From assembly GCA_963662335.2 (NCBI GenBank), contig CAXXVD010000001.1:678669-742668 (forward strand): a stretch of 64,000 bases of DNA, given 5' to 3'. Under the pieces are notes generated by a model. The model had not been told where the DNA came from. It did not search any database and saw nothing but the letters and a program-made list of their open reading frames with translations. A program made the translations under genes and the position numbers. The DNA is from Chloroflexota bacterium (GTDB taxonomy: Bacteria; Chloroflexota; UBA11872; VXOZ01). Position 1 is the stretch's first letter. Each line of letters opens with the position of its first letter. Shown piece after piece: positions 1-64,000 of this stretch.

Positions 1-695
1 TGCAAGCGTATGACTCTGTCGCGATTAAGGCCGACGTGGAACTGGGCGGCACCGACCAGTACTTCAACTTCCAGGTGGCCCGCGACATCATGCCGTCCCA
101 CGGCCTGCCGCCGCAGCAGTTCCTCACCTGGCCGCTGCTGGTGGGCACCGACGGCACGCGCAAGATGAGCAAGAGCTACGACAACTACGTGGCGATCACC
201 GATGAGCCAAACGAGATGTACGGCAAGGTGATGTCGCTCACCGACGACGTGATGCGCGACTACTTCGAGACGCTGACGGACATCCCGGCGCCGGATTTGG
301 ATGAGATGTTTAGCGAAATGGCTGCCGAACGGCGCAACCCCCGCGACGTGAAAGCCCGCCTGGCCCGCGAGATCGTGGCCCAGTTCCACGACGAGGCCGC
401 CGCAGAGTCCGCCGAGGCCGAGTTCATCCGCCGGTTCCGCCAACGCGCGCTGCCCAGCGACATCCCGTCAATCCCCCTGAACGACACCCTACGCAACGCC
501 CACACCATCGTAGACGCCCTCATCGCCGCCAACCTCGCCCAGAGCCGCTCCGAGGCCCGCCGCCTCGTCCAACAAGGCGGCGTCCGCCTCGACACCACCC
601 GCGTCACCGACCCCAACACGCCCTACACCGCCAAAGCGGGGCAAGTCTTCCAGGTCGGCAAGCGGAAGTTCGGCAAGGTGGGCGAGAGCGCCTAA
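1..695 (+). CDS. tyrS: Tyrosyl-tRNA synthetase, C-terminal part (5' end lies outside the window)
   Basis: Frame open from the window start (QAYDSVAIKADVELGGTDQ); KMSKS motif; C-terminal S4-like domain (SRSEARRLVQQGGV...QVGKRKF). Confidence 0.96.
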   Translation, partial: QAYDSVAIKADVELGGTDQYFNFQVARDIMPSHGLPPQQFLTWPLLVGTDGTRKMSKSYDNYVAITDEPNEMYGKVMSLTDDVMRDYFETLTDIPAPDLDEMFSEMAAERRNPRDVKARLAREIVAQFHDEAAAESAEAEFIRRFRQRALPSDIPSIPLNDTLRNAHTIVDALIAANLAQSRSEARRLVQQGGVRLDTTRVTDPNTPYTAKAGQVFQVGKRKFGKVGESA

Positions 696-869
696 CCGCA
701 ATTCGATGGGGTACGTCGACGCTCCCGGAGAGGATCGCGCACGGTGGGGGTGTCGCATCCCGAAACCCCTAGAATCTTAACGTTCATCATCTTGTTGAGC
801 GCCCAAAGCCGGTGATGTACCATCGAATTACATGGGCCCACGCTCGAACGGCCCACACCAGGTAGGAGT

Positions 870-2042
870 GTGCACGTCGTGAGCCGCCGTCTGCTGATAA
901 CGCTAGAACCCAATGTGCTGCGCTGGGCGCGGGAACGCGCGCGGCTTGAGCCGGAGCAACTGGCCCGCAAGATGCAGGTGAAGCCGGAGCGGGTGCGTGA
1001 GTGGGAAGTCTCCGGCAAGATTAGCATGGCCCAAGCTGACAAGGTTGCGCACCATACGCATACCCCGCTTGGTTTTCTCTATCTCCCGCAGCCCCCCGAA
1101 GACCGCTTGCCCATCCGCGATTTCCGCACCCGCGGCGGCGAAATGCTACGCCCTAGCCCAGACTTGCTGGAAACCGTCTATCTCATGCAGCGCCGCCAAG
1201 CGTGGATGCGGGACGACGTGATCGAAGAGATCGGCGAGCCACTGGATTTCGTTGGCGCGTTCGATGGGAGTACGGACGCGCTTGAGGTTGCCGCTGCCAT
1301 GCGTGACGCCCTGCGGCTTGAGCCGAATTGGGCTTCTCGGCAATCCACCTGGACAGGCGCGCTCAGTCACCTGCGCGAACAGGCGGACAACGCCGGTGTG
1401 CTCGTCGTCTTCTCCGGGGTGGTTGGCAACAACACCCACCGCAAGTTGGACACCAACGAGTTTCAGGGCTTTGCCCTTGTAGACGAGTATGCGCCGCTAG
1501 TCTTTGTAAACAGTGCCGACTTCCAGGCGGCGCAAATGTTCACGCTGGCGCACGAACTGGCCCACTTGCTAGTTGGCAAGAGCGGTGTAACAAGCTTTGA
1601 CAACCACCAAGCGCCAAGCGATGACACCGAGCAATTCTGCAATCGGACTGCCGCGGAGTTTCTGGCGCCGGAGGAAGAACTGCGCGCTTTCTGGCCGGCC
1701 GCCGGGAAGGCGAACAATCCCTACCAGGCAATCGCGCGCCGGTTCAAGGTGAGCACACTGGTAGCCGCGCGCCGCGCGCTCGATCTCAAGTTGATCGACA
1801 CAGCGACATTCTTTGAATTCTATGAGGAGTCCAAGACCACGGTCTGGCTGAGGAAGCGGCCGCTAAGCGCAGGCGGCGATTTCTGGAACACGCAGCGATG
1901 GCGCATCGGCCCCCGCTTTGGCGCAGCCGTAGTCCGCGCGGCAAAGGAAGGCCGCCTGCTCTATACAGAAGCATATCGTCTAACCGGCCTGAATAGGGTT
2001 ACATTCGAGAAGCTTCCTGAGAAGTTCGAGGTAATCCTATAG
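870..2042 (+). CDS. XRE-type HTH plus ImmA/IrrE-family Zn metallopeptidase
   Basis: N-terminal LRWARERARL HTH; FTLAHELAH (HExxH); start could be GTG 879 after AGGAG. Confidence 0.88.
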   Translation: MHVVSRRLLITLEPNVLRWARERARLEPEQLARKMQVKPERVREWEVSGKISMAQADKVAHHTHTPLGFLYLPQPPEDRLPIRDFRTRGGEMLRPSPDLLETVYLMQRRQAWMRDDVIEEIGEPLDFVGAFDGSTDALEVAAAMRDALRLEPNWASRQSTWTGALSHLREQADNAGVLVVFSGVVGNNTHRKLDTNEFQGFALVDEYAPLVFVNSADFQAAQMFTLAHELAHLLVGKSGVTSFDNHQAPSDDTEQFCNRTAAEFLAPEEELRAFWPAAGKANNPYQAIARRFKVSTLVAARRALDLKLIDTATFFEFYEESKTTVWLRKRPLSAGGDFWNTQRWRIGPRFGAAVVRAAKEGRLLYTEAYRLTGLNRVTFEKLPEKFEVIL

Positions 2043-2563
2043 TGAAGCGTCCTACTCACTTGTTCGTCTTAGACACAAGCGTGTTTGTGCAAGCACACCG
2101 CAACTACTATGCCCATGACATTTGTCCAGGGTTTTGGAATCTTCTCGACCACTTTGCTCTAGAGGGTTTCATTTCGAGTATAGATCGCGTGCAAGAAGAG
2201 ATTTTTGCACCGGATGAGCCCGACGAATTGACTGCGTGGGCAATTCAGGCGCCATCAAGCTTCTTCAAGTCCACGGGGGAGCAAGCTGTAATTGGCGCAT
2301 ACCAGCAGATGCAGTCGAGGCTTCAGAGAAGTGCACAGTTTAGCGCTGACGCAAAGTTGAAGTTCGGAGAAGCTGCCGATGGATGGGTAGTGGCATATGC
2401 ACGTGCGCACGGCGCTGCTGTAGTCACTCAGGAGGTCTATAGCGCAAATGTGAAGAAGCGAATTCCCATACCAAACGTATGCCTAGAGTTTGATGTCACT
2501 CACATTGACACTTTCGAGATGCTGCGCCAACTTGGAGCGCACTTTTATTGGCAGCAACCATGA
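2042..2563 (+). CDS. DUF4411-family PIN-like protein
   Basis: LDTSVFVQAHRNYY...FW...ADGWVVAYA...VVTQE...KRIPIPNVC pattern; 1-nt overlap with the upstream stop. Confidence 0.8.
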   Translation: MKRPTHLFVLDTSVFVQAHRNYYAHDICPGFWNLLDHFALEGFISSIDRVQEEIFAPDEPDELTAWAIQAPSSFFKSTGEQAVIGAYQQMQSRLQRSAQFSADAKLKFGEAADGWVVAYARAHGAAVVTQEVYSANVKKRIPIPNVCLEFDVTHIDTFEMLRQLGAHFYWQQP

Positions 2564-2635
2564 TGGTCGCTGAAGAGGGACTCGCTACCGACTGTACCTA
2601 ACGGTTTGTAATTCGCCTCTTACAAGGACCTCCTA

Positions 2636-3817
2636 TCAAGTCCAGTCTGCGTGCGGCGTTTTGCCTTCCTGCCGCACATTACCTGGGCGAAAATCGGGCA
2701 CTTCCAGCAGCGTCGTACCTTGCTCTATCGAATCCGCCGCGAGTATGGCGGGGGCGGCGGTATCCATGGCTTGGTAGACGGTGAAGTCTAGAGGGGCTTT
2801 GCCGAGCACGGCGTCGCGGAAGGTGGTGTGGACGTAGTAGTCGGCGTCGCCGTGGCCGCTGCCGCGGGCGGCGGGTGGGGCGTCGGTGCGGGCGTGGCCC
2901 CAGTCCATCTCGGCCAGGTCGTGCATCTGGGCGTCGGCCAGCCACATGAGCGGTTTGCCGCTGCCGCTGCGCTTCCATTCCAGCACGCCGTTCGTGCCGC
3001 TCACGTGGAACCAGTGGTGGCCCATGCCGTGGGAGACCGGTTGGGTGAAGCCGCAGACCAGCCGCAGCAGCGCGTCCTTCTCCGTCTTCATCAGCGCCGC
3101 CTGTACGTCCGGCTGGCCGATTTCGGGATGCGCATAGCTGGGCGCGCCGGTGCTCATGGCGGTCACGCTCACCACCCGGTCGTCCAGCACCTTCAGCAGC
3201 GGGCTGAGTTCGTGGGGCAGGTAGTGAATCGGCGGCATGGTGTGGAGCCAGTTCGGCTGCGCGCCGGGTTTTTCATCAAGCTCTTCGACCGCCGCAAACT
3301 CACCTGAATTGGGGTCTTGAAAAAACTGGCGCGTGCCGTAGTAGCCGATGTACTGCCCTTCGCAGAAGGTGATGCGCCCCAAACGCCCGGCCTGCACCAG
3401 GTCGCGCCAGGCGTCGATGTAGCCCCAGAAGCGGGTCTGCTCGCCAAGCTGGTAGACCAGGCCGGAGCGCTCCTGCGCCAGCACGATGCGCCAGCAATCT
3501 TCCAGGGTGTGCGCCGCCGGCACCTCGCTGTTCACGTGCTTGCCGGCCTCCAGGGCCATGGCCGCCAGCGCGCCCTGCTCCCGGCAGCGCACGGTTAGGG
3601 CCACCGCGTCCACCCGCGGATCGCCCAGCATATCTTCATAGCCGGCATAGGCCGTCACGCCTTGGCGGTCTGCCAAAGCAGCCAGCGCCCGCTCGTGCAG
3701 CGCCGCAATCGGGTCGCACAGCGCCGTGATGCGGTAGCCGTCGATGCGCTCCACCATGCGCAGCCAGTGCAGGCCACGATGGCCCAGTCCGACCAGGCCG
3801 ATGCGTATTTCGTCCAT
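2636..3817 (-). CDS. Gfo/Idh/MocA-family oxidoreductase
   Basis: IGLVGLGHRG Rossmann start; AGKHVNSEVP motif. Confidence 0.88.
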   Translation of the reverse strand: MDEIRIGLVGLGHRGLHWLRMVERIDGYRITALCDPIAALHERALAALADRQGVTAYAGYEDMLGDPRVDAVALTVRCREQGALAAMALEAGKHVNSEVPAAHTLEDCWRIVLAQERSGLVYQLGEQTRFWGYIDAWRDLVQAGRLGRITFCEGQYIGYYGTRQFFQDPNSGEFAAVEELDEKPGAQPNWLHTMPPIHYLPHELSPLLKVLDDRVVSVTAMSTGAPSYAHPEIGQPDVQAALMKTEKDALLRLVCGFTQPVSHGMGHHWFHVSGTNGVLEWKRSGSGKPLMWLADAQMHDLAEMDWGHARTDAPPAARGSGHGDADYYVHTTFRDAVLGKAPLDFTVYQAMDTAAPAILAADSIEQGTTLLEVPDFRPGNVRQEGKTPHADWT

Positions 3818-3862
3818 GCTTTGCGCCTTTCTGCGGTTCGTGTGCTCTTGCCGCGTGTCTGC

Positions 3863-4456
3863 TCAAGCGGATGTGGGCAATTGCCGGTCGCTGTCAGGCG
3901 GCTGCGCCTTGGCCCGCGCGCCCTGCAAGCGGGCGGCGAGAATGCCCGCCAGCAGGCCGCACAGATGGCCTTCCCAGGAGATGAGGGCGCTGGTGGGCAG
4001 CACGCCCAAGATGAGGCCGCCGTAGAAGAAGACGGTGACGAGCGCGATGACAATCGACCGCAGGCTGCGCTCGTACCAGGCGCGCGCCACCAGGTAGCCG
4101 AAGTACCCAAAGATGAGGCCGCTGGCGCCGATGTGGTAGCCCGTCCTGCCAACCAGCCACAGCGCCGCGCCGCCGCCGAGCATGACCACCAGCGAGACGC
4201 CCAGAAACGCCCGCCGGCCGCGCACCGCCACCAACCCGCCGAGCACCAGGAACGGCACGGTGTTCACCAGCAGATGGCTCAGGTTGGCGTGGATGAACGG
4301 GCTGAGCGGAATGCCGCGCAGTCCTTCCAGGGTGCGCGGCACGATGCCCCAGGTGTTGAGGTGATGCCCGGTGAGGAGATTGGCCGCTTCCACCGCCCAG
4401 AGCAGGGCGGCGACCGCCAGCACCGGCAGCAGGTTCCGCTTGAGTTGCGCGGCCAT
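3863..4456 (-). CDS. Rhomboid-family intramembrane serine protease
   Basis: HxxxxHLxxN, GASG catalytic Ser, SWEGHLCG catalytic His. Confidence 0.92.
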   Translation of the reverse strand: MAAQLKRNLLPVLAVAALLWAVEAANLLTGHHLNTWGIVPRTLEGLRGIPLSPFIHANLSHLLVNTVPFLVLGGLVAVRGRRAFLGVSLVVMLGGGAALWLVGRTGYHIGASGLIFGYFGYLVARAWYERSLRSIVIALVTVFFYGGLILGVLPTSALISWEGHLCGLLAGILAARLQGARAKAQPPDSDRQLPTSA

Positions 4457-4474
4457 GCCACGCCGGCCGGGCGG

Positions 4475-4762
4475 CTAGACGCCCTCGACGATAACGACGT
4501 TGGCGTCGGCGGACCTGGCGCGGATCTCCTTGAGCGCGGCAAAGTCGGCCGAGTCGAAGAAGGCCCGGGCCGCCGCGGCGTCGGCAAACTCGATCACCAC
4601 CAGGCGGTCGGGGACCCAGTCGCCCTCGATGACCTCGTTCGCGCCGCCGCGCACCAGGTACCTGCCGCCGGCGGCCGCCACGACCCCGGCTACCTTTTCG
4701 CGAAACTCGCTGTAGGTAGCCTCGTCCTTTATCTCATTGTTGACAATCGCGTATGCCGCCAT
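4475..4762 (-). CDS. DUF1330-domain protein
   Basis: GGRYLVRGG...EGDW.PDRLVVIEF pattern. Confidence 0.88.
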   Translation of the reverse strand: MAAYAIVNNEIKDEATYSEFREKVAGVVAAAGGRYLVRGGANEVIEGDWVPDRLVVIEFADAAAARAFFDSADFAALKEIRARSADANVVIVEGV

Positions 4763-4884
4763 GGTTCTGCCATCCTTTCTGCGTGCGGGGGCGTTCGTGC
4801 CCCCGTTCCTACGCTTTCACCACATATTACCACGACATGAAGAGACGCCCACGCGCGCCCCGCTGGCACACGCCAGCGCCACGG

Positions 4885-6684
4885 CTAGCGCGACCCGGCC
4901 ACCTGCACGGCCACCACGTCGATGCCGTGGTACTTGCGGTGGCGCACGGCGGCGGCGTAGCGCCGCAGCAGGCGGAACGACAGGTCTTCCACGTCCGGCG
5001 TCTCGGCCTGATCGCTCAGATACGCCAGGCGGTCTTCCAGATTCTCCTCGTCGAAGACGGCCAGGAACTCCATCTCCACGTGGCCGGCCTCCGGGCGGGC
5101 ATTGATGATGAGGCGCGGCGCGTTGGCGGCGGCTTGCTCGGAGATTGCGCCTTCATCGGAGACACCAACTTCCTCAGAATGGCCCCTATCGTCCGCCAGC
5201 GGTTGCAGCAGACAGGCCAGCGTCTCCTCACCGGCCGCGCGCAGCCGCTCGGTGGATTCGTGGTTCCAGCCGATTCGCGCCGCAAGGTCTTTCAAGTAGG
5301 CGTCGATATCGGGCAGGCTGGACATCGCCAGAGACGTTTCCAGTCGTTTGCCCCGGCGGCCGGAAAGCTCCAGGAACCATGTCAGCAGGATTGCCGTTAG
5401 CAGGCCCAGGGTCATGCCGTGGCTCAGGGGCGCGGCCCACGTGCCCGCCAGCAGTTCCGCCAGCACGTCGCTGCTTTCCAACCCGATGCAGAGGGAGACC
5501 GCCACGCCCACCGTCAGCGCCTTCGCCGGCGCGAGTTCTTCCTGAAAGACCATTCTCATGCCTTGCACGAAGAGCCGGCCCATGACGAACAGCAGGAACG
5601 CGCCGATGACGGGGCTGGGAATCGTCAGCAACACGGCCACGGCCTTGGGCAGGAACGCCAGCGCGATCATCAGGCCGCCGAGCGCGAGGCCGACCCGGCG
5701 CGCCGCGTTGCCGGTAAGCTCGATGAGCGATATGTTGGACGCCGTGTAGACGATGGTCGGCAGCGTGCCCGCCAAACCGGCAAGGAGCGTGCCCAGGCCG
5801 TTCGTGTTGACCGCGCCCTGCACCAGGCGAAAGTCGGTGGCCTGCGGCCGGCGGCGCGACATCTGCTGGATGAAGACGCCGTCGCTGCTCATCTTGACGG
5901 CAACGACGAGGCTGACCAGCAAGAACATGGGCAGCAGCGCCCAGAAGTCCGCGCCAAAGCTGAGGTCCAGTCCCTGCCAGGCGGAAAAGTCCGGCGCTTG
6001 GAGCCACGCGGCGGCGACTGCCGGCTGCCAGTCGTAGATGCCGAAGAGGACGGACGCCGCGGAACCGGCGGCCAGCGCGATGAGCACGGCCCAGAGCCGC
6101 CAGAGCCCGCTGGCGCGCATGGCCAGGCCGGCCGCCCCGGCCAGGGTGACCGCCGCCACCACCGGCCCGGCCGTGGGCGGCGCGTCCGCGGGAATCCTGT
6201 CTATGCGCTCGAACGCGATGGACATGACGGTAACGGCAATGAGCATGAGCGCCGTGCCGCAGACCACCGGCGTGACGATGCGCCGCAGCAGCGGCAGCCA
6301 CGCGGAAAGCGCGAACTGCATGAGCGACGCCACGACGATCAGGCTCGCCAGCATGGGCACGCCGCCGGCCGCCAGCGCGATCACGGCGACCGCGATGAAG
6401 TGGGGGCCGGCGCCGGACATGAGCAGGTGGCCCGCGCCCAGGCGTCCAAAACGGCACGCCTGCAAGGCGGTCACGACGCCGCCGATCACCAGCGCCGCAA
6501 AGACGGCCCACGCCAGATAGCCGTCTTCCAGGCCGCCGGCCCGCGCCGCAACGGTGACGAACAAGGCCGTGTTCGTCAGGGAAATCATCACGCCCTGAAG
6601 CGCGACCCCCAGCGCGTGGAACGGCGGGCACGGGTCGTCAGGCTGGTAGCGGATGTGTTCGGCTGCGCGAGCTATGTTCTGCAT
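4885..6684 (-). CDS. NCS2 (xanthine/uracil permease-like) transporter with a C-terminal degenerate HATPase/RsbW-like domain
   Basis: IRYQPDDPCP start, multi-TM core with TALQA..FGRLGAG and ...ELTG motif; about 150-aa soluble tail. Confidence 0.8.
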   Translation of the reverse strand: MQNIARAAEHIRYQPDDPCPPFHALGVALQGVMISLTNTALFVTVAARAGGLEDGYLAWAVFAALVIGGVVTALQACRFGRLGAGHLLMSGAGPHFIAVAVIALAAGGVPMLASLIVVASLMQFALSAWLPLLRRIVTPVVCGTALMLIAVTVMSIAFERIDRIPADAPPTAGPVVAAVTLAGAAGLAMRASGLWRLWAVLIALAAGSAASVLFGIYDWQPAVAAAWLQAPDFSAWQGLDLSFGADFWALLPMFLLVSLVVAVKMSSDGVFIQQMSRRRPQATDFRLVQGAVNTNGLGTLLAGLAGTLPTIVYTASNISLIELTGNAARRVGLALGGLMIALAFLPKAVAVLLTIPSPVIGAFLLFVMGRLFVQGMRMVFQEELAPAKALTVGVAVSLCIGLESSDVLAELLAGTWAAPLSHGMTLGLLTAILLTWFLELSGRRGKRLETSLAMSSLPDIDAYLKDLAARIGWNHESTERLRAAGEETLACLLQPLADDRGHSEEVGVSDEGAISEQAAANAPRLIINARPEAGHVEMEFLAVFDEENLEDRLAYLSDQAETPDVEDLSFRLLRRYAAAVRHRKYHGIDVVAVQVAGSR

Positions 6685-6724
6685 CTATTGGGCTGACGCC
6701 CTGCCCCGTTGCGCGGGCCTTGGG

Positions 6725-7621
6725 CTACGACCCGCCTCTGCCGGGGTAGGTCAATTCAGCCACGCCGGACTTGTCCAGTTCGCCCAGGCCCATGTCGATC
6801 ATCCGGTCGTACTGGGCCTTGGTGGCCTTGGCCAATGGCAGGGAGAGGCCGGCGGCGTCCGCCAGGTCCAGCGCGATGCCGGAGTCTTTTGAGGCGTGGG
6901 CGGCGGAGAAGTAGCACTCGTGGTCGCGGGCTTCCATGTCCTCGCCGTCGGTTTCCAGCACCCGCGAGTTCGCGCCGGTCTGGGAAAAGACCTCTTGCAG
7001 CATCCCGCTGTCCAGCCCCAGCGCCTCGCCCAGGCCCAGGCCCTCGGCCAGGCCGGCCGTATTGATGTTCATCACCATGTTCACCAGCGCCTTTACCTGG
7101 GCCGCCGTGCCGGCCGCGCCGACGTAGCGCAGCGAGACGCTCATGGTGTCCAGCAGGGGCCGCGCGCGGTCGAAGGCCGCTTCACTGCCGCCGCACATCA
7201 GGTAGAGCGTGCCCTCGCGCGCCTGGGTAATGCTGCTGGCCATGCAGGCTTCCAGGCTCTGCGCGCCGGCCGCCGCCGCGCGGGCTTCCACGTCCACGTG
7301 CACCTGGGGCGTGATGGTGGCGCAATTGACGAAGAGTTTTCCGTTTGCGCCTTGCAATAGGCTATCCCCGTCTTCCGCAAAGACTGCGTACATCGCCGCG
7401 TCGTCGGTGACGACGGTAATGACAGTGTCGGCCAGGCCGGTCACCTGTGCCAGGTTGCCGCAGGCCTGCGCGCCGATCTCGCCGGCGAGTTCCTGGGCGG
7501 CGGGCGCGTTCACGTCGTAGACGGCGGTGACGGCGTAGCCCTCGTCGGTGAGGTGGCGGGCGATGTTCGCGCCCATGCGGCCCACGCCGACCACGCCAAT
7601 CGTTCCAAAATCGGCTCCCAT
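6725..7621 (-). CDS. NAD(P)-dependent beta-hydroxyacid dehydrogenase (3-hydroxyisobutyrate DH family)
   Basis: GVVGVGRMGANIA Rossmann motif; catalytic K in QVKALVN. Confidence 0.88.
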   Translation of the reverse strand: MGADFGTIGVVGVGRMGANIARHLTDEGYAVTAVYDVNAPAAQELAGEIGAQACGNLAQVTGLADTVITVVTDDAAMYAVFAEDGDSLLQGANGKLFVNCATITPQVHVDVEARAAAAGAQSLEACMASSITQAREGTLYLMCGGSEAAFDRARPLLDTMSVSLRYVGAAGTAAQVKALVNMVMNINTAGLAEGLGLGEALGLDSGMLQEVFSQTGANSRVLETDGEDMEARDHECYFSAAHASKDSGIALDLADAAGLSLPLAKATKAQYDRMIDMGLGELDKSGVAELTYPGRGGS

Positions 7622-7737
7622 GATGTGCTCTCTTTCCCGCCGCGCGCAGCGCGGCTCAATAAAGCGCCGTCCGGCCCCCGCAATGGTCAGGCCGAACGGC
7701 GCTTGCAGTCGTTCCTTATGCGTACGGCGCCTGGACG

Positions 7738-8181
7738 TTAGCCGTTGAGCGAACTGTGCAGTTCCTGCCAGTCCTCCAGCGCGTTGAGGCTGACCGCGTC
7801 GGTAATGGCGCCGTCGTTGGCCAGGCCCGTGGCGTCGCAGATGCCGGTCACCACATCGTCGCCGTGGTTATAGCCGCGAATGGCGGCGTTGCTGGCTTCC
7901 ACGGTCTCGGCGGCGATGCTGCCGCCGTTCTGGTCCACCACCCACTGCTCGAACTCCAGGTAGTTCGGCTTATTGGCACGCAGGTAGGCCAGGGCCGCGT
8001 CGCGGTCGACGTTCAGGCCGTCCAGCACCATCTGGTCGAACCCCGCGCCGCACTCGTCATAGTCGTCGGGCAGCGCGCCGTTGGCCGCCAGGGTGACTTT
8101 CAGCCACAGGCGGGGCAGGTGAATTGCGCCCAGGGGTCCGGCTTCGCCCGAACCAATCAACGGTACGATCTTGTCTGCCAT
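7738..8181 (-). CDS. DUF5069-like protein
   Basis: HLPRLWLK...LPDDY...GFDQMVL pattern; AGGAG RBS. Confidence 0.65.
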   Translation of the reverse strand: MADKIVPLIGSGEAGPLGAIHLPRLWLKVTLAANGALPDDYDECGAGFDQMVLDGLNVDRDAALAYLRANKPNYLEFEQWVVDQNGGSIAAETVEASNAAIRGYNHGDDVVTGICDATGLANDGAITDAVSLNALEDWQELHSSLNG

Positions 8182-8318
8182 CGCTCATCCTCCTTGAATT
8201 GCCGCCGCCGCAAAATGGCAGCGAACGCCGCATACAACACGTCTCCTCGTATCGGAGTCACTATAGCCGTCCAGCGGTAGCAGTGTCAACACGGTGGCAA
8301 GTTGCTGGCAGGACGCCC

Positions 8319-8541
8319 GTAGCGTAGGTTTGCAACCTGCGTCCGAGCGTAGGTTTGCAGCCTGCATCCGGGTAGCGTAGGTTTGCAACCTGCGCCGCCG
8401 GGGAGCGGGCGACAGGCCCCAACACCCGTTCGCCCTGAGCTTGTCGAAGGGTGAACGGGGAGGGAAACGGCGTAGCGCTTGCGTCGCTCTCCCGTCCGTT
8501 CGTGCTGAGTGCTGCGCGAAGCCCCTGTCGAAGTATGAACG
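8319..8541. repeat. REP cluster: three GTAG-class palindromes (GTAGCGYAGGTTTGCAACCTGCG) plus two CCGTTCG..CTGAG..TGTCGAAG..GAACGG palindromes
   Basis: Tandem copies read directly; the same units recur at 11970-12016, 49556-49579 and 51822-51844. Confidence 0.85.
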
Positions 8542-8613
8542 GACGGGAGAGCGGCTGCCAGGCACAGTGCGTGCCAAACCCAATGCGAAAGCACTTGGGT
8601 TTTCGCCCCCGGG

Positions 8614-9933
8614 CTACACCTCCAGGTGCGGCCGGATGAGGTCGTCCAGCGTCTCGCGGCGGCGGATGAGGCGGGCGTGGCCGTCGTTCACCAGCGCCAC
8701 CGCCGGGCGCGGTACCAGGTTGTAGTTGCTGGACATCGCCAGGCAGTACGCGCCGGAACTGGGCACGGCGATCAGGTCGCCGGCGTTCAGCCTGGGCATC
8801 TGCACGTCCTTGAAGAGCACGTCGCCGCTCTCGCAGTAGCGGCCGGCGATCGTCACCGTCTCCGCCGGCGCGTCGTGCATACGGTTGCCCACCAGCACCG
8901 TATAGGCGGCGTCGTAGAGGGCCGGGCGGATGTTGTCCGCCATGCCGCCGTCCACGGCCACGTACGCGCGCACGCCGGGTATCGTCTTGCGCGAGCCGAC
9001 GGTGTAGAGGCCCACGCCGGCCTGCCCCACGATCGAGCGTCCGGGTTCCACCACCAGGCGCGGCAGGTCCCAGCCCAGAGCGGCCATGCGGTCTTTCACC
9101 GTGGCGGTCACGGTGTTGGCGAGATCTTCGATCGGCGGCGGGTCGTCGGCGCCGGTGTAGCGGATGCCCCAGCCGCCGCCGGGCGAAAGCTCCTGGACGC
9201 TCAGGCCGTACTTTTGCGCCATCTCCTGGGCGAACGCGATGAGCAGGTCGAGGGTATCCACGTAGGGTTCGATGTCGAAGATCTGGCTGCCGATGTGGGC
9301 GTGGATGCCGATGAGGTCGAGGTGTGGCGCGGCCTGGGCGCGTTTGACGGCCTCTTCCGCCTGGCCGATGGGCAGCGCGAAGCCGAACTTGGAGTCGAGC
9401 GCGCCGGTCTTGATGTAGTCGTGGGTGTGCGCTTCCACGCCGGGGCCGATGCGCAGCAGTATCTGGGCCCGCTTGCCCGCATCCGCCGCAATCGAGTTCA
9501 GCAGGTCGATCTCGTGAAAGTTGTCCGCCACGATGCGGCCCACGCCGGCTTCCAGCGCATAGGCAAGCTCTTCCGGCAGCTTGTTATTGCCGTGGAAGTA
9601 CACCCGGTCCATGGGAAAGCCGGCGGCCGCGGCCACGGCGATCTCGCCGGCCGAGACCACGTCCAGCCCCATGCCCTCTTCCGCGGCGATCTTCACCACG
9701 TGGGGGTCGGAATAGGCCTTGCTGGCGTAGAGGGGCAGGGCGTCCGGATAACCGGCGTTCAGCGCATTGACATAACGGCGCATGTTCGCGCGCAGAGTGG
9801 CTTCGTCGTAGATGTAGAGCGGCGTGCCGAATTCTTGCGCCAGTTCGGTGACGGCCAGGCCGCCAATGCTCAACACACCGTCATCTGAAACCGACGCGGA
9901 AACGGGCAAGACGTGATCTGCTACTGCGGTCAT
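8614..9933 (-). CDS. lysA: Diaminopimelate decarboxylase
   Basis: YASKA PLP-lysine, HIGSQI, EPGRSIVG, YCESGD, GAYCLAMSSNYN. Confidence 0.97.
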   Translation of the reverse strand: MTAVADHVLPVSASVSDDGVLSIGGLAVTELAQEFGTPLYIYDEATLRANMRRYVNALNAGYPDALPLYASKAYSDPHVVKIAAEEGMGLDVVSAGEIAVAAAAGFPMDRVYFHGNNKLPEELAYALEAGVGRIVADNFHEIDLLNSIAADAGKRAQILLRIGPGVEAHTHDYIKTGALDSKFGFALPIGQAEEAVKRAQAAPHLDLIGIHAHIGSQIFDIEPYVDTLDLLIAFAQEMAQKYGLSVQELSPGGGWGIRYTGADDPPPIEDLANTVTATVKDRMAALGWDLPRLVVEPGRSIVGQAGVGLYTVGSRKTIPGVRAYVAVDGGMADNIRPALYDAAYTVLVGNRMHDAPAETVTIAGRYCESGDVLFKDVQMPRLNAGDLIAVPSSGAYCLAMSSNYNLVPRPAVALVNDGHARLIRRRETLDDLIRPHLEV

Positions 9934-10284
9934 CGCTGTCCTGGCTCCTGATTTGGTGAAAACGCTTGCGATACGTACGGTTCATGGTACCGCACTCCGC
10001 CCGAATGCGCTCTACCGGCGCGGCCGCGCGTAGCGGGCGCCGCCGCCTTGCTCGACGAGGGTCCCGGCCACAAGGCGCGGCGGTGGGACGGCCGTGGTCC
10101 GACGCGCCGCGCCCCGCCAAGTCGATTGGCGCTCGCTTGCTAGGCGACGCTGCCCTTAGCCGGTTGCCAATCGCTTAGTTAATGTATATAGTAGCCAGAT
10201 GACAAACAGTTTAAGGATTCTGGAGAGCCTGCGCGGGACGGCCATTCTGCCAGCCTCCCCGGCGCATAGCGAAAGGAAGATGCC

Positions 10285-11877
10285 ATGGACGTATTGAAGC
10301 GACGTTTCGCTTACCTGTGGGCGTTGGCGCTCTTGTTGCTGTTGCCGGCGTGCGGCACCGTGGTGGTGCAAGAGCCGGCAGCGGTAGAGCCGCCCAGCGC
10401 GCGCGACGTCACGCTGGCGTACGTGCAAGCGGCCATTGCCCGCTACGAGCAAAGCGGCCTGGATGCGACGGTCGCATACTACAATAGCGTCGAGAGCGTC
10501 GCCGACGGGCGGAGCTTGATGCTGCTGCAAGCCGGCGAGCAGACCGTCCTGGCCACCGCGCTCTACCCGGCGCTCAGAGGTTCAGCGATGTTCAGCGGGC
10601 CGAACACCCCGCTGGGGCGCCAATTCTCCCAGGCCACCGCGGCCGGATTCTGGTTCCAGGACTTCTCGGTGAATCCGCGTACCGGCGAGCAAGAGCCGAG
10701 CGAGTTCGTGGCCGTGCTGCACAAGGACCTGATCTTCGTCTCGGTGCACGCCGTCCTGCGGGAGAACCTGGCGGCAGCCGCCAAGGACTACGTGCAACGG
10801 GCGCTCGACTTCTTCGACCGCGAGGGGCTGGACGCGACGATAGCATTCTATGATAGCTGGCAGAGCCTGGACGGGCAGTTCTATCTCTTCCTCATCGGCG
10901 CAGACGACATCTACCTCGCTCATCCGATCTTCCCGCACCTGAAAGGCACCGACATCAAGGACGTGGTGGCCTCTGACGGGTATGCGTTGGGCAAGGAGAT
11001 TGCCAAGGCGACGGCGGAAGGCCATTGGGTGGACTACTTGTGGCCGCACCCGGTGACCCGGCTGGAGGAGGCCAAGAGCACCTGGGTCGTCCGCCACGCC
11101 GGCCTGATATTTGCCTCAGGCTATTACACGCCGGGTCCCGATGCGGAAGAACCGGCCTGGAAGGACGCCGACCCCCATGACTATACGGTGACCTACGTGC
11201 GCAAGGCGATTGAGCGCTATGACCGCGACGGCCTGGAAGCGTTCACGCACTACTACCAGAGCGTGGCGAGTTTCGAGGGGCAGTGGTACCTGTTCGCGAT
11301 GGACGCCAACGACGTCTACATACTGCACCCGCTGCTGCCGCAATTGATCGGCACGGACATCAAGGACGTGGTGGATTCTACCGGGTACGAGTTAGGCAAG
11401 GAAATTGCCAAGGCGACGGCGGAGGGCCATTGGATCGAGTATCTTTGGCCGCACCCGTTCACCTTGCAGGACGCGCCCAAGGTTGCCTACGCGCTCCGGC
11501 ACGACAATCGCATCTTTGCTTCCGGCTACTATCCGGCGCCGGATCCCGAGGCGGCCACGCGCGCCTACGTCGAGAAAGCCATCGCGTACTACGCTGAGCA
11601 TGGGCTCGAGGCGACGGTGAAACACTACAACAGCCTCGAGAGCATCGAGGGTCAGTGGTTCTTGCAACTCACCGACGGCGATGGCAAGTTCCTCACCTTT
11701 GCCATCGCTCCCCAACTCGTCGGCACCAGCACAGGCAAGAGGGGTTCACCCGAAGGGGAATGGTACGTTTCGGAGAACGTGGACAATCCCCAAACGCCGG
11801 AGAAGGATGTCTTGCACCTCTTGCTCATCCTGCACGATGGGCTCCACTTTGGCGCGGGGTACTTCGCCTCCGAATAG
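10285..11877 (+). CDS. Lipoprotein with four tandem single-Cache-like domains
   Basis: Lipobox LLLLPAC; four repeats of YV..AI..Y...GL.AT..YY.S...W..Y.WPHP...SGYY. Confidence 0.8.
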   Translation: MDVLKRRFAYLWALALLLLLPACGTVVVQEPAAVEPPSARDVTLAYVQAAIARYEQSGLDATVAYYNSVESVADGRSLMLLQAGEQTVLATALYPALRGSAMFSGPNTPLGRQFSQATAAGFWFQDFSVNPRTGEQEPSEFVAVLHKDLIFVSVHAVLRENLAAAAKDYVQRALDFFDREGLDATIAFYDSWQSLDGQFYLFLIGADDIYLAHPIFPHLKGTDIKDVVASDGYALGKEIAKATAEGHWVDYLWPHPVTRLEEAKSTWVVRHAGLIFASGYYTPGPDAEEPAWKDADPHDYTVTYVRKAIERYDRDGLEAFTHYYQSVASFEGQWYLFAMDANDVYILHPLLPQLIGTDIKDVVDSTGYELGKEIAKATAEGHWIEYLWPHPFTLQDAPKVAYALRHDNRIFASGYYPAPDPEAATRAYVEKAIAYYAEHGLEATVKHYNSLESIEGQWFLQLTDGDGKFLTFAIAPQLVGTSTGKRGSPEGEWYVSENVDNPQTPEKDVLHLLLILHDGLHFGAGYFASE

Positions 11878-11969
11878 GGAGATAGCGCGCGCGCGCCCGG
11901 CGGGGCGGCTATGGCCGCCCCGCCGGGCTAGGGTCGCTTCGCCGGAAAGTGTTGCGCCCCCTCTCTCCG

Positions 11970-12016
11970 GTAGCGTAGGTTTGCAACCTGCGTCGCCGGT
12001 AGGTTCGCAACCTGCG
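11970..12016. repeat. GTAG-class REP doublet between convergent genes
   Basis: GTAGCGTAGGTTTGCAACCTGCG twice. Confidence 0.8.
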
Positions 12017-12191
12017 CCGCCGGGAAGAGGAGGCGTTTCCCGTCTTTGGCGCGGATTCTCACGCGGCAGCCGCAAGACTTTCCTCATACTGGATGGGGGC
12101 GCAGCGACGATCTGCGCGGGCGCGCGGCCCATGAGGGCGTGGCGCATCTGCGCAGGGCGCGATCCCGCGCCGCGCCGCCGGCCGCGGTAGC

Positions 12192-13961
12192 CTACGCCGA
12201 TGCCTTTTCGCGCGCCGCGGACACGTTGATGACGTCGATGCCCTGGAACTTCGTGTGGTGCACGGATGAAGCGTAGTGCCGCAGGAGGCGTATCGAGGCG
12301 TCTTGTTCGGCTTCGGGGTCCGGGGATTCCCCCAGGTAGGCGATTTGGTCTTCGATGTTCCCTTCACCGGCGGCCGCCAGGAACTCGAAGTGCGCGCTAT
12401 CGCCTTCCATGCGCAGGCTTATGACCAAGCGCCGTTCCGAGGCGGCGGCATCTTCATCGTCCTCCTGCACCAGGCTCAAGAGCAGTTCTTCGCCAATGGC
12501 GCGCAGGCGTTCCGTGCCGGCTGTCGTCCACTTGTGCCGCTCGCCGAACGCTACGATGAACTCGTCGATGGTCGGCAGCGACTCCGCGCGCAGCGGCGCT
12601 TCGATCTTCCGCTGCCGCGAGCCGGTGAGTTCCTGCACGAACGTCAGTCCCAACGCCATCAGGCCGCCCACGGTCACGCCGCTGCCGAGCAAGTCCCGCA
12701 CGATCCCGCCAAAGAACGCCGCAATCGTCTCGGCCATGAGGCCGGACATGAGCGAAACGGCGATGATGAGCGTCTTGCGGTGGTCGAGCTTGGTGGAAAG
12801 CGCCACCCGCGCCCCTTCCACGAAGAGCAGGCCGAAGACGATCACGTAGACCGCCATGAGCACCGCGTCCGGAATGGCCATGAGAAACGCCACCAGCTTG
12901 GGCAAAAGCGCCGCGCCGATGGTGAAGAGGCCCAGATAGATGCCGACGCCGCGCGCGGCGACGCCGGTGAGCGTGACGTACGTGGCGGTGAGCGCCCACG
13001 GCGTGGTGGCGGACGGGATGCCCAACGCGCCGGCGAAGAGGTTGCCAATGCCGTAAGCGTTCAGCCCGCCCTGCACCACGCGGAAATCCTGCGCGCGATA
13101 CTCCCGGCGCGAGGCGCGCTGGATGACGGCGGTGTCGCCCACGGCTTTCACGAACGTCACCAGGCCGACGAAGATGAAGGTCGGCAGCAGCGAGAAGAAG
13201 TCAACGCTGAAACTCAGGTCGAAGCCTTCCCACACCGGCGGGGGGAAGCCAACCCACGCCGCCGCGGCCACCGCGCTGTTGTCATAGAGTCCGAAAGGAA
13301 GAGAAGCGGCGAGGCCGGCCAGGATCATAATGCCGACAATCCAGAGCCGCCACGCTTGCGGCGCCCGCAAGACTACCAGCACGCCCACCGTCAAGGTTAC
13401 GCCAAACACCACGAACGCTTCCCGTAGCAGGTCTTCAGGCGTATCGGAAATGACGCTGCGGGAGAGAAACGGCGCGGCGGTTGAGGCCACCAGCATGACG
13501 ATCGTGCCGCTGACGACGGGCGTAAACACGCGGCGCAAGAGCGCTAACCGCCACGTAAGCAAAATCTGCGCCAGCGTGGAGACGACGGTCAGGCTCGCCA
13601 GCAGCGCCGGCCCGCCTTTCGCCAGCGCCAGCGTGGAGATGGCGATGAAGGGAATGTTGAACCCGGTCAGGATCAGGTGGCCCGAGCCAATTCTGCCCAG
13701 GCGGAAGACCTGCAACATCGTCGTCAGGCCGCAACTGACCAGCGTCATGAAGACGGCCCACAGCAAGTAGCCGCCGGGATAGCCGGAAAAGCGGATGACC
13801 GCGGTGGACATCACCACAACCATGACCACGTTTGGCGCGGCCATCTGCGCGGCGGTGGCTATGGCCGGCAGCGGCGGACACGTCTCCTCCGGCTCGTAGA
13901 GGATATTGGGGTTTACGGCTCTCGCTTCGTTCATCGCAGAATTCGCCAACCGCGCCTCCAT
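12192..13961 (-). CDS. NCS2-like permease with a C-terminal degenerate HATPase/RsbW-like domain (paralog of 4885-6684)
   Basis: ILYEPEETCP, TMLQVFRLGRIGSG; tail TERLRAIGEE...SIRLLRHYASSVHH.K..GIDV; alternative start 13934. Confidence 0.8.
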   Translation of the reverse strand: MEARLANSAMNEARAVNPNILYEPEETCPPLPAIATAAQMAAPNVVMVVVMSTAVIRFSGYPGGYLLWAVFMTLVSCGLTTMLQVFRLGRIGSGHLILTGFNIPFIAISTLALAKGGPALLASLTVVSTLAQILLTWRLALLRRVFTPVVSGTIVMLVASTAAPFLSRSVISDTPEDLLREAFVVFGVTLTVGVLVVLRAPQAWRLWIVGIMILAGLAASLPFGLYDNSAVAAAAWVGFPPPVWEGFDLSFSVDFFSLLPTFIFVGLVTFVKAVGDTAVIQRASRREYRAQDFRVVQGGLNAYGIGNLFAGALGIPSATTPWALTATYVTLTGVAARGVGIYLGLFTIGAALLPKLVAFLMAIPDAVLMAVYVIVFGLLFVEGARVALSTKLDHRKTLIIAVSLMSGLMAETIAAFFGGIVRDLLGSGVTVGGLMALGLTFVQELTGSRQRKIEAPLRAESLPTIDEFIVAFGERHKWTTAGTERLRAIGEELLLSLVQEDDEDAAASERRLVISLRMEGDSAHFEFLAAAGEGNIEDQIAYLGESPDPEAEQDASIRLLRHYASSVHHTKFQGIDVINVSAAREKASA

Positions 13962-14309
13962 CCGCCTGGGCCGCCGGCTCCTGGCGCCTCACCGGCGCCC
14001 CGCCAGCAGAATACTTCCACCCCGCCGGCGCCGTCGCGCGCGGCGCCCTGCGCGTACAATGATTGAATGATACGATAGTTCGCCGGAGCGCGCATTTCAA
14101 GTGAAGAAGAAAGCGATGCGAGAGGGAAAACTGGCCCGGGCGCGATGGGCGCTCGCGCCGGCGCTGCGCGGCGGCCTATAGAAGTGTACGTGGCGGAGAC
14201 GATGCCGCGTCGTGCGCAATGAGCCGGCTTGACGAGAAGCGCGTTGTCGTTCGCCCGGCGCGCGCGGGCGTTGAGTCAAGGGCCGGTCGTTGGCCGGCAG
14301 GAAACTACT

Positions 14310-15245
14310 ATGAACTATGGTAGCAAATCGTGGCTCGTCTTTCTCTGGCTGCTCATAGTGGCGCTTGCGGGCTGCGCCGCGCCGCCTGAATCGCAAGCCG
14401 TCGACAGGATAGCGGCCGGGGAAGGCGGCAGCGCCACCGCCGGAGCGAACGCGCCCCACCCCAGGGACTGTCCGCTATCCGTTCCCAGCATCGCGAAGCC
14501 GCCGGATTCCCCGTACCGCGACCCGCTGCCGCGCGGCCTCTACTTCATCAGCGCCGATAAGGCAATCTGGGCGATGGTAGAACCCTGGCGGCAAGGGACC
14601 CAAAAAGCGCTGTGGGTCAAACCGGCCGGCGCGCAACTGGTGGTGCGGGGCCGGCGGCTGGACGGCGATGCCGCGCCGCTCTGGGCCGCTATTCCCGCCG
14701 GGTACGACGGCGACTTTCAGGCGAGCCGGTTGCTCTTCCCTACCGCCGGCTGCTGGGAGATCGAAGCCCGCGCCAATGACAGCGTGTTGCGCTTCGTCTA
14801 CTACATCAAGCCGGAGCCGGCGCCCGCGCCAGAGCCGGCGTGCGCGCAGATTGGCGACGTGGTCAAGCCGGACAGGGTGATAATCGTGGGCCGCGTCGAG
14901 CAGCGCGCGCTGGACGCCAGCGGACGCTGGCTCTGGCTGAGCGTCCGCGTGAAGCAAGACCTGTATCCCTATTCATTGCGATGGGAAACTGTGGGCATTG
15001 ACGACGTGCTCCCGGTCCTGCAGGACGGTCGGCAGGAACCTCTGCTTGCCGCAGAGAACGACTACGTGCTCGCGCTCCACGGCGATCCGTGGCAGATCCT
15101 CTGTCCACGGCAGACGCTGGCAAAGGTTGACTATGCGCAGGAGCCCGCCCGCGCGGCGCCGCTAGCGCCGGACGAAACGCTCTGGTCGGGAGCGACGGTG
15201 GCGGCAATCGAAGCCCAAATCAAGGCGGCGCAGCGGTCGCAATAG
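14310..15245 (+). CDS. Hypothetical lipoprotein
   Basis: Signal peptide ending VALAGC; FPTAGCWEI motif resembles DUF4871-like proteins. Confidence 0.7.
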   Translation: MNYGSKSWLVFLWLLIVALAGCAAPPESQAVDRIAAGEGGSATAGANAPHPRDCPLSVPSIAKPPDSPYRDPLPRGLYFISADKAIWAMVEPWRQGTQKALWVKPAGAQLVVRGRRLDGDAAPLWAAIPAGYDGDFQASRLLFPTAGCWEIEARANDSVLRFVYYIKPEPAPAPEPACAQIGDVVKPDRVIIVGRVEQRALDASGRWLWLSVRVKQDLYPYSLRWETVGIDDVLPVLQDGRQEPLLAAENDYVLALHGDPWQILCPRQTLAKVDYAQEPARAAPLAPDETLWSGATVAAIEAQIKAAQRSQ

Positions 15246-15361
15246 AGCCGCTGAGCGGTTGCGCGCGCCGGCAGGCTTCAGTAGGGCGGCGCGGATGCAG
15301 TCTTGTCCAAAGCGGATGGCTCAATCGCCAAAGGCTCGAGGAAGCGGCCTGGCAATCTCAC

Positions 15362-16474
15362 CTACAGAAAGACCATGTTGTTGCGGTGGACGGCCTCGTC
15401 GCCGAAGGACTCAGGCAGCAGGTTGGCGATCTCGCTGGAGTTCTTGCCCATGATCTTGCGCAGTTCGTCGGACGGGTAGTTCGCCAGGCCGCAGGCGAAA
15501 GCGTCCCCGCCCGCGGCGCGGATTTCCACCGTATCGCCCCGCTGGAACGCGCCTTCCACCGCGATGATGCCGGCCGGCAGCAGGCTGCGGCCGTTGCGCA
15601 GCAGGGCGTTGGCCGCGCCGGCGTCGACGATGAGGCGGTGGCCGCGGGCCAGGTCCGACGCCATCCAGGCCTCCCGCAGTTTGCGGGTGCGGCTGACCTT
15701 GCTGGCAAAGCGGGTGCCCACCGGCTCGCCCGCGGCCACGGCCAGCATCACGTCCGGCAGCGTGCCCCGGCAGATCACCACGTCCGTGCCGGCGGCGGTG
15801 GCCATGCGGGCGGCCTTGATCTTGGTGGCCATGCCGCCGACGCTGCGGGCCGAGCCCGCGCCGCCGGCCATCGCCTCCACCTCGCGCGTGATGCTCGCCA
15901 CTACCGGCACGTGGGTCGCGGCGGCGTCGCTGCGCGGATCGGCGGTATAGAGGCCCTCGATGTCCGTCAGCATGGCGAGCAGATCGGCGTCGACCAGATT
16001 GGCCACCAGCGCGGAGAGCGTATCGTTGTCGCCAATCTGGTGCAGTTCGGCCACGGCGACCACGTCGTTCTCGTTGCAGATCGGCAGGACGCCGGCTTCC
16101 AGCAGCCCCAGCAGCGTATTGCGCGCGTTCAGGTAGCCGTCGCGCTGCAATTCCGTGCTGGTGAAGAGCGCCTGGGCCACGGCGATGCCGTAGGGCGCAA
16201 AGAGTTCGGCATAGGCGTTCATGAGGAGCGGCTGGCCGATGGCGGCGAAGATCTGGCGCGCGGGAATGCCCTTGCCCTCCGGCGGCGGCACGCCGGCGCT
16301 CGCGCCCGCCGCCACCGCGCCGGAGGTGACCAGCACCACTTGCTTGCCCTGCCCGCGCAAGGCGCCGATCTGGCGCGCGTAGTCGGCCATGCGCGCGCGA
16401 TCGAGTTGCTTGCCGCCGTGGGTGAGCAGATTGGTGCCGATCTTGATGACGATGCGTTGCCGAGATGCCGCCAT
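15362..16474 (-). CDS. proB: Glutamate 5-kinase
   Basis: VIKIGTN, SGAVAAG, NENDVV, GDNDTLSA, GGMATK, C-terminal PUA domain. Confidence 0.97.
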   Translation of the reverse strand: MAASRQRIVIKIGTNLLTHGGKQLDRARMADYARQIGALRGQGKQVVLVTSGAVAAGASAGVPPPEGKGIPARQIFAAIGQPLLMNAYAELFAPYGIAVAQALFTSTELQRDGYLNARNTLLGLLEAGVLPICNENDVVAVAELHQIGDNDTLSALVANLVDADLLAMLTDIEGLYTADPRSDAAATHVPVVASITREVEAMAGGAGSARSVGGMATKIKAARMATAAGTDVVICRGTLPDVMLAVAAGEPVGTRFASKVSRTRKLREAWMASDLARGHRLIVDAGAANALLRNGRSLLPAGIIAVEGAFQRGDTVEIRAAGGDAFACGLANYPSDELRKIMGKNSSEIANLLPESFGDEAVHRNNMVFL

Positions 16475-16644
16475 GTATTGCCTACCGTTTACCAAAAGAG
16501 GAAAAAACGCCTACCAAGACAGAATACCAAGCCCGCCGTGTTGCACGAAAGCGGCATGATTAGGCAAGATTATTCTAGCACGGCGCTCTTGGCGCGGGCC
16601 GTGCGCACCGGCGGCCATTGAACGCGGGAGTTGAGCAACGGCTT

Positions 16645-17337
16645 ATGGACATCCAAGCACTCAGTCTGATACTTGCGGCGTACGTAGTGGGAGCGTTTCC
16701 CTTCGTCTACTTGCTCGGGCGGCTTGCCGGGGTAGACCTGCGGGACGAGGGCAGCCAGAATGTCGGCGGGACGAATCTGTGGCGCACGGTGGGGCCGCTT
16801 GCCGGGGTCATGGGCGCGGCGCTGGACGTGGGCAAGGGCGTGGCGCTTGTGCTGGCAGCCCGGGCCCTGAACTTCGATGAAGGCGTTGTGGGGCTGGCCG
16901 CAATTGCGGCCGTAGTGGGACAGTGCTGGCCGGTCTTCCTCCGTTTTCGCGGCGGTCGCGGCATTTCGGTGGTGGGCGGGGCCGTGGTCGCCTACTCGCC
17001 CCTGACCTTTGTCCTGGCCGTCCTACCGGCTGTCGCCGGTTTGGCGGCCTACGCCATTATCATGAGCCGCCAGCAGCAGGACGCCGCCACGATCATCGAG
17101 GGAAGCGGTGGCAACAGCCGCACCGTACCCGTTTGCATGATGTTCTCGATTGTGATCCTGCCTTTCATGGGCGCTGCCCTCGGCGAGTCGTTCTCTGATG
17201 TAAGTTTATTTGCGGCACTCTCGCTACTCTTGATTCTGCGCCGTCTCACCGCCGGCCTGCGACAAGACTGGGGTTCCGCAATCCCGCTCTTTAGACGGTT
17301 GCGCAACCGGTTTCTCTACGACCGCGCCCAAGTGTAG
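16645..17337 (+). CDS. plsY: Glycerol-3-phosphate acyltransferase PlsY family
   Basis: GSQNVGGTN, DVGKG, WPVFLRFRGGRG motifs. Confidence 0.85.
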   Translation: MDIQALSLILAAYVVGAFPFVYLLGRLAGVDLRDEGSQNVGGTNLWRTVGPLAGVMGAALDVGKGVALVLAARALNFDEGVVGLAAIAAVVGQCWPVFLRFRGGRGISVVGGAVVAYSPLTFVLAVLPAVAGLAAYAIIMSRQQQDAATIIEGSGGNSRTVPVCMMFSIVILPFMGAALGESFSDVSLFAALSLLLILRRLTAGLRQDWGSAIPLFRRLRNRFLYDRAQV

Positions 17338-17360
17338 GCAACCATAGAGAATGGTCCTCC

Positions 17361-19082
17361 CTAGTATCCCATGGCTACGGAGGTCGGGTAGTACGGATCG
17401 GCGGCGCCGATGAGCAAACGGCCCTGCCGCTGGATCGCCACCGGACTGGCAAAGTAGCGCGGCAGGAAGGCCTCTTCCGCCGCAACGACGTCGTGACCGC
17501 GCCGGGCCAGTTCCGCGCGCACGGCCGGGTCGATGCGGACGCTTACGATCGGGCGCAACGTGCTGCAATCGATGCGCGGCGCGTCCACCGCGGCTTGCGC
17601 GTCCAGGTCGAAGTCCACCAGGTTCACGGCCAGTTGCGTCACGGTATTGATGATGCGCCGGCCGCCGGAAGCGCCCAGCGCCGCCAGCGCCGTGCCGCCG
17701 CGTTCCAGCACGATTGGGCACATGTTGTTCAGCGGTTTCTTGCCGCCTTCCGTCGAGTTGCTCGTGCCCGGCTCCGGGTTGTACCACATCATGCCGTTGT
17801 TCAGCAGCACGCCGGTGTCCGGCGCCACCACCCGCGAGCCCCAGGCCGAGAGCAGCGTCTGCGTCAGCGCCACCGCGTTGCCCGCGCCGTCCATCGCGGC
17901 CAGGTGTGTGGTGGATTCCGCGTTGGAACCGGGCACGGGCCGTGACTCCCCCGCGCCGTTGCCCGCCTGGTACCGCCAGGGATCGCCCGGCGCGCGTTCC
18001 GGTTGCGCCCGCTCCGGCTCGATCGTCCGCGCCAGCGCCGCGGCATAGTCTTTCGCCAGCAGGCCGTCCAGCGGCACCGGCGTGCGCGCCGGGTCGGCCA
18101 TGTAGGCGAAACGATCGGCAAAGGCCTGGCCGGAGGCCTCGATGAACGTATGCAAATGGTCGGCCGTATTGTGGCCGCACGCGCGCACGTCGAAGTTCTC
18201 AAGGATGTTCAGGGTCGCCATCGCGGTGGGCGCGCCGGTGCCGCCCCTCATGCCGATCACGTTCGCGCCCCGGTACGTCCCCAGGACGGACTCCGTGTGC
18301 ACGGTTGCTTCATACTGCGCAAAGTCGCCGGCGGTCAGAATGCCGCCGTTTTCCTGCACGTGGCGGGCGATCTTCTCCCCAAGCGCGCCGCCGTAGAGCG
18401 CGGACGGGCCTTCCTCCGCCAACGCACGCAGCGTGGCGGCCAGTTCCGGCTGCCGCAACCGGCCCGCCTCCCCCGGCTCCATGGCGAACGGCAGGCGGTG
18501 GGGATAACCGTCGCTGAGATAGGTAGCCGCGGTTGCGGGAAATTGCCGCAGCAAGGCCAGGTCTTGCGCCTGCCACATGGTCTCGAACCAGGAGAGCGCA
18601 AAACCCTCTTCCGCCAGGCGAATGGCCGGTTCGACAGCGCGGTCCAGCCCAATCGTGCCAAAGCGTCCCAGGGCCGCCGCCATGCCGGCCACCATGCCCG
18701 GGATGGCAATCGACCGGTAGCCGTAGATGTTGGCGTTGCCTTCGACCAGGCGCCAGCCGAAGAGTTCGCTATCATAGCCTTCCGCCAGCCGCCACATGTC
18801 GGGCGCGGCCGCCAGCGGGGCTTGCATGGGAAAGGCCACCACCGCCCGCTGCCGGGTCTCCGGCATGAAGATCGACATGTAGCCGCCGCCGCCCACGCCG
18901 CTCATGGGCGGCTCCACCACGCCGGCGGCAAAGGCGGTGGCTACGGCGGCGTCCACCGCGTTGCCGCCGGCTTGCAGCACTTCCCGGCCGGCCTGGGCGG
19001 CCAGGCGGTGCTTGGCCGCCACCATGCCCCCGGCCGCTTCCGCGCCGCGCACGTTTGCTTCCCACTGGGATTCCGTGGCCAT
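17361..19082 (-). CDS. ggt: Gamma-glutamyltransferase
   Basis: GGNAVDAAVA, SGVGGGG, nucleophile T in ESTTH, LNNGM, GASGGRRI; ATG 19082 has an AGGAG RBS. Confidence 0.93.
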   Translation of the reverse strand: MATESQWEANVRGAEAAGGMVAAKHRLAAQAGREVLQAGGNAVDAAVATAFAAGVVEPPMSGVGGGGYMSIFMPETRQRAVVAFPMQAPLAAAPDMWRLAEGYDSELFGWRLVEGNANIYGYRSIAIPGMVAGMAAALGRFGTIGLDRAVEPAIRLAEEGFALSWFETMWQAQDLALLRQFPATAATYLSDGYPHRLPFAMEPGEAGRLRQPELAATLRALAEEGPSALYGGALGEKIARHVQENGGILTAGDFAQYEATVHTESVLGTYRGANVIGMRGGTGAPTAMATLNILENFDVRACGHNTADHLHTFIEASGQAFADRFAYMADPARTPVPLDGLLAKDYAAALARTIEPERAQPERAPGDPWRYQAGNGAGESRPVPGSNAESTTHLAAMDGAGNAVALTQTLLSAWGSRVVAPDTGVLLNNGMMWYNPEPGTSNSTEGGKKPLNNMCPIVLERGGTALAALGASGGRRIINTVTQLAVNLVDFDLDAQAAVDAPRIDCSTLRPIVSVRIDPAVRAELARRGHDVVAAEEAFLPRYFASPVAIQRQGRLLIGAADPYYPTSVAMGY

Positions 19083-19141
19083 TGCTACTCCTGTTCCTTG
19101 AGGCGGGGCGCTATCCGCTTGGACACCGCGCGTCGTGCCGG

Positions 19142-19429
19142 TCAGCCCACACCGAGAGTGACGTACCCAAGCGCTTGGAGAATGTACAGCCCGGCGGCGG
19201 CGGCGATCGTGAGCAGAGCGATGATCTGCACCGTTTTCACGATCGGCCGCAAGAGGGCACCGACGACGCGCGAAATCAGCGAGAAGACCACGAGCACGCC
19301 AATGCCGACTCCGACCCAAATGCCCCAATCGGGAATCTGCTCCAATTCGCGCGGGCCGACGGTGCGCAGCCAGGTGGTCGCGGCGTCCAGCGCCTCTTCC
19401 GCGATTGCGAGCCAATCTTCCGTGTTCAC
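19142..19429 (-). CDS. Small hypothetical membrane protein
   Basis: Two hydrophobic helices; GGAG upstream; fills the intergenic gap. Confidence 0.6.
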   Translation of the reverse strand: MNTEDWLAIAEEALDAATTWLRTVGPRELEQIPDWGIWVGVGIGVLVVFSLISRVVGALLRPIVKTVQIIALLTIAAAAGLYILQALGYVTLGVG

Positions 19430-19705
19430 CTGGCGTCGTTCTCCCCTCTAAAGCGTGTTCCCATTGTCAAACCGCCCATGCGCCGCTGTCAACACTGTGG
19501 CGTCCGTGCGGCGCGCGGCTTTGCGGTATCATTAAGCAGGTTCCGGCGAGCGTCCGCAGACCGGCGCTCTGCCCGGCGCCACCGGATAGCTCTAACCGAA
19601 AGTCTCTCGTAATCGCGGCTCTATGGCTGCGCCGGTCACAGCAAACGAACTAACGTCGTCGCGTACGCGCTGTGCCCGCGCGTACGCATTCTAAGGAGAA
19701 AAGGC

Positions 19706-20485
19706 ATGTATACCATTGACCTACACGGCAAGCACGCGCTCGTGATGGGCGTGGCCAACAAGGAGAGCGCGGCCTGGGCCATCGTGCAGGCGCTGGCCGG
19801 CGCCGGCGCGCGCATTGCCCTGAACTACCAGACCGAACGCCTGGCCTCCCGCGTGCAGGACCTGGCGGCCACGCTGGACGAGCCGCTGGTAGCCCCCTGC
19901 GACGTGACGCATTCCGGCGAAGTGGCGGCACTGTTTTCCCGTGTGGAACAAGAATTCGGCACGCTGGACATCCTGGTGCATAGCCTGGCCTTTGCCAGCC
20001 GGGACGAATTTGCCAAAGAGTTCGTGGAGACCTCGCGCGACGGCTTTCTGCAAGCCATCGAAATCAGCGCCCACTCGCTGATAACGCTTTCGCGGGCGGC
20101 GCTGCCCCTAATGCAAGCGGCCGGCGGCGGCAGCGTGATGGCGCTGACGTATCTCGGCGGCGAGCGCGTGGTGGCGGGCTACAAGCTGATGGGCCCGGCC
20201 AAGGCCACGCTGGAGGCCAACGTGCGCTATCTGGCGGAGAACCTCGGCCCCCACAACGTCCGCGTGAACGCCATCTCGGCCGGGGCTATGCGCACCCTCT
20301 CGCTGGCGGGCATTCCCGGCGGCCGCAACTTCCTGCTGGATCTACCGGAACGCACCCCGCTGCGCCGCAACATCACCCAGGCCGAGGTGGGCGACACCGC
20401 CCTCTACCTGGCCTCGCCCCTCTCCTCAGGCGTAACCGGCGAGACCATCCATGTGGACGCGGGGTACCACATCATCGGCCTCTAG
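19706..20485 (+). CDS. fabI: Enoyl-ACP reductase
   Basis: GVANKESAAW, LTYLG, Y..MG.AKA.LE, RVNAISAG, SGVTGETIHVDAG. Confidence 0.93.
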   Translation: MYTIDLHGKHALVMGVANKESAAWAIVQALAGAGARIALNYQTERLASRVQDLAATLDEPLVAPCDVTHSGEVAALFSRVEQEFGTLDILVHSLAFASRDEFAKEFVETSRDGFLQAIEISAHSLITLSRAALPLMQAAGGGSVMALTYLGGERVVAGYKLMGPAKATLEANVRYLAENLGPHNVRVNAISAGAMRTLSLAGIPGGRNFLLDLPERTPLRRNITQAEVGDTALYLASPLSSGVTGETIHVDAGYHIIGL

Positions 20486-20532
20486 ATTGTGATCGCCGCT
20501 GCCTCGGTCGGCGCTTATCTGTGGAGAATGCA

Positions 20533-20706
20533 ATGGAAGTAAACGGTGAATTTATCGCCACTATAGCCGTCGGACTTGCGATTCTCGGTCTCCTATACCG
20601 TCTCGACGCGCGCCTGTCCCGGGCAGAGAGCCGCATATCGCGCATCGCGGGCTTGCTGGAAGGCTATTTCATCCAGGCGAGCAAGAAGGATGGTGCGGCG
20701 CATTGA
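20533..20706 (+). CDS. Small protein with one TM helix and a short coiled coil
   Basis: GGAG RBS; TM then RLDARLSRAESRISRIAGLL. Confidence 0.55.
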   Translation: MEVNGEFIATIAVGLAILGLLYRLDARLSRAESRISRIAGLLEGYFIQASKKDGAAH

Positions 20707-20795
20707 ACGCTCGCCGGCAGCACTCGCATGAGCCAGTCGATGCGCTTCCAGCAGGCCGTCCCCGCAGCAACCGCAAGTCATCCCAAAGGGCGCGC

Positions 20796-20843
20796 CTACG
20801 AAACCGGGACGCCGATGCCGAATACGGCGGCGATGATGGCGAC
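20796..20843 (-). repeat. Displaced duplicate of the 3' end of the Yip1 gene at 21343-21900 (encodes VAIIAAVFGIGVPVS-stop)
   Basis: 20805-20843 matches 21358-21396 at 36/39 nt; all three differences are synonymous. Confidence 0.85.
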
Positions 20844-21256
20844 TAGGCGTCGTTCGCGCGGTCGTTTCCGGATTCCAGTACGCGATTCAGGTCTTCGATC
20901 TTGCCTTGGGATACCCTGATTGAAGCCTCACGAGCCAGTGCTGCCGCTTGCTTTCTGTGACTTCGCGGAAACTTCATTCTGAACTCGCCTTGCTTGGCGT
21001 TGGGGATGTCCTCGACAAGCTGCATGCTATCCACTGCCACGGTAAGGTTGGCGCCGAGCATGTTCGATTGCAGTTGGACTTCGCGGACTTGCTCGAAGGG
21101 AAGTTCAACTCGCTTGACCCCTGACTTGAAAGCGCCGATGAGACCATCCTTGATCTGGAACTCCAATGTCAAAGAGTCAGACGAGATGCGCACGAGGCCT
21201 TCCGCATCCGCAAGACCCCCATAGAGGTCAGGAAACTGAAATGGGACGGAATCCAT
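20843..21256 (-). CDS. Hypothetical protein (lower-GC cargo, possibly PH-like beta fold)
   Basis: MDSVPFQFPDLYGG... open frame with atypical codon usage. Confidence 0.7.
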   Translation of the reverse strand: MDSVPFQFPDLYGGLADAEGLVRISSDSLTLEFQIKDGLIGAFKSGVKRVELPFEQVREVQLQSNMLGANLTVAVDSMQLVEDIPNAKQGEFRMKFPRSHRKQAAALAREASIRVSQGKIEDLNRVLESGNDRANDA

Positions 21257-21342
21257 TCCCGCAAGTCCTTTCCAATGCTTAGTTGGCGTGCACTCAAACC
21301 GTGACGCTAGCGTGCATGCCAATGCTTCCAACCTGCCAAAGC

Positions 21343-21900
21343 TCAACCCGTGGCGGTCGGAACGCCAATGCCGAACACGGCGGCGATGATGGCGACGACT
21401 ATGGCCATGACAACCCAGCCAATGATCGCGGTCAAGATTGCCTTGCCGGTGCCCACGTCCAGCGCCTGGCGGATTGCGATGAGGCCGGCAAGGAGCACCC
21501 AGACGAGCAGCGCGAGCCGCAGCAAGCCGCCGAGCAAGGGAATTGCGCCCAGCAGGCCCATGAAGACGGCGAGCACGTTGGGCGATTGGGCAAAGCCAAG
21601 GGTGCGCAGCATCTCGCCGTAGCTGGCGGTGCCGCCGAAGATTCTGGTGCCGATGAAATACGTCACGAACGCCCACACCAGCCAGCCCGCCAAGGCCGCC
21701 AGAATCCCGCCGACGAGGCCCGTTACCGCGTCGATGGGGCTCAGGGTGAGCAGCTTCCACAAAGCGCCGCCGATGCCGCCGGCGATGGCGACAATGACGA
21801 CGACCTGCAGGGCCTGGGTGGTGGCGTTGCGGTCGTGCTCCACCTCCTCGTAGAGACTGGGATCGAGCATGGCGGCGCGAATCATGCGGTTGACGAGCAT
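21343..21900 (-). CDS. Yip1-family membrane protein
   Basis: RMIRAAMLD..LYEEVEHD..AT.QA; LRTLGFAQSP; AIRQALD. Confidence 0.8.
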   Translation of the reverse strand: MLVNRMIRAAMLDPSLYEEVEHDRNATTQALQVVVIVAIAGGIGGALWKLLTLSPIDAVTGLVGGILAALAGWLVWAFVTYFIGTRIFGGTASYGEMLRTLGFAQSPNVLAVFMGLLGAIPLLGGLLRLALLVWVLLAGLIAIRQALDVGTGKAILTAIIGWVVMAIVVAIIAAVFGIGVPTATG

Positions 21901-22097
21901 GAGAGATTCCTTTCTGCGTTCGTCCGCGGCTTCCTCTGCGCGCGGGCAACAGCGGGCGCTTACAATCCTCTTCAAATACTAACACACCGCTTTAGATATT
22001 GCAACATTAGTTTTCACTTTTTAGATTCTTAAAGGGTCTTATTGAAGAGTAGCCTGTGCGCAGCCCCGACGCATGTCGTTCCGAACGGAGCCCACAT

Positions 22098-22278
22098 GTC
22101 ATTCCGAACGGAGCGCAGCGGAGTGAGGAATCTATGGAACCAAATCGCCATAGGCCGTTCCTGGCGCCGGCCGCAACTGGCGACTCGCGCACGCCCGCTC
22201 TAGATTCCTCGCTGCGCTCGGAATGACAGTACGGTCAACACTGCCTCGTTAAGTGCGGATTCTGTCAATGAATTACTG
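22098..22278. mobile_element. REP doublet (GTCATTCCGA..GCAGCG..GAGGAATCT inverted pair) with a MITE-like right end GCGGATTCTGTCAATGAAT
   Basis: Inverted pair 22098-22133 / 22202-22227; the end motif is shared with elements near 38743-38954 and 41650. Confidence 0.7.
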
Positions 22279-22328
22279 GACAGCTACAGGAATGGCATTG
22301 CGGGCGACGGGCTGCCCAAGCGTTTTCG

Positions 22329-22922
22329 TCACTCGGTCGGCGCCTGGAAGACCTCGGGGAAGAGCACGAACGTGACGGAAGCTGACAGCACCACCAACAC
22401 GACGGCGACGATGACCATCGTTATCGTCGCCTTGCCGGTGCTAATGCCCAGGGTCTGCCGCGCGGCGACCGCGCTGGCGACAAGCACCCAAATCGCGGCC
22501 GCGAAACCTAAGATCCCGCCCAGGATCGCCCCGGCGGTCTGCCCCAAAAAGGCCAGCGGCACACCGAGAATGGCGATTACGCTAGGCGACTGCGCAAAAG
22601 CCAGCGCGCGCAGCGACTCCTGGAAACTACCCGCGCCCCCAAAGACGCCGGTGCCGATGAGGTAGACCAGGGACGCCGCAACTACCCAGCCGACGATGGT
22701 GGACGCGGCGGTGAACCAGATGCTGGTCGGAACATCCGCGTTCGGCCCCACCGCCGCTTCCGGCGCGGCGTTGAGGGTCTGCACGACGCTGCCCAAGATG
22801 CCGATGACGCCCACGATGACGATGACTTGCACCGCCTGGTTCATGGATTCGCGGTCTTCCTTGATCTCGTCGAAAACGAGCGAGTCCAACATCGCGGCGC
22901 GGAACATGCGGTCGGTTAGCAT
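22329..22922 (-). CDS. Yip1-family membrane protein (tandem paralog)
   Basis: RMFRAAMLD, LRALAFAQSP, STGKA; AAGGAG RBS. Confidence 0.8.
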   Translation of the reverse strand: MLTDRMFRAAMLDSLVFDEIKEDRESMNQAVQVIVIVGVIGILGSVVQTLNAAPEAAVGPNADVPTSIWFTAASTIVGWVVAASLVYLIGTGVFGGAGSFQESLRALAFAQSPSVIAILGVPLAFLGQTAGAILGGILGFAAAIWVLVASAVAARQTLGISTGKATITMVIVAVVLVVLSASVTFVLFPEVFQAPTE

Positions 22923-22981
22923 GGCTGCTCCTTAGAGGTCGAACTCCGTCTGCCTGGCCTACGTCTGTTTACGCTCGCTTA

Positions 22982-23140
22982 GTCTGCGCAAGGGACGTTT
23001 GTAATGTCTGCGCAAGGGACGTTTGTAATGTCTGCGCGAGGGACGATTGCATTGTCTGCGCGAGGGACACTTGTATCGTCCACGCGAGGCGTAATGTCTA
23101 CGCGAGGGACGTTCGCCCTGAGCCTGTCGAAGGGTGAATG
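22982..23140. repeat. About 24-bp tandem repeat (GTCTGCGCRAGGGACGTTTGTAAT, about 6 decaying copies) abutting a GTTCGCCCTGAGCCTGTCGAAGGG REP
   Basis: Read directly. Confidence 0.8.
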
Positions 23141-23156
23141 TGAGCGCCGCAGTGGA

Positions 23157-23537
23157 TTACGCACTCAGCGGTTCCAGCTTCTCCACCAGAGTTGCTACCT
23201 CGTCGATGCCGTCTTGCACCAATTCGTCCGATTGCCAGTTCTCGTAGAAGTTCGTGTGCAGCGAATTAGCCGACCTAAACAGATGGAGAAACGCAGAGTC
23301 TCCCGTCTCCCGATAGATTCTGGTAATTGCATCGAAGAGGAGGCGATGCCCGTTGTGCCGCCAACCGCGGCGCTGCGCCACGGCTTTCACCGCGTGCGCC
23401 GCCGCGCCCCAGGCCTTCTCCGATGCTTGGAGCCGGTCGCCTCTGTCAATCTCATCTTGCGCCTGGCGCAGGAATTGGCGGCTGATGCGCCGGTGCTCCG
23501 CTACCCTGGGATCCCTGCCGCTGACCTGCGTGGCCAC
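23157..23537 (-). CDS. PaREP1/HEPN-like protein
   Basis: GD.LQASEKAWGAAA.AVKA.A..RGW...LH.NFYE. Confidence 0.8.
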   Translation of the reverse strand: MATQVSGRDPRVAEHRRISRQFLRQAQDEIDRGDRLQASEKAWGAAAHAVKAVAQRRGWRHNGHRLLFDAITRIYRETGDSAFLHLFRSANSLHTNFYENWQSDELVQDGIDEVATLVEKLEPLSA

Positions 23538-23671
23538 GTTATGCCTTCTGTTCTCGTCTTGCAGTGTTCGTCGTCAAGGCGTCTTTCAGTGTAGCACGAC
23601 TCATACGAAAGCGGTGGGCGCGCTTCGGTATTTTCTGTGCCGCGCGCGTGTTCCCGCCAAGCCAATTAGCC

Positions 23672-23695
23672 GTAGCGCGGGGGCTTGTCCCCCGC
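23672..23695. repeat. GTAG-class REP (GTAGCGCGGGGGCTTGTCCCCCGC)
   Basis: Reverse-complement copies at 49385-49408 and 51924-51947. Confidence 0.8.
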
Positions 23696-23905
23696 AGCGT
23701 CGTAACGCCGGGCCCCCTGCGGCAAGCCGGCCCGCTTGCTGTATACTGAGGTGGATGGCGTGTTTTGTCAATGTTCAGCGCGGCGCCTCCCGTTGCACGC
23801 CTTGACATTAGCCTCCCGCCGCAGCAGGATAACAGTCAAGTAAACGAAGCGCGTGCCGCATCATGCAGGCACATCCAAGACACCGCCGAGAGGAGCACAG
23901 AAACC

Positions 23906-24745
23906 ATGAGTATCGCCCTGGCAGAACCGCAGCGACTGTCCGCAGCCGACGTGGACTTCTTCAACGAGCACGGCTACCTGCGCCTGCGGCAGGTGTTCGA
24001 CCCGCAGGAGGTTTCCGCGCTCAGCGAGGAACTCGACCACATCATTCAATACTTCGCCACCCACGGCAAGGGCTGGACCGGCCCGTGGCGCAAGCAACTG
24101 ATGGAAGCCGACGCGGAAGCAAAAAGCCTGCTGGTGACTATTCACGAACTCCAGAGCTATAGCGAGGCCTGGGCGCGGGCGCTGGTGAACGAGCGCCTGG
24201 TGCAGTCGGTTGCCGACATCATCGGGCCGGACCTGGAGTTCCACCACAGCACGCTGCACGCCAAAGGCCCGGATACCGGCACGCCCTTCCCCATGCACCA
24301 GGACTACCCCTTCTACCCCCACCAGGACGGGCGCTATATCGACGCCATCGTGCACGTGGACGGCGCCGATGAGACCAGCGGCTGCTTGAAGTTCCTGGAC
24401 GGCAGCCACAACCTGGGGCCGCTGGAGCACAGCCGCGAAGGCTCGCCGCACCTGGACCAGAACGTCTACCGCCTGCAAGACGCCACCTCCGTGCCGGCGG
24501 CACCGGGCGACGTGGTGCTCTTCAGCATCTGGACGATCCACGGCTCGGCGCTCAACGAGCAGCCCCGCTGGCGGCGCGTGGTGCGCTTCGGCTACCGCAA
24601 CCCGCGCAATCTCCAGGTCAGCGGCCAAGCCATGGGCCGCCCCGGCATCATGGTGCGCAGCGTCCGCCCCAAACTGGAAAACCAGAGCATAGAGGTCTAC
24701 GGCAACTGGGGGCCGCAGGCGGTAGCGCCGCGGGATGACGACTAG
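23906..24745 (+). CDS. Phytanoyl-CoA dioxygenase (PhyH)-family Fe(II)/2OG enzyme
   Basis: FFNEHGYL, HQD, GCLKFLDGSH, HGS..N...RR; AGGAG RBS. Confidence 0.9.
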   Translation: MSIALAEPQRLSAADVDFFNEHGYLRLRQVFDPQEVSALSEELDHIIQYFATHGKGWTGPWRKQLMEADAEAKSLLVTIHELQSYSEAWARALVNERLVQSVADIIGPDLEFHHSTLHAKGPDTGTPFPMHQDYPFYPHQDGRYIDAIVHVDGADETSGCLKFLDGSHNLGPLEHSREGSPHLDQNVYRLQDATSVPAAPGDVVLFSIWTIHGSALNEQPRWRRVVRFGYRNPRNLQVSGQAMGRPGIMVRSVRPKLENQSIEVYGNWGPQAVAPRDDD

Positions 24746-24834
24746 AAGAGCGTTTGCATGTCAATAGGTTGCGCATTCATTGGTAGCGCTTTGTACGCGC
24801 CGCTGACACAAACTCTCCTATAGAGGAGGTCCAC

Positions 24835-27057
24835 ATGCGCCAACACGCCATCCACGTCGCGCAGATGATACTGCTAGCTGTCGCTATTCTGCTGGTTGGC
24901 GCATGCGCTGATCCGGGGCCGAAGCCTGGATTGGAGGCGCGACAGCTTTGGGGATACAAGATGGAAGGCGCAATATATTCCACGCCGTCTGTGGCGGATG
25001 GCGTGGTCTACTTTGGCTCTTATGACAATCATGTCTACGCTCTGGACGCACGTACCGGAGAGTTTCGTTGGCGCTACCGAACAGGCGACAGTGTAGTGGC
25101 TTCACCGACGGTGTCTGACGGCGTGGTCTATGTCGGCTCTCACGACGGCTACCTTTACGCACTTGATGCAGCTACTGGCGGATTGCGTTGGCGGCACCGA
25201 GCTAGAGGAACAGTCAACTCTCCTCCAGCGATCGCTGGTGGTGTGATTCTCAGTCGCACACAGGGCGGACGGCTGTTCGCGCTGGACGTCGAGTCCGGTT
25301 CTCCTCTCTGGCAGTTTAGGGGCACCCAAATAGGGTATTCCGCACCGGTAGTGGTTGATGGATTAGTCTACACCAGTTCAGATGATCATCACCTATATGC
25401 ACTGCATGTCGGGACAGGTGAAGTGCTTTGGAAGTACAAGTCAGACAGCTCAATCGGGTCTTCCCCAACGGTGGAAGGGGGTATCGTTTACTTCTCTTCC
25501 AATAGGGCAAGCTTCTTTGCCCTAAATGCAAGAACAGGCGAGTTCCTTTGGAGCCGCGAGCTTGGTGGCGCAATCTACTCTCCGCCGGTGGTGCAGGGGG
25601 GCATCATCTACATTGCAATCAGGAATGACGTATTTGCATTGGACGCAGTGACAGGGGAGTTGCATTGGAGCCATGAAGAAGAAGAGTTCAGCTTCTACTC
25701 TCAGGTATTGGTAGAGGACCACGTTTACATTCCAACAGAAGAAGGTGTAGTCGCCTTAGATCCTGGTACTAGTGAACTCCAGTGGCGCTATGCGGCTGAG
25801 CGGCCTGAAATTTTCCTTGCAGCCAATGAGGTGCTGTATGCAATTGACCGCAATAGAGTTCTCTCCGCCCTCGATGCCCGGACTGGGGAACTGCTTGGGA
25901 CGCATTCTTCGGAACACGACCAGAGTACGCCACCCGTCGTCGCTGGTGATCTGGTGTACGTTGCCACAGATTTCGGCGAAGTTTACGCGCTCGATGCCCG
26001 CACCAACGAGTTTGTCTGGCGGTTTCAAACGGGTATAGGGTTCGAGCAGTTCCCAAATCAAGAAGACAGCGTCGTGTACTTCAGATCGAGTTACGGCTAT
26101 GTTTTCGCGATGAATGCTGTGACCGGAAAACACTTCTGGCGATTTGCGGAGGAAGGCTACTTCCCCATCTATGACCCGGTAAAGTCAGATGGAGTGGTGT
26201 ATTTTGGCGCGCGCCGGAGAGAGTCCGATGACCGAATCTATGCGCTGGATGCATCAACAGGGATGGTTATCTGGCGGGAAAACGTAGCGGGCAATCTTCT
26301 GTCCGCACCGATTGTGGTAGGTAGCAAAGTCTACATTGCCACCACGGACCTCGTTTTCGTATTAGAGACGGCGAGCGGCGAAGTCCTATGGTTTCAACAC
26401 CGACCAGAGGGCGATGCCTTTCATTCGGCATTTGTCGTTGGTGGTAGCGACGTGTATGTTAGCACTCGCCAGGGTCACGTGTTTGCTCTGAATGCGACAA
26501 CGGGTGATGTCATTTGGCAGAGTTCCATCGACGATGACTCATTAATCGCATTCGGCAACGGTGCGGTCTATGCCACTTCGTTCCCAGGCCTCGTAACGGC
26601 CCTTGATGCGGAGAGCGGCGCACTGCTTTGGAAGATACAGTTGCCCGAACTATTGCGCATAGCTAATGCGGCTAAGAGTAGCTCTGTTGGCCTCGCTTCT
26701 CCACTTGTACATTCTGTAGCTCCTCGGGGACGGCTGACCCGGCCAGTTATTGAGTATGGCATGGTCTTTATTGGGTCAGATTACGATCAACTCTTCACTC
26801 TTGATGCGGCTAGCGGGGAACTGGTTTGGCAATTCCATACTGGATATGAGGTACGAGTACCCCCGGCTATAGCGGAAGGTGTGTTGTACCTGACTGATAG
26901 TGACGGCTATGTCTACGCTTTGGATGCTTTCACGGGCAGTCCCATTTGGCACTACTACGTGGGGACGTGGGCCACCCCAACAAGGGTATTGGATGGCGTG
27001 GTCTTCGTGAACGTCAGCGGGGAACGTGTTTACGCGCTAACGGAACCGGATAGCTAG
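24835..27057 (+). CDS. PQQ-like (BamB-type) beta-propeller repeat lipoprotein
   Basis: Lipobox LVGAC; many VYALDA.TGE..W blades; lower GC. Confidence 0.9.
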   Translation: MRQHAIHVAQMILLAVAILLVGACADPGPKPGLEARQLWGYKMEGAIYSTPSVADGVVYFGSYDNHVYALDARTGEFRWRYRTGDSVVASPTVSDGVVYVGSHDGYLYALDAATGGLRWRHRARGTVNSPPAIAGGVILSRTQGGRLFALDVESGSPLWQFRGTQIGYSAPVVVDGLVYTSSDDHHLYALHVGTGEVLWKYKSDSSIGSSPTVEGGIVYFSSNRASFFALNARTGEFLWSRELGGAIYSPPVVQGGIIYIAIRNDVFALDAVTGELHWSHEEEEFSFYSQVLVEDHVYIPTEEGVVALDPGTSELQWRYAAERPEIFLAANEVLYAIDRNRVLSALDARTGELLGTHSSEHDQSTPPVVAGDLVYVATDFGEVYALDARTNEFVWRFQTGIGFEQFPNQEDSVVYFRSSYGYVFAMNAVTGKHFWRFAEEGYFPIYDPVKSDGVVYFGARRRESDDRIYALDASTGMVIWRENVAGNLLSAPIVVGSKVYIATTDLVFVLETASGEVLWFQHRPEGDAFHSAFVVGGSDVYVSTRQGHVFALNATTGDVIWQSSIDDDSLIAFGNGAVYATSFPGLVTALDAESGALLWKIQLPELLRIANAAKSSSVGLASPLVHSVAPRGRLTRPVIEYGMVFIGSDYDQLFTLDAASGELVWQFHTGYEVRVPPAIAEGVLYLTDSDGYVYALDAFTGSPIWHYYVGTWATPTRVLDGVVFVNVSGERVYALTEPDS

Positions 27058-27176
27058 AGTGGCGGCCCAAACTGTCTTCGAAGAGCGCGAGTAAGTGATC
27101 AGTTCGCGCAGAACAGACTCTTAGCGAAACCGGCTGCCGCTATGTAGAACCACAAATGTTGGGAGTGATTGATCCC

Positions 27177-27300
27177 ATGATTCGCTTTGGCTATCGCACG
27201 CCGGGATTGAGAGAGCTTTCCTTTCGGCAGAAGGCCCAGCTTGCGGCGGACTTGGGGTTGCCAGTGATCGAGGCGGCGCGGACGGAGTTTGCTCCGCTTG
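27177..27300 (+). pseudogene. Truncated duplicate of the 5' end of the isomerase gene at 29770
   Basis: MIRFGYRTPGLRELSFRQKAQLAADLGLPVIE identical for 32 aa, then diverges. Confidence 0.85.
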
Positions 27301-27310
27301 CGAAGATTGG

Positions 27311-29671
27311 ATGGAGATGCATAAGTATTGCGTCGCCATAACACTCTGCTTCACCACTCTTGTCGCCGCTCTTACCGCATGCTCAGACAGTGGGCCAGTT
27401 CCTGTTGGATCGACGCCAGTTTCCAGACCCAGTGAGACTGGGGAGCTACTCTGGAGTTATCTGATGGGTGGGGGAGTAACTTCCTCCGTAACAATTTCTG
27501 ATGGTGTGGCCTTCGTTGGCGCGCGTGACGGTTATGTATACGCGTTAGATGTTCGATCTGGGGAAGAGCGATGGCGCTATCGTACGCGCACTGACGTCTT
27601 GACATCGCCGTTAGTGAGTAACGGCCTAGTTTTCGTCGGCTCAGCCGATAGTCATGTTTATGCGCTAGATGCAGCCAGTGGCGATGTACGCTGGCAATAC
27701 AAGACAGGGGGCAGCGTTGAGTCCGACTTGGTGATTGTGAAGAATACAATATACGTGGGTTCGCGTGACGGCTACGTACATGCACTAGACGCTGCCCCTG
27801 GTTCGTTGAGTTGGCGCGTCTCAATAGAGGAGTTCGATGGTTTCTCTCCACAGGTGGCAAATGGCAAGGTGTATGTCAGCACCAGGAAATTTGCTGACTT
27901 AGAAGAGCACTATGTGTACGCTCTGGACGCGGCAAGCGGGGAATTAAGTTGGCGCTATGGTGTGGCCGAAGCAGTCTTTCCACCGGCGGTCTCGAATGGC
28001 ATGGTTTACTTTGCCACGTGGGGCAGACATGTCTATGCTCTGGACGCCACAACTGGGGACTCTCGGTGGACTTATCGCTCGGACGACATCCTGAATTCTG
28101 CGCCAATTGTGGGTGACGGCCATGTGTATGTTGCCTCAAGCGAAGGATTCATCCTCGCGCTAGATGCTCTGAGTGGCAAATTGCACTGGCAGCACGACAC
28201 GGGATACTGGCTTACTGCGCCGTACGTAGAAATCGGCGGCGTTGTTTATGCAAGGTCACAAGATGACAGCGTAGAATCCTTGGACGCATTGGACGGTGTA
28301 TCTGGCGAGCTTCTCTGGCGCCTCCAAACAGTCACTGAGGTCTCGTCCTTGTCGATAGTAGACGGCGTGGTCTATGCGGGCACACGTTCAAATGCGTATG
28401 GTCAGGTTGCACATGTGTTTGCGGTGGATGCCTCCACAGGTGAGGAACTCTGGCGATTTGAGACTGGCGAGGACGTATGGGACGTGCCGACAGTGGTTGA
28501 CGGTGTGGTTTACGTGGGATCGTGGGGCCGGTATGGTTCCCGCCTGTACGGTTCACCGAACGCCTACACATACGCGCTAGATGCCAAGACGGGGAACTTG
28601 CGCTGGCGTTTCAAGTTAGGCGACGCCGTTAGGTCACCACTGTCAGCGGATGCAACAGTCCTCTACGCTGGCGCTTGGCACTCTTTGTATGCTCTTGATG
28701 CGCGAACCGGAGAACGGCGATGGCGCCGGGAAACTAATGGGTTAAGTGACCGATTGCCGTCCCCGGTCGACGGTGTGATATACGTTGGCCTCGATGGAGG
28801 CCGCCTGTACGCGCTAGAAGCACAATCCGGGGAAGAGCGCTGGAGTTCCGAGCACTCTGGCCTTGTGACTCCAGCTGTGATGAAGGATGGCGTAGTCTAC
28901 GCCGGTGCTCTTAATCCCTTTGGCAATTCAGATGCCTACTTAGTTGCCATAGATGCTGCCCATGGTAAGTCGTTGTGGCACTTTGGTCTGGGTAGGCCCA
29001 TCTACAATCCGGTGTATGCCGCTCCCGCAGTTGCAGAAGACTTGGTCTATGTTGGCACTGAATCTGGCCGTGTCTACGCGATTGATACTGCAACTGGGTC
29101 GGCCAGGTGGCAGTATGACGTGGACGGTCGCTTATATGCAGCACCAACAGTCGTTGAAGGTACGGTCTTTGTTGGTTCTTGGCCAGCTAGTGAGGCTCTT
29201 CGTCACTCTGTGTACGCCTTGAACGCGAAGACAGGAGAGTTGCGATGGCGTTCAGGCTGCGAGAGAATCGGTTCTGCGAAGGCACGTTCTATAGGTGGCC
29301 TAGCCACATCTGAGAATCCCCCAAAGGTGCTTTCCTCCATAACTGTCAGTGGCGGCCTAGTCTATTTCGGCTCCAATGATAATCAGGTCCACTCGCTAGA
29401 CGCAGATACCGGCAAAGTTCGCTGGTGCTATCGCACGGGCGGTAGTGTAGAGTTCTCCCCCACATTAGCAGACGGCGTAGCATATGTGGTGTCAACGGAC
29501 AATTACGCTTATGCTCTAGATGCCATGACCGGGGAGGCTCTTTGGCACTATCGGATTGGTAGTCGTGCCGCCTCCGCTCCAATGGTAATTGACGGAACGG
29601 TTTTCATTGCCTTGGAAAATGGCACTGTAATTGCGATTTCTCCGCCCGGCAACAAGAGTGGTAACCGATAG
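27311..29671 (+). CDS. PQQ-like beta-propeller repeat lipoprotein (paralog)
   Basis: Lipobox LTAC; repeated VYALDA.TG..RW blades. Confidence 0.9.
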   Translation: MEMHKYCVAITLCFTTLVAALTACSDSGPVPVGSTPVSRPSETGELLWSYLMGGGVTSSVTISDGVAFVGARDGYVYALDVRSGEERWRYRTRTDVLTSPLVSNGLVFVGSADSHVYALDAASGDVRWQYKTGGSVESDLVIVKNTIYVGSRDGYVHALDAAPGSLSWRVSIEEFDGFSPQVANGKVYVSTRKFADLEEHYVYALDAASGELSWRYGVAEAVFPPAVSNGMVYFATWGRHVYALDATTGDSRWTYRSDDILNSAPIVGDGHVYVASSEGFILALDALSGKLHWQHDTGYWLTAPYVEIGGVVYARSQDDSVESLDALDGVSGELLWRLQTVTEVSSLSIVDGVVYAGTRSNAYGQVAHVFAVDASTGEELWRFETGEDVWDVPTVVDGVVYVGSWGRYGSRLYGSPNAYTYALDAKTGNLRWRFKLGDAVRSPLSADATVLYAGAWHSLYALDARTGERRWRRETNGLSDRLPSPVDGVIYVGLDGGRLYALEAQSGEERWSSEHSGLVTPAVMKDGVVYAGALNPFGNSDAYLVAIDAAHGKSLWHFGLGRPIYNPVYAAPAVAEDLVYVGTESGRVYAIDTATGSARWQYDVDGRLYAAPTVVEGTVFVGSWPASEALRHSVYALNAKTGELRWRSGCERIGSAKARSIGGLATSENPPKVLSSITVSGGLVYFGSNDNQVHSLDADTGKVRWCYRTGGSVEFSPTLADGVAYVVSTDNYAYALDAMTGEALWHYRIGSRAASAPMVIDGTVFIALENGTVIAISPPGNKSGNR

Positions 29672-29769
29672 GGCGCCAAAGGGAACTCGTGCACTGAGTT
29701 TGCCTGCTATGCTGCGAAATAGCTAGGCTAGGGGTCGCTACAACTAAGTTTTCGGAGACAATTACCACC

Positions 29770-30540
29770 ATGATTCGATTCGGATACCGCACACCAGGAT
29801 TGAGAGAGCTTTCCTTTCGGCAGAAGGCGCAGCTTGCGGCGGACTTGGGGTTGCCGGTGATCGAGGTGGGGCGGCCGGAGTTTGCTTCGCTGGACGACAG
29901 CCGGGAGTTGCGCAACGCCTGTGGGGAGGTGGGCGTGGAGGTCACATCTGTGGGCGGCTCCATGAACCTCTGCGATCCCGCGCTCCTGGAAGAGACCACC
30001 GAGCAATTGGAGTTCGCGCTCGACGCGTGCGACATCTTGGGCGCGGACATCTTCTTCACCCGCGTCATGGATCCCGCGCCGGGCGTGCCCCAGGCCGAGA
30101 CGTGGGAAGCGTGCGCGAGAATCACGCGCATGGCCTGCGAGCGGGCGGCGGCGCGCGGCATTCGCTTTGCGCTGGAGGCCGACCCGCCGTGCTTCGTGCA
30201 CACCCTGGAGCGGGTCGAGCGGCTGCTGGAGATGGTCGACCACCCGAACTTCTGGCTGAATTACGACCCCACCAACTACTACGTCGTCGGCAGCGACCCG
30301 TTGCTGGTCATCGAGCGCCACGCCGGCCGCATCATCAACGGCCATATCAAGGACGCCGTCTACCGCGCCGACGAAAAGGCCGAGCGCCCGGTAGGCACGG
30401 GCGAGGTGCCGTATGCGGAAATCTTCCGCGCGCTCCTCGACCGCAACCTGGACGTCGCCATGCACATAGAACACTGCCGCACGGTGGAATGCGTGACCGA
30501 GGCGGCGGCCCACGTGCAGGCGGTGCTGGCGTCGCTGTAA
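29770..30540 (+). CDS. Sugar phosphate isomerase/epimerase (xylose isomerase-like TIM barrel)
   Basis: FALE, NYDPTN, HIKD, G.GEVPY, IEH metal ligands. Confidence 0.88.
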   Translation: MIRFGYRTPGLRELSFRQKAQLAADLGLPVIEVGRPEFASLDDSRELRNACGEVGVEVTSVGGSMNLCDPALLEETTEQLEFALDACDILGADIFFTRVMDPAPGVPQAETWEACARITRMACERAAARGIRFALEADPPCFVHTLERVERLLEMVDHPNFWLNYDPTNYYVVGSDPLLVIERHAGRIINGHIKDAVYRADEKAERPVGTGEVPYAEIFRALLDRNLDVAMHIEHCRTVECVTEAAAHVQAVLASL

Positions 30541-30614
30541 CGGATTGGCGCGCCGCGCGTGTTCTCAACGCGCCGCCGACGTTCCTCGCGGCGTCTAGCG
30601 TTCGCCGGCGATGA

Positions 30615-30843
30615 GACTCCTGTGCAAACCCTTCGAGATGTCATTCCGAGCGCAGCGAGGAATCTGGGGGCGCTGTATCACGGTCTTCGGCGCCAAGGGG
30701 CCGCCACGTGCGAGTTTCACTCTAGATTCCTCACTCCGCTGCGCTCCGTTCGGAATGACGTGCGCGGGGGTTTCGCACGGGGATCAAGCGGGCGTGTGAA
30801 ACGACAGTATCCGTTCATCCTTCGACAAGCTCAGGACGAACGG
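30615..30843. mobile_element. REP doublet enclosed by imperfect outer inverted repeats, followed by a CCGTTCATCCTTCGACAAGCTCAGGACGAACGG REP
   Basis: Inner pair 30640-30665 / 30724-30759; outer GACTCCTGTGCAAACCC / GGGTTTCGCACGGGGATC. Confidence 0.7.
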
Positions 30844-30855
30844 ACACTTTCGCAT

Positions 30856-30999
30856 CTCGACATTGCCGCTTCTCAATACTGCCGAGACCCAAAACTGCCG
30901 TTACCTGAGACCGAAGTTACCTGTGACTGCCGTGTCCAGAGACTAACGACTCCTGAGACTGTCGTTTCCTGATACTGTCCCTTCCTGATACACTCGCTA
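30856..30999. repeat. Degenerate 16-bp tandem array, 9 units, consensus roughly CCTGAKACTGCCGYTW
   Basis: Units start every 16 nt from 30856 to 30984. Confidence 0.7.
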
Positions 31000-31071
31000 T
31001 TTGTAAGACTCTTGCCTTCATCACGCGCCGCTTGCCTGGCGGCGGGAGCGGACGCCGGGCTGGATCAAGCT

Positions 31072-32349
31072 ATGCAAATTGCTGACAAGCAGAAAGAAAC
31101 GCGCACTACATCGCCTAGCGCGCCGCGCATGAGGCCCTGCGTGGTGGCGCACTATCACGAAGTGGGGTTGAAAGGCCGCAACCGGCCGTTCTTCCTGAGC
31201 ACGCTGGAAGAGAACCTGCGCCGCGCCACCGCCGGATTGGGCGTGAAACACATCGAGCGCGCCAGCGGCCGCATCATCCTCTGGCTGGAGCCGGACGCGC
31301 CCTGGGAACCGCTGCGGGAACGCATCGCGCGCGTCTACGGCGTGGTCAACTTCGCCCGCGGCTACGCGTTGCAACCGGCGTTGGAGACGCTGATCCGGGG
31401 CGTGTTGGCGCGGCTGCCGGAAGCCGGCGAATTCGCCACCTTTGCCGTCCGCGCCAAGCGCGCCTTCAAAGACCTGCCGCTCTCCTCGCGGGAGATCGCG
31501 GTAAGGCTAGGCGCGGCCGTGCAGGCGGCCAGCGGCGCGGGCGTGAACCTCAGCGCGCCGGAAATGACTGTCTACGTGGAAGTGCTGCCCCAGTTTGCGC
31601 TCTTCTTCTTCGGCAAGGAGCGCGGCCCCGGCGGCCTGCCGGTGGGGTGCAGCGCGCCGGTCACCGTGTTGCTCTCCGGCGGCATCGATTCGCCGGTGGC
31701 CGCCTGCCGCCTGCTTAAACGCGGTTCGCGCGTCGTGCTGGTGCACTTCCACTCGTTTCCCTACCTCGATACCGCCTCGCAGGAGAAGGCGCGGGAGTTG
31801 GCGCAGATCATCAGCGGCTACCAGGGCGATACCGTGCTCTACCTGGTACCGCTGGGCGAAATACAGCGCCAAATCGTGGTGGCGTGCCCCGCGCCGTATC
31901 GCGTGGTGCTCTACCGCCGCTTCATGGTGCGCATCGCGGCGGCGCTCGGCCAACGGCACGGCGCGCAGGCGCTGGTTACCGGCGATAGCCTGGGGCAGGT
32001 GGCGTCGCAGACCATTGAGAACCTGGCCGCCGTCGAGGACGCCGCCACGCAACTGATGCTGCGCCCGCTCATCGGCATGGACAAGCAGGAAATCGCCGAC
32101 GAAGCCGAGCGCATCGGCACCTTCGCCGTCTCCATCCGGCCCGACCAAGACTGCTGCGCGCTCTTCGTCCCCGCCAATCCCTCCATTCACACCGATTTGC
32201 ACGGCATCCGCGCAGCCGAAGCGGCGCTGGACGTGGAGACGCTGGTGCGGCAGGGGATCGCGGAAATGGAGGTGGTAGAGTTTCCACAGGGAAGACGCAA
32301 CGATACGGACTCTACTGTAGTAGAGACGAGCAATACGCTGCCAAAGTAG
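31072..32349 (+). CDS. thiI: tRNA 4-thiouridine synthase ThiI
   Basis: YHEVGLKGRNR, THUMP domain, LLSGGIDSPVA, GDSLGQVASQT, RPLIGMDK, DCC; start 31072 or 31129. Confidence 0.95.
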   Translation: MQIADKQKETRTTSPSAPRMRPCVVAHYHEVGLKGRNRPFFLSTLEENLRRATAGLGVKHIERASGRIILWLEPDAPWEPLRERIARVYGVVNFARGYALQPALETLIRGVLARLPEAGEFATFAVRAKRAFKDLPLSSREIAVRLGAAVQAASGAGVNLSAPEMTVYVEVLPQFALFFFGKERGPGGLPVGCSAPVTVLLSGGIDSPVAACRLLKRGSRVVLVHFHSFPYLDTASQEKARELAQIISGYQGDTVLYLVPLGEIQRQIVVACPAPYRVVLYRRFMVRIAAALGQRHGAQALVTGDSLGQVASQTIENLAAVEDAATQLMLRPLIGMDKQEIADEAERIGTFAVSIRPDQDCCALFVPANPSIHTDLHGIRAAEAALDVETLVRQGIAEMEVVEFPQGRRNDTDSTVVETSNTLPK

Positions 32350-32359
32350 AGCAAAAAGC

Positions 32360-32614
32360 GTGAAGCCAATTGCATTTACACGACATGCCCGCGAACAATG
32401 CATGGAACGCGGCGCGCTCGAAGAGGAAGTCATAGAAGCAGTTAGAGATGGAGCGCGAGAGCCGGCGGATCTTGGGCGCGAAATATGCCGTCTCGACGTG
32501 CCGTTTGGGAGCATTTGGAATGGCACGTACTATTCGGTAAAGCAGGTTGCCGCAGTGGTGGCTGAAGAGCCCGAGCAAACTGTTGTAGTCACCGTATACA
32601 CCTTTTACTTCTGA
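32360..32614 (+). CDS. DUF4258-like putative toxin (RelE/BrnT-like)
   Basis: FTRHAREQC.ERG...VVVTVY. Confidence 0.75.
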   Translation: MKPIAFTRHAREQCMERGALEEEVIEAVRDGAREPADLGREICRLDVPFGSIWNGTYYSVKQVAAVVAEEPEQTVVVTVYTFYF

Positions 32615-32718
32615 CTGTCTTCGACCACCGGGCTGTGGGTTAGCTAACGTGCTTCACGAGTTGTATGGCAAGGGCTATACTGAGTACTGGACAGCAATCT
32701 GAAGGAGTCGGAGAGAAT

Positions 32719-32952
32719 ATGAAAATCAGCTACGACCCGAAAGTGGACGCGCTCTACATCCGCCTCATCGATGGCGAGCACGAGTGCCTCACCCGGCGGC
32801 TCAACGAGGGCGTCGCGCTCAACATGGGTCTAGAGGAGATGCTCGTCGGCATCGAGATTCTCGACGCGTCGCGTGTGCTGGGAGAGGGCGAGATGCCCGT
32901 CGTGGAATTAGAGAACGTGCGGGTGGCCGCCGCCGCAGCCACGGAAAGCTAA
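32719..32952 (+). CDS. DUF2283-family putative antitoxin
   Basis: MKISYDPKVDALYIRL...LVGIEILDAS. Confidence 0.85.
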   Translation: MKISYDPKVDALYIRLIDGEHECLTRRLNEGVALNMGLEEMLVGIEILDASRVLGEGEMPVVELENVRVAAAAATES

Positions 32953-32989
32953 CGCGGGTGGCCGGCAACGCTTGGCAACGACGCAGACT

Positions 32990-33685
32990 CTAGCCCCGGC
33001 TTTGCGTTTCCAGGCTCTCGATCAGCGGCAGCAGGCGTTCGTAGAGTTCCGCGGTGGCGCGGGCGTCGGCCAGGCAGTAGCGGGCGATGTCGTCCCACGC
33101 GCCCGCGGCGTAGGCCTCCGGCACGGCGCTGCCGCCGAGGCCTTGTTTGGGGTCCGTGATGCCGAACTGCTGGCACCAGAATTGCAGCGTGTAGGGCGCG
33201 ATCGCGCGGTGGAAGGTCAAGACTTCCAGCAGGTCGCAGTGCTGCCGGAAGCTGTAGCGGTAGGGCATGAGATTGCGCGCGGGGCGGACGCCCAGCGCCG
33301 CGGAGCGCAGCATGAGAATGGGGCAGTCGAACGTGCGGCCGTTATAGGTGACGATCGTGTCGAACTGCTGGACGCGCTGCCAGAACTCGGCCAGGATTTC
33401 CTCCTCGCTGCCGTGGAAGACCCGCGCGCCGTCGTGGAAGTCCTCCCACTGGCGCGCGCCGGCGCTGTTGTTCACTAGCACCCCGCCGCGTTGCTCGCCG
33501 GGCATCCACATGCCGATGGCCACCACCCGCGCCGTGCCGGGGTAGAGCGCCAACTGCTCCGGAAACTTCCCCCGCTCCTCGTCGTCCCGCGCCCGCGCCA
33601 GCAAGTACGCTTGCATGGCGGGCACGAAGCCCTCCCAGGGCAAGCCGACGGTCTCCACGTCGATGGCTAACGGTTGTGACGACAT
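32990..33685 (-). CDS. Stand-alone PolB-like 3'-5' exonuclease (DEDDy)
   Basis: IDVET, YNGRTFD, YCLAD motifs. Confidence 0.85.
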   Translation of the reverse strand: MSSQPLAIDVETVGLPWEGFVPAMQAYLLARARDDEERGKFPEQLALYPGTARVVAIGMWMPGEQRGGVLVNNSAGARQWEDFHDGARVFHGSEEEILAEFWQRVQQFDTIVTYNGRTFDCPILMLRSAALGVRPARNLMPYRYSFRQHCDLLEVLTFHRAIAPYTLQFWCQQFGITDPKQGLGGSAVPEAYAAGAWDDIARYCLADARATAELYERLLPLIESLETQSRG

Positions 33686-33806
33686 ATTCAATCTTCCCCC
33701 ACGAACCGCGCGGCGCCGGCGCGCCGCGGATGCCAAGCGATGACTAGCATAGTATCCTAGCATAGGCAAGCGCGGCTAGTCACTGTGACCGGCGAGGCGG
33801 GGAACC

Positions 33807-35165
33807 ATGCCACAGCGGATAGCCATCATCGGCGGCGGCATTTCCGGTCTCGGCGCCGCCTGGGCGCTGCATCACCACCCGGAACGCTTTGATTTCCGGT
33901 TGTTCGAGGCGCAGGCGCAGCTTGGCGGCAACGCGATCACGGCCGACATGCCGCAGGCAGACGGCAGTTCGATTCCCTTCGACATTTCCGTCACCGCCTG
34001 CATCCCCTCCGTCTACCATCACATGCTGTTGCTCATGGAGAAGTTCGGCATCGAACTGATCGACACCAAATTCAGCTACAGCGTCAAGTACCGCGGCCGG
34101 GTGTACGCCCACGACTTCGATTCCGACATCAGAGCGCAACTGCAAAGCGAGATTGCGCAGTTCCAAAGACTCTTGAAGCGCCTGCACTGGTTTGGCGGGC
34201 TTACCCGCGCCCAATCGAAGTTGCTGAACGCCCTCAACCCGTTCAATTACCTCAGCATGGGCACGGTGCTGAATTGGGGAGGGTTTTCCGGGGACTTCAG
34301 GTACAAGATACTCAAACCCATGTTCGTCAACTTTTTGATGGCGACCAACGTCTTCGATATGCCGGCGGCGCTCTTCGCGCGGTATCTCGAATTCTTCGAC
34401 ATCGAATCCGCTACGCCCATGAACACGTGGGACCAAGGCACGCGGCGCATCTACGAGAACCTGTCGGCGGGTTACCGGGACAAGATCTACCTAGAGCGGC
34501 CGGTCCGCAAGGTGTATCGACAGCCGTCCGGCGTCGTGGTGGAGGATGAGGAGGGCGTACGGGAGGCGTTCGACGAGGTAATCTTCGCCTGCAACGCGAA
34601 CCAGACGCTGATGATGCTCGACAGACCCACGTTCATGGAGCGCTACATTCTCTCATCCATACGCTACGAGAGCGAACTCCACAACCATACGGTCGTGCAC
34701 TCGGATGCCTCGGTCTTGCCGGAGAACGAGGTGAAGCCTTTGACCACGCGCAGCAATCACATCGAACAGTACGGCGCCAGGCCGGACAACTATGAAATCA
34801 CCTACATCATGCACAACCAACAGCCGTGGGCGCAGCGCTCCGACAAGCCGTGCTTAGTGACCTACAATCCAATCAGCCGCATAGACGAAGAGAAGATCAT
34901 CAAGCGGTGGTGGTTTCAGCACGTCGTCCATGACGTGCGCCACGTGGCGTGGCTCGTCAACCTGTTCCGCTTCATCCAGGGCAAGCGGGGCGCGTGGCAC
35001 TGCGGCGCGCACACGCTGATAAACAGCCAGGAAACCTGCCTCATTACCGGGCTCGCCGCCGCCCGGCAACTGGGCGCGGACTACCCGTTCGACGATCCCG
35101 CCGCCAAGCGCATGTTCAACTACTACGGCCGCGTCATGTACGGCTGGCGGTTCAGGAAGGCGTAG
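33807..35165 (+). CDS. FAD-dependent oxidoreductase (COG2907/amine oxidase-like)
   Basis: IAIIGGGISGLGAAW, FEA...LGG, IQGKRGAWHCGA. Confidence 0.85.
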   Translation: MPQRIAIIGGGISGLGAAWALHHHPERFDFRLFEAQAQLGGNAITADMPQADGSSIPFDISVTACIPSVYHHMLLLMEKFGIELIDTKFSYSVKYRGRVYAHDFDSDIRAQLQSEIAQFQRLLKRLHWFGGLTRAQSKLLNALNPFNYLSMGTVLNWGGFSGDFRYKILKPMFVNFLMATNVFDMPAALFARYLEFFDIESATPMNTWDQGTRRIYENLSAGYRDKIYLERPVRKVYRQPSGVVVEDEEGVREAFDEVIFACNANQTLMMLDRPTFMERYILSSIRYESELHNHTVVHSDASVLPENEVKPLTTRSNHIEQYGARPDNYEITYIMHNQQPWAQRSDKPCLVTYNPISRIDEEKIIKRWWFQHVVHDVRHVAWLVNLFRFIQGKRGAWHCGAHTLINSQETCLITGLAAARQLGADYPFDDPAAKRMFNYYGRVMYGWRFRKA

Positions 35166-36207
35166 CGGCGCCGTTCTCGCCCGGGTCGGGATAGAATTGG
35201 GCGCAGTAGCGGCGGTATCTGGTAATCTCGCCGTCGGACTTGCAGAGGCGCGGGCGAGATTCGTAGCGCTTGCGGCTCCAGATGACCTTATCCTGCAAGA
35301 CTTCATATTCTTGCTGGGATATGGTAAACCAGTTCATGATCGGCGCGCGCAGCCTCACCGGCAGGAATCGCAGGCCGGCCAGCCAGCGTTTCGGCTGGCG
35401 CACCTCCCGCACTTGCGAGGCCAGCGACATCTCTATGTGCGTGCCGTCAATTGGCGTCGCCAGCACCCACAGGCGCATGTCCATGCCGATCGAGTGTTCG
35501 CGTATCGCCACGAACGAGTAGCCCAGCCCGTAGACGTGGGTGTCGGCGGTGATATCGAACGTGAGTTTGCCAATCTTCGCGATTGACCGGGTGGACCTGA
35601 AATTAAAACGGCTGCGCAGATGGGGGCCGTCCACCGCCACCGGCTCGAGGCGTTCCACCTTGCCAAAGCCGTGGACGTAGCGCAGGTGGGCCAGGTCCAC
35701 CGCGTTTTCCGACGTCTCCTGGGGATGGCCGGCAAAGCGCACGGAACGGAGGGCCAGATTGCACCAGCCGTCTTCTTCCAGCGAGTCCGCGGGCAGATGC
35801 CACTGCGGTTCCCGGCCCTGGATGCCCCACCAGGCGAAGATCAGGCCGCAGATTTCCTGCGTGGGGAAGACGCGCAGGCTCGTGTAGCGGGGCGGCGGGG
35901 CGTAGGGCGTGGCCACGCACGCGCCGGTGGCGTCGTACTCATAGCCGTGGAAGGGGCAGGCCAGCCGGCCCGCGCGCACGCGCCCGCCGGCGGCGGGGCT
36001 GAGGTCGGAGCCCAGGTGCGGGCAATAGGCCTCCGCCACGCAGATCTGCCCGTCCTCATCGCAGAAGGCGACGATGTTCTCGCCCATCCAGGTCTTCTGG
36101 ATGAGCTTCTGCCGCTGGATGGCCTCGCGGGTCGCGATGAAGTACCAGCCCTCCGGAAACGGGGAGGGCAGCGGCGCGTTCTCGGGTTGCTTGAGTTGGG
36201 TTGCCAT
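35152..36207 (-). CDS. Rieske non-heme iron oxygenase, Neverland (cholesterol 7-desaturase)/KshA-like
   Basis: CPHLG...CPFHG Rieske ligands; EN.VD.AH..YVH Fe site; QD..IW..K...P.L...DG.I..YRR...QFY tail. Confidence 0.85.
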   Translation of the reverse strand: MATQLKQPENAPLPSPFPEGWYFIATREAIQRQKLIQKTWMGENIVAFCDEDGQICVAEAYCPHLGSDLSPAAGGRVRAGRLACPFHGYEYDATGACVATPYAPPPRYTSLRVFPTQEICGLIFAWWGIQGREPQWHLPADSLEEDGWCNLALRSVRFAGHPQETSENAVDLAHLRYVHGFGKVERLEPVAVDGPHLRSRFNFRSTRSIAKIGKLTFDITADTHVYGLGYSFVAIREHSIGMDMRLWVLATPIDGTHIEMSLASQVREVRQPKRWLAGLRFLPVRLRAPIMNWFTISQQEYEVLQDKVIWSRKRYESRPRLCKSDGEITRYRRYCAQFYPDPGENGAATPS

Positions 36208-36483
36208 CTTTCAACGCTCGTCACACGGAACCGCGGTGTTGACTGCTTCCGCAAGAATGTGCTAACATTTGGGCGTAGGGCATATTTTCACTCTAGCAGG
36301 AGTGTCCCGCTCCTTTCAAGATGCGGCCTTTCGCCGCATCTGAGCACGCGCCCTCTCACGCGCCTCTCGTATCCCGATTGGCTCTTTCCCGTTCCTTCTT
36401 CCAAGTTCTTTGTGCTATGCTTTCCGAAAAGTCGGCAGGCATACGCAGCCCACGCCAACCACGACGTACGGAGGCCAACATCA

Positions 36484-38520
36484 ATGGCAATCGCCGCAGA
36501 TGACGCCGTAGCGACCCGGCGACTGAGTCTGCCCGAAGAACTCGTCCTGATGCTCCTCAATGAGGAGACCGGCTATTTCTACCAAGTGCCCGGCTGGGAC
36601 TTGAATTGCGCCATCATCGGCGCCGTGCTGGCGGAACTCTCGCTCTTGTCGCGCATAGACACGGACATGGATTCCTTGAAACTGCTGGACGCGACGGAAA
36701 CGGGCAATCCGGTCTTGGACTCCATTCTGGTGAAGCTTGCCGAGGAACCGGGGGAGCACAACGCGCAGTACTGGATCGAGCGGCTCATCTTTCGCGCGTC
36801 GGAAATCATCGACCAGACCCTGAGCCGCCTGGTAGACCTGGATATCCTGGACTACCACGATGGCGAATTCTGGACGTTGGCGCGCACTACCTGGCGGACG
36901 GAAGTGTACGCCGGCTCGCGTGAAGGCACCGCGCTCGAGTTCGTCAAGATGCGCGTGAGCAAGATCATCTTTAGCAATGAGATTCCCAGCCCGCGAGACG
37001 TCATCATCATCAGCCTCACCAACGCGTGCGACGTCTTTCGCTTCATGTTCCAACTCGAAGATGAGCAAGAGAAGCGCATTCAGAACATCTGCAAAATGGA
37101 CTTGATTGGCCGGGCCATCTCCGAGGCGGTCACGAACAATTTTGCCGGCGCGATGCTCCAGCACTCCGCTCTCGCCAAACCGATTCCGACCGTCCCGTTG
37201 ATCAAGGCGTTGAAGAATCCCCATCTGCGCAGCGGCAATCTGCCGGCAATCTTCGCGGCATTCAGGAAAGAGCACGGCCCGGTTTTTCAGTTTCGCCCGC
37301 CGCTTTCCGAGCCCCTCATCTTCATGGCCGGGCCGCGGGTCAATCAATGGGTCCAGCGGAACGGGCGCCACTACCTGCGGGCGCGGGACTACTTTGCCGA
37401 ATTCGAGCAGGTCTTCGGCGCGGCCGGCCTGATACCCGGCGTGGACGGCTCCGATCACTTTCGGCTGCGCAAGGCCATGTCGCCGGGGTATTCGCGGGAG
37501 AGACTGGAAGGGCAACTCGATAAAGTCTATCTCAATGCCCGCAAGTATATGGCGGAGTGGCAGGTCGGCGCTCTCTATCAAGCCAATTCGCTGTGCCGGC
37601 GGATGATCAACGCGCAGCTTTCGCCGTTCACCGTGAGCATGGATTCCCAAGAATACATCGACGATATCATGGCATACAAGGAACGAGCGCTCAGCACGCA
37701 CGTCGCCAAGGTCCTGCCCAAATTCCTGCTGTATACGCCCGGCATGAGACGGCGGGCAAAAGTCGTGGAAGAGGTGGCGTCACGGGTCCAGAATACGCAT
37801 ACGCCTGCCCAGCGCGCGGATCAACCGCGGGACCTTGCGGACGATCTTCTCAGCCTTCATTCCAGCGACCCGCAGTTCCTGCCGGAAACGAACCTGAAGT
37901 TCATCCTATCGGCGCCGCTGCTTGCCAGCATGTACCTGGGCGACGCGTTGAGCTTTGCCGTCTACGCCATGGCCGCGCAGCCGGAGATGTACGAGCATAT
38001 CCAGGTGGAAGCGGATGCCCTGTTCGGCAACGGCGACCCACAGGGCGAGGACTTCAGCCTGGAAAACTTAGACGTTACGCACCGCTTCCTCATGGAGTGC
38101 ATGCGCATGTACCCGGTTGTGCCCGTTTCGGTGCGCAACGTCATGAATGCCTGCGCGGTGGAGGGATTCGAACTGCCGGTGGGAGCGCGAGTCCACATCG
38201 CCACAACCGCCCCCCACTACATGGAAGAGTGCTTCCCCGAACCGTTCACGTTCGATATCGAACGCTATGCGGCGCCGCGCTTCGAACACCGCAGCCGGGC
38301 CTACGCTCCCTATGGCCTGGGCACGCACACCTGTCTGGGCACCCGCTTGATGGAACGCCAACTGACCATCAACGTGCTGATGATTGCCCACTACTTCCAA
38401 CTTGGGATAGTCCCGGAGAAGTTCAAGCACAAGCTGACGTTCAGCCCGTTTCCCTCCAACAAACCGAGCAAGAAGCTGAAAATCGCCATCATGGAGCAGC
38501 GGCGCGAGTTGCCCGTGTGA
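36484..38520 (+). CDS. GPP34 (Golgi phosphoprotein 3-like)-cytochrome P450 fusion
   Basis: N-term LSLPEELVLMLLNEETG...GAVLAELSL..RI...TGNPVLD; C-term ECMR (ExxR) and PYGLGTHTCLG heme motif. Confidence 0.85.
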   Translation: MAIAADDAVATRRLSLPEELVLMLLNEETGYFYQVPGWDLNCAIIGAVLAELSLLSRIDTDMDSLKLLDATETGNPVLDSILVKLAEEPGEHNAQYWIERLIFRASEIIDQTLSRLVDLDILDYHDGEFWTLARTTWRTEVYAGSREGTALEFVKMRVSKIIFSNEIPSPRDVIIISLTNACDVFRFMFQLEDEQEKRIQNICKMDLIGRAISEAVTNNFAGAMLQHSALAKPIPTVPLIKALKNPHLRSGNLPAIFAAFRKEHGPVFQFRPPLSEPLIFMAGPRVNQWVQRNGRHYLRARDYFAEFEQVFGAAGLIPGVDGSDHFRLRKAMSPGYSRERLEGQLDKVYLNARKYMAEWQVGALYQANSLCRRMINAQLSPFTVSMDSQEYIDDIMAYKERALSTHVAKVLPKFLLYTPGMRRRAKVVEEVASRVQNTHTPAQRADQPRDLADDLLSLHSSDPQFLPETNLKFILSAPLLASMYLGDALSFAVYAMAAQPEMYEHIQVEADALFGNGDPQGEDFSLENLDVTHRFLMECMRMYPVVPVSVRNVMNACAVEGFELPVGARVHIATTAPHYMEECFPEPFTFDIERYAAPRFEHRSRAYAPYGLGTHTCLGTRLMERQLTINVLMIAHYFQLGIVPEKFKHKLTFSPFPSNKPSKKLKIAIMEQRRELPV

Positions 38521-38565
38521 CCCCTGGCTGCCAAGCAATGACGATTGCGCAAGGAACGCCCTGCG

Positions 38566-38727
38566 GTAGGGACACGGCATGCCGTGCCCCTACCGCCGTT
38601 CGGCATCCGAGGACGGCTGTTTTTCATGGTGATTGCCCTGAGAACAACGCGACGGAGTCCGTCATTCCCGCGAAAGCGGGAATCCAGTGCGTGTGCGGCA
38701 AAGATAGATTCCCGCTTTCGCGGGAAT
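38566..38727. repeat. GTAG-class REP plus an ATTCCC-N8-GGGAAT doublet
   Basis: GTAGGGACACGGCATGCCGTGCCCCTAC; GTCATTCCCGCGAAAGCGGGAATCC and its inverse; a similar doublet lies at 63486-63555. Confidence 0.8.
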
Positions 38728-38742
38728 TGTAGATGTCAGGTC

Positions 38743-38954
38743 ATTCGTTGACAGATTAGACGCTTAGGAACGTGGAGACTATTCGCCCGGCAGGCCCTCC
38801 GCACATGTCATTCCGAACGGAGCGCAGCGCAGTGAGGAATCTAGTGTGCTGAAGCTAACAAACACGCTCGACGTGAACCCTAGATTCCTCGCTGCGCTCG
38901 GAATGACATACGCTGTCAACGTCATCTTGTGGGCAGGAGATTCTGTCAACGAAT
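38743..38954. mobile_element. MITE-like element with a 13-bp perfect outer IR carrying a REP doublet
   Basis: ATTCGTTGACAGA (38743-38755) / TCTGTCAACGAAT (38942-38954). Confidence 0.75.
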
Positions 38955-39032
38955 TAGTCAACACTTACAGGAATGACGCACTTAGTCACGCCATCTTCAT
39001 GGCAATAACAGAATCCCAGGGAAAGTAACGCC

Positions 39033-41507
39033 ATGAGCAACGTCCTCGGTAGGTTGAGCCAATTCGTCGTAGACCGGCCCTGGCTCACGCTCTTCATCCT
39101 GCTGAACATTACGATTTTCCTGGCCGCGGGCGCGGTGCGGCGCGCAACGCCGCTGGACACCGAGGCGATATTGCCGCCAGGGAGCGCCGTGGCCGCGGCG
39201 CTGGATGAGATCGAAGAATTCTTTGGCGACTCCGGCGACGCCAGGGTCGTAACGCTCGTCTTCCGCGGCAGCGCGCTCACGCCCGGCGGCCTGGCGCAGA
39301 TGGACGCGCTGATCAACGAAATCCTGCAGGACCCGGACGTGGCGAGTCTCTTGGCCCCGGTGGACGCGGTCATCTCGCCGGCCTTGTTCCTCAAGTCCGT
39401 GCTGCAAGTGGACAACTTCCAGGCGGTCACCCAGGCGCAGATCGACTCCACGCGCGCAATCCCGGAGATCCAGGGCGCGCTGGACGCTCTGGCGGGCGTT
39501 GACGCGGACGGCACGGAGGTCGCGATTGCCATCCTGCGCCTGCGCAACACCCGCGACGAGCGCATCGTGGACGCCGAATGGAAGATCAGCGACATTACGG
39601 CCGCAAGCGAAGGCCCGCTGCGCGCGCGCAGCCTCTCCACCGCACAGATCGAAGAAGTGTACTTGCGGGAGACAACGGAAGGGATGGGGCCGCTGGTCGG
39701 GCTGGCGTTGCTGGTCATCGCCGGCCTTACGCTGCTCTTCATGCGCACGATATCGGACCTGCTGCTCACGCTGGGCGGGCTTATCATAGCGCTGGTCTGG
39801 ATCGTCGGCACCGAGGGCTGGCTCGGCCCCCACGCGCTGGGCCTCACCGGCCCGCCGAATCAACTTACGTCGATGGTGCCTATCATCGTCATCAGCCTCA
39901 CGGTGGACTACGCCATTCAAATCGTCTCCCACTACCGCGAGCAGCGCCATACCGGCGCGCAGGTGGCGGTAGCCGCCCAAAAGGGTCTGCGCAACGTCAC
40001 CGTGCCGGTCGTTCTGGCCGGCGTTACCACCATCGTGAGCCTGTTGGTCAGCTTGTTCTCTCCCATCGGCATCGTGGGCGACTTCGGCGTCATCGCCGGG
40101 CTGGGCGTCGGCATGACCCTCATCGTGATGCTGACGCTGGTGCCGGCCGGCCGCACGCTCATCGACCGGCGGCGGGAAGCCCGGGGCACGCTGAAACAGC
40201 CCCGGCTCATCGCCACCGCCCTACCCGGCGTCGGCCGGCTGGCGGAACTCCTGGGTCGGGGCGTGACGCGCCGCCCCGCGCCGTATCTCATCGCCGTTCT
40301 CGCAATCACCGCCGCCCTGGGATTCGCGGCCAGGGGGCTCACGTCGGAGTTCCACATCCGCGACATCCTGCCCAAAGGCAGCACCGTGTTGGAAGACATG
40401 GACAGCATCGACGCGGCCACCGGCGGCTCCACGGAAATGGTCACCGTGTTGGTCAAGGCCGAGGCCACCGAGACCCGCACCCTGCTGAACATCCGGGCGC
40501 TCACGGCCGCCTTTGCGGATGAGGGCCGCCGCCCCGGCGCGGCGGCGGGTCCGATCCTGGCCTCGTACGAGTCGCTGGTGCAGGACTGGACCCACGACAG
40601 CGGGCAGCCCGGCGACAAATACGACCCGGAACTTGCCGCGCTCTATCGAGAAGCCTCCGCCGGCGTGCGGCTCGATCCCCAACTGATGCAGGAGTTGCTC
40701 GATAGGCTCCAGGCCAAGGACCCCACGTTGGCGTATCTGCTGGCTAACGACCCCAACGGCATAGACGCCGTCCTGCTGCAGTTCCCGGCCTACCAAAACG
40801 ACACGGAGGCGGCAAAGGCGCTCCAAGAGGACATCGAGGCGCTCTGGTTCGGCGACGACGACACCATCACGGCGACGTCGCCGCAGATCGTCTCGTTCAC
40901 GGTAACGGACGCGATTACGGAGCGGCAAACGGAGGCGGTGGTGACCATCATCGCGGCGGCCCTGGGCGTGCTGGCGCTCTTCTTCTGGATTACGGCGCGG
41001 CAGCCGGCGCTGGCGATCATCGCGGTGGGGCCGATCGTGCTGGCGCTCATCTCGGTGCTGGGCACCATGGCGCTGCTGGGTATTCCCTATTCGCTGGTCA
41101 CGTCCATCATCGCGGCGCTCTCGATCGGCATCGGCGTGGACTACACCATCCACATGATTCACCGCTACCGGGAAGAGTACACCCGCCTGCGCAACCCGGA
41201 GCAAGCGGCCATCCGGACGCTGGGCACCACCGGTTCGGCGCTGCTCGGCTCCGCGCTCACGACGGGCCTGGGTATCGGCACCCTGATGGCGTCGCCGCTG
41301 GCGGCGTCGCAGCACTTTGCCATCACGGCGGCCATTACGATCATCTACTCGCTGATCGCTTCCATCCTGGTGGTGCCGCCCGCGATGACCATCTGGGGCG
41401 CTTACCAGAACATGCGCCTGCGCTCCCGCGTGCGCAGTTGGGCCAGCGAACTGGACATGGAGATCGAGGAAACGCTGGCGCGCCGGCAGCAGGCGGGCAC
41501 GGCGTAG
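39033..41507 (+). CDS. MMPL/RND-family lipid transporter
   Basis: Two-repeat RND topology; SLTVDYAIQ and GIGVDYTIH motifs. Confidence 0.9.
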   Translation: MSNVLGRLSQFVVDRPWLTLFILLNITIFLAAGAVRRATPLDTEAILPPGSAVAAALDEIEEFFGDSGDARVVTLVFRGSALTPGGLAQMDALINEILQDPDVASLLAPVDAVISPALFLKSVLQVDNFQAVTQAQIDSTRAIPEIQGALDALAGVDADGTEVAIAILRLRNTRDERIVDAEWKISDITAASEGPLRARSLSTAQIEEVYLRETTEGMGPLVGLALLVIAGLTLLFMRTISDLLLTLGGLIIALVWIVGTEGWLGPHALGLTGPPNQLTSMVPIIVISLTVDYAIQIVSHYREQRHTGAQVAVAAQKGLRNVTVPVVLAGVTTIVSLLVSLFSPIGIVGDFGVIAGLGVGMTLIVMLTLVPAGRTLIDRRREARGTLKQPRLIATALPGVGRLAELLGRGVTRRPAPYLIAVLAITAALGFAARGLTSEFHIRDILPKGSTVLEDMDSIDAATGGSTEMVTVLVKAEATETRTLLNIRALTAAFADEGRRPGAAAGPILASYESLVQDWTHDSGQPGDKYDPELAALYREASAGVRLDPQLMQELLDRLQAKDPTLAYLLANDPNGIDAVLLQFPAYQNDTEAAKALQEDIEALWFGDDDTITATSPQIVSFTVTDAITERQTEAVVTIIAAALGVLALFFWITARQPALAIIAVGPIVLALISVLGTMALLGIPYSLVTSIIAALSIGIGVDYTIHMIHRYREEYTRLRNPEQAAIRTLGTTGSALLGSALTTGLGIGTLMASPLAASQHFAITAAITIIYSLIASILVVPPAMTIWGAYQNMRLRSRVRSWASELDMEIEETLARRQQAGTA

Positions 41508-41593
41508 GACGCGCGCGGGACTTCTGCTTTGGCAGTCCCTTGCAACCGCTTCGACCCTCCTGCGAGCGACTTTCGTAGGATTCCGTCACTAAT

Positions 41594-41629
41594 GCGAAAG
41601 CCCGCCCCCGCGCGGGGGCGGGCTTTCGC
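41594..41629. terminator. Strong GC hairpin between the convergent MMPL genes (likely bidirectional terminator)
   Basis: GCGAAAGCCCGCCCCC-GCGC-GGGGGCGGGCTTTCGC; no long U tract. Confidence 0.6.
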
Positions 41630-41649
41630 CTACATTGCGCCTGTCATGC

Positions 41650-41925
41650 AATCCGTTGACAGAATCCGCACGCCGCCAGGCCGCGTCGACCTTACTGTCG
41701 GTATGGGCACACCCCCCTTACTGTCATTCCAAGCGCAGCGAGGAATCTGATGCCCGCGCGGGAGTCGCGTGCCTATCGACCGGCCTTCAGTGTGGGTACT
41801 CGAACGCAAACGACGTGCGATTTTCGGCCTTGAGCAATACCCTAGATTCCTCGCTGCGCTCGGAATGACACTAGGGACAACACTGCCTTGCCTTGCGCAA
41901 AGCGGAGTTCACTAGCGATTCACTC
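41650..41925. mobile_element. MITE-like element carrying a REP doublet (same family as 22098-22278)
   Basis: Left end AATCCGTTGACAGAATCCGC; inner pair 41723-41748 / 41844-41869; shared CAACACTGCCT. Confidence 0.65.
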
Positions 41926-41994
41926 AACTCTTTTTGGAAAGGCCTTTGCCGTCTGCCGGCCAGACTAGGGAATCAGAATACGCGCACATCTCTC

Positions 41995-42280
41995 AGTTCA
42001 TACTTGGACAAGCTCAACATGAACGGAGAGATGTGCGCGCGGGGTTGATAACCGCTCTCTCCACCCTTCACCCTTCGACAGGCTCAGGGCGAACGGGGGT
42101 CTTTGCGCTACGCCGTTTACCCTTCGACAGGCTCAACATGAACGGAGAAACGTGCGCGCGGGGTTGATAACCGCTCTCTCCACCGTTTGCCCTTCGACAG
42201 GCTCAGGGCGAACGGGTTCTTTGCACTACTCCGTTTGCCCTTCGACAGGCTCAGGGCGAACGGGGGTTTTTGCGCTACGC
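41995..42280. repeat. BIME-like array of five CCCTTCGACAGGCTCAGGGCGAACGG-type REPs with duplicated spacers
   Basis: Read directly; spacer GTGCGCGCGGGGTTGATAACCGCTCTCTCCACC occurs twice. Confidence 0.85.
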
Positions 42281-44752
42281 CGTGCCCTCTTCCCGCTCGC
42301 GGCGGCGGAACGTCTCCTCGATCTCTTGATCGAGTTCCTGCGCCCAATTCCGCACCCGCGAGCGCAGGCGCATGTTCTGGTACGCGCCCCACACCGTCAT
42401 CGCCGGCGGCACCACCAGCACGGAAACGACCAGCGAATAGAGGATGGTAATCGCCGCCGTGATGGCGAATTGCTGGAACATGAGTTGCGACGAGAGCACC
42501 AGCGCCCCGATGCCGATGGCCGTGGTGAGCGCGGAACCCAGCAGCGCCGAGCCCGTCACCGAGAGCGTGCGAATGGCCGCTTGTTCCGGGTCGCGCAGGC
42601 GGGCGTACTCTTCCCGGTAGCGGTGAATCATGTGAATGGTGTAGTCCACGCCGATGCCAATCGAGAGCGCCGCGATGACCGACGTGACCAGCGAGTAGGG
42701 AATGCCCAGCAGCGCCATGGTGCCCAGCACGGAAATGAGCGCGATGACGATTGGCCCCACCGCGATGATCGCCAGCGCCGGCTGCCGCGCCGTAATCCAG
42801 AAGAAGAACGCCAGCACGCTCAACGCCGCCGCGATGATGGTCACCACCGCCTCCGTCTGCCCCTCCGTGATCGCGTCCGTAATCGCGAACGTGATGATTC
42901 GTTCGGACGTCGCCGTCAGCGCCGCGTCGTCGCCGCGCCAGAGCGCTTCCACCTCCTGCTGGAGCGCCCGTGTCTGCGCCGGATCGTTGGAATAGGCCGG
43001 GAACTGGAAGAGCAGGGCGTCGCTGCCGTTGGGATTGTTGGCCAGCAGATGCGCCAACGTGGGGTCCCGCGCCTGAAGGCTGTCCAGCAACTCCTGCATC
43101 AGTTGAGCATCGAGCCGCACGCCGGCGGAGGCTTCCGCATACAGGGCGGCCATCTCCGGGTCGTACTTGTCGCCGGGCTGGCCGCTGTCGTGGGTCCAGT
43201 CGCGCAGGAGCGACTCGTAGGAGGCCAGAATGGGCCCAGACGCGGCGCCGGGGCGGCGCTGTTCATCCGCGAAAGCGGCCGTCAGGTCCCAGAAATTCAA
43301 CAGCGTGCGGGTCTCGGTGGCCTCGGCGTCCACGAGCACGCTAACGATCTCCGTCGAGCCGCCGATGGCCGCTTCGATGGTGTTCATGTCCGTTATCACG
43401 CTGCCGCCTCTGGGCAAGGCGTCGCGGATGTCGAAGTCGGACTGTACCCCCGTGGCCACCCAGCCAAGCCCAATCGTGATTGCCAGCACGGCGAGCAGGT
43501 AGGGCAAGGGGCGGCGCGCCACGCCGCGCCCCAGCAGTTCCGCCAACCGGCCGACGCCGGGCAGAGCGGCGGCGATGAGCCGGGGCTGTGTCAACGTGCC
43601 CCGGGCTTCCCGCCGCCGGTCGATGAGCGTGCGGCCGGCCGGCACCAGCGTCAGCATCACGATGAGGGTCATGCCCACGCCCAGCCCGGCGATAACGCCA
43701 AAGTCGCCCACGATCGCGATCGGGGAAAAGAGGCTCACGAAGAGGCTGACCATCGTGGTGACCGCGGCCAGCGCCAATGGCACGGTGACGTTGTTGAGGC
43801 CCTTGCGGACGGCCTCCGCCACCGGCTCGCCCGAGTGCCGCTGCTCCCGGTAGTGGGAGACGATCTGAATGGCGTAGTCCACCGTGAGGCTCATGACGAC
43901 GATGGGCACCACGGCGGTGAGCGAATTGGGCGGGCCGGTGAGGCCCAGCGCGTACGGGCCGAGCCAGCCCTCGGCGCCGATGATCCAGACCAGCGCCATG
44001 ACCAACCCCGCCAACGTGAGCAGCAGGTCCGAGAGCGTGCGCATGAAGAGCAGCGTCAACCCGGCGATGAGCAGGAGCGTGAGCGCCGACAGGATGGCCC
44101 GGCCTTCCCGCGTGGCTTGCCGGAAGGCGTCATCGATGACGATGGCCGAAACGCTGCTGGCGCGCAGCGGGCCGTCGCTGGCGAGCGCGGCCTCGTTGAT
44201 GCCGCGTTGCGCGGTCTGGAAGCGCTCGTCGCCCGTGTCGCGCAGGCGAATGATGGCGATCGCGACCTCTGTGCCGTCCGTGTCGACGCCCGTCAGCGCG
44301 GCCAGCCCCGCCTGAACCGCGGGCACGCTCCGCGCGGCGTCGATCTGCGCCTGGGTGACGCCGGCGAAGCTATCCACGCGCATTGCGGCCTTGAGCGCCA
44401 GCGTCGGCGCAACCACCGGATCGACCGGCGTGAACAGCCCGGCAATGGCCGGGTCGCTGACGATTTCGCCGAGCAGGGCGTCCATCTGCGCGAGACCCGG
44501 CGGGGTGAACGCATTGCCCCGGAAGACGACCGTGGCGACGCTGGCGTCGCCGGCGTCGCCGAAGTGTTCGTCGATTCCCGCCAGCGCCACGGCGACGGCG
44601 CTTTCTTCGGGTATGGTCGCCAGGTCGTCCGGCAGCGGCGCGCGCCGCACCGCCCCCGCGCCGAGGAAGACCGTGATGTTCAGCAGTATGAAGAGCGTGA
44701 GCCACGGGCGCTCGACGACCAACTGGCTCAACCTACCGAGTACATTGCTCAT
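42275..44752 (-). CDS. MMPL/RND-family lipid transporter (inverted paralog of 39033-41507)
   Basis: Near-identical N-terminus MSNVLGRLSQ and long shared stretches. Confidence 0.9.
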   Translation of the reverse strand: MSNVLGRLSQLVVERPWLTLFILLNITVFLGAGAVRRAPLPDDLATIPEESAVAVALAGIDEHFGDAGDASVATVVFRGNAFTPPGLAQMDALLGEIVSDPAIAGLFTPVDPVVAPTLALKAAMRVDSFAGVTQAQIDAARSVPAVQAGLAALTGVDTDGTEVAIAIIRLRDTGDERFQTAQRGINEAALASDGPLRASSVSAIVIDDAFRQATREGRAILSALTLLLIAGLTLLFMRTLSDLLLTLAGLVMALVWIIGAEGWLGPYALGLTGPPNSLTAVVPIVVMSLTVDYAIQIVSHYREQRHSGEPVAEAVRKGLNNVTVPLALAAVTTMVSLFVSLFSPIAIVGDFGVIAGLGVGMTLIVMLTLVPAGRTLIDRRREARGTLTQPRLIAAALPGVGRLAELLGRGVARRPLPYLLAVLAITIGLGWVATGVQSDFDIRDALPRGGSVITDMNTIEAAIGGSTEIVSVLVDAEATETRTLLNFWDLTAAFADEQRRPGAASGPILASYESLLRDWTHDSGQPGDKYDPEMAALYAEASAGVRLDAQLMQELLDSLQARDPTLAHLLANNPNGSDALLFQFPAYSNDPAQTRALQQEVEALWRGDDAALTATSERIITFAITDAITEGQTEAVVTIIAAALSVLAFFFWITARQPALAIIAVGPIVIALISVLGTMALLGIPYSLVTSVIAALSIGIGVDYTIHMIHRYREEYARLRDPEQAAIRTLSVTGSALLGSALTTAIGIGALVLSSQLMFQQFAITAAITILYSLVVSVLVVPPAMTVWGAYQNMRLRSRVRNWAQELDQEIEETFRRREREEGTA

Positions 44753-44986
44753 GGCGCCGTTACCAATCTGCGGATGCTGCGGGCGGCGGCGGCGCGGCCA
44801 CCCACAACGCGGCTCTACCGGGTGAAAGAGCCTGACCGCAATCGCTTGGATGACTTTCGTCGCATTGGTATGGTCTTTTACCGCTATATACTAGCGCGCA
44901 GCGCTACACATAGCCACCCCGCCGCCATTTCGTGAAGTTTCGCGCGCATGGTATAGTGTGTAGACCAATAAGAGCCGGGGTGTCAC

Positions 44987-45472
44987 GTGTATAATTTCCT
45001 CAACCGCTACTCATACGCCCTTGCAGCCGTATTCCTGGTGCTGGTGAGCGCCGTCGTCGCCTATCTCTGGCTGCCGCTGCCCGGCGGCTGGCTGCTGGCG
45101 GCGGCTCTCGGGATTGTCTTCGCGGCGGCATACGGGATTCTGCGCATTCGCACAGCCAATCCCGCGGACGTTGCCGAACTTACCGCGCTTGTCGGCGCCG
45201 GGCGGCCGGTCCTGGTCTTCTTGTACGCCAACTACTGAGTAGGTTCCCTTTCGATGCGTCCCGTGGTCGACGGGATAGAACGCGAATTTGGCGCGGATGC
45301 GCACGTAATGAGCGTCAATCTGCAAACGCCGGTGGGCCGCGGCATTGCCGCCCTGTATGACATCGAGGCCGTGCCGAGTTTCGTGGTCCTCGACGGCGCC
45401 GGCGAAGTGCGGTTCCGGGTCGATGGCCGGGTGCAGAGCCGCAAGACGCTGGTCGCCGCGCTGCGCAATTAG
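44987..45472 (+). CDS. Putative membrane-anchored thioredoxin-like selenoprotein, 161 aa, Sec84 (Y-U-V-G-S)
   Basis: ORFs 44987-45238 and 45254-45472 are in the same frame; TGA 45236-45238 sits at the CxxC position; cis-Pro AVPSF; SECIS-like hairpin follows. Confidence 0.8.
45258..45276 (+). promoter_or_regulatory. Putative bacterial SECIS apical hairpin
   Basis: GTCCCGT-GGTCG-ACGGGAT; loop starts with G 27 nt after the UGA. Confidence 0.65.
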
Positions 45473-45731
45473 AAAGGCGCGGGACACGCGCCCCGCACCG
45501 CAGCGCCGCCAGGGCCGCTGGCATAGCGCCCGCTCACGTGTCAATGTTCATTCCTCTTGGCGGCACGTACACGCCGCTGCTTTCAGGCTCTGACAGGCAA
45601 TAGGCTTCCGTGTTACTGTTACGAACTGTCAATGGGTGCGTCGACAGTAGGGTTTCGCAAACAGTTTGTGTCCGTCAATGGCGGCTGCATGATATAGTAG
45701 TGCGTGTACTCTTGGGGGAAGGTCAAACGCG

Positions 45732-46217
45732 ATGCAATTCATCAACCAGTACTCCTACGTCGTCATTTCAGTTTTCGTCCTGCTTGTCAGCGGGGCAGCC
45801 GTCTATTTTTGGCTGCCGGATCCGGGCGGCATTCTGCTGGTAGTGCTGGTAGGGGTCATCTTCGTTGCCGTAGGCGCAGCCCTGCGCTTTCCGGCGGGAG
45901 ACTCTATCAGCGATGAGGCGTTGGCGGCCCAACTCCAGAGAGGTGTGCCGACCCTGATTGTGGTCTATTCCAATTTCTGAGGGGGCAGCCTTGCGGCCCG
46001 CCCCATCGTTGATGGGATCGAACGCGACCTCGGCGCGGCAGCGCGCGTCATCCGCCTCAACCGCCATGCGCCCGTCGGCCGCGCATTCGCCGACCGCATG
46101 GGCTTACGCTTGGTGCCTGCCGTTGTTGGCTACGATAAGAAGGGCGAGGAGCGGCTGCGGATCAGCGGTGAATTGCCCAACCGCAAGGCGATCGTTGCCG
46201 CAATGCAAGAGGAGTGA
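45732..46217 (+). CDS. Putative membrane-anchored thioredoxin-like selenoprotein, 161 aa, Sec83 (F-U-G-G-S)
   Basis: Reading through TGA 45978-45980 gives GGSLAARPIVDGIERDLG...LVPAVV...MQEE-stop, collinear with the paralog. Confidence 0.8.
46002..46016 (+). promoter_or_regulatory. Putative bacterial SECIS apical hairpin
   Basis: CCCATC-GTT-GATGGG; possible lower stem TTGCG (45991-45995) / CGCGA (46023-46027). Confidence 0.65.
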
Positions 46218-46381
46218 GGCGCCCCCGGTTCACCGGGCGCCGGGAGTTCCGTCTCCTTGGCGGCGTTGGGCAGCCCCCGCCACCCAACCCCCACGACGGC
46301 GCCGCCGCGCCCGGCTGTAGTCGATTGGCGGCCCGCGCTATACTGTATTGAGGCTTTTCTTCCACCCTGGAGGAGCATCTC

Positions 46382-47410
46382 GTGAGCGCGAATTCGTTGC
46401 TGCCGCCGCTGCGCACCGAAGCGGAACTGATGGCGCAAATGACCGCGCCCACGCCGGCCGTGTGTGAGGCGGTACAGGCGCTGGATGGGCCAATTATGGT
46501 GCTGGGCGTGGCCGGCAAGATGGGCCCCACGCTGGCCGAACTCCTGGTGCGCGCCGGCGCCAAGCGCGTGATCGGCGTCTCGCGCTTCTCCTCGCCGGCG
46601 CTGCGTGACTACCTGGACGGCGTGGGCGTGGAGACGGTGGCCTGCGACCTGCTGGACGACGCCGCCGTGGCCAAGCTGCCGGACGCGCCTTACCTCTTCC
46701 TGCTGGCGGGCTTCAAGTTCGGCTCCAGCGGCGCGCCCTCGCTGAATTGGGCCATGAATACGCTGGTGCCGGCCAAGCTCATGGAGCGCTTTCCGGATTC
46801 CCGCATGGTCTACGTCTCGTCCGGCAACGTCTACCGCTTCATGCCGGTGGACGGCAGCGGCGCGGACGAGAACGCACCCCTGGGGCCGGTGGGCGAGTAC
46901 GCCGAATCGCGCCTGGGCGGCGAACGCCTGGTGGAATACTACGCCGAGCGGCAGGGCACGCCCACGCTCATCGTGCGCCTCTTCTACGCCACCGAACTCC
47001 GCTACGGCATTATCCTGGACATCGCCGCCAAGGTGAAAGAAGGAACGCCCATCGATCTGGCCATGGGCTACGCCAACCAGATCTGGCAGGGCGACGCCTG
47101 CGACATGCTGGCGCGCTCGTTCCCGCTCTGCGCCAGCCCCGCCGGCGTGATCAACCTGACCGGCACGGATACCCTATCCGTACGGGCAGTGGCCGAAGCC
47201 CTGGGCGAACGCCTGGGCGTGGCGCCAGTCTTTACGGGCGAGCCGGAGGCTACGGCGCTGCTCGGCGACGCCACTCGTTATGTAGAGACCTTCGGCCCGC
47301 CCCGCGTGCCGCCGGCGCAAATCATCGAGTGGGTGGCCTGGTGGGTACGGCACGAAGGCGCGACGCTGGGCAAACCGACGAAGTACGAGAGCAGGACCGG
47401 GGATTTCTAG
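46382..47410 (+). CDS. NAD-dependent epimerase/dehydratase
   Basis: LGVAGKMG, SSGNVY, GEYAESRLGGE. Confidence 0.85.
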   Translation: MSANSLLPPLRTEAELMAQMTAPTPAVCEAVQALDGPIMVLGVAGKMGPTLAELLVRAGAKRVIGVSRFSSPALRDYLDGVGVETVACDLLDDAAVAKLPDAPYLFLLAGFKFGSSGAPSLNWAMNTLVPAKLMERFPDSRMVYVSSGNVYRFMPVDGSGADENAPLGPVGEYAESRLGGERLVEYYAERQGTPTLIVRLFYATELRYGIILDIAAKVKEGTPIDLAMGYANQIWQGDACDMLARSFPLCASPAGVINLTGTDTLSVRAVAEALGERLGVAPVFTGEPEATALLGDATRYVETFGPPRVPPAQIIEWVAWWVRHEGATLGKPTKYESRTGDF

Positions 47411-47526
47411 CGCGGTTGTGCTCCTGAAGGCCGACGCTATGTCTTTCCGCTGGTCGTCGAGAGGCTAGGGAGGGTAGACTTTCCCGTGCCGGTGAAACGC
47501 GGGGGCGTCGGCGCAAGTGAGCGGCT

Positions 47527-48012
47527 CTAGGACTGCAGGAGTTCTTCTCTTAACACGACTGTCAGTACCTTTTCGACGCCGTCTGTGTCGATGCCAAATT
47601 CGTACGCGCCCTTTGCAATCTCTCTGCGCCACTCTTCCGAGATTCTGCTTCGAACGTAATCGCGGCAGAACTCGTCGACCTCAAAGGGTTCTTTTCCTGC
47701 AACCTCGGGCAAGAGTTCAGGCTTCAACTCGGATGCCCACTGCTTAGCGTTCATGCTTGCCGCAATCTTCTCGCCGAATTCGGTCAGGCGCAGCGGGCTG
47801 CTTCCCGCAACAGGCGGCGGTGGGAGCGCCGAGAAGATCTTCTTGATGTCTGCGCGGATTTCTCTGACGCTTTCAGTGAGGCTTGCCAGTGTATCGTCAA
47901 CCCGGCCCGTCCAACGAGCGGCTCTCCAAAGCAGGTAGATGAACCCGCCGAGCAAGCTGAGGAGCGCTACAGATGCGATGATGACCTGAGGTGTATCGAG
48001 CCACTCACTCAT
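47527..48012 (-). CDS. Hypothetical protein with an N-terminal TM helix and coiled coil (lower GC)
   Basis: TM, IREIRADIKKI-like coil, SPLRLTEFG. Confidence 0.7.
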   Translation of the reverse strand: MSEWLDTPQVIIASVALLSLLGGFIYLLWRAARWTGRVDDTLASLTESVREIRADIKKIFSALPPPPVAGSSPLRLTEFGEKIAASMNAKQWASELKPELLPEVAGKEPFEVDEFCRDYVRSRISEEWRREIAKGAYEFGIDTDGVEKVLTVVLREELLQS

Positions 48013-48177
48013 ACTGCACTCAACCCTCATGCAACTTCAATAGCATCCCGTACAATAGCGCGTCTACCCGTAGCATAGCATAGGACTGCGCCTTACTCGC
48101 AAAGAGCGCGGGTATTGAGCGCGTTGCGGGGTTCACTCTTGCAGAAGTCTAGCCCTGGTATGCATAGACCGAGAAGC

Positions 48178-49290
48178 CTATTGCCGCGCTTGCAGAACCG
48201 CCCGCAGGCGGTCGGCGACGACGGCCGCTTCGCCCGGTTGCAGGGTCATGGGGCTGATGAGGATGCCGTGCTCATCGAGCCGCACGTCGATCGACGGTTC
48301 GCCGGCGCGCAGGGCGCGGGCAACGGCGGCGGCGCTCGCACCGTCATCGTCGGGGAAAGAAATCTGCGCGTGGGGCACGATGTCCCAACTGGCGCCGTCG
48401 TCTTTGCGCCGCACCGCGCCGGACACACCGTCAATGCCGTCCGCGGCCGCCGCTATCGTGCGCATCTGCGCTTCCCAATCCGCGAGTTCCGCGGCCTCGT
48501 CCTGCGCCAGGTAGAGTTCGACCGCCGTCAGCAGGCCCATGATTTCTTCCTTGCCCACTTTCATGCCGCGGCCGACCGCGCTCTGGGGACTGCCGTTCAG
48601 GCGCGCCGCTTCCACGAGCGCGGGCGTGCCGAGCACCAGGCCGGTGGCTTGCGGGCCGCGAATGCCCTTGCCGCCGCTGAAGATGACGAGGTCAGCCCCG
48701 AGACCCACGATTTCCGAAAGATTGGAGCGGGGCGGGAGTTGCGCGGCGGCGTCGACGATCACCGGCACGCCGCGTTCGTGCGCCCCGGCGATCACCTCGC
48801 TCAATTGCTGTTTGGATTGCTTGCCGAGGAAGTGCACCACCGCCGCCGTGCGCTCGGTGATCGCGCCAATCAGTTCCTCTGACGTCACGCCCGCGCTCGT
48901 GCCGGCGGCCACCAGCACGCCGCCAACGACCCGGAAGCCCTGGTGAACGTACGTGTGCTCGTCCACGTAGCTAATCACAAACTCATTCTTGCCGCTCGGC
49001 ACTTCCGGTATTGCGCGGATCAGGTCCGTGTCCGTGCCGGTCAAGCAGGCCGCGGCCGCCACCAGCATACCGCTGGCAGCCCCGCACGGGATGAACGCGG
49101 CCGGCACGCCAATCTTCTCCGCCAGCCACGCGCCCGCCTTCTCGTGCAGTTCGTCAAGGCCGATGAAACTGTTGGCAGCCTGCGCCATGGCCGCCACCAC
49201 CGGCTCCGGCATCAGGCTGCCGCCCAGCGTCGTCACCGTGCCGCTGGCGTTGATGAACGTGTCAACGTTTACGTCATCGTACTTAATCAT
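48178..49290 (-). CDS. SelA-like/DgaE-family PLP-dependent enzyme (probably not true SelA)
   Basis: INASGTVTTLGGS, VDAAAQLPP, FSGGKGIRGPQ, GRGMKVGKEE. Confidence 0.85.
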   Translation of the reverse strand: MIKYDDVNVDTFINASGTVTTLGGSLMPEPVVAAMAQAANSFIGLDELHEKAGAWLAEKIGVPAAFIPCGAASGMLVAAAACLTGTDTDLIRAIPEVPSGKNEFVISYVDEHTYVHQGFRVVGGVLVAAGTSAGVTSEELIGAITERTAAVVHFLGKQSKQQLSEVIAGAHERGVPVIVDAAAQLPPRSNLSEIVGLGADLVIFSGGKGIRGPQATGLVLGTPALVEAARLNGSPQSAVGRGMKVGKEEIMGLLTAVELYLAQDEAAELADWEAQMRTIAAAADGIDGVSGAVRRKDDGASWDIVPHAQISFPDDDGASAAAVARALRAGEPSIDVRLDEHGILISPMTLQPGEAAVVADRLRAVLQARQ

Positions 49291-49384
49291 GCGCCGCGCC
49301 TCCTTCTAAATTGGGCGGTTCTACACGTCGGAAACGGTTGGCCACACGCTATCCCATGCTTTGCACGCGCGCGTAAGCCAAGAA

Positions 49385-49683
49385 GCGGGGGACAAGCCCC
49401 CGCGCTACGTTAATGTGACAGCGCTGGGGACAAGCCCCGCGCTCCATCAATGCGACAGCACTGGGGACATGCCCCCGCCGGTGCGCAAGGTACGGATGGC
49501 GATCGCCGGAATTTTCCCTCCGGCAGACGACACCAACCTCTTGACCCTACCATGACGCAGGTTGCAAACCTGTGCTACCGGAGAATTTGTGCGCGAGTTT
49601 TGCCGCTGTTCCGTTTAATGCGACAGCATTGGGGGCAAGCGCTCGCCGTTACCCCTAGATTCCTCGCTGCGCTCGGAATGACA
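49385..49683. repeat. Mixed REP cluster (decaying GGGGACAAGCCCCCGC units, one GTAG REP, one half doublet)
   Basis: Read directly. Confidence 0.75.
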
Positions 49684-49718
49684 TGGAATCTCTACCCGGC
49701 CTTGCCGACTCCAGGGGC

Positions 49719-50597
49719 CTAGATGCGGTAGAGTTCCTCGGCGTTCCGCGCGAAGAGCGCTTCTTGTTCATCCCGGCTAAAGCCTGAGATGAGCTTCGTA
49801 TAGGCCTCTATCTGCCGGTCGTACGTGCTCCAGAGCCAGTCTACCGGCCAGTTGGTGCCAAAGATGCAGCGGTCTACGCCAAACGTCTCGATGGACGCCA
49901 GCACCCAGCGCCGGATGCTGTCCACCGTCCAGGTCTGGTCGCTCATGCCCAGGCCGGAGATCTTCCAGCGGATGTTGGCGCACGTGGCGGCGGTCTCCAT
50001 GCCGCCCCGCCACTGGGCGAAGTACTCGTCGGTGCGCGCCGCGGGCAACCCGGTGTGGTCGACGACGATAGCGACGTTGGGGAACGTGTTTGCCAGGTCA
50101 CACAGTTTCTCCATCTCCTGCCACGTCACGGCCACACTGGCCACCAGGTTGTACTTCTCCAGGAGCGCAAACCCCCGGCGAAAGTCCGGCGCAACCAAGT
50201 AGTCGCCGTAGGAGAAGTCGCGGATGCCGCGCATATTGGGCGATTGGCAGTGGCGCTCCAGCACCTTCTCCACGCCGGGATCCCGCAGGTCGGCGTGGGC
50301 AACGATGGCGTGGGGAAAGCCCGTGCGGTCGGCGGCCGCCTGCAGCCACTCGGTCTCGGTGACCGGGTCCGGGCTGCCGATGGCGGCCTGCACGTGCACG
50401 GCTTTGGTGACGTTGGCGGTGCGGGTCTCGGCGATGTAGTCTTCCGCCAGGTAGTTGCGTTCGGCAAGCCGCTGGATTTGCTCGCCCAGGGTCGGATGCG
50501 GCACGCCGGGCTGCCAGTGGCCGTAGACAAGCTCCGGATGCCCCATGTCATAGAAGTGGACGTGGGCATCGACGAACTCCAGCTTGTCCATACGCAA
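49719..50597 (-). CDS. Amidohydrolase-2 family (sugar lactonase-like)
   Basis: VDAHVH, DHTG, KISG, FGTNWPVD. Confidence 0.88.
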   Translation of the reverse strand: MRMDKLEFVDAHVHFYDMGHPELVYGHWQPGVPHPTLGEQIQRLAERNYLAEDYIAETRTANVTKAVHVQAAIGSPDPVTETEWLQAAADRTGFPHAIVAHADLRDPGVEKVLERHCQSPNMRGIRDFSYGDYLVAPDFRRGFALLEKYNLVASVAVTWQEMEKLCDLANTFPNVAIVVDHTGLPAARTDEYFAQWRGGMETAATCANIRWKISGLGMSDQTWTVDSIRRWVLASIETFGVDRCIFGTNWPVDWLWSTYDRQIEAYTKLISGFSRDEQEALFARNAEELYRI

Positions 50598-50633
50598 ATC
50601 TCCTACCGCGAAAACAGGCCGGCTGTCTAGCCG

Positions 50634-51695
50634 CTAGCGCAATGAATCTACCCGCACGGCCCGTCCCGACGCCGCCGAGCGGTAGCCGGCCTCCAGAAAC
50701 TCGACTACCCGCGCGCCCAATTCTCCGGGAGCGCGGTTCTCGCCCTCGCCCAGGATGACGTCCACCAGTCCGCGCGCCGGCAGGTGCGCCGGATAGATTT
50801 CTTCTTCGGATAGTTCAGTGAATGCATCGGCGCTGCCATCGTTGTACTGCGCCTCCAGGCGGCCGCCGCCCATGTCCTGGCGCAGGACGCCCTCGGCGCC
50901 GGTGTACACGAACCCCTGATCGAGCCGTTGGTGCGGGCGCATCGCGCCGGTGGAGGCCATCGTGCCCATTGCGCCGTTGTCCAGCCGGAAGCTAAAAGCG
51001 TTGACCAGGTCCACCGCCAGATCGTAGTTGTCCATGTACGCAAAGACCTCCACGGCTCGCCGGCCGGTCACCCAGAGCGCCATGCCCATGGGATGGGTCA
51101 CCTGCACGTGGCCCTGGCCGCCGCCGGCGACTTTCGGGTCTGAGTAGGTGTCCGGCGCGGGGCCGGTTACCGGAAAGCCAAACGCCGCGGCGTAGTCCTG
51201 GGGCCTGCCGCGCAGGTAGGACTCGACCCAGGAGGTGAAGATACCGGAGACCATCTGTAACTCGCCTAGCTTGCCCGCCTGGACGATATCCCGCGCCGCC
51301 TGGGCGTGGCGGGTGAACTGCCAGGTATAGCCGACCATGAGGTGCAGGCCGTTGCGCTCGGCCCGCGCCACCAGGTCCCAGGCGTCGGCGGCGGTGAGGG
51401 TCATGGGCTTTTCCACCAGCACGTGGACGCCGGCGTCCAGCGCGTCGCGGGCAGCCGCGTAGTGATACGCGTGCTGCACGGCGATGACCACGCCGTCCAC
51501 CCCGGCCGCCAGCAGGTCATGGTGGCTGTCGTAGGTGTTGGGAATGTCGTAATAATCGGCGGCGGCCCTGGCCTTCTCCGGCTTCACGTCGGCGACGCCT
51601 ACGAGTTCCGCCTTCTCATACGTCTTCAGGCTGGGGATGTGGTGCTGCGTCGCCCACCAGCCGGCGCCGATCACGCCCATTCTCGCCTTTGCCAT
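50634..51695 (-). CDS. Gfo/Idh/MocA-family oxidoreductase
   Basis: GVIGAGWW, HVLVEKPM. Confidence 0.9.
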   Translation of the reverse strand: MAKARMGVIGAGWWATQHHIPSLKTYEKAELVGVADVKPEKARAAADYYDIPNTYDSHHDLLAAGVDGVVIAVQHAYHYAAARDALDAGVHVLVEKPMTLTAADAWDLVARAERNGLHLMVGYTWQFTRHAQAARDIVQAGKLGELQMVSGIFTSWVESYLRGRPQDYAAAFGFPVTGPAPDTYSDPKVAGGGQGHVQVTHPMGMALWVTGRRAVEVFAYMDNYDLAVDLVNAFSFRLDNGAMGTMASTGAMRPHQRLDQGFVYTGAEGVLRQDMGGGRLEAQYNDGSADAFTELSEEEIYPAHLPARGLVDVILGEGENRAPGELGARVVEFLEAGYRSAASGRAVRVDSLR

Positions 51696-52073
51696 GGCCT
51701 TGCCTCAATCTGTGCAAGTGCAGATGAAGCCGGCGCCGCTCGGGAACGTCCGACGCCACGCCGCGCCCGGGACGGCCATGCAGGTATCTTACCACGTGAG
51801 GCATGGGGCTAATCATGAACGGTAGCGCAGGTTTGCAACCTGCGGCGCTGCGGCCGTCACGGGCGCAAGGCCGCTGTCCCGGCGCGAGCGCACAGGATAA
51901 AGTGCCCCGCGCACCCGGCTTAGGCGGGGGACAAGCCCCCGCGCTACGGCAGGCCGGACATGGCCGGAGGCGCGCGACCGCGCAATCGCCGGCGCGCGGA
52001 AGCGACCTGCTATACTTGGCCTGAACGCGCGCCGGCAGAGCGCCGGCCTTGGCAACCGAAGTCGGACGCGCAC

Positions 52074-52904
52074 ATGAACACTTTCCTGAGCAAATTCAAC
52101 CCGCTGGGGCGCATCCTCTTTGCCGACGACTTCGACGCCGGCATGTGCGGCTGGAGCGAGTTGATTGGCAATTACGAAGGCAGTTTGGACACGATCTTAC
52201 CGCCCTTCCGCGACCTGCGCCCGCCCATGCTCAGCAGCGCCACCATGTGGGACACGGGCACGGCGGGCTCGCTGGGCGGCACGTATTCGCTTAAGCTGGC
52301 AACCCGCGCCCGGCCCGGGCATCTGGCGGCGGCGATCAAGCGCGCCACCTGGCGCAAACGCGGGCGCATCCAGGTGGAGTGCTTCTTTGCGCTCAAGCCG
52401 GAACCGAGCGCGCTCACCCTGGGCGACCATGACGTCGGCGGCTTTGGCGTCTTCTTCGACCTGCAGGACGAGGAGCAGCGCGCCATGCCCCACCTGCGCT
52501 ACTGCAACGTTTCGGAGGGCGCACCGCGCTACCGGTGGCAGTACCGGGAAGATCTGCCGTCGCGCCACATCGTGGGCGCCAGCGGTGATATCAAGTCCTT
52601 CTTCCACCTGGATCCGGCCGGCTGGAAGGACATTCCCGGCGCAGAACAGCGCCTCTGCTACAACGAACTGCCCACCAAGTTGAACTGGCACTATTTGCGG
52701 TTTGCGTGCGACCTGCGTGCCATGAACTACGCCGAACTCCAGTGCAACGACCACACCTTCGACCTGACCGGTTTGGCGCCCATCCGCGCGCCCACCGACG
52801 CCGACCTGTGGTGCATGTTGAATACGGCCTTCTTCGTGGAAACCGCCACCGACCGGCGGGCGTTCTTGTATCTGGATTCGGTGGTGGTCTCCCTGGAGGA
52901 GTAA
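52074..52904 (+). CDS. Conserved hypothetical protein (DUF6772-like)
   Basis: FNPL.RI...DDFD.G..GW..L..NY; CYNE.PTK.NWHY. Confidence 0.65.
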   Translation: MNTFLSKFNPLGRILFADDFDAGMCGWSELIGNYEGSLDTILPPFRDLRPPMLSSATMWDTGTAGSLGGTYSLKLATRARPGHLAAAIKRATWRKRGRIQVECFFALKPEPSALTLGDHDVGGFGVFFDLQDEEQRAMPHLRYCNVSEGAPRYRWQYREDLPSRHIVGASGDIKSFFHLDPAGWKDIPGAEQRLCYNELPTKLNWHYLRFACDLRAMNYAELQCNDHTFDLTGLAPIRAPTDADLWCMLNTAFFVETATDRRAFLYLDSVVVSLEE

Positions 52905-52994
52905 GGGTCCCTACCAAAGCCGGAACCACGCTCTCGGGGACTTGGTAGGAACCGCCGCAGTTGGAAGGAACGGCCGCAAAGGGGTAAATAGGAA

Positions 52995-53327
52995 ATGCCG
53001 CGACAGGTTTACACCGCCGTTGTGGAGCGCAACGTCACCTGGGCAGGCGCGTTTGCCACTGAGCCGTACGAGGCCGGCTGGGCCGGCGAGGCGCTCATCT
53101 TCATCCGCGTCCTCAGCGGCGGCGTCTCGCAGCAGAGCGCGGCCGTGCAGGTCTCGCCGGACGGCATCCGCTGGCTCGACGAAGGCACGCGCATACCGCT
53201 GCCGGCGCAACGGGACGGCCTCACTATGGCGCGCGTGACCCACTTCGGCAACTGGCTGCGGCTCGCGGGCAAACTCCCGCCGGGTCAATTCTGCACTGTA
53301 ATGGTCTACTTCGTGCTCAAAGATTGA
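52995..53327 (+). CDS. Conserved hypothetical protein (DUF6385-like)
   Basis: TEPYEAGWA.EA, VQVSPDG..W.DEG, FGNWLRL. Confidence 0.65.
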   Translation: MPRQVYTAVVERNVTWAGAFATEPYEAGWAGEALIFIRVLSGGVSQQSAAVQVSPDGIRWLDEGTRIPLPAQRDGLTMARVTHFGNWLRLAGKLPPGQFCTVMVYFVLKD

Positions 53328-53366
53328 GATTGGCGCGCGTGGGGACCAGCCAAGCGCGGCTTTTCA

Positions 53367-54713
53367 CTATGTGCCGTCGTACTCTTCAGTATTCGCCAAA
53401 CTGCGCAGTTGCGTCAGGTACTCGTCTTTCGTCAGCGGCGGCTTGGTCTCTTCCATCACGCGCTGGGCGGTATCCGCGCCGTTGGCCAGCAGGTCGATTG
53501 CCGTCTGGGCCATGAGCTTGGCCGGATTGAGGATGGCGTGGGTGGCGTCGCTGAGCAGGAAGTCGTTGCCGTGCCCCGTGCCGGTCGCGCCGCCGGCGGC
53601 CGGGTGGATTCCGCGCACCACGTGCATCACGTCGCCCATGTCGGTGGAGCCGGTGCCGTGCGGGCGAGAGGCGACGTGCTCCTCTCCCACCAGCGCCACG
53701 GCGTTCTGCCGGTAGAGATCGGCCAGCGGCGGGTGGTGAATCATGGGGAAGTAGCCGGGAAACGTCTCGATGTGCACCGTCGCGCCGGTTGCCAGCGCCC
53801 CGGCCTTCAGCGCGCGTTGCACCTTCTCGTTTGCCTCCAGCATGGCCTCCATGGTCTTGCCGCGCACCTTGCCTTCCATCTGGACAAGCGCCGGAATCAC
53901 GTTATTGACCTCGCCGCCGCGCTTGATGATGAAGTGGGCGCGCACCGTGTCCTCGTCTTTGAAAGTCTCCCGCTGGTACTGGATCGCCGTGAAAGCCAGC
54001 GTCGCCGCGTTCAGCGCATTGATACCCTTATGCGGCGCGCCGGCCGCGTGGGCGGCCCGCCCGTGATAGGTGACGTGCTTGGCCACCGTGCCGTTGCTGG
54101 TGCCGGTCATGCAGACGATGCCGTCCTCGGCGTTGCTGGTGGTGTGCACCATCATGGCAAAGTCCACGTCGTCGAACGCGCCCAGGCGAATGAACTCCGG
54201 CTTGCCGCCGAGAAACTCGATCGTGCCCTGGTCGCGCAGGGACTGACGGAAGCCGACCTCGACGTACTCCTCGGCCGGCACGGCAATGAAGACGAGTTTG
54301 CCGCAGAGGCCGTCGAGCGCGCCGGACCGGCTGAGGCCCATGGCCGCGCCCAGCATGGAGGCGATTTGATTGTTGTGGCCGCAGGCGTGGGCGGCGCCGG
54401 TGTCGGGATTGGCGTGGGGGTGGTCCGGCACCGGCAGCGCGTCCAACTCGCCCATGAGCGCCACGCTCGGCCCCGGCCGGCCGGTGTCGAGCACCGCTTT
54501 CACGCCCGTGACGGCAATGCTCGTTTCGTGAGGAATGTCAAGCTGTGTGAACCACTCGTCCACCACGCCGGCGGTCTCGAACTCCTTGTAGCCGGTCTCC
54601 GGATGCCCCAAGATGCGCTCGGCAATGCCCGTAATCGCACCGGACTGCGCGTCGATGGTCTCGCTGACCGTCTGCTTGAGTTGCGCCGGGGACGCGCCAT
54701 TGGTTGCTGCCAT
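53367..54713 (-). CDS. M20-family amidohydrolase
   Basis: ELDAL, HACGH, PAEE, GRAAHA, GSTDMG. Confidence 0.9.
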   Translation of the reverse strand: MAATNGASPAQLKQTVSETIDAQSGAITGIAERILGHPETGYKEFETAGVVDEWFTQLDIPHETSIAVTGVKAVLDTGRPGPSVALMGELDALPVPDHPHANPDTGAAHACGHNNQIASMLGAAMGLSRSGALDGLCGKLVFIAVPAEEYVEVGFRQSLRDQGTIEFLGGKPEFIRLGAFDDVDFAMMVHTTSNAEDGIVCMTGTSNGTVAKHVTYHGRAAHAAGAPHKGINALNAATLAFTAIQYQRETFKDEDTVRAHFIIKRGGEVNNVIPALVQMEGKVRGKTMEAMLEANEKVQRALKAGALATGATVHIETFPGYFPMIHHPPLADLYRQNAVALVGEEHVASRPHGTGSTDMGDVMHVVRGIHPAAGGATGTGHGNDFLLSDATHAILNPAKLMAQTAIDLLANGADTAQRVMEETKPPLTKDEYLTQLRSLANTEEYDGT

Positions 54714-54893
54714 TGTGTTTCTCCTTAGAGCCGTCGCGCTCTGCGCCAGATTACGTGCGCACGCGACCTGACGTACCGGGAGCGCGCCCGCCGTTTCCTA
54801 CCATACCACCTTTACGCGCGTGGATGCCCGCAGTATGCGCCAGTTCTCAGGATGTGTGCTACCATTGCGGTGTAACGTTGCGGAGGGTAAAGC

Positions 54894-55301
54894 ATGGCAA
54901 CCGATCTCGAGCGGGAAGCAGTCGAGAAACTCAGCGAGGCGGTGGACGCCTTGTCCCTCAACGTGGCGCGCCTCTCGGAAAGGCTGGACGCCCAGCGCGA
55001 AACCTTGACGGAAGCCATGCGGGCGTCCCAAGAGGAGACCCGGCGCATGATGGCGGAACAGAACGCCGCCCAGGCGCAGGAGTTTCACGCCGCGATTGAG
55101 CGCCTTGACGATCGTACTAACTGGCGAATGAACCGCGTTCGAGTGCCTCCTTGTAACGTCGAGCAACGGACCGACCGCTTCATTGTGGACATGGATCGCA
55201 AATTCGCCAGCCTATCTACCAAGTTGAATTGGCTGCTGGCAGTCGAGATCGCGGTACTCACCGTCGTTGCCGCCGTTCACGTGCTCTTGTTCTTTGACTA
55301 G
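54894..55301 (+). CDS. Coiled-coil protein with a C-terminal TM anchor
   Basis: Heptad-rich body, hydrophobic tail; GGAGG RBS. Confidence 0.65.
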   Translation: MATDLEREAVEKLSEAVDALSLNVARLSERLDAQRETLTEAMRASQEETRRMMAEQNAAQAQEFHAAIERLDDRTNWRMNRVRVPPCNVEQRTDRFIVDMDRKFASLSTKLNWLLAVEIAVLTVVAAVHVLLFFD

Positions 55302-55354
55302 TCGCGCTCCGAAATCCGCTACAGGCGCGGCCTCCTTGCATACCCCGGCGACCT

Positions 55355-56632
55355 CTACTGCACCGGTTTCAACTCCTCAACACGAGGAATCGTCGAAGAC
55401 GCCCGCGGCATAATGCCGATGCGTGGGCGGCCCCGCGCGCCGCGCAGCGCGTCCGCCAGGGCGTCCTCCACCGTGGGCGCGGGTATCAGGTGCAGTTTGC
55501 GCGCCTGTTCTGGCGCAACGCCGCGCGCCACCAGGTAGCACCGCGCCTTGAGCAAACTGCGGGCGAAGAGAAACGCCTTGTGCGCCCCCATGCGGAAGCC
55601 CTCGCGCTCGAAACGCGCCACCACGTCCTGCGGCGTCCGGGCGGCGGCCATCCACTCCTCGTAGAGAGCGTCGCCGGCGCCTTCCCGGCACTCCGCCGCC
55701 AGAATCACGCTGCCGCCGGGCCGCGCCACCGCGCAGGCGTGCGCCAGCGCCTTCTGCGCCTGGTAGAGATTGATGTCCTTGGGATAGCCGCCGGGGGACG
55801 CAATCACCACGTCCAGCGGCTGCGGCACGGCGGTCTCGCACACGTCCCGCACCAGCGAAATCGCCGCCGCCAGCACCCTATGAGGATCGCCCGCGAAAAC
55901 GCGCACCACCTCGTTCGCCGTGTTCAGGACGACGTTGAGCGCCAGGTCTATCGTGAGAAAATCGGTGAGTTCGTCGATGTCGGCGCGCACCGGATTGCCG
56001 TCGTACGCGCCCAGTCTTGCCCCCGGCGCGCTGAGCATGGAGTGGTTGGCGGTGATCGTCTCGCCGCCGCCCAGGCCGATGAACGCGCCCTTGCAGCCGC
56101 CGGTGTAGCCGACGAACTGGTGCGGGTCGATCATGCCGGCGACGACCCGCGTATCCGCTTCGGCGAACGTCCGGTTGATGACTACCGGCGTGCCCCGGCT
56201 CGTCTCACCCAGGCGCACAAGCTGCGCGGGATCGTCGTAGACGTGGGAGAAGACCCGGCAACGCCGCGCAATCTCGGCCCCCACCAGGCGCGGGAACTCC
56301 TCACGGGCCGCCGGGCGGTGATTGCCGACGCCGACAATGATGCTAATCTCGTCGTCCTGGACTCCCCGCGCGTGGAGCCGCGCCAGCAACGGCGGCAGAA
56401 TGACCGCGTTGGGAACCGGCCGCGTGGCGTCGCTGATGGCAATGGCCGTCTTGCCGGGGTTGCGCAGAGCCCCTTGCGCCAATGCCGCGTCCAGCGCCCG
56501 CGCCACTGCCGCCGCCGGGTCGGTCAAGCCGGGAACCGCCCGCGGCTCGATCAGCGTCACGTCCGCCGCGTCCGGCACGCCAAACGCAAGGCTGCCCGCG
56601 CCATACTTCACCGAATAGTTACCTGAAGCCAC
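55355..56632 (-). CDS. Nickel-pincer-dependent lactate racemase (LarA) family; start approximate
   Basis: SDATRP, GNHR, PHQFVGYTGG.K, GGYPKD.NLYQAQK. Confidence 0.85.
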   Translation of the reverse strand: MASGNYSVKYGAGSLAFGVPDAADVTLIEPRAVPGLTDPAAAVARALDAALAQGALRNPGKTAIAISDATRPVPNAVILPPLLARLHARGVQDDEISIIVGVGNHRPAAREEFPRLVGAEIARRCRVFSHVYDDPAQLVRLGETSRGTPVVINRTFAEADTRVVAGMIDPHQFVGYTGGCKGAFIGLGGGETITANHSMLSAPGARLGAYDGNPVRADIDELTDFLTIDLALNVVLNTANEVVRVFAGDPHRVLAAAISLVRDVCETAVPQPLDVVIASPGGYPKDINLYQAQKALAHACAVARPGGSVILAAECREGAGDALYEEWMAAARTPQDVVARFEREGFRMGAHKAFLFARSLLKARCYLVARGVAPEQARKLHLIPAPTVEDALADALRGARGRPRIGIMPRASSTIPRVEELKPVQ

Positions 56633-56717
56633 GATGCGCGCAACCTCCCTGGCGCAGATGTTTCCGCTGTATCGTGCTACATTCGCCCCGCGCGCGCAAA
56701 CCCCGGCAGACGCGGCG

Positions 56718-58523
56718 CTAGCGGTACGCCGCCGCTTGCAGCCGGTACAAGGCGGCGTATTCGCCATTGGCGGCGAGCAGCGCGTCGTGCGACCCCTGCT
56801 CGACCAAGCGACCTTCCCGCAGCACCAGTATCCGATCCGCAATCTGGCACGACGCCAACCGGTGCGAGATGAGCACCGCGGTACGCTCCTGCGCCAGGTC
56901 GGCAAAGTGCGCGTAGACCGCCGCTTCCGCCTTGGCGTCCAGGGCCGCGGCCGATTCGTCCAGGATGAGAATTTCGGCGGGCCGGAAGTAGGCGCGGGCG
57001 ATGGCCAGCTTTTGCCACTGGCCCACGGAAAGCTCCGCGCCGGCGTGATACTCCTTGCCGAGCGGCGTGTCGAGACCGTCCGGCAAAGCTGCCGCCACCG
57101 CGTGCGCGCCGCTGCGGGTGAGGACGGCTTGCAGGTAGTCTTCATCGCCGGCGCTAGCCGGCCAGCCGCAGGTAACGTTCTCGCGCACCGTCATCTGGTA
57201 GCGCAGGTAGGACTGAAAGACCGCCCCGAATTTTCTGTGCCAGTCGCTGAGGGCAATCTCGCGCAGGTCTACGTCATCCACCACAATGCGGCCCGCCGTG
57301 GGACGGTAGAGGCCCATCAGGAGCTTGACCAGCGTGGTCTTGCCCGCGCCGTTCTCGCCTACCAGCGCAATGCGTTCGCCGGGACGGAGCGTCAGATTGA
57401 GGTCGGAGAGCGCCGGCCATTCCGCGCCCGGATAGGTGAAAGAGACATTCTCGAATACTATCGGCTTTGCCAGCGGCCGCTCCAGCCGCCGGCCGGCCTG
57501 GAGGTCTAAGCGCGGGTTCGCCGTCAGCGCGAAGTAGTCCTCCAAATACCGGAGCAGATTGTAGAGCATAGAGCCGCACCAGACCAGCGAATTGAACGTG
57601 AACTGAAAACTCTCGATCGCGGCGAAGAGCGCCGCCGCCGCGCCGATGCTGATGTGGCCGTTGACGAGCAGAACCACGCTCAGGCCGAGCGCCGCCACGT
57701 GCGCCAGGCCGTTCATGCCGTCCGCGACCACCGTGTGCCGCGCCTCGCGCGCCGTCAGGTGGAGTTTCTCTCGATGGAGGCGGCCGCGAAGTCTGCCGGC
57801 TTGCTCCAGCAGCCACTGACCCAGGCTGAACAACCGCACCTCAGCGGCAGACTCGCGGCTCGTCAGCAGGTCGGTATACACCCCAAACCGGCGCTCCTCC
57901 GGGGCCTGCGCGCGCTCCATAGCATATCGTTGACGATTGATGCGTTCCCGCAAGATCATACCGGGCGCGGTGCCGACGGCCAGCAGCAGCGGCAGTCCCC
58001 AGTGAAACTGCCCCAGGTAGATAAGGAGCGACGCCAACGTCACAAAGGCAGACAGGCCCAACGAGAGGAAGTAGGTGGTGGACCCCAGCCGCCCCACGGT
58101 TCTGCGCCGCACCAGGTGCAAGAGGTCGTAGTGCGCGTCGCGCTCGAACCATTCCAGCGGCATGGTTTGCGCCTGCTCCAGGCAGCGCTCCTCCAGGTAT
58201 TCGCCCAAGACCTCCTGGTGGCGGCGGTCGACGATCTCCCTGACGTGATTGACGGCGGCGTGCACGATCGCGAGCAGTGCAAGCGCGAGACCCCACGCGA
58301 GTCCGTCCGCCGCCGGCGCGCTGCCCGCCACCACCTGCTCGGCGGTTTCGATGAGCCGGCGCAAGACGTGCACCTCGGCCAGGGGAAACAGGCCAATACC
58401 AACGCTCAATACGAGGTGAAGGATTGTTCCGCCGGCATCGGCGGCCAGCAGCAGGCGCATGGTGCGCGGCGCATACCTGAGGCGCCGCCAAGAGTGGACG
58501 GATTGTTCCGGTACGGTACTCAT
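56718..58523 (-). CDS. ABC exporter, fused permease/ATPase
   Basis: GENGAGKTT, LSVGQWQK, LDE; ATGA overlap with the upstream partner. Confidence 0.92.
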   Translation of the reverse strand: MSTVPEQSVHSWRRLRYAPRTMRLLLAADAGGTILHLVLSVGIGLFPLAEVHVLRRLIETAEQVVAGSAPAADGLAWGLALALLAIVHAAVNHVREIVDRRHQEVLGEYLEERCLEQAQTMPLEWFERDAHYDLLHLVRRRTVGRLGSTTYFLSLGLSAFVTLASLLIYLGQFHWGLPLLLAVGTAPGMILRERINRQRYAMERAQAPEERRFGVYTDLLTSRESAAEVRLFSLGQWLLEQAGRLRGRLHREKLHLTAREARHTVVADGMNGLAHVAALGLSVVLLVNGHISIGAAAALFAAIESFQFTFNSLVWCGSMLYNLLRYLEDYFALTANPRLDLQAGRRLERPLAKPIVFENVSFTYPGAEWPALSDLNLTLRPGERIALVGENGAGKTTLVKLLMGLYRPTAGRIVVDDVDLREIALSDWHRKFGAVFQSYLRYQMTVRENVTCGWPASAGDEDYLQAVLTRSGAHAVAAALPDGLDTPLGKEYHAGAELSVGQWQKLAIARAYFRPAEILILDESAAALDAKAEAAVYAHFADLAQERTAVLISHRLASCQIADRILVLREGRLVEQGSHDALLAANGEYAALYRLQAAAYR

Positions 58524-60400
58524 GAGTCGCGCTCCGGGATGGGAGAGCCGGCGTACCAACGCGCCTGCAGGCGGAACATGTGGGCGTACACGCCGTCTAG
58601 GGACAGCAAGGCTTCGTGGTCGCCTTCCTCGACGATGCGGCCTTGGGCGAGCACCACGATCCGGTCCGCCAGCCGCGCGGCGCCGAGACGGTGCGACACG
58701 AGGATGGCGGTGCGGCCGGCCGCCACCTGGGTGAATTGCCGGTAGAATGCAACCTCCGCCCGCGGGTCCAAAGCGGCCGTGGGCTCATCCAGGGCGACGA
58801 CCTGGGCATCCCGCAAATAGGCCCGCGCCAGCGCCAGCCGCTGCCACTGGCCCAACGAGAGTTCCACGCCCTCCTGCCACTCTTTGCCTAAGGGCGTCGC
58901 GTACCTTGCGGGGAGGTCGTCGACAAAATCTGCCGCGCCGCTCTGGCCAGCGGCGGTCGCAACGCGGGGATGGACCGGGTCTGAGGAGCGGCCGTCCTGG
59001 CCGAGCAGCGCTGAATCGCCGTAGGCGATGTTCTCGAACACCGTTGTGGGGTAGCGCGCGAAGTCCTGGAAGACCGCCGTCGCTTCCCGCCGCCACGTAT
59101 CGGGAGCCACGGTAGATAGGTCTATGCTGTCCACGGTGATCGTCCCTTGGGTGGGCCGGTAGAGTCCCAGCAGCAGACGCACGAGGGTCGTCTTGCCCGC
59201 GCCGTTTTCGCCCACCAGCGCGATGCGCTCGCCGGGCCTGATCCGCAGGTCGATGCCGGCGAGCGCCGGCCGTTCCGCCCCCGGATAGGTGAAGCTAACC
59301 GCGTGAAACCGGATGCCCGCGCGCAGCGGCCGCCGCAGCGTCTGCCCGCCGGCGGACGGCTCTGCGGTCTCTGATTCCAGCGCCATGAAGTCGCGCAGGT
59401 ACTCCGCGTACTGCACGTCCCCATGCAGTTGTTGCAGGGCGTTGGCGATGTTGTCGGCCAGGTCGCGGAAGCGGCTCAGGCCGTACAAGAGCGCCACCAA
59501 ACTGCCCAAACTGACGTTGCCGGCCAGCGCGAGCAGCAAGGCGCAGACGATGACCAGCGCAACCGCTTCCTGGGCGGCCACGCTGCCCAACCCCGGCAGG
59601 ACCATCCGGCGCTGGGCGGACACGATCTCCACGAGAAAGCGCCTGAAGGCTTTACGGCGGCGGCGGAGAAGATCTTCCGCGAGACCGGAAAGCCGGATTT
59701 CGGGAAGAGCTTCCCGGCTGCTGAGCAGGCGCGACCAGTACTGCTTCTCGCGCCGCCGGGGCGAGTTTTGATAGGAGACCTCCAGCAAGTGCTGCTCGGC
59801 GTAGGACTGCACGACGCCCCGCGCGGCCATCACCGCTACCAACGCCGCGCCGATAAGCCAGTGCGCGCGAAAGTAGAGCGCCATCAACCCGGCAGCGCCG
59901 ATTAGCGACGTAACCAGCCACGAGACGTTCTCGAGAAAGTAACTGAGATTGCTCCCGCCCTCTTTGCCGGCCACCTCCAGCTTCGTGTAGTACTCTTCCC
60001 GTTCGAACGTGCTCAACGGCAGGGAAACCGCCTTTGCGCAGACCTGGTGCTGCACGGCGGCGCCAAGACGCAGTCCCGCAAGCTGCGCAAGGTAGTCGCC
60101 CAACGCGCCGTCCAGGCTGCGGACGACAAAGGCAACCAGCAGGACGGCGAGCCACGGCGCGATGGCGGGCCAGACGTCAGCCGGCGCGGGAAGCGCGCGG
60201 CGCAGCGCGTCGATGAGCCCGCTGATGGCGAAGACGATGAGCGGCGTGGTGGCCCCCGCGGCAAAGCTCTGCGCCGTGATGAGCGCGCCGGCCACGGGAA
60301 CTTCCTTGAAGAGTAGCCCCAGGATGAAGCCAATGCCGGTGGTTGTGGCCCGCAGGCTGGCGGCGGGCGCGCGCAGCCCAGCGGGCATTGCAAGACTCAC
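58520..60400 (-). CDS. ABC exporter, fused permease/ATPase (heterodimer partner)
   Basis: GENGAGKTT, LSLGQWQR, LDEPT, SHR. Confidence 0.92.
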   Translation of the reverse strand: MSLAMPAGLRAPAASLRATTTGIGFILGLLFKEVPVAGALITAQSFAAGATTPLIVFAISGLIDALRRALPAPADVWPAIAPWLAVLLVAFVVRSLDGALGDYLAQLAGLRLGAAVQHQVCAKAVSLPLSTFEREEYYTKLEVAGKEGGSNLSYFLENVSWLVTSLIGAAGLMALYFRAHWLIGAALVAVMAARGVVQSYAEQHLLEVSYQNSPRRREKQYWSRLLSSREALPEIRLSGLAEDLLRRRRKAFRRFLVEIVSAQRRMVLPGLGSVAAQEAVALVIVCALLLALAGNVSLGSLVALLYGLSRFRDLADNIANALQQLHGDVQYAEYLRDFMALESETAEPSAGGQTLRRPLRAGIRFHAVSFTYPGAERPALAGIDLRIRPGERIALVGENGAGKTTLVRLLLGLYRPTQGTITVDSIDLSTVAPDTWRREATAVFQDFARYPTTVFENIAYGDSALLGQDGRSSDPVHPRVATAAGQSGAADFVDDLPARYATPLGKEWQEGVELSLGQWQRLALARAYLRDAQVVALDEPTAALDPRAEVAFYRQFTQVAAGRTAILVSHRLGAARLADRIVVLAQGRIVEEGDHEALLSLDGVYAHMFRLQARWYAGSPIPERDS

Positions 60401-60449
60401 TATCGCTTCAATTCCGTTCGGACGTGGTGTACGTCAGATAGACCCGGGC

Positions 60450-60748
60450 GAGACCTTTCCGCAAACTCCTTCCCCATCGAGGGCTGACAGGGGCAGGTAA
60501 GTGTCATTCCGAGCGCAGCGAGGAATCTAGAGATGCTGGTACTGCAGGGCTGTGCATTAGATTCCTCACTCCGCTGCGCTCCGTTCGGAATGACAGTTGA
60601 AGTCGATTGTAAAATACCTACCCCTGTCAGCCCCTCGAGGGGCAAGGTTGGGATGGAGGTGAGAGGTGTTGACTCAATACCACTTCAGCCGCAATCGCGC
60701 CTCTGGACTCCGGTTTTCGCCGGAAAGACGGATTTGTCCAAAGGTCTC
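60450..60748. mobile_element. Outer MITE with GAGACCTTT terminal inverted repeats containing an inner MITE (60481-60634) and REPs
   Basis: GAGACCTTT (60450-60458) / AAAGGTCTC (60740-60748), flanked by CGGGC on both sides. Confidence 0.75.
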
Positions 60749-60945
60749 CGGGCGAGTCTAGCCAGAGTCACACAAGGACTTTCTGAGGGAGTTTGCCGGT
60801 GAGCCCGCCGCCCTGTAGAAGAACGGAGAGCGCACGCGCCGAGCGGCCCGCGCCGCGGCATAGCGGCGCGCCGCCAACTGGGCGCAACGAGAGAAGGCCG
60901 AGCGGGAAGCGTACCGCAATGGGATAGCGGCCGGCAAAGGGGGTC

Positions 60946-62448
60946 TTACTTGGGAACGATCACGTTGATGGCTACCTTGTGGGAAACCGTACCGTGCACT
61001 CGTTCCACGGTCTCGAGCGTGAAAGCGCGGGTCTCGCCGGGGAGGAGGTTGCGCAGCAGGCCGGTGGCCATGCCCAGCACGCCGCCCGCGGCGTCCAGAA
61101 ACGCGCCGCCCAGGTCCAGGCTGTAGGGGCGCGCGCCGTGATTGGTCACCGTGCCGCGCAGCACGTGGCGGTTGCCTTCCTGCGCGTACCGCGCGGCGCT
61201 AAATCTGATGGCGTGCGCGTCATTGCCGCCGCCCGCCAGCGTGCCGGTGAAGCGCAGTTCCAGGGCCGCGGGCGCGGCAAACGGATCGTTGGAAAGCAGG
61301 CGCACCGCGCGCACGCCGCCCGGCGGCAGCGCGGCCAGGCTGCCGCTGGCGCGGCCGATTTCCGCGCCGCCCGCGGCCAGCACCAGCGCCTCGATGGCCG
61401 TGGTCAGCCCCTCACCGGCATCGTTGCGCAGGCGCACGTAGACGCGAAAGTTGCCGTGGGGCGACGTGATGACGGTAGGCGGCCCGACGATAGCCAACCG
61501 GTCGGCCAGCCCGCCGGTGGAAATGCGCTCGAACGGCAAGGCAGCCGGCGCGCCGGACGGCGCCGGCGTTGGGGCCGTCGGCTGCGCGCCGGCGGGAGGC
61601 AGCGTGGCCTGAGGCGGGTTCACCGCGCTCAAGATAGCGTCGGCAACGTCCAGCGGGGTAGCGGCCGCTTGCGGTACCAGGCCGGCCTCTTTGGCAACGT
61701 CGCCGCCCAGCACCACCGTCACATCGCCCACGTTCGCCCAGGGCATTGTGACCTTCCAGTACTGCAACGCGACCCGCTGGGCGCGCATGACCACCATCGG
61801 CCCGAAGTCCCGCACCGCCAGCGGCAAGCCGCCGTGTTGCAGCCAGTTGGGATCGCTGAGGAACCGCGCTTTCAAGGCGGCGCGCGCCGCTCTGAGCGCC
61901 GGCGTATCGCCGGCTTGCGGCTCGAAGACGCGGGTGAGGTGGTTGCGCACCGTGCCTTCCCAGTCATGGATGGGATCGTCGTCCGACCAATCGAAGCTCT
62001 GGGGAATCTGGCGATAGACCACCAGCCACTCGTCATAGCCGGCCGCGGAAAGCAGATCGAACGTGTTGGCAATGTTCACCCGGCGCGCGCCGGGGTCCCA
62101 CTGCAAGAGCGCCCGCTGCGTGGCCTGGTAGACGAAGCCGTCCAGAATGAAGCGCCCGGAAACCGGATAGCCCAGCGCCGGCACGCCGCCCAACAGCAGG
62201 AAACCGGTATAGAAGTTAACGCCGCCGTCGTTCGTGATGGCGTAGCCCCGGCCGGTGTCCGGGCCGGTCTGGGTATAGTACCAGCCTTCAGGCACGGGAT
62301 AGTCGGCCAGATTGGGTTCGTGGTCGTGACCGTCGGGACCGCCGTGCGCCTGCGCCGGCAAGGCGGCGGCGAGCCACACGAGGATGACGAGCGTCAGGCT
62401 GCTTAGGAAGCGTATGTGCCGGGTGCGCATCACGGTGATTTGGTACAT
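60946..62448 (-). CDS. Secreted protein with a Pro-rich linker and C-terminal FxLYD-like Ig domains
   Basis: Signal peptide AQA; GGVPALGYPVS.RF domain; G.V.N...G.FLDAAG.VLG...PGETRAF. Confidence 0.7.
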   Translation of the reverse strand: MYQITVMRTRHIRFLSSLTLVILVWLAAALPAQAHGGPDGHDHEPNLADYPVPEGWYYTQTGPDTGRGYAITNDGGVNFYTGFLLLGGVPALGYPVSGRFILDGFVYQATQRALLQWDPGARRVNIANTFDLLSAAGYDEWLVVYRQIPQSFDWSDDDPIHDWEGTVRNHLTRVFEPQAGDTPALRAARAALKARFLSDPNWLQHGGLPLAVRDFGPMVVMRAQRVALQYWKVTMPWANVGDVTVVLGGDVAKEAGLVPQAAATPLDVADAILSAVNPPQATLPPAGAQPTAPTPAPSGAPAALPFERISTGGLADRLAIVGPPTVITSPHGNFRVYVRLRNDAGEGLTTAIEALVLAAGGAEIGRASGSLAALPPGGVRAVRLLSNDPFAAPAALELRFTGTLAGGGNDAHAIRFSAARYAQEGNRHVLRGTVTNHGARPYSLDLGGAFLDAAGGVLGMATGLLRNLLPGETRAFTLETVERVHGTVSHKVAINVIVPK

Positions 62449-62585
62449 TTGAGTATAGGGTAGTGCGCTCTAGTATAGCAAAGACCCGTGCGCGGCGGCA
62501 ATGGAGTGTGCTACGCTCAGTGCTTGGAGAGCCGGGGCGCAAGCGCGTGGGTCGCCTGAGGAGCACGCTCATCACGGGAGGATAC

Positions 62586-63303
62586 ATGAGTCGCGTACCG
62601 CGAGCGTGGCTGAAGCCGCTCGACGACGACTACAAGGCAAAGCCGCTGCCGGAACGCAAGCGGCGGCCCTGGCGCGAGACCGCCGTGGGCCGCGCCGTGA
62701 TGATTCCTATTCGCCGCCTGGACCCCTACGTGCGCTGGGAAGAACTCGTGGAGCGCATGGTGCACGGCGTGATGCTGAACACCGACGTCTTCAAGGACGT
62801 GCACGAGGATGAATCGGCAAACGCCCAGGCGCTGGCGGTGGTGCTGATCGTGGCCGTCGCGCAGAACATCAGCCTCTTCCTGATCGGCCTCTTCTGGTTT
62901 GGCTTCTTTGGCTCCGTGGGCTACGTCGCCCGCGCCATGAGCGACGCCCTGGTATCCTGGGTGATCTGGCTGGTGGTGGCCTACGTGCTCTGCAAGGTGG
63001 CTCTTCCGCAGCCGCGCCGGCTTCATGCAACTCTTTCGCACCCTGGCCTTTGCCTACGCGCCGGCGATCTTCCTGTTCTTCCAGGTAATTCCGCTCTACG
63101 GCGTCACGCTGGCGGCCCTCACCTACCTGGCCTTGATCGAGTACGGCGTGTTGGCGCTGCGCCCGGCGCTGAACGGCTCCATCGCCAAGGCGCTGCTGGC
63201 CAGTTTCGTGGGTTGGACCGGCCTGCTGGTGGTAAGCCTAATCCTGAGCGAGAGCCAACTCTTCGTGCTGATCCAGGAGTGGCTGGCGGAGCAACTGGCG
63301 TGA
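62586..63303 (+). pseudogene. Yip1-like membrane protein split by a +1 frameshift near 63000
   Basis: Removing one G in AAGGTGGCTC joins ...VAYVLCK to (V/W)LFRSRAGFMQLFRTLAFAYAP, matching the Yip1 paralogs. Confidence 0.7.
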
Positions 63304-63342
63304 AGGCGGGCTATGGGACGGAGGAATGAACAGCCGTACTTC

Positions 63343-63555
63343 CGTCATTCCGGCGCAGGCCGGAATCCAGGGTATGCGCGTGCAAGATGGGCTCCGGCTT
63401 GCGCCGAGATCACCATGGCCGTACACCGGCCGCACCAGGCAATGGGCCATACTAGGCAATGAAAACGCGGGAGGGCCGCCTGACCGTCATTCCCGCGCAC
63501 GCGGGAATCCACTGCGCGTGAGACGAAGATGGATTCCCGCTTTCGCGGGAATGAC
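63343..63555. repeat. CGTC-class REPs (GTCATTCCSGCG..GCSGGAATCC), including an inverted doublet at 63486-63555
   Basis: Read directly. Confidence 0.8.
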
Positions 63556-63649
63556 GCACGTAGCCGCGCTACTTTCATGGTAGTGATGATCAAGAAGCCC
63601 GCCGCCATCGCTATGGGAGGACTCCATATCGCTATGAAAGGACTCCGCG

Positions 63650-64000
63650 ATGAGCCCTGAAGATAGCGAGACCCACGTAAAGCTCGTGGCCTGGTTGCAC
63701 ATTGGCCTGAGCATCCTGGGCCTCTGCGTCGCGGCGCTGGTCTTTCTGGTCTTCGTGGTCATCGGGTTGCTCTTCGCCGTCGGGGATGAACCTGCGGCCA
63801 TGGGCATCGTGGCGGTGGTTGGCACGTTCGCCGGCGTGTTTCTCTTGCTCTTGTCGGCGCCGGGGCTGGTGGGCGGCATCGGCCTGCTGAAACGCCAGGA
63901 TTGGGCGCGCCTGCTGGTGCTCATCCTCAGCGTGCTCCATCTCTTCAACGTGCCCATAGGCACCGCCGTGGGCGTCTACTCGCTCTGGGCGCTCACACGG
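63650..64000 (+). CDS. Hypothetical membrane protein, 3'-truncated by the window edge
   Basis: MSPEDSETHVKLVAWLHI...GIGLLKRQDWAR...PIGTAVGVYSLW; AAGGA RBS. Confidence 0.75.
   Translation, partial: MSPEDSETHVKLVAWLHIGLSILGLCVAALVFLVFVVIGLLFAVGDEPAAMGIVAVVGTFAGVFLLLLSAPGLVGGIGLLKRQDWARLLVLILSVLHLFNVPIGTAVGVYSLWALTR

What the first reader, a model, noticed from the sequence alone, without database searches (positions are those of the whole stretch)
44987..46217. Two tandem hidden selenoproteins: membrane-anchored thioredoxin folds with an unusual UxxS active site
Seen: the ORF caller breaks both genes at a TGA, but in each the frame continues to a 161-aa protein. Paralog 1 reads ...PVLVFLYANY-TGA-VGSLSMRPVVDGIEREFG...AVPSFVVLD; paralog 2 reads ...PTLIVVYSNF-TGA-GGSLAARPIVDGIERDLG...LVPAVVGYD. 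The TGA is at the same aligned position in two otherwise diverged paralogs. Known: this is where the nucleophilic Cys of the thioredoxin CxxC motif lies (after beta-strand 'VLVxF', before the helix, with a downstream cis-Pro 'VP'), and bacteria decode UGA as Sec when a SECIS follows. Inference: both are selenoproteins with two N-terminal TM helices and no resolving Cys (UxxS), implying a mono-selenol redox role at the membrane. Two independent nonsense mutations at the catalytic codon are implausible.
Basis: partly seen in the sequence, partly recalled or inferred. Interest (0 to 1): 0.92.

Follow-up and report, generated by a model that had tools for sequence, protein, structure and literature searches.

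The report
Two hidden membrane-anchored thioredoxin-like selenoproteins
Two neighbouring genes that gene callers cut in half at a TGA are almost certainly whole, selenocysteine-containing, membrane-anchored thioredoxin-like proteins of a Chloroflexota family that current catalogues do not list, and in this genome both copies have lost the usual second active-site cysteine.

Summary
Both genes (44987-45472 and 45732-46217, + strand) read through one in-frame TGA to 161-aa proteins. Each has two N-terminal TM helices and a thioredoxin fold, with the TGA at the nucleophile position of CxxC.

- The genome has selA, selB, a Sec-containing selD and tRNA-Sec(UCA), and it uses TGA as an ordinary stop.
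- All 16 congeneric genomes searched carry homologues with a TGA in the same column. Across the phylum, 53 of 64 extracted full-length members have TGA and 11 have Cys there.
- A 6-8 bp hairpin with a G-U-N loop lies on the codons P-x-V-D-G, 21 nt after the TGA. It is paired in 85.7% of cells in 49 Sec forms, with synonymous-site covariation, against 42% (chance level) in 11 Cys forms.
- A scan of one genome per species for that peptide motif found TGA 8 codons upstream of its Pro codon in 77 of 77 occurrences.

UxxS is derived, not ancestral: the family norm is UxxC/CxxC, and the second Cys was lost at least 3 times. Neither window protein contains any Cys, so Sec is the only redox residue. 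Biochemical role, membrane topology and selenium content remain untested. I rate this a new variant of a known kind.

The parts
44987..45472 (+). Gene 1 (P1): 161-aa selenoprotein with a UVGS motif; GTG start, TAG stop
   Evidence: Read-through translation. Orthologues with TGA in the same column. On record only as separate 83-aa and 72-aa gene calls.
45236..45238 (+). Sec codon of P1 (UGA, residue 84)
   Evidence: Aligned with Cys of the CxxC forms and with TGA of 52 other Sec forms. Lies at the N-cap of helix 85-101 in the model.
45258..45276 (+). SECIS hairpin of P1. Core CCCGU-GGUCG-ACGGG at 45260-45274, on codons P-V-V-D-G
   Evidence: Alignment columns 23-41 of A2. Has the G:C form of the covarying pair 28-36. 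The closing pair is a G-G mismatch, so the loop is 5 nt.
44990..45154 (+). TM helical hairpin of P1 (residues 2-28 and 33-56)
   Evidence: AF2 helices H2-28 and H33-56. Stretch 8-52 has no charged residue.
45170..45466 (+). Thioredoxin-fold domain of P1 (residues 62-160), invariant cis-Pro candidate P130
   Evidence: AF2 secondary-structure order helix-strand-helix-strand-helix-strand-strand-helix. Foldseek top hits are thioredoxins, TM-score normalised to the target 0.73-0.84, rmsd 1.5-2.0. PDB profile search gives thioredoxin y1 at E 8e-11.
45732..46217 (+). Gene 2 (P2): 161-aa selenoprotein with a UGGS motif; ATG start, terminal TGA 46215-46217 acts as the stop
   Evidence: Its sister in the tree is a UAGC orthologue of genome G011, support 100/99.
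45978..45980 (+). Sec codon of P2 (UGA, residue 83)
   Evidence: Unchanged in contigs of 3 runs.
46000..46018 (+). SECIS hairpin of P2. Core CCCAUC-GUU-GAUGGG at 46002-46016, on codons P-I-V-D-G
   Evidence: Also recovered by my genome-wide scan for TGA followed by a hairpin with a GUN triloop, together with selD and a SelW-like gene.
45732..45896 (+). TM helical hairpin of P2 (about residues 1-55, placed by alignment to P1)
   Evidence: Gap-free alignment to P1. Stretch 1-51 has no charged residue. No separate model was made.
44865..44892 (+). Promoter-like site upstream of P1 (consensus match only)
   Evidence: 1 site found against 0.4 expected from shuffles. Not evidence of function.

Best explanation
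Both genes encode full-length selenoproteins. The in-frame UGA is decoded as selenocysteine by SelB and tRNA-Sec, directed by a short G+C-rich hairpin with a G-U-N apical loop. The hairpin starts about 21 nt after the UGA and is written into the codons Pro-x-Val-Asp-Gly.

Each protein is held in the membrane by an N-terminal hairpin of two helices and carries a minimal thioredoxin fold. Sec sits where thioredoxins have their attacking Cys.

The family, spread through Chloroflexota, normally has U/CxxC. In this genome both copies are UxxS and contain no Cys at all.

Inferred mechanism: the selenolate attacks a disulfide or an oxidant, giving a mixed selenenylsulfide or a selenenic acid. With no internal resolving Cys, an outside thiol (a partner protein or a small thiol) must resolve it. 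This is a mono-selenol cycle of the kind used by monothiol glutaredoxins, CxxS oxidoreductases and glutathione peroxidases.

Shown: gene structure, fold, Sec/Cys column, SECIS, decoding machinery. Inferred: Sec insertion itself, the chemistry, the partners.
For: Decoding machinery in the same genome:
- selB 381 bits, selA 562 bits, selD 380 bits with its own in-frame TGA, tRNA-Sec 67.8 bits with anticodon TCA.

Conservation of the TGA:
- The 28 best rows of the search of 61 relatives all have exactly 1 TGA. They cover 16 of 16 congeneric genomes plus G017.
- Of 64 full-length members extracted from the phylum scan, 36 are UxxC, 17 UxxS and 11 CxxC. The TGA and the Cys codon fall in one column.

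SECIS hairpin:
- In 49 distinct Sec forms, 85.7% of cells are paired, reached by 0 of 500 shuffles. Pair 28-36 is AU in 36, GC in 12 and other in 1. That pair links base 1 of the Ile/Val codon to the synonymous base 3 of the Asp codon.
- In 11 Cys forms, 42.0% of cells are paired, reached by 433 of 500 shuffles.
- The peptide pattern A[RNK]P[ITM]VDG[IV]E, scanned over one genome per species, hit 69 confirmed loci. TGA lay 8 codons before the Pro codon in 77 of 77 occurrences.
- selD and a SelW-like gene of this genome have the same kind of hairpin with a GUN triloop.

Coding and fold:
- Median dN/dS over 132 congeneric pairs is 0.31 before the TGA (codons 1-55) and 0.41 after it.
- AF2 mean pLDDT is 78, with Sec84 at the N-cap of helix 85-101. 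Foldseek returns thioredoxins.
- TGA closes 588 of 1550 long open frames, so it is a normal stop in this genome.
- P1 and P2 contain no Cys.
Against: - No direct evidence of selenium or of the full-length protein. No RNA run holds the stretch.
- Pfam Thioredoxin scores 22.6 bits for P1, just under the 23.5 cut-off. P2 does not list PF00085 at all.
- P1 looks less constrained. It has a long terminal branch of 0.64, Ala in place of the nearly invariant Ser81, and a G-G mismatch closing its hairpin loop.
- The family evolves fast. P1 is 39-52% identical to congeneric homologues, while the neighbouring epimerase is 86-93% identical.
- CxxS forms exist: 3 of the 150 best representatives. Losing the second Cys therefore does not require Sec.
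- Topology is ambiguous.
- No conserved neighbour gene points to a partner.
Confidence: 0.85

Rival explanations
1. The genes are Sec-decoded, but the UxxS copies, P1 above all, are relaxed, decaying or neofunctionalised duplicates. On this view their redox function is being lost rather than being a working mono-selenol mechanism.
For: - P1 has a long terminal branch of 0.64.
- P1 has Ala for the nearly invariant Ser81 and a weaker hairpin.
- Copies come and go within the genus. Fragments or multi-stop remnants occur in G003, G005 and G007, and one UxxS copy in G002 loses the frame after about 110 residues.
- Four genomes show only a single UxxC copy.
- dN/dS of 0.3-0.5 indicates only moderate constraint.
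Against: - Both frames are intact and both hairpins are kept. P1 keeps pair 28-36 in its compensated G:C form.
- One UxxS clade of 11 sequences from 11 congeneric genomes persists with a conserved domain.
- UxxS also persists in three genomes of another family, f50.
- dN/dS is below 1 on both sides of the TGA.
Confidence: 0.08
2. The UGA is read through, but as another amino acid rather than selenocysteine. This could be Trp, Cys or Gly, through near-cognate decoding or a changed genetic code.
For: 13 of the 150 best database representatives carry W at this column.
Against: - An 88%-identical relative of one such W form has TGA at that column, so the W is probably a code 4/25 gene call.
- TGA closes 588 of 1550 long open frames here, and P2 itself ends in TGA.
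- The hairpin occurs only with TGA, never in the 11 Cys forms.
- The complete Sec machinery is present.
- The column is the catalytic Cys in 11 of 11 extracted forms without TGA.
Confidence: 0.03
3. The TGAs are true stops. The loci would then be pseudogenes, or pairs of separately translated small genes: a TM peptide plus a C-terminal fragment.
For: Public gene calls list the halves separately. The 83-aa and 72-aa calls of P1 are on record, and the clusters of relatives' halves (82 aa and 74 aa) have 12 and 16 members.
Against: - The TGA is in the same column in 53 of 53 extracted TGA-bearing members, at 25-65% identity to P2.
- Sequence is conserved and dN/dS is below 1 directly after the TGA.
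- In P2 the next in-frame start codon of that frame in the ORF list is ATG 46098. It would leave 39 conserved codons, the whole active-site helix, untranslated.
- A half thioredoxin fold without strand 1 and the active site is not a plausible protein.
Confidence: 0.02

Closest known systems
Thioredoxin selenoproteins (PF00085, UxxC), listed as experimentally verified in the 2026 inventory of prokaryotic selenoproteins (PMC13188914, Table 1)
   Same: Thioredoxin fold. Sec replaces the N-terminal Cys of CxxC. SECIS lies directly after the UGA. Cys-containing homologues exist.
   Different: These proteins have an N-terminal two-helix membrane anchor and a conserved N-terminal N-[QR]-Y-S-[YF] motif. 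In this genome the motif is UxxS and there is no Cys. Scores against NCBIfam thioredoxin models are far below cut-off, 17-49 bits against 96.8.
UxxS selenoproteins already catalogued: arsenate reductase ArsC, rhodanese-like form 1, Prx-like cd02970 (PMC13188914 Table 1; PMC2398784; PMC1088965)
   Same: The same Sec-x-x-Ser redox motif, which implies a one-selenol mechanism.
   Different: Different families or folds. None of their models matched P1 or P2. In the part of Table 1 that I read, PF00085 is listed only with UxxC.
Membrane-anchored thioredoxin-like thiol:disulfide oxidoreductases (TlpA, ResA, CcmG/DsbE, cyanobacterial slr1796-type). Named from recall and from weak NCBIfam hits.
   Same: A thioredoxin domain tethered to the membrane. 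There are weak matches to thylak_slr1796 (E 6.6e-4 to 1.2e-5), DsbE and TlpA models. Some family members have one TM helix with an Arg-rich N-tail, like signal-anchored extracytoplasmic reductases.
   Different: All those matches are far below cut-off. Most members have two TM helices. No cytochrome-maturation or DsbD/CcdA neighbour was seen in the 1.5-kb flanks examined.
Glutathione peroxidase-like selenoproteins (UxxT)
   Same: Thioredoxin-superfamily fold with a lone Sec followed by a hydroxyl residue at +3. This suggests a possible selenenic-acid cycle.
   Different: No match to PF00255. The Gln/Trp/Asn partners of the GPx active site (recalled) were not looked for in the model. The closest structures are true thioredoxins.

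Membership tests
Bacterial selenoprotein (UGA decoded as Sec) | In-frame UGA aligned with Cys in homologues | tested here: met
   53 TGA forms and 11 Cys forms share one column among 64 members. 80 single-domain CxxC forms occur among the 150 best representatives.
Bacterial selenoprotein (UGA decoded as Sec) | Stem-loop directly downstream of the UGA, with a small apical loop containing G (feature as stated in PMC1088965, passages read) | tested here: met
   G31 and T32 are invariant in the loop. 85.7% of cells are paired, reached by 0 of 500 shuffles, with covariation at pair 28-36. The hairpin is absent from Cys forms.
Bacterial selenoprotein (UGA decoded as Sec) | selA, selB, selC and selD present in the genome | tested here: met
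   all above the curated cut-offs. ARAGORN finds tRNA-SeC with anticodon tca.
Bacterial selenoprotein (UGA decoded as Sec) | Coding conservation continues in frame past the UGA | tested here: met
   Median dN/dS after the TGA is 0.41 over 132 pairs. Invariant residues P92, V94, D95, G96, G102, G117, P130 and R144 lie downstream.
Bacterial selenoprotein (UGA decoded as Sec) | Selenium present in the protein | not testable with these tools
   Needs 75Se labelling or mass spectrometry.
Thioredoxin fold / Pfam PF00085 | Strand-helix-strand-helix-strand-strand-helix fold, with the active site at the N-cap of helix 1 and a cis-Pro before strand 3 | tested here: met
   AF2 model. Foldseek TM-score normalised to the target is 0.73-0.84 against thioredoxins. 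P130 is invariant.
Thioredoxin fold / Pfam PF00085 | Score above the Pfam gathering cut-off of 23.5 bits | tested here: not met
   P1 scores 22.6 bits and P2 does not list PF00085. Five Cys-form relatives and one WxxC form pass, at 24.9-48.1 bits.
Thioredoxin (dithiol mechanism) | Second, resolving Cys at position +3 (CxxC or UxxC) | tested here: not met
   Ser at +3 in both proteins, and no Cys anywhere in either.
UGSC-containing, SaoT, HUIPC, VPGUxxT and other curated thioredoxin-like selenoprotein families of NCBIfam 20.0 | Match to the family's curated model | tested here: not met
   None of these appears at E <= 0.01 for P1, P2 or five Cys/CxxS forms, or at E <= 0.001 for six other members.
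Glutathione peroxidase | Match to PF00255 and the catalytic Gln/Trp/Asn residues | tested here: not met
   No PF00255 hit at E <= 1. The catalytic residues were not examined.
TlpA/ResA/DsbE extracytoplasmic reductases | Extracytoplasmic thioredoxin domain behind a signal anchor | tested here: inconclusive
   Positive-inside counts conflict. Members of this genus have 1-3 Arg (most have 2) just after TM2, which suggests a cytoplasmic domain. One-TM members and members with Lys/Arg-rich loops suggest an outside domain.

The most novel reading that the evidence does not exclude
Selenocysteine has made the resolving cysteine dispensable in this family. The second Cys was lost at least three separate times in Sec-bearing lineages. 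This genome is the one sampled case where the whole family complement (both copies) consists of cysteine-free, one-selenol thioredoxins tethered to the membrane. They would then work by a cycle that ordinary thioredoxins do not use. One form is a mixed Se-S bond with the substrate, resolved by an outside thiol. The other is a GPx-like selenenic-acid cycle acting on oxidants at the membrane surface. The tandem pair may act together.
Probability: 0.3. Interest if true: 0.7.

Novelty: new variant of a known kind. Interest (0 to 1): 0.55.

Why it matters
1. Annotation. A family present in many Chloroflexota genomes is systematically cut into two nameless fragments in public gene calls, so selenoproteomes of this phylum are undercounted.

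2. A detection rule. The SECIS is written into a conserved peptide (P-x-V-D-G). The peptide motif alone predicted a TGA 8 codons before its Pro codon in 77 of 77 cases. This shows how an RNA signal constrains protein sequence, and it gives a cheap way to find members.

3. A natural experiment. Within one genus there are UxxC and UxxS forms, with CxxC and CxxS forms elsewhere in the family. There were at least 3 independent losses of the second Cys and frequent Sec/Cys exchange. That series bears on the old question of what Sec offers over Cys, and it can be tested with simple mutants.

Tried and rejected
Leads that gave nothing useful:
- Folding 65 nt after each TGA on its own gave z-scores of 0.19 and 0.23, no better than shuffles. 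Only the comparative analysis revealed the hairpin.
- The search for homologous proteins with P1 at near length found nothing. This fits split gene calls and is not evidence of absence.
- Neighbours. The divergent MMPL gene was matched only in G011's locus (the 1.5-kb flanks would reach it in few others), and the downstream NAD-epimerase is conserved only within the genus. No flanking gene is shared across the phylum. A weak SelA-like PLP enzyme lies 2 kb away, and I do not link it to the finding.
- Topology from Lys+Arg counts came out conflicting.
- The idea that UxxS occurs only with Sec is rejected as a rule. Three CxxS representatives exist, although 0 of 64 extracted genome members are CxxS.
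- No RNA holder was listed for the stretch, so expression could not be examined.
- My genome-wide scan for TGA plus hairpin gave 18 candidates. I judge only selD, P2 and a SelW-like gene credible, because the rest translate to Arg/Pro-rich off-frame sequence. P1 was missed because its loop is 5 nt.
- ESM Atlas with a natural Cys form returned only 'hypothetical' and 'TlpA family' clusters from Chloroflexota. These are leads only.
- Literature. Searches for 'UxxS', selenoprotein + Chloroflexi + thioredoxin-like, selenoproteome + Chloroflexota/Anaerolineae and 'membrane-anchored thioredoxin' + selenocysteine found no description of this family.
- What I read of each paper: for PMC13188914, passages and part 1 of 3 of section 7; for PMC2398784, PMC1088965 and PMC9312934, passages only; all others as search listings. 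Supplements are closed. The GOS 'Trx-like 3' family (cd02950, UxxC; PMC2398784) or other catalogued Trx-like sets could include relatives, and I could not check.
Full report
**What is there**

Window 44987-46217 holds two + strand genes that table-11 ORF calling cuts at a TGA (sequence).
- Read with TGA=U, gene 1 (44987-45472) gives 161 aa with U84 in LYANY-U-VGS.
- Gene 2 (45732-46217) gives 161 aa with U83 in VYSNF-U-GGS. It ends at a second TGA that acts as its stop.
- The two proteins are 42% identical over 159 residues without a gap, so the TGAs are in the same column.
- Contigs of three runs from one study span the stretch with three differences, none in a TGA. One changes Phe82 of gene 2 to Tyr, a state common in the family.

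**Is the genome able to decode Sec?**

Yes.
- selB scores 381 bits, selA 562 bits and selD 380 bits. selD has its own in-frame TGA at the canonical site. tRNA-Sec scores 67.8 bits. All are above the curated cut-offs.
- ARAGORN calls the tRNA as SeC with anticodon tca.
- TGA is not reassigned. It closes 588 of 1550 open frames of at least 400 codons.

**Relatives**

- Search of 61 related genomes with P1: the 28 best rows (74.9-330.5 bits, 34-99% identity) each had exactly one TGA. They cover all 16 genomes of the same genus and one genome of another family. Weaker rows (24-33% identity) without stops are generic thioredoxin-like proteins.
- Profile of 27 members (A1) over 401 genomes of the phylum: this found full-length matches both with one TGA and with none.
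- Extraction: I pulled 64 full-length members from the loci, leaving out five fragments and the locus of an unpublished genome. They are 36 UxxC, 17 UxxS, 11 CxxC and 0 CxxS. The TGA and the first Cys codon share one column.
- Names attached to database copies place the family in Chloroflexota. Cys forms are called 'thioredoxin family protein'. Sec forms exist only as nameless 82/83-aa and 72/74-aa halves, including the window's own halves.
- The exhaustive representative search gave 287 proteins at E <= 1e-10. Of the 150 best, all aligned to the A1 profile:
  - 80 are single-domain CxxC.
  - 29 are long multidomain proteins (28 CxxC, 1 ExxC).
  - 13 are WxxC, 4 SxxC, 3 CxxS and 1 SxxS.
  - 20 are halves that end at, or begin after, the column.
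- For one W form, an 88%-identical metagenomic relative has TGA at that codon. I therefore read the W forms as gene calls made under code 4/25. This is an inference for the other twelve.

**The SECIS**

- Single-sequence folding was uninformative.
- Stacking 60 nt from the TGA of 49 distinct Sec forms showed a hairpin on the codons Pro-x-Val-Asp-Gly, at alignment columns 23-30 and 34-41, with the loop G31-U32-N33 invariant in its first two bases.
- For that structure, 85.7% of cells are standard pairs, reached by 0 of 500 shuffles. Slid controls give 28-51%.
- Pair 28-36 is A:U in 36, G:C in 12 and unpaired in 1. Column 28 is the first base of an Ile or Val codon, and column 36 is the synonymous third base of Asp. 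The covariation therefore cannot be a protein-level effect.
- One member replaces CCC/GGG by GCG/CGC.
- The same structure on the 11 Cys forms pairs 42.0% of cells, reached by 433 of 500 shuffles. Most Cys forms also lack the Gly after Asp.
- Independent check: the peptide pattern A[RNK]P[ITM]VDG[IV]E was scanned over one genome for each of 185,579 species and hit 69 confirmed loci. In all 77 occurrences a TGA lies 8 codons before the Pro codon: 67 UxxC and 10 UxxS. Most records are labelled Chloroflexota or Anaerolineae. A few MAGs carry other labels.
- Within this genome, selD (CGCGCAG-GUG-CUGCGCG) and a SelW-like gene (CCGUCA-GUU-UGACGG) have the same kind of hairpin with a GUN loop, 25-36 nt from the UGA.
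- P1's own hairpin is CCCGU-GGUCG-ACGGG (45260-45274) and P2's is CCCAUC-GUU-GAUGGG (46002-46016).

**Coding on both sides of the TGA**

- Nei-Gojobori estimates over 132 congeneric pairs (non-independent) give median dN/dS of 0.31 for codons 1-55 and 0.41 for the part after the TGA.
- In P2, the next start-codon ORF listed in that frame begins at ATG 46098. Separate translation would skip the conserved active-site helix.

**Structure**

- The AF2 model of P1, built with alignment A1, has mean pLDDT 78 and 84-91 across the domain (10-residue blocks from residue 71; the 61-70 block, helix 62-70, is 72).
- It shows helices 2-28 and 33-56 (the TM hairpin) and helix 62-70.
- Then come strand 75-80, Sec84 at the N-cap of helix 85-101, strand 106-111, helix 115-123, invariant Pro130, strands 131-135 and 141-146, and helix 152-160.
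- Foldseek against the PDB returns thioredoxins (TM-score normalised to the target 0.73-0.84, rmsd 1.5-2.0 Å). The profile search of PDB sequences gives chloroplast thioredoxin y1 and m (E 8e-11 and 1.4e-10).
- Pfam and NCBIfam give only weak generic thioredoxin matches. No dedicated selenoprotein model matches, for P1, P2 or eleven other members.

**UxxS is derived**

- In the maximum-likelihood tree of the 64 members, the genus forms one clade (100/100).
- That clade contains a UxxC clade of 11, a UxxS clade of 11, P1 with its UTVS partner from G011 (88/59), and P2 as sister to a UAGC gene of G011 (100/99).
- The UxxS label needs 4 changes on the tree, at least 3 of them forced by well-supported branches. 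One is in another family, f50. The CxxC label needs 7, at least 6 forced.
- Copy content varies within the genus:
  - Eight genomes have an intact UxxS plus UxxC pair.
  - Three have UxxS plus remnants.
  - One has UxxC plus a UxxS copy that loses the frame.
  - Four have a single UxxC copy.
  - This genome alone has two UxxS copies.
- Neither window protein has any Cys.
- The family evolves fast. P1 is 39-52% identical to congeneric homologues, while the adjacent epimerase is 86-93% identical.

**How it most likely works**

Shown: the gene structure, the fold, the catalytic column, the Sec-specific hairpin and the decoding machinery.

Inferred:
- SelB binds the GUN hairpin and inserts Sec.
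- The selenolate at the N-cap of helix 1 attacks a disulfide or an oxidant.
- With no internal thiol, the resulting Se-S or Se-OH intermediate is resolved by an external thiol.

Which side of the membrane the domain faces is open. Members of this genus have 1-3 Arg (most have 2) right after TM2 and uncharged loops, which points to the inside. One-TM members with Arg-rich N-tails and members with Lys/Arg-rich loops point to the outside. No conserved neighbour suggests a partner.

**Comparison with what is known**

- The 2026 inventory of 119 prokaryotic selenoprotein families lists thioredoxin (PF00085) with UxxC only.
- It lists UxxS for ArsC, a rhodanese form and a Prx-like family. This is from Table 1 as far as I read it: section 7 part 1 and passages.
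- The older Sargasso and GOS papers agree (passages).
- My four searches found no description of a two-TM thioredoxin selenoprotein in Chloroflexota. Supplements were closed, so an unnamed 'Trx-like' entry there could overlap.
- I therefore file this as a thioredoxin-like selenoprotein of an uncatalogued membrane-anchored subfamily with a new motif state: a new variant of a known kind.

**Limits**

- There is no protein or selenium evidence, and no RNA run was listed.

Noticed in passing
G000:C2:377697 (+), outside the window: Candidate SelW-like selenoprotein...SIEYCTS-U-GYLPK... (CxxU motif), with a CCGUCA-GUU-UGACGG hairpin 19 nt after the TGA. Found by my TGA-plus-hairpin scan. The family name is recalled from the motif and was not tested against a model.
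   Followed up: partly
G000:C1:383026 (+), outside the window: selD itself is a selenoprotein (AACAG-U-AGKLGP). Its SECIS is CGCGCAG-GUG-CUGCGCG, 26 nt after the TGA.
   Followed up: yes
window 48178-49290 (-): 370-aa ORF with a weak SelA-family Pfam match (31.3 bits), 2 kb from the selenoprotein pair. The true selA is elsewhere, at C2:609257-610606. Probably a related PLP enzyme. Any link to selenium is unknown.
   Followed up: no
window 39033-41507 (+) and 42275-44752 (-): Two paralogous MMPL/RND-type transporters of 824 and 825 aa. The second is transcribed divergently from selenoprotein gene 1. Only G011's locus matched this MMPL gene (63% identity over 116 aa); the 1.5-kb flanks fetched would reach it in few other genomes, so its conservation was not tested.
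   Followed up: partly
L027 (G011) compared with window 44987-46217: Gene order differs between close relatives. G011 has [UAGC copy][UTVS copy][epimerase]. This genome has [P1, kin of the UTVS copy][P2, kin of the UAGC copy][epimerase]. This suggests rearrangement or gene conversion within the pair.
   Followed up: partly
L032:2253-2555 (G003); G005:C1:2075726-2075842 and G007:C1:541952-542068; L041:2277-2738 (G002): Decayed extra copies of the family in congeneric genomes. One has two TGAs, two are 79-aa remnants, and one loses similarity after about residue 110. The pattern is birth-and-death turnover of these genes.
   Followed up: partly
L073, L074, L085 (family f12 genomes): Further homologous ORFs, without Pfam hits, lie in tandem just upstream of the family member in several Anaerolineae-type genomes. 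Tandem arrays are therefore not peculiar to this genus.
   Followed up: no
window 45476-45499: G+C-rich inverted repeat directly after the stop of gene 1. The scan reports it only as a minus-strand terminator-like site. It may separate the transcripts of the two genes.
   Followed up: no
family alignments A1 and A4, residues 5-9 of P1: An N-terminal motif N-[QR]-Y-S-[YF] before TM1 is conserved across the phylum. Y8 and S9 are invariant in A1, and S8 in A4. Its role is unknown. If the two TM helices form a hairpin, it lies on the same side of the membrane as the thioredoxin domain.
   Followed up: no
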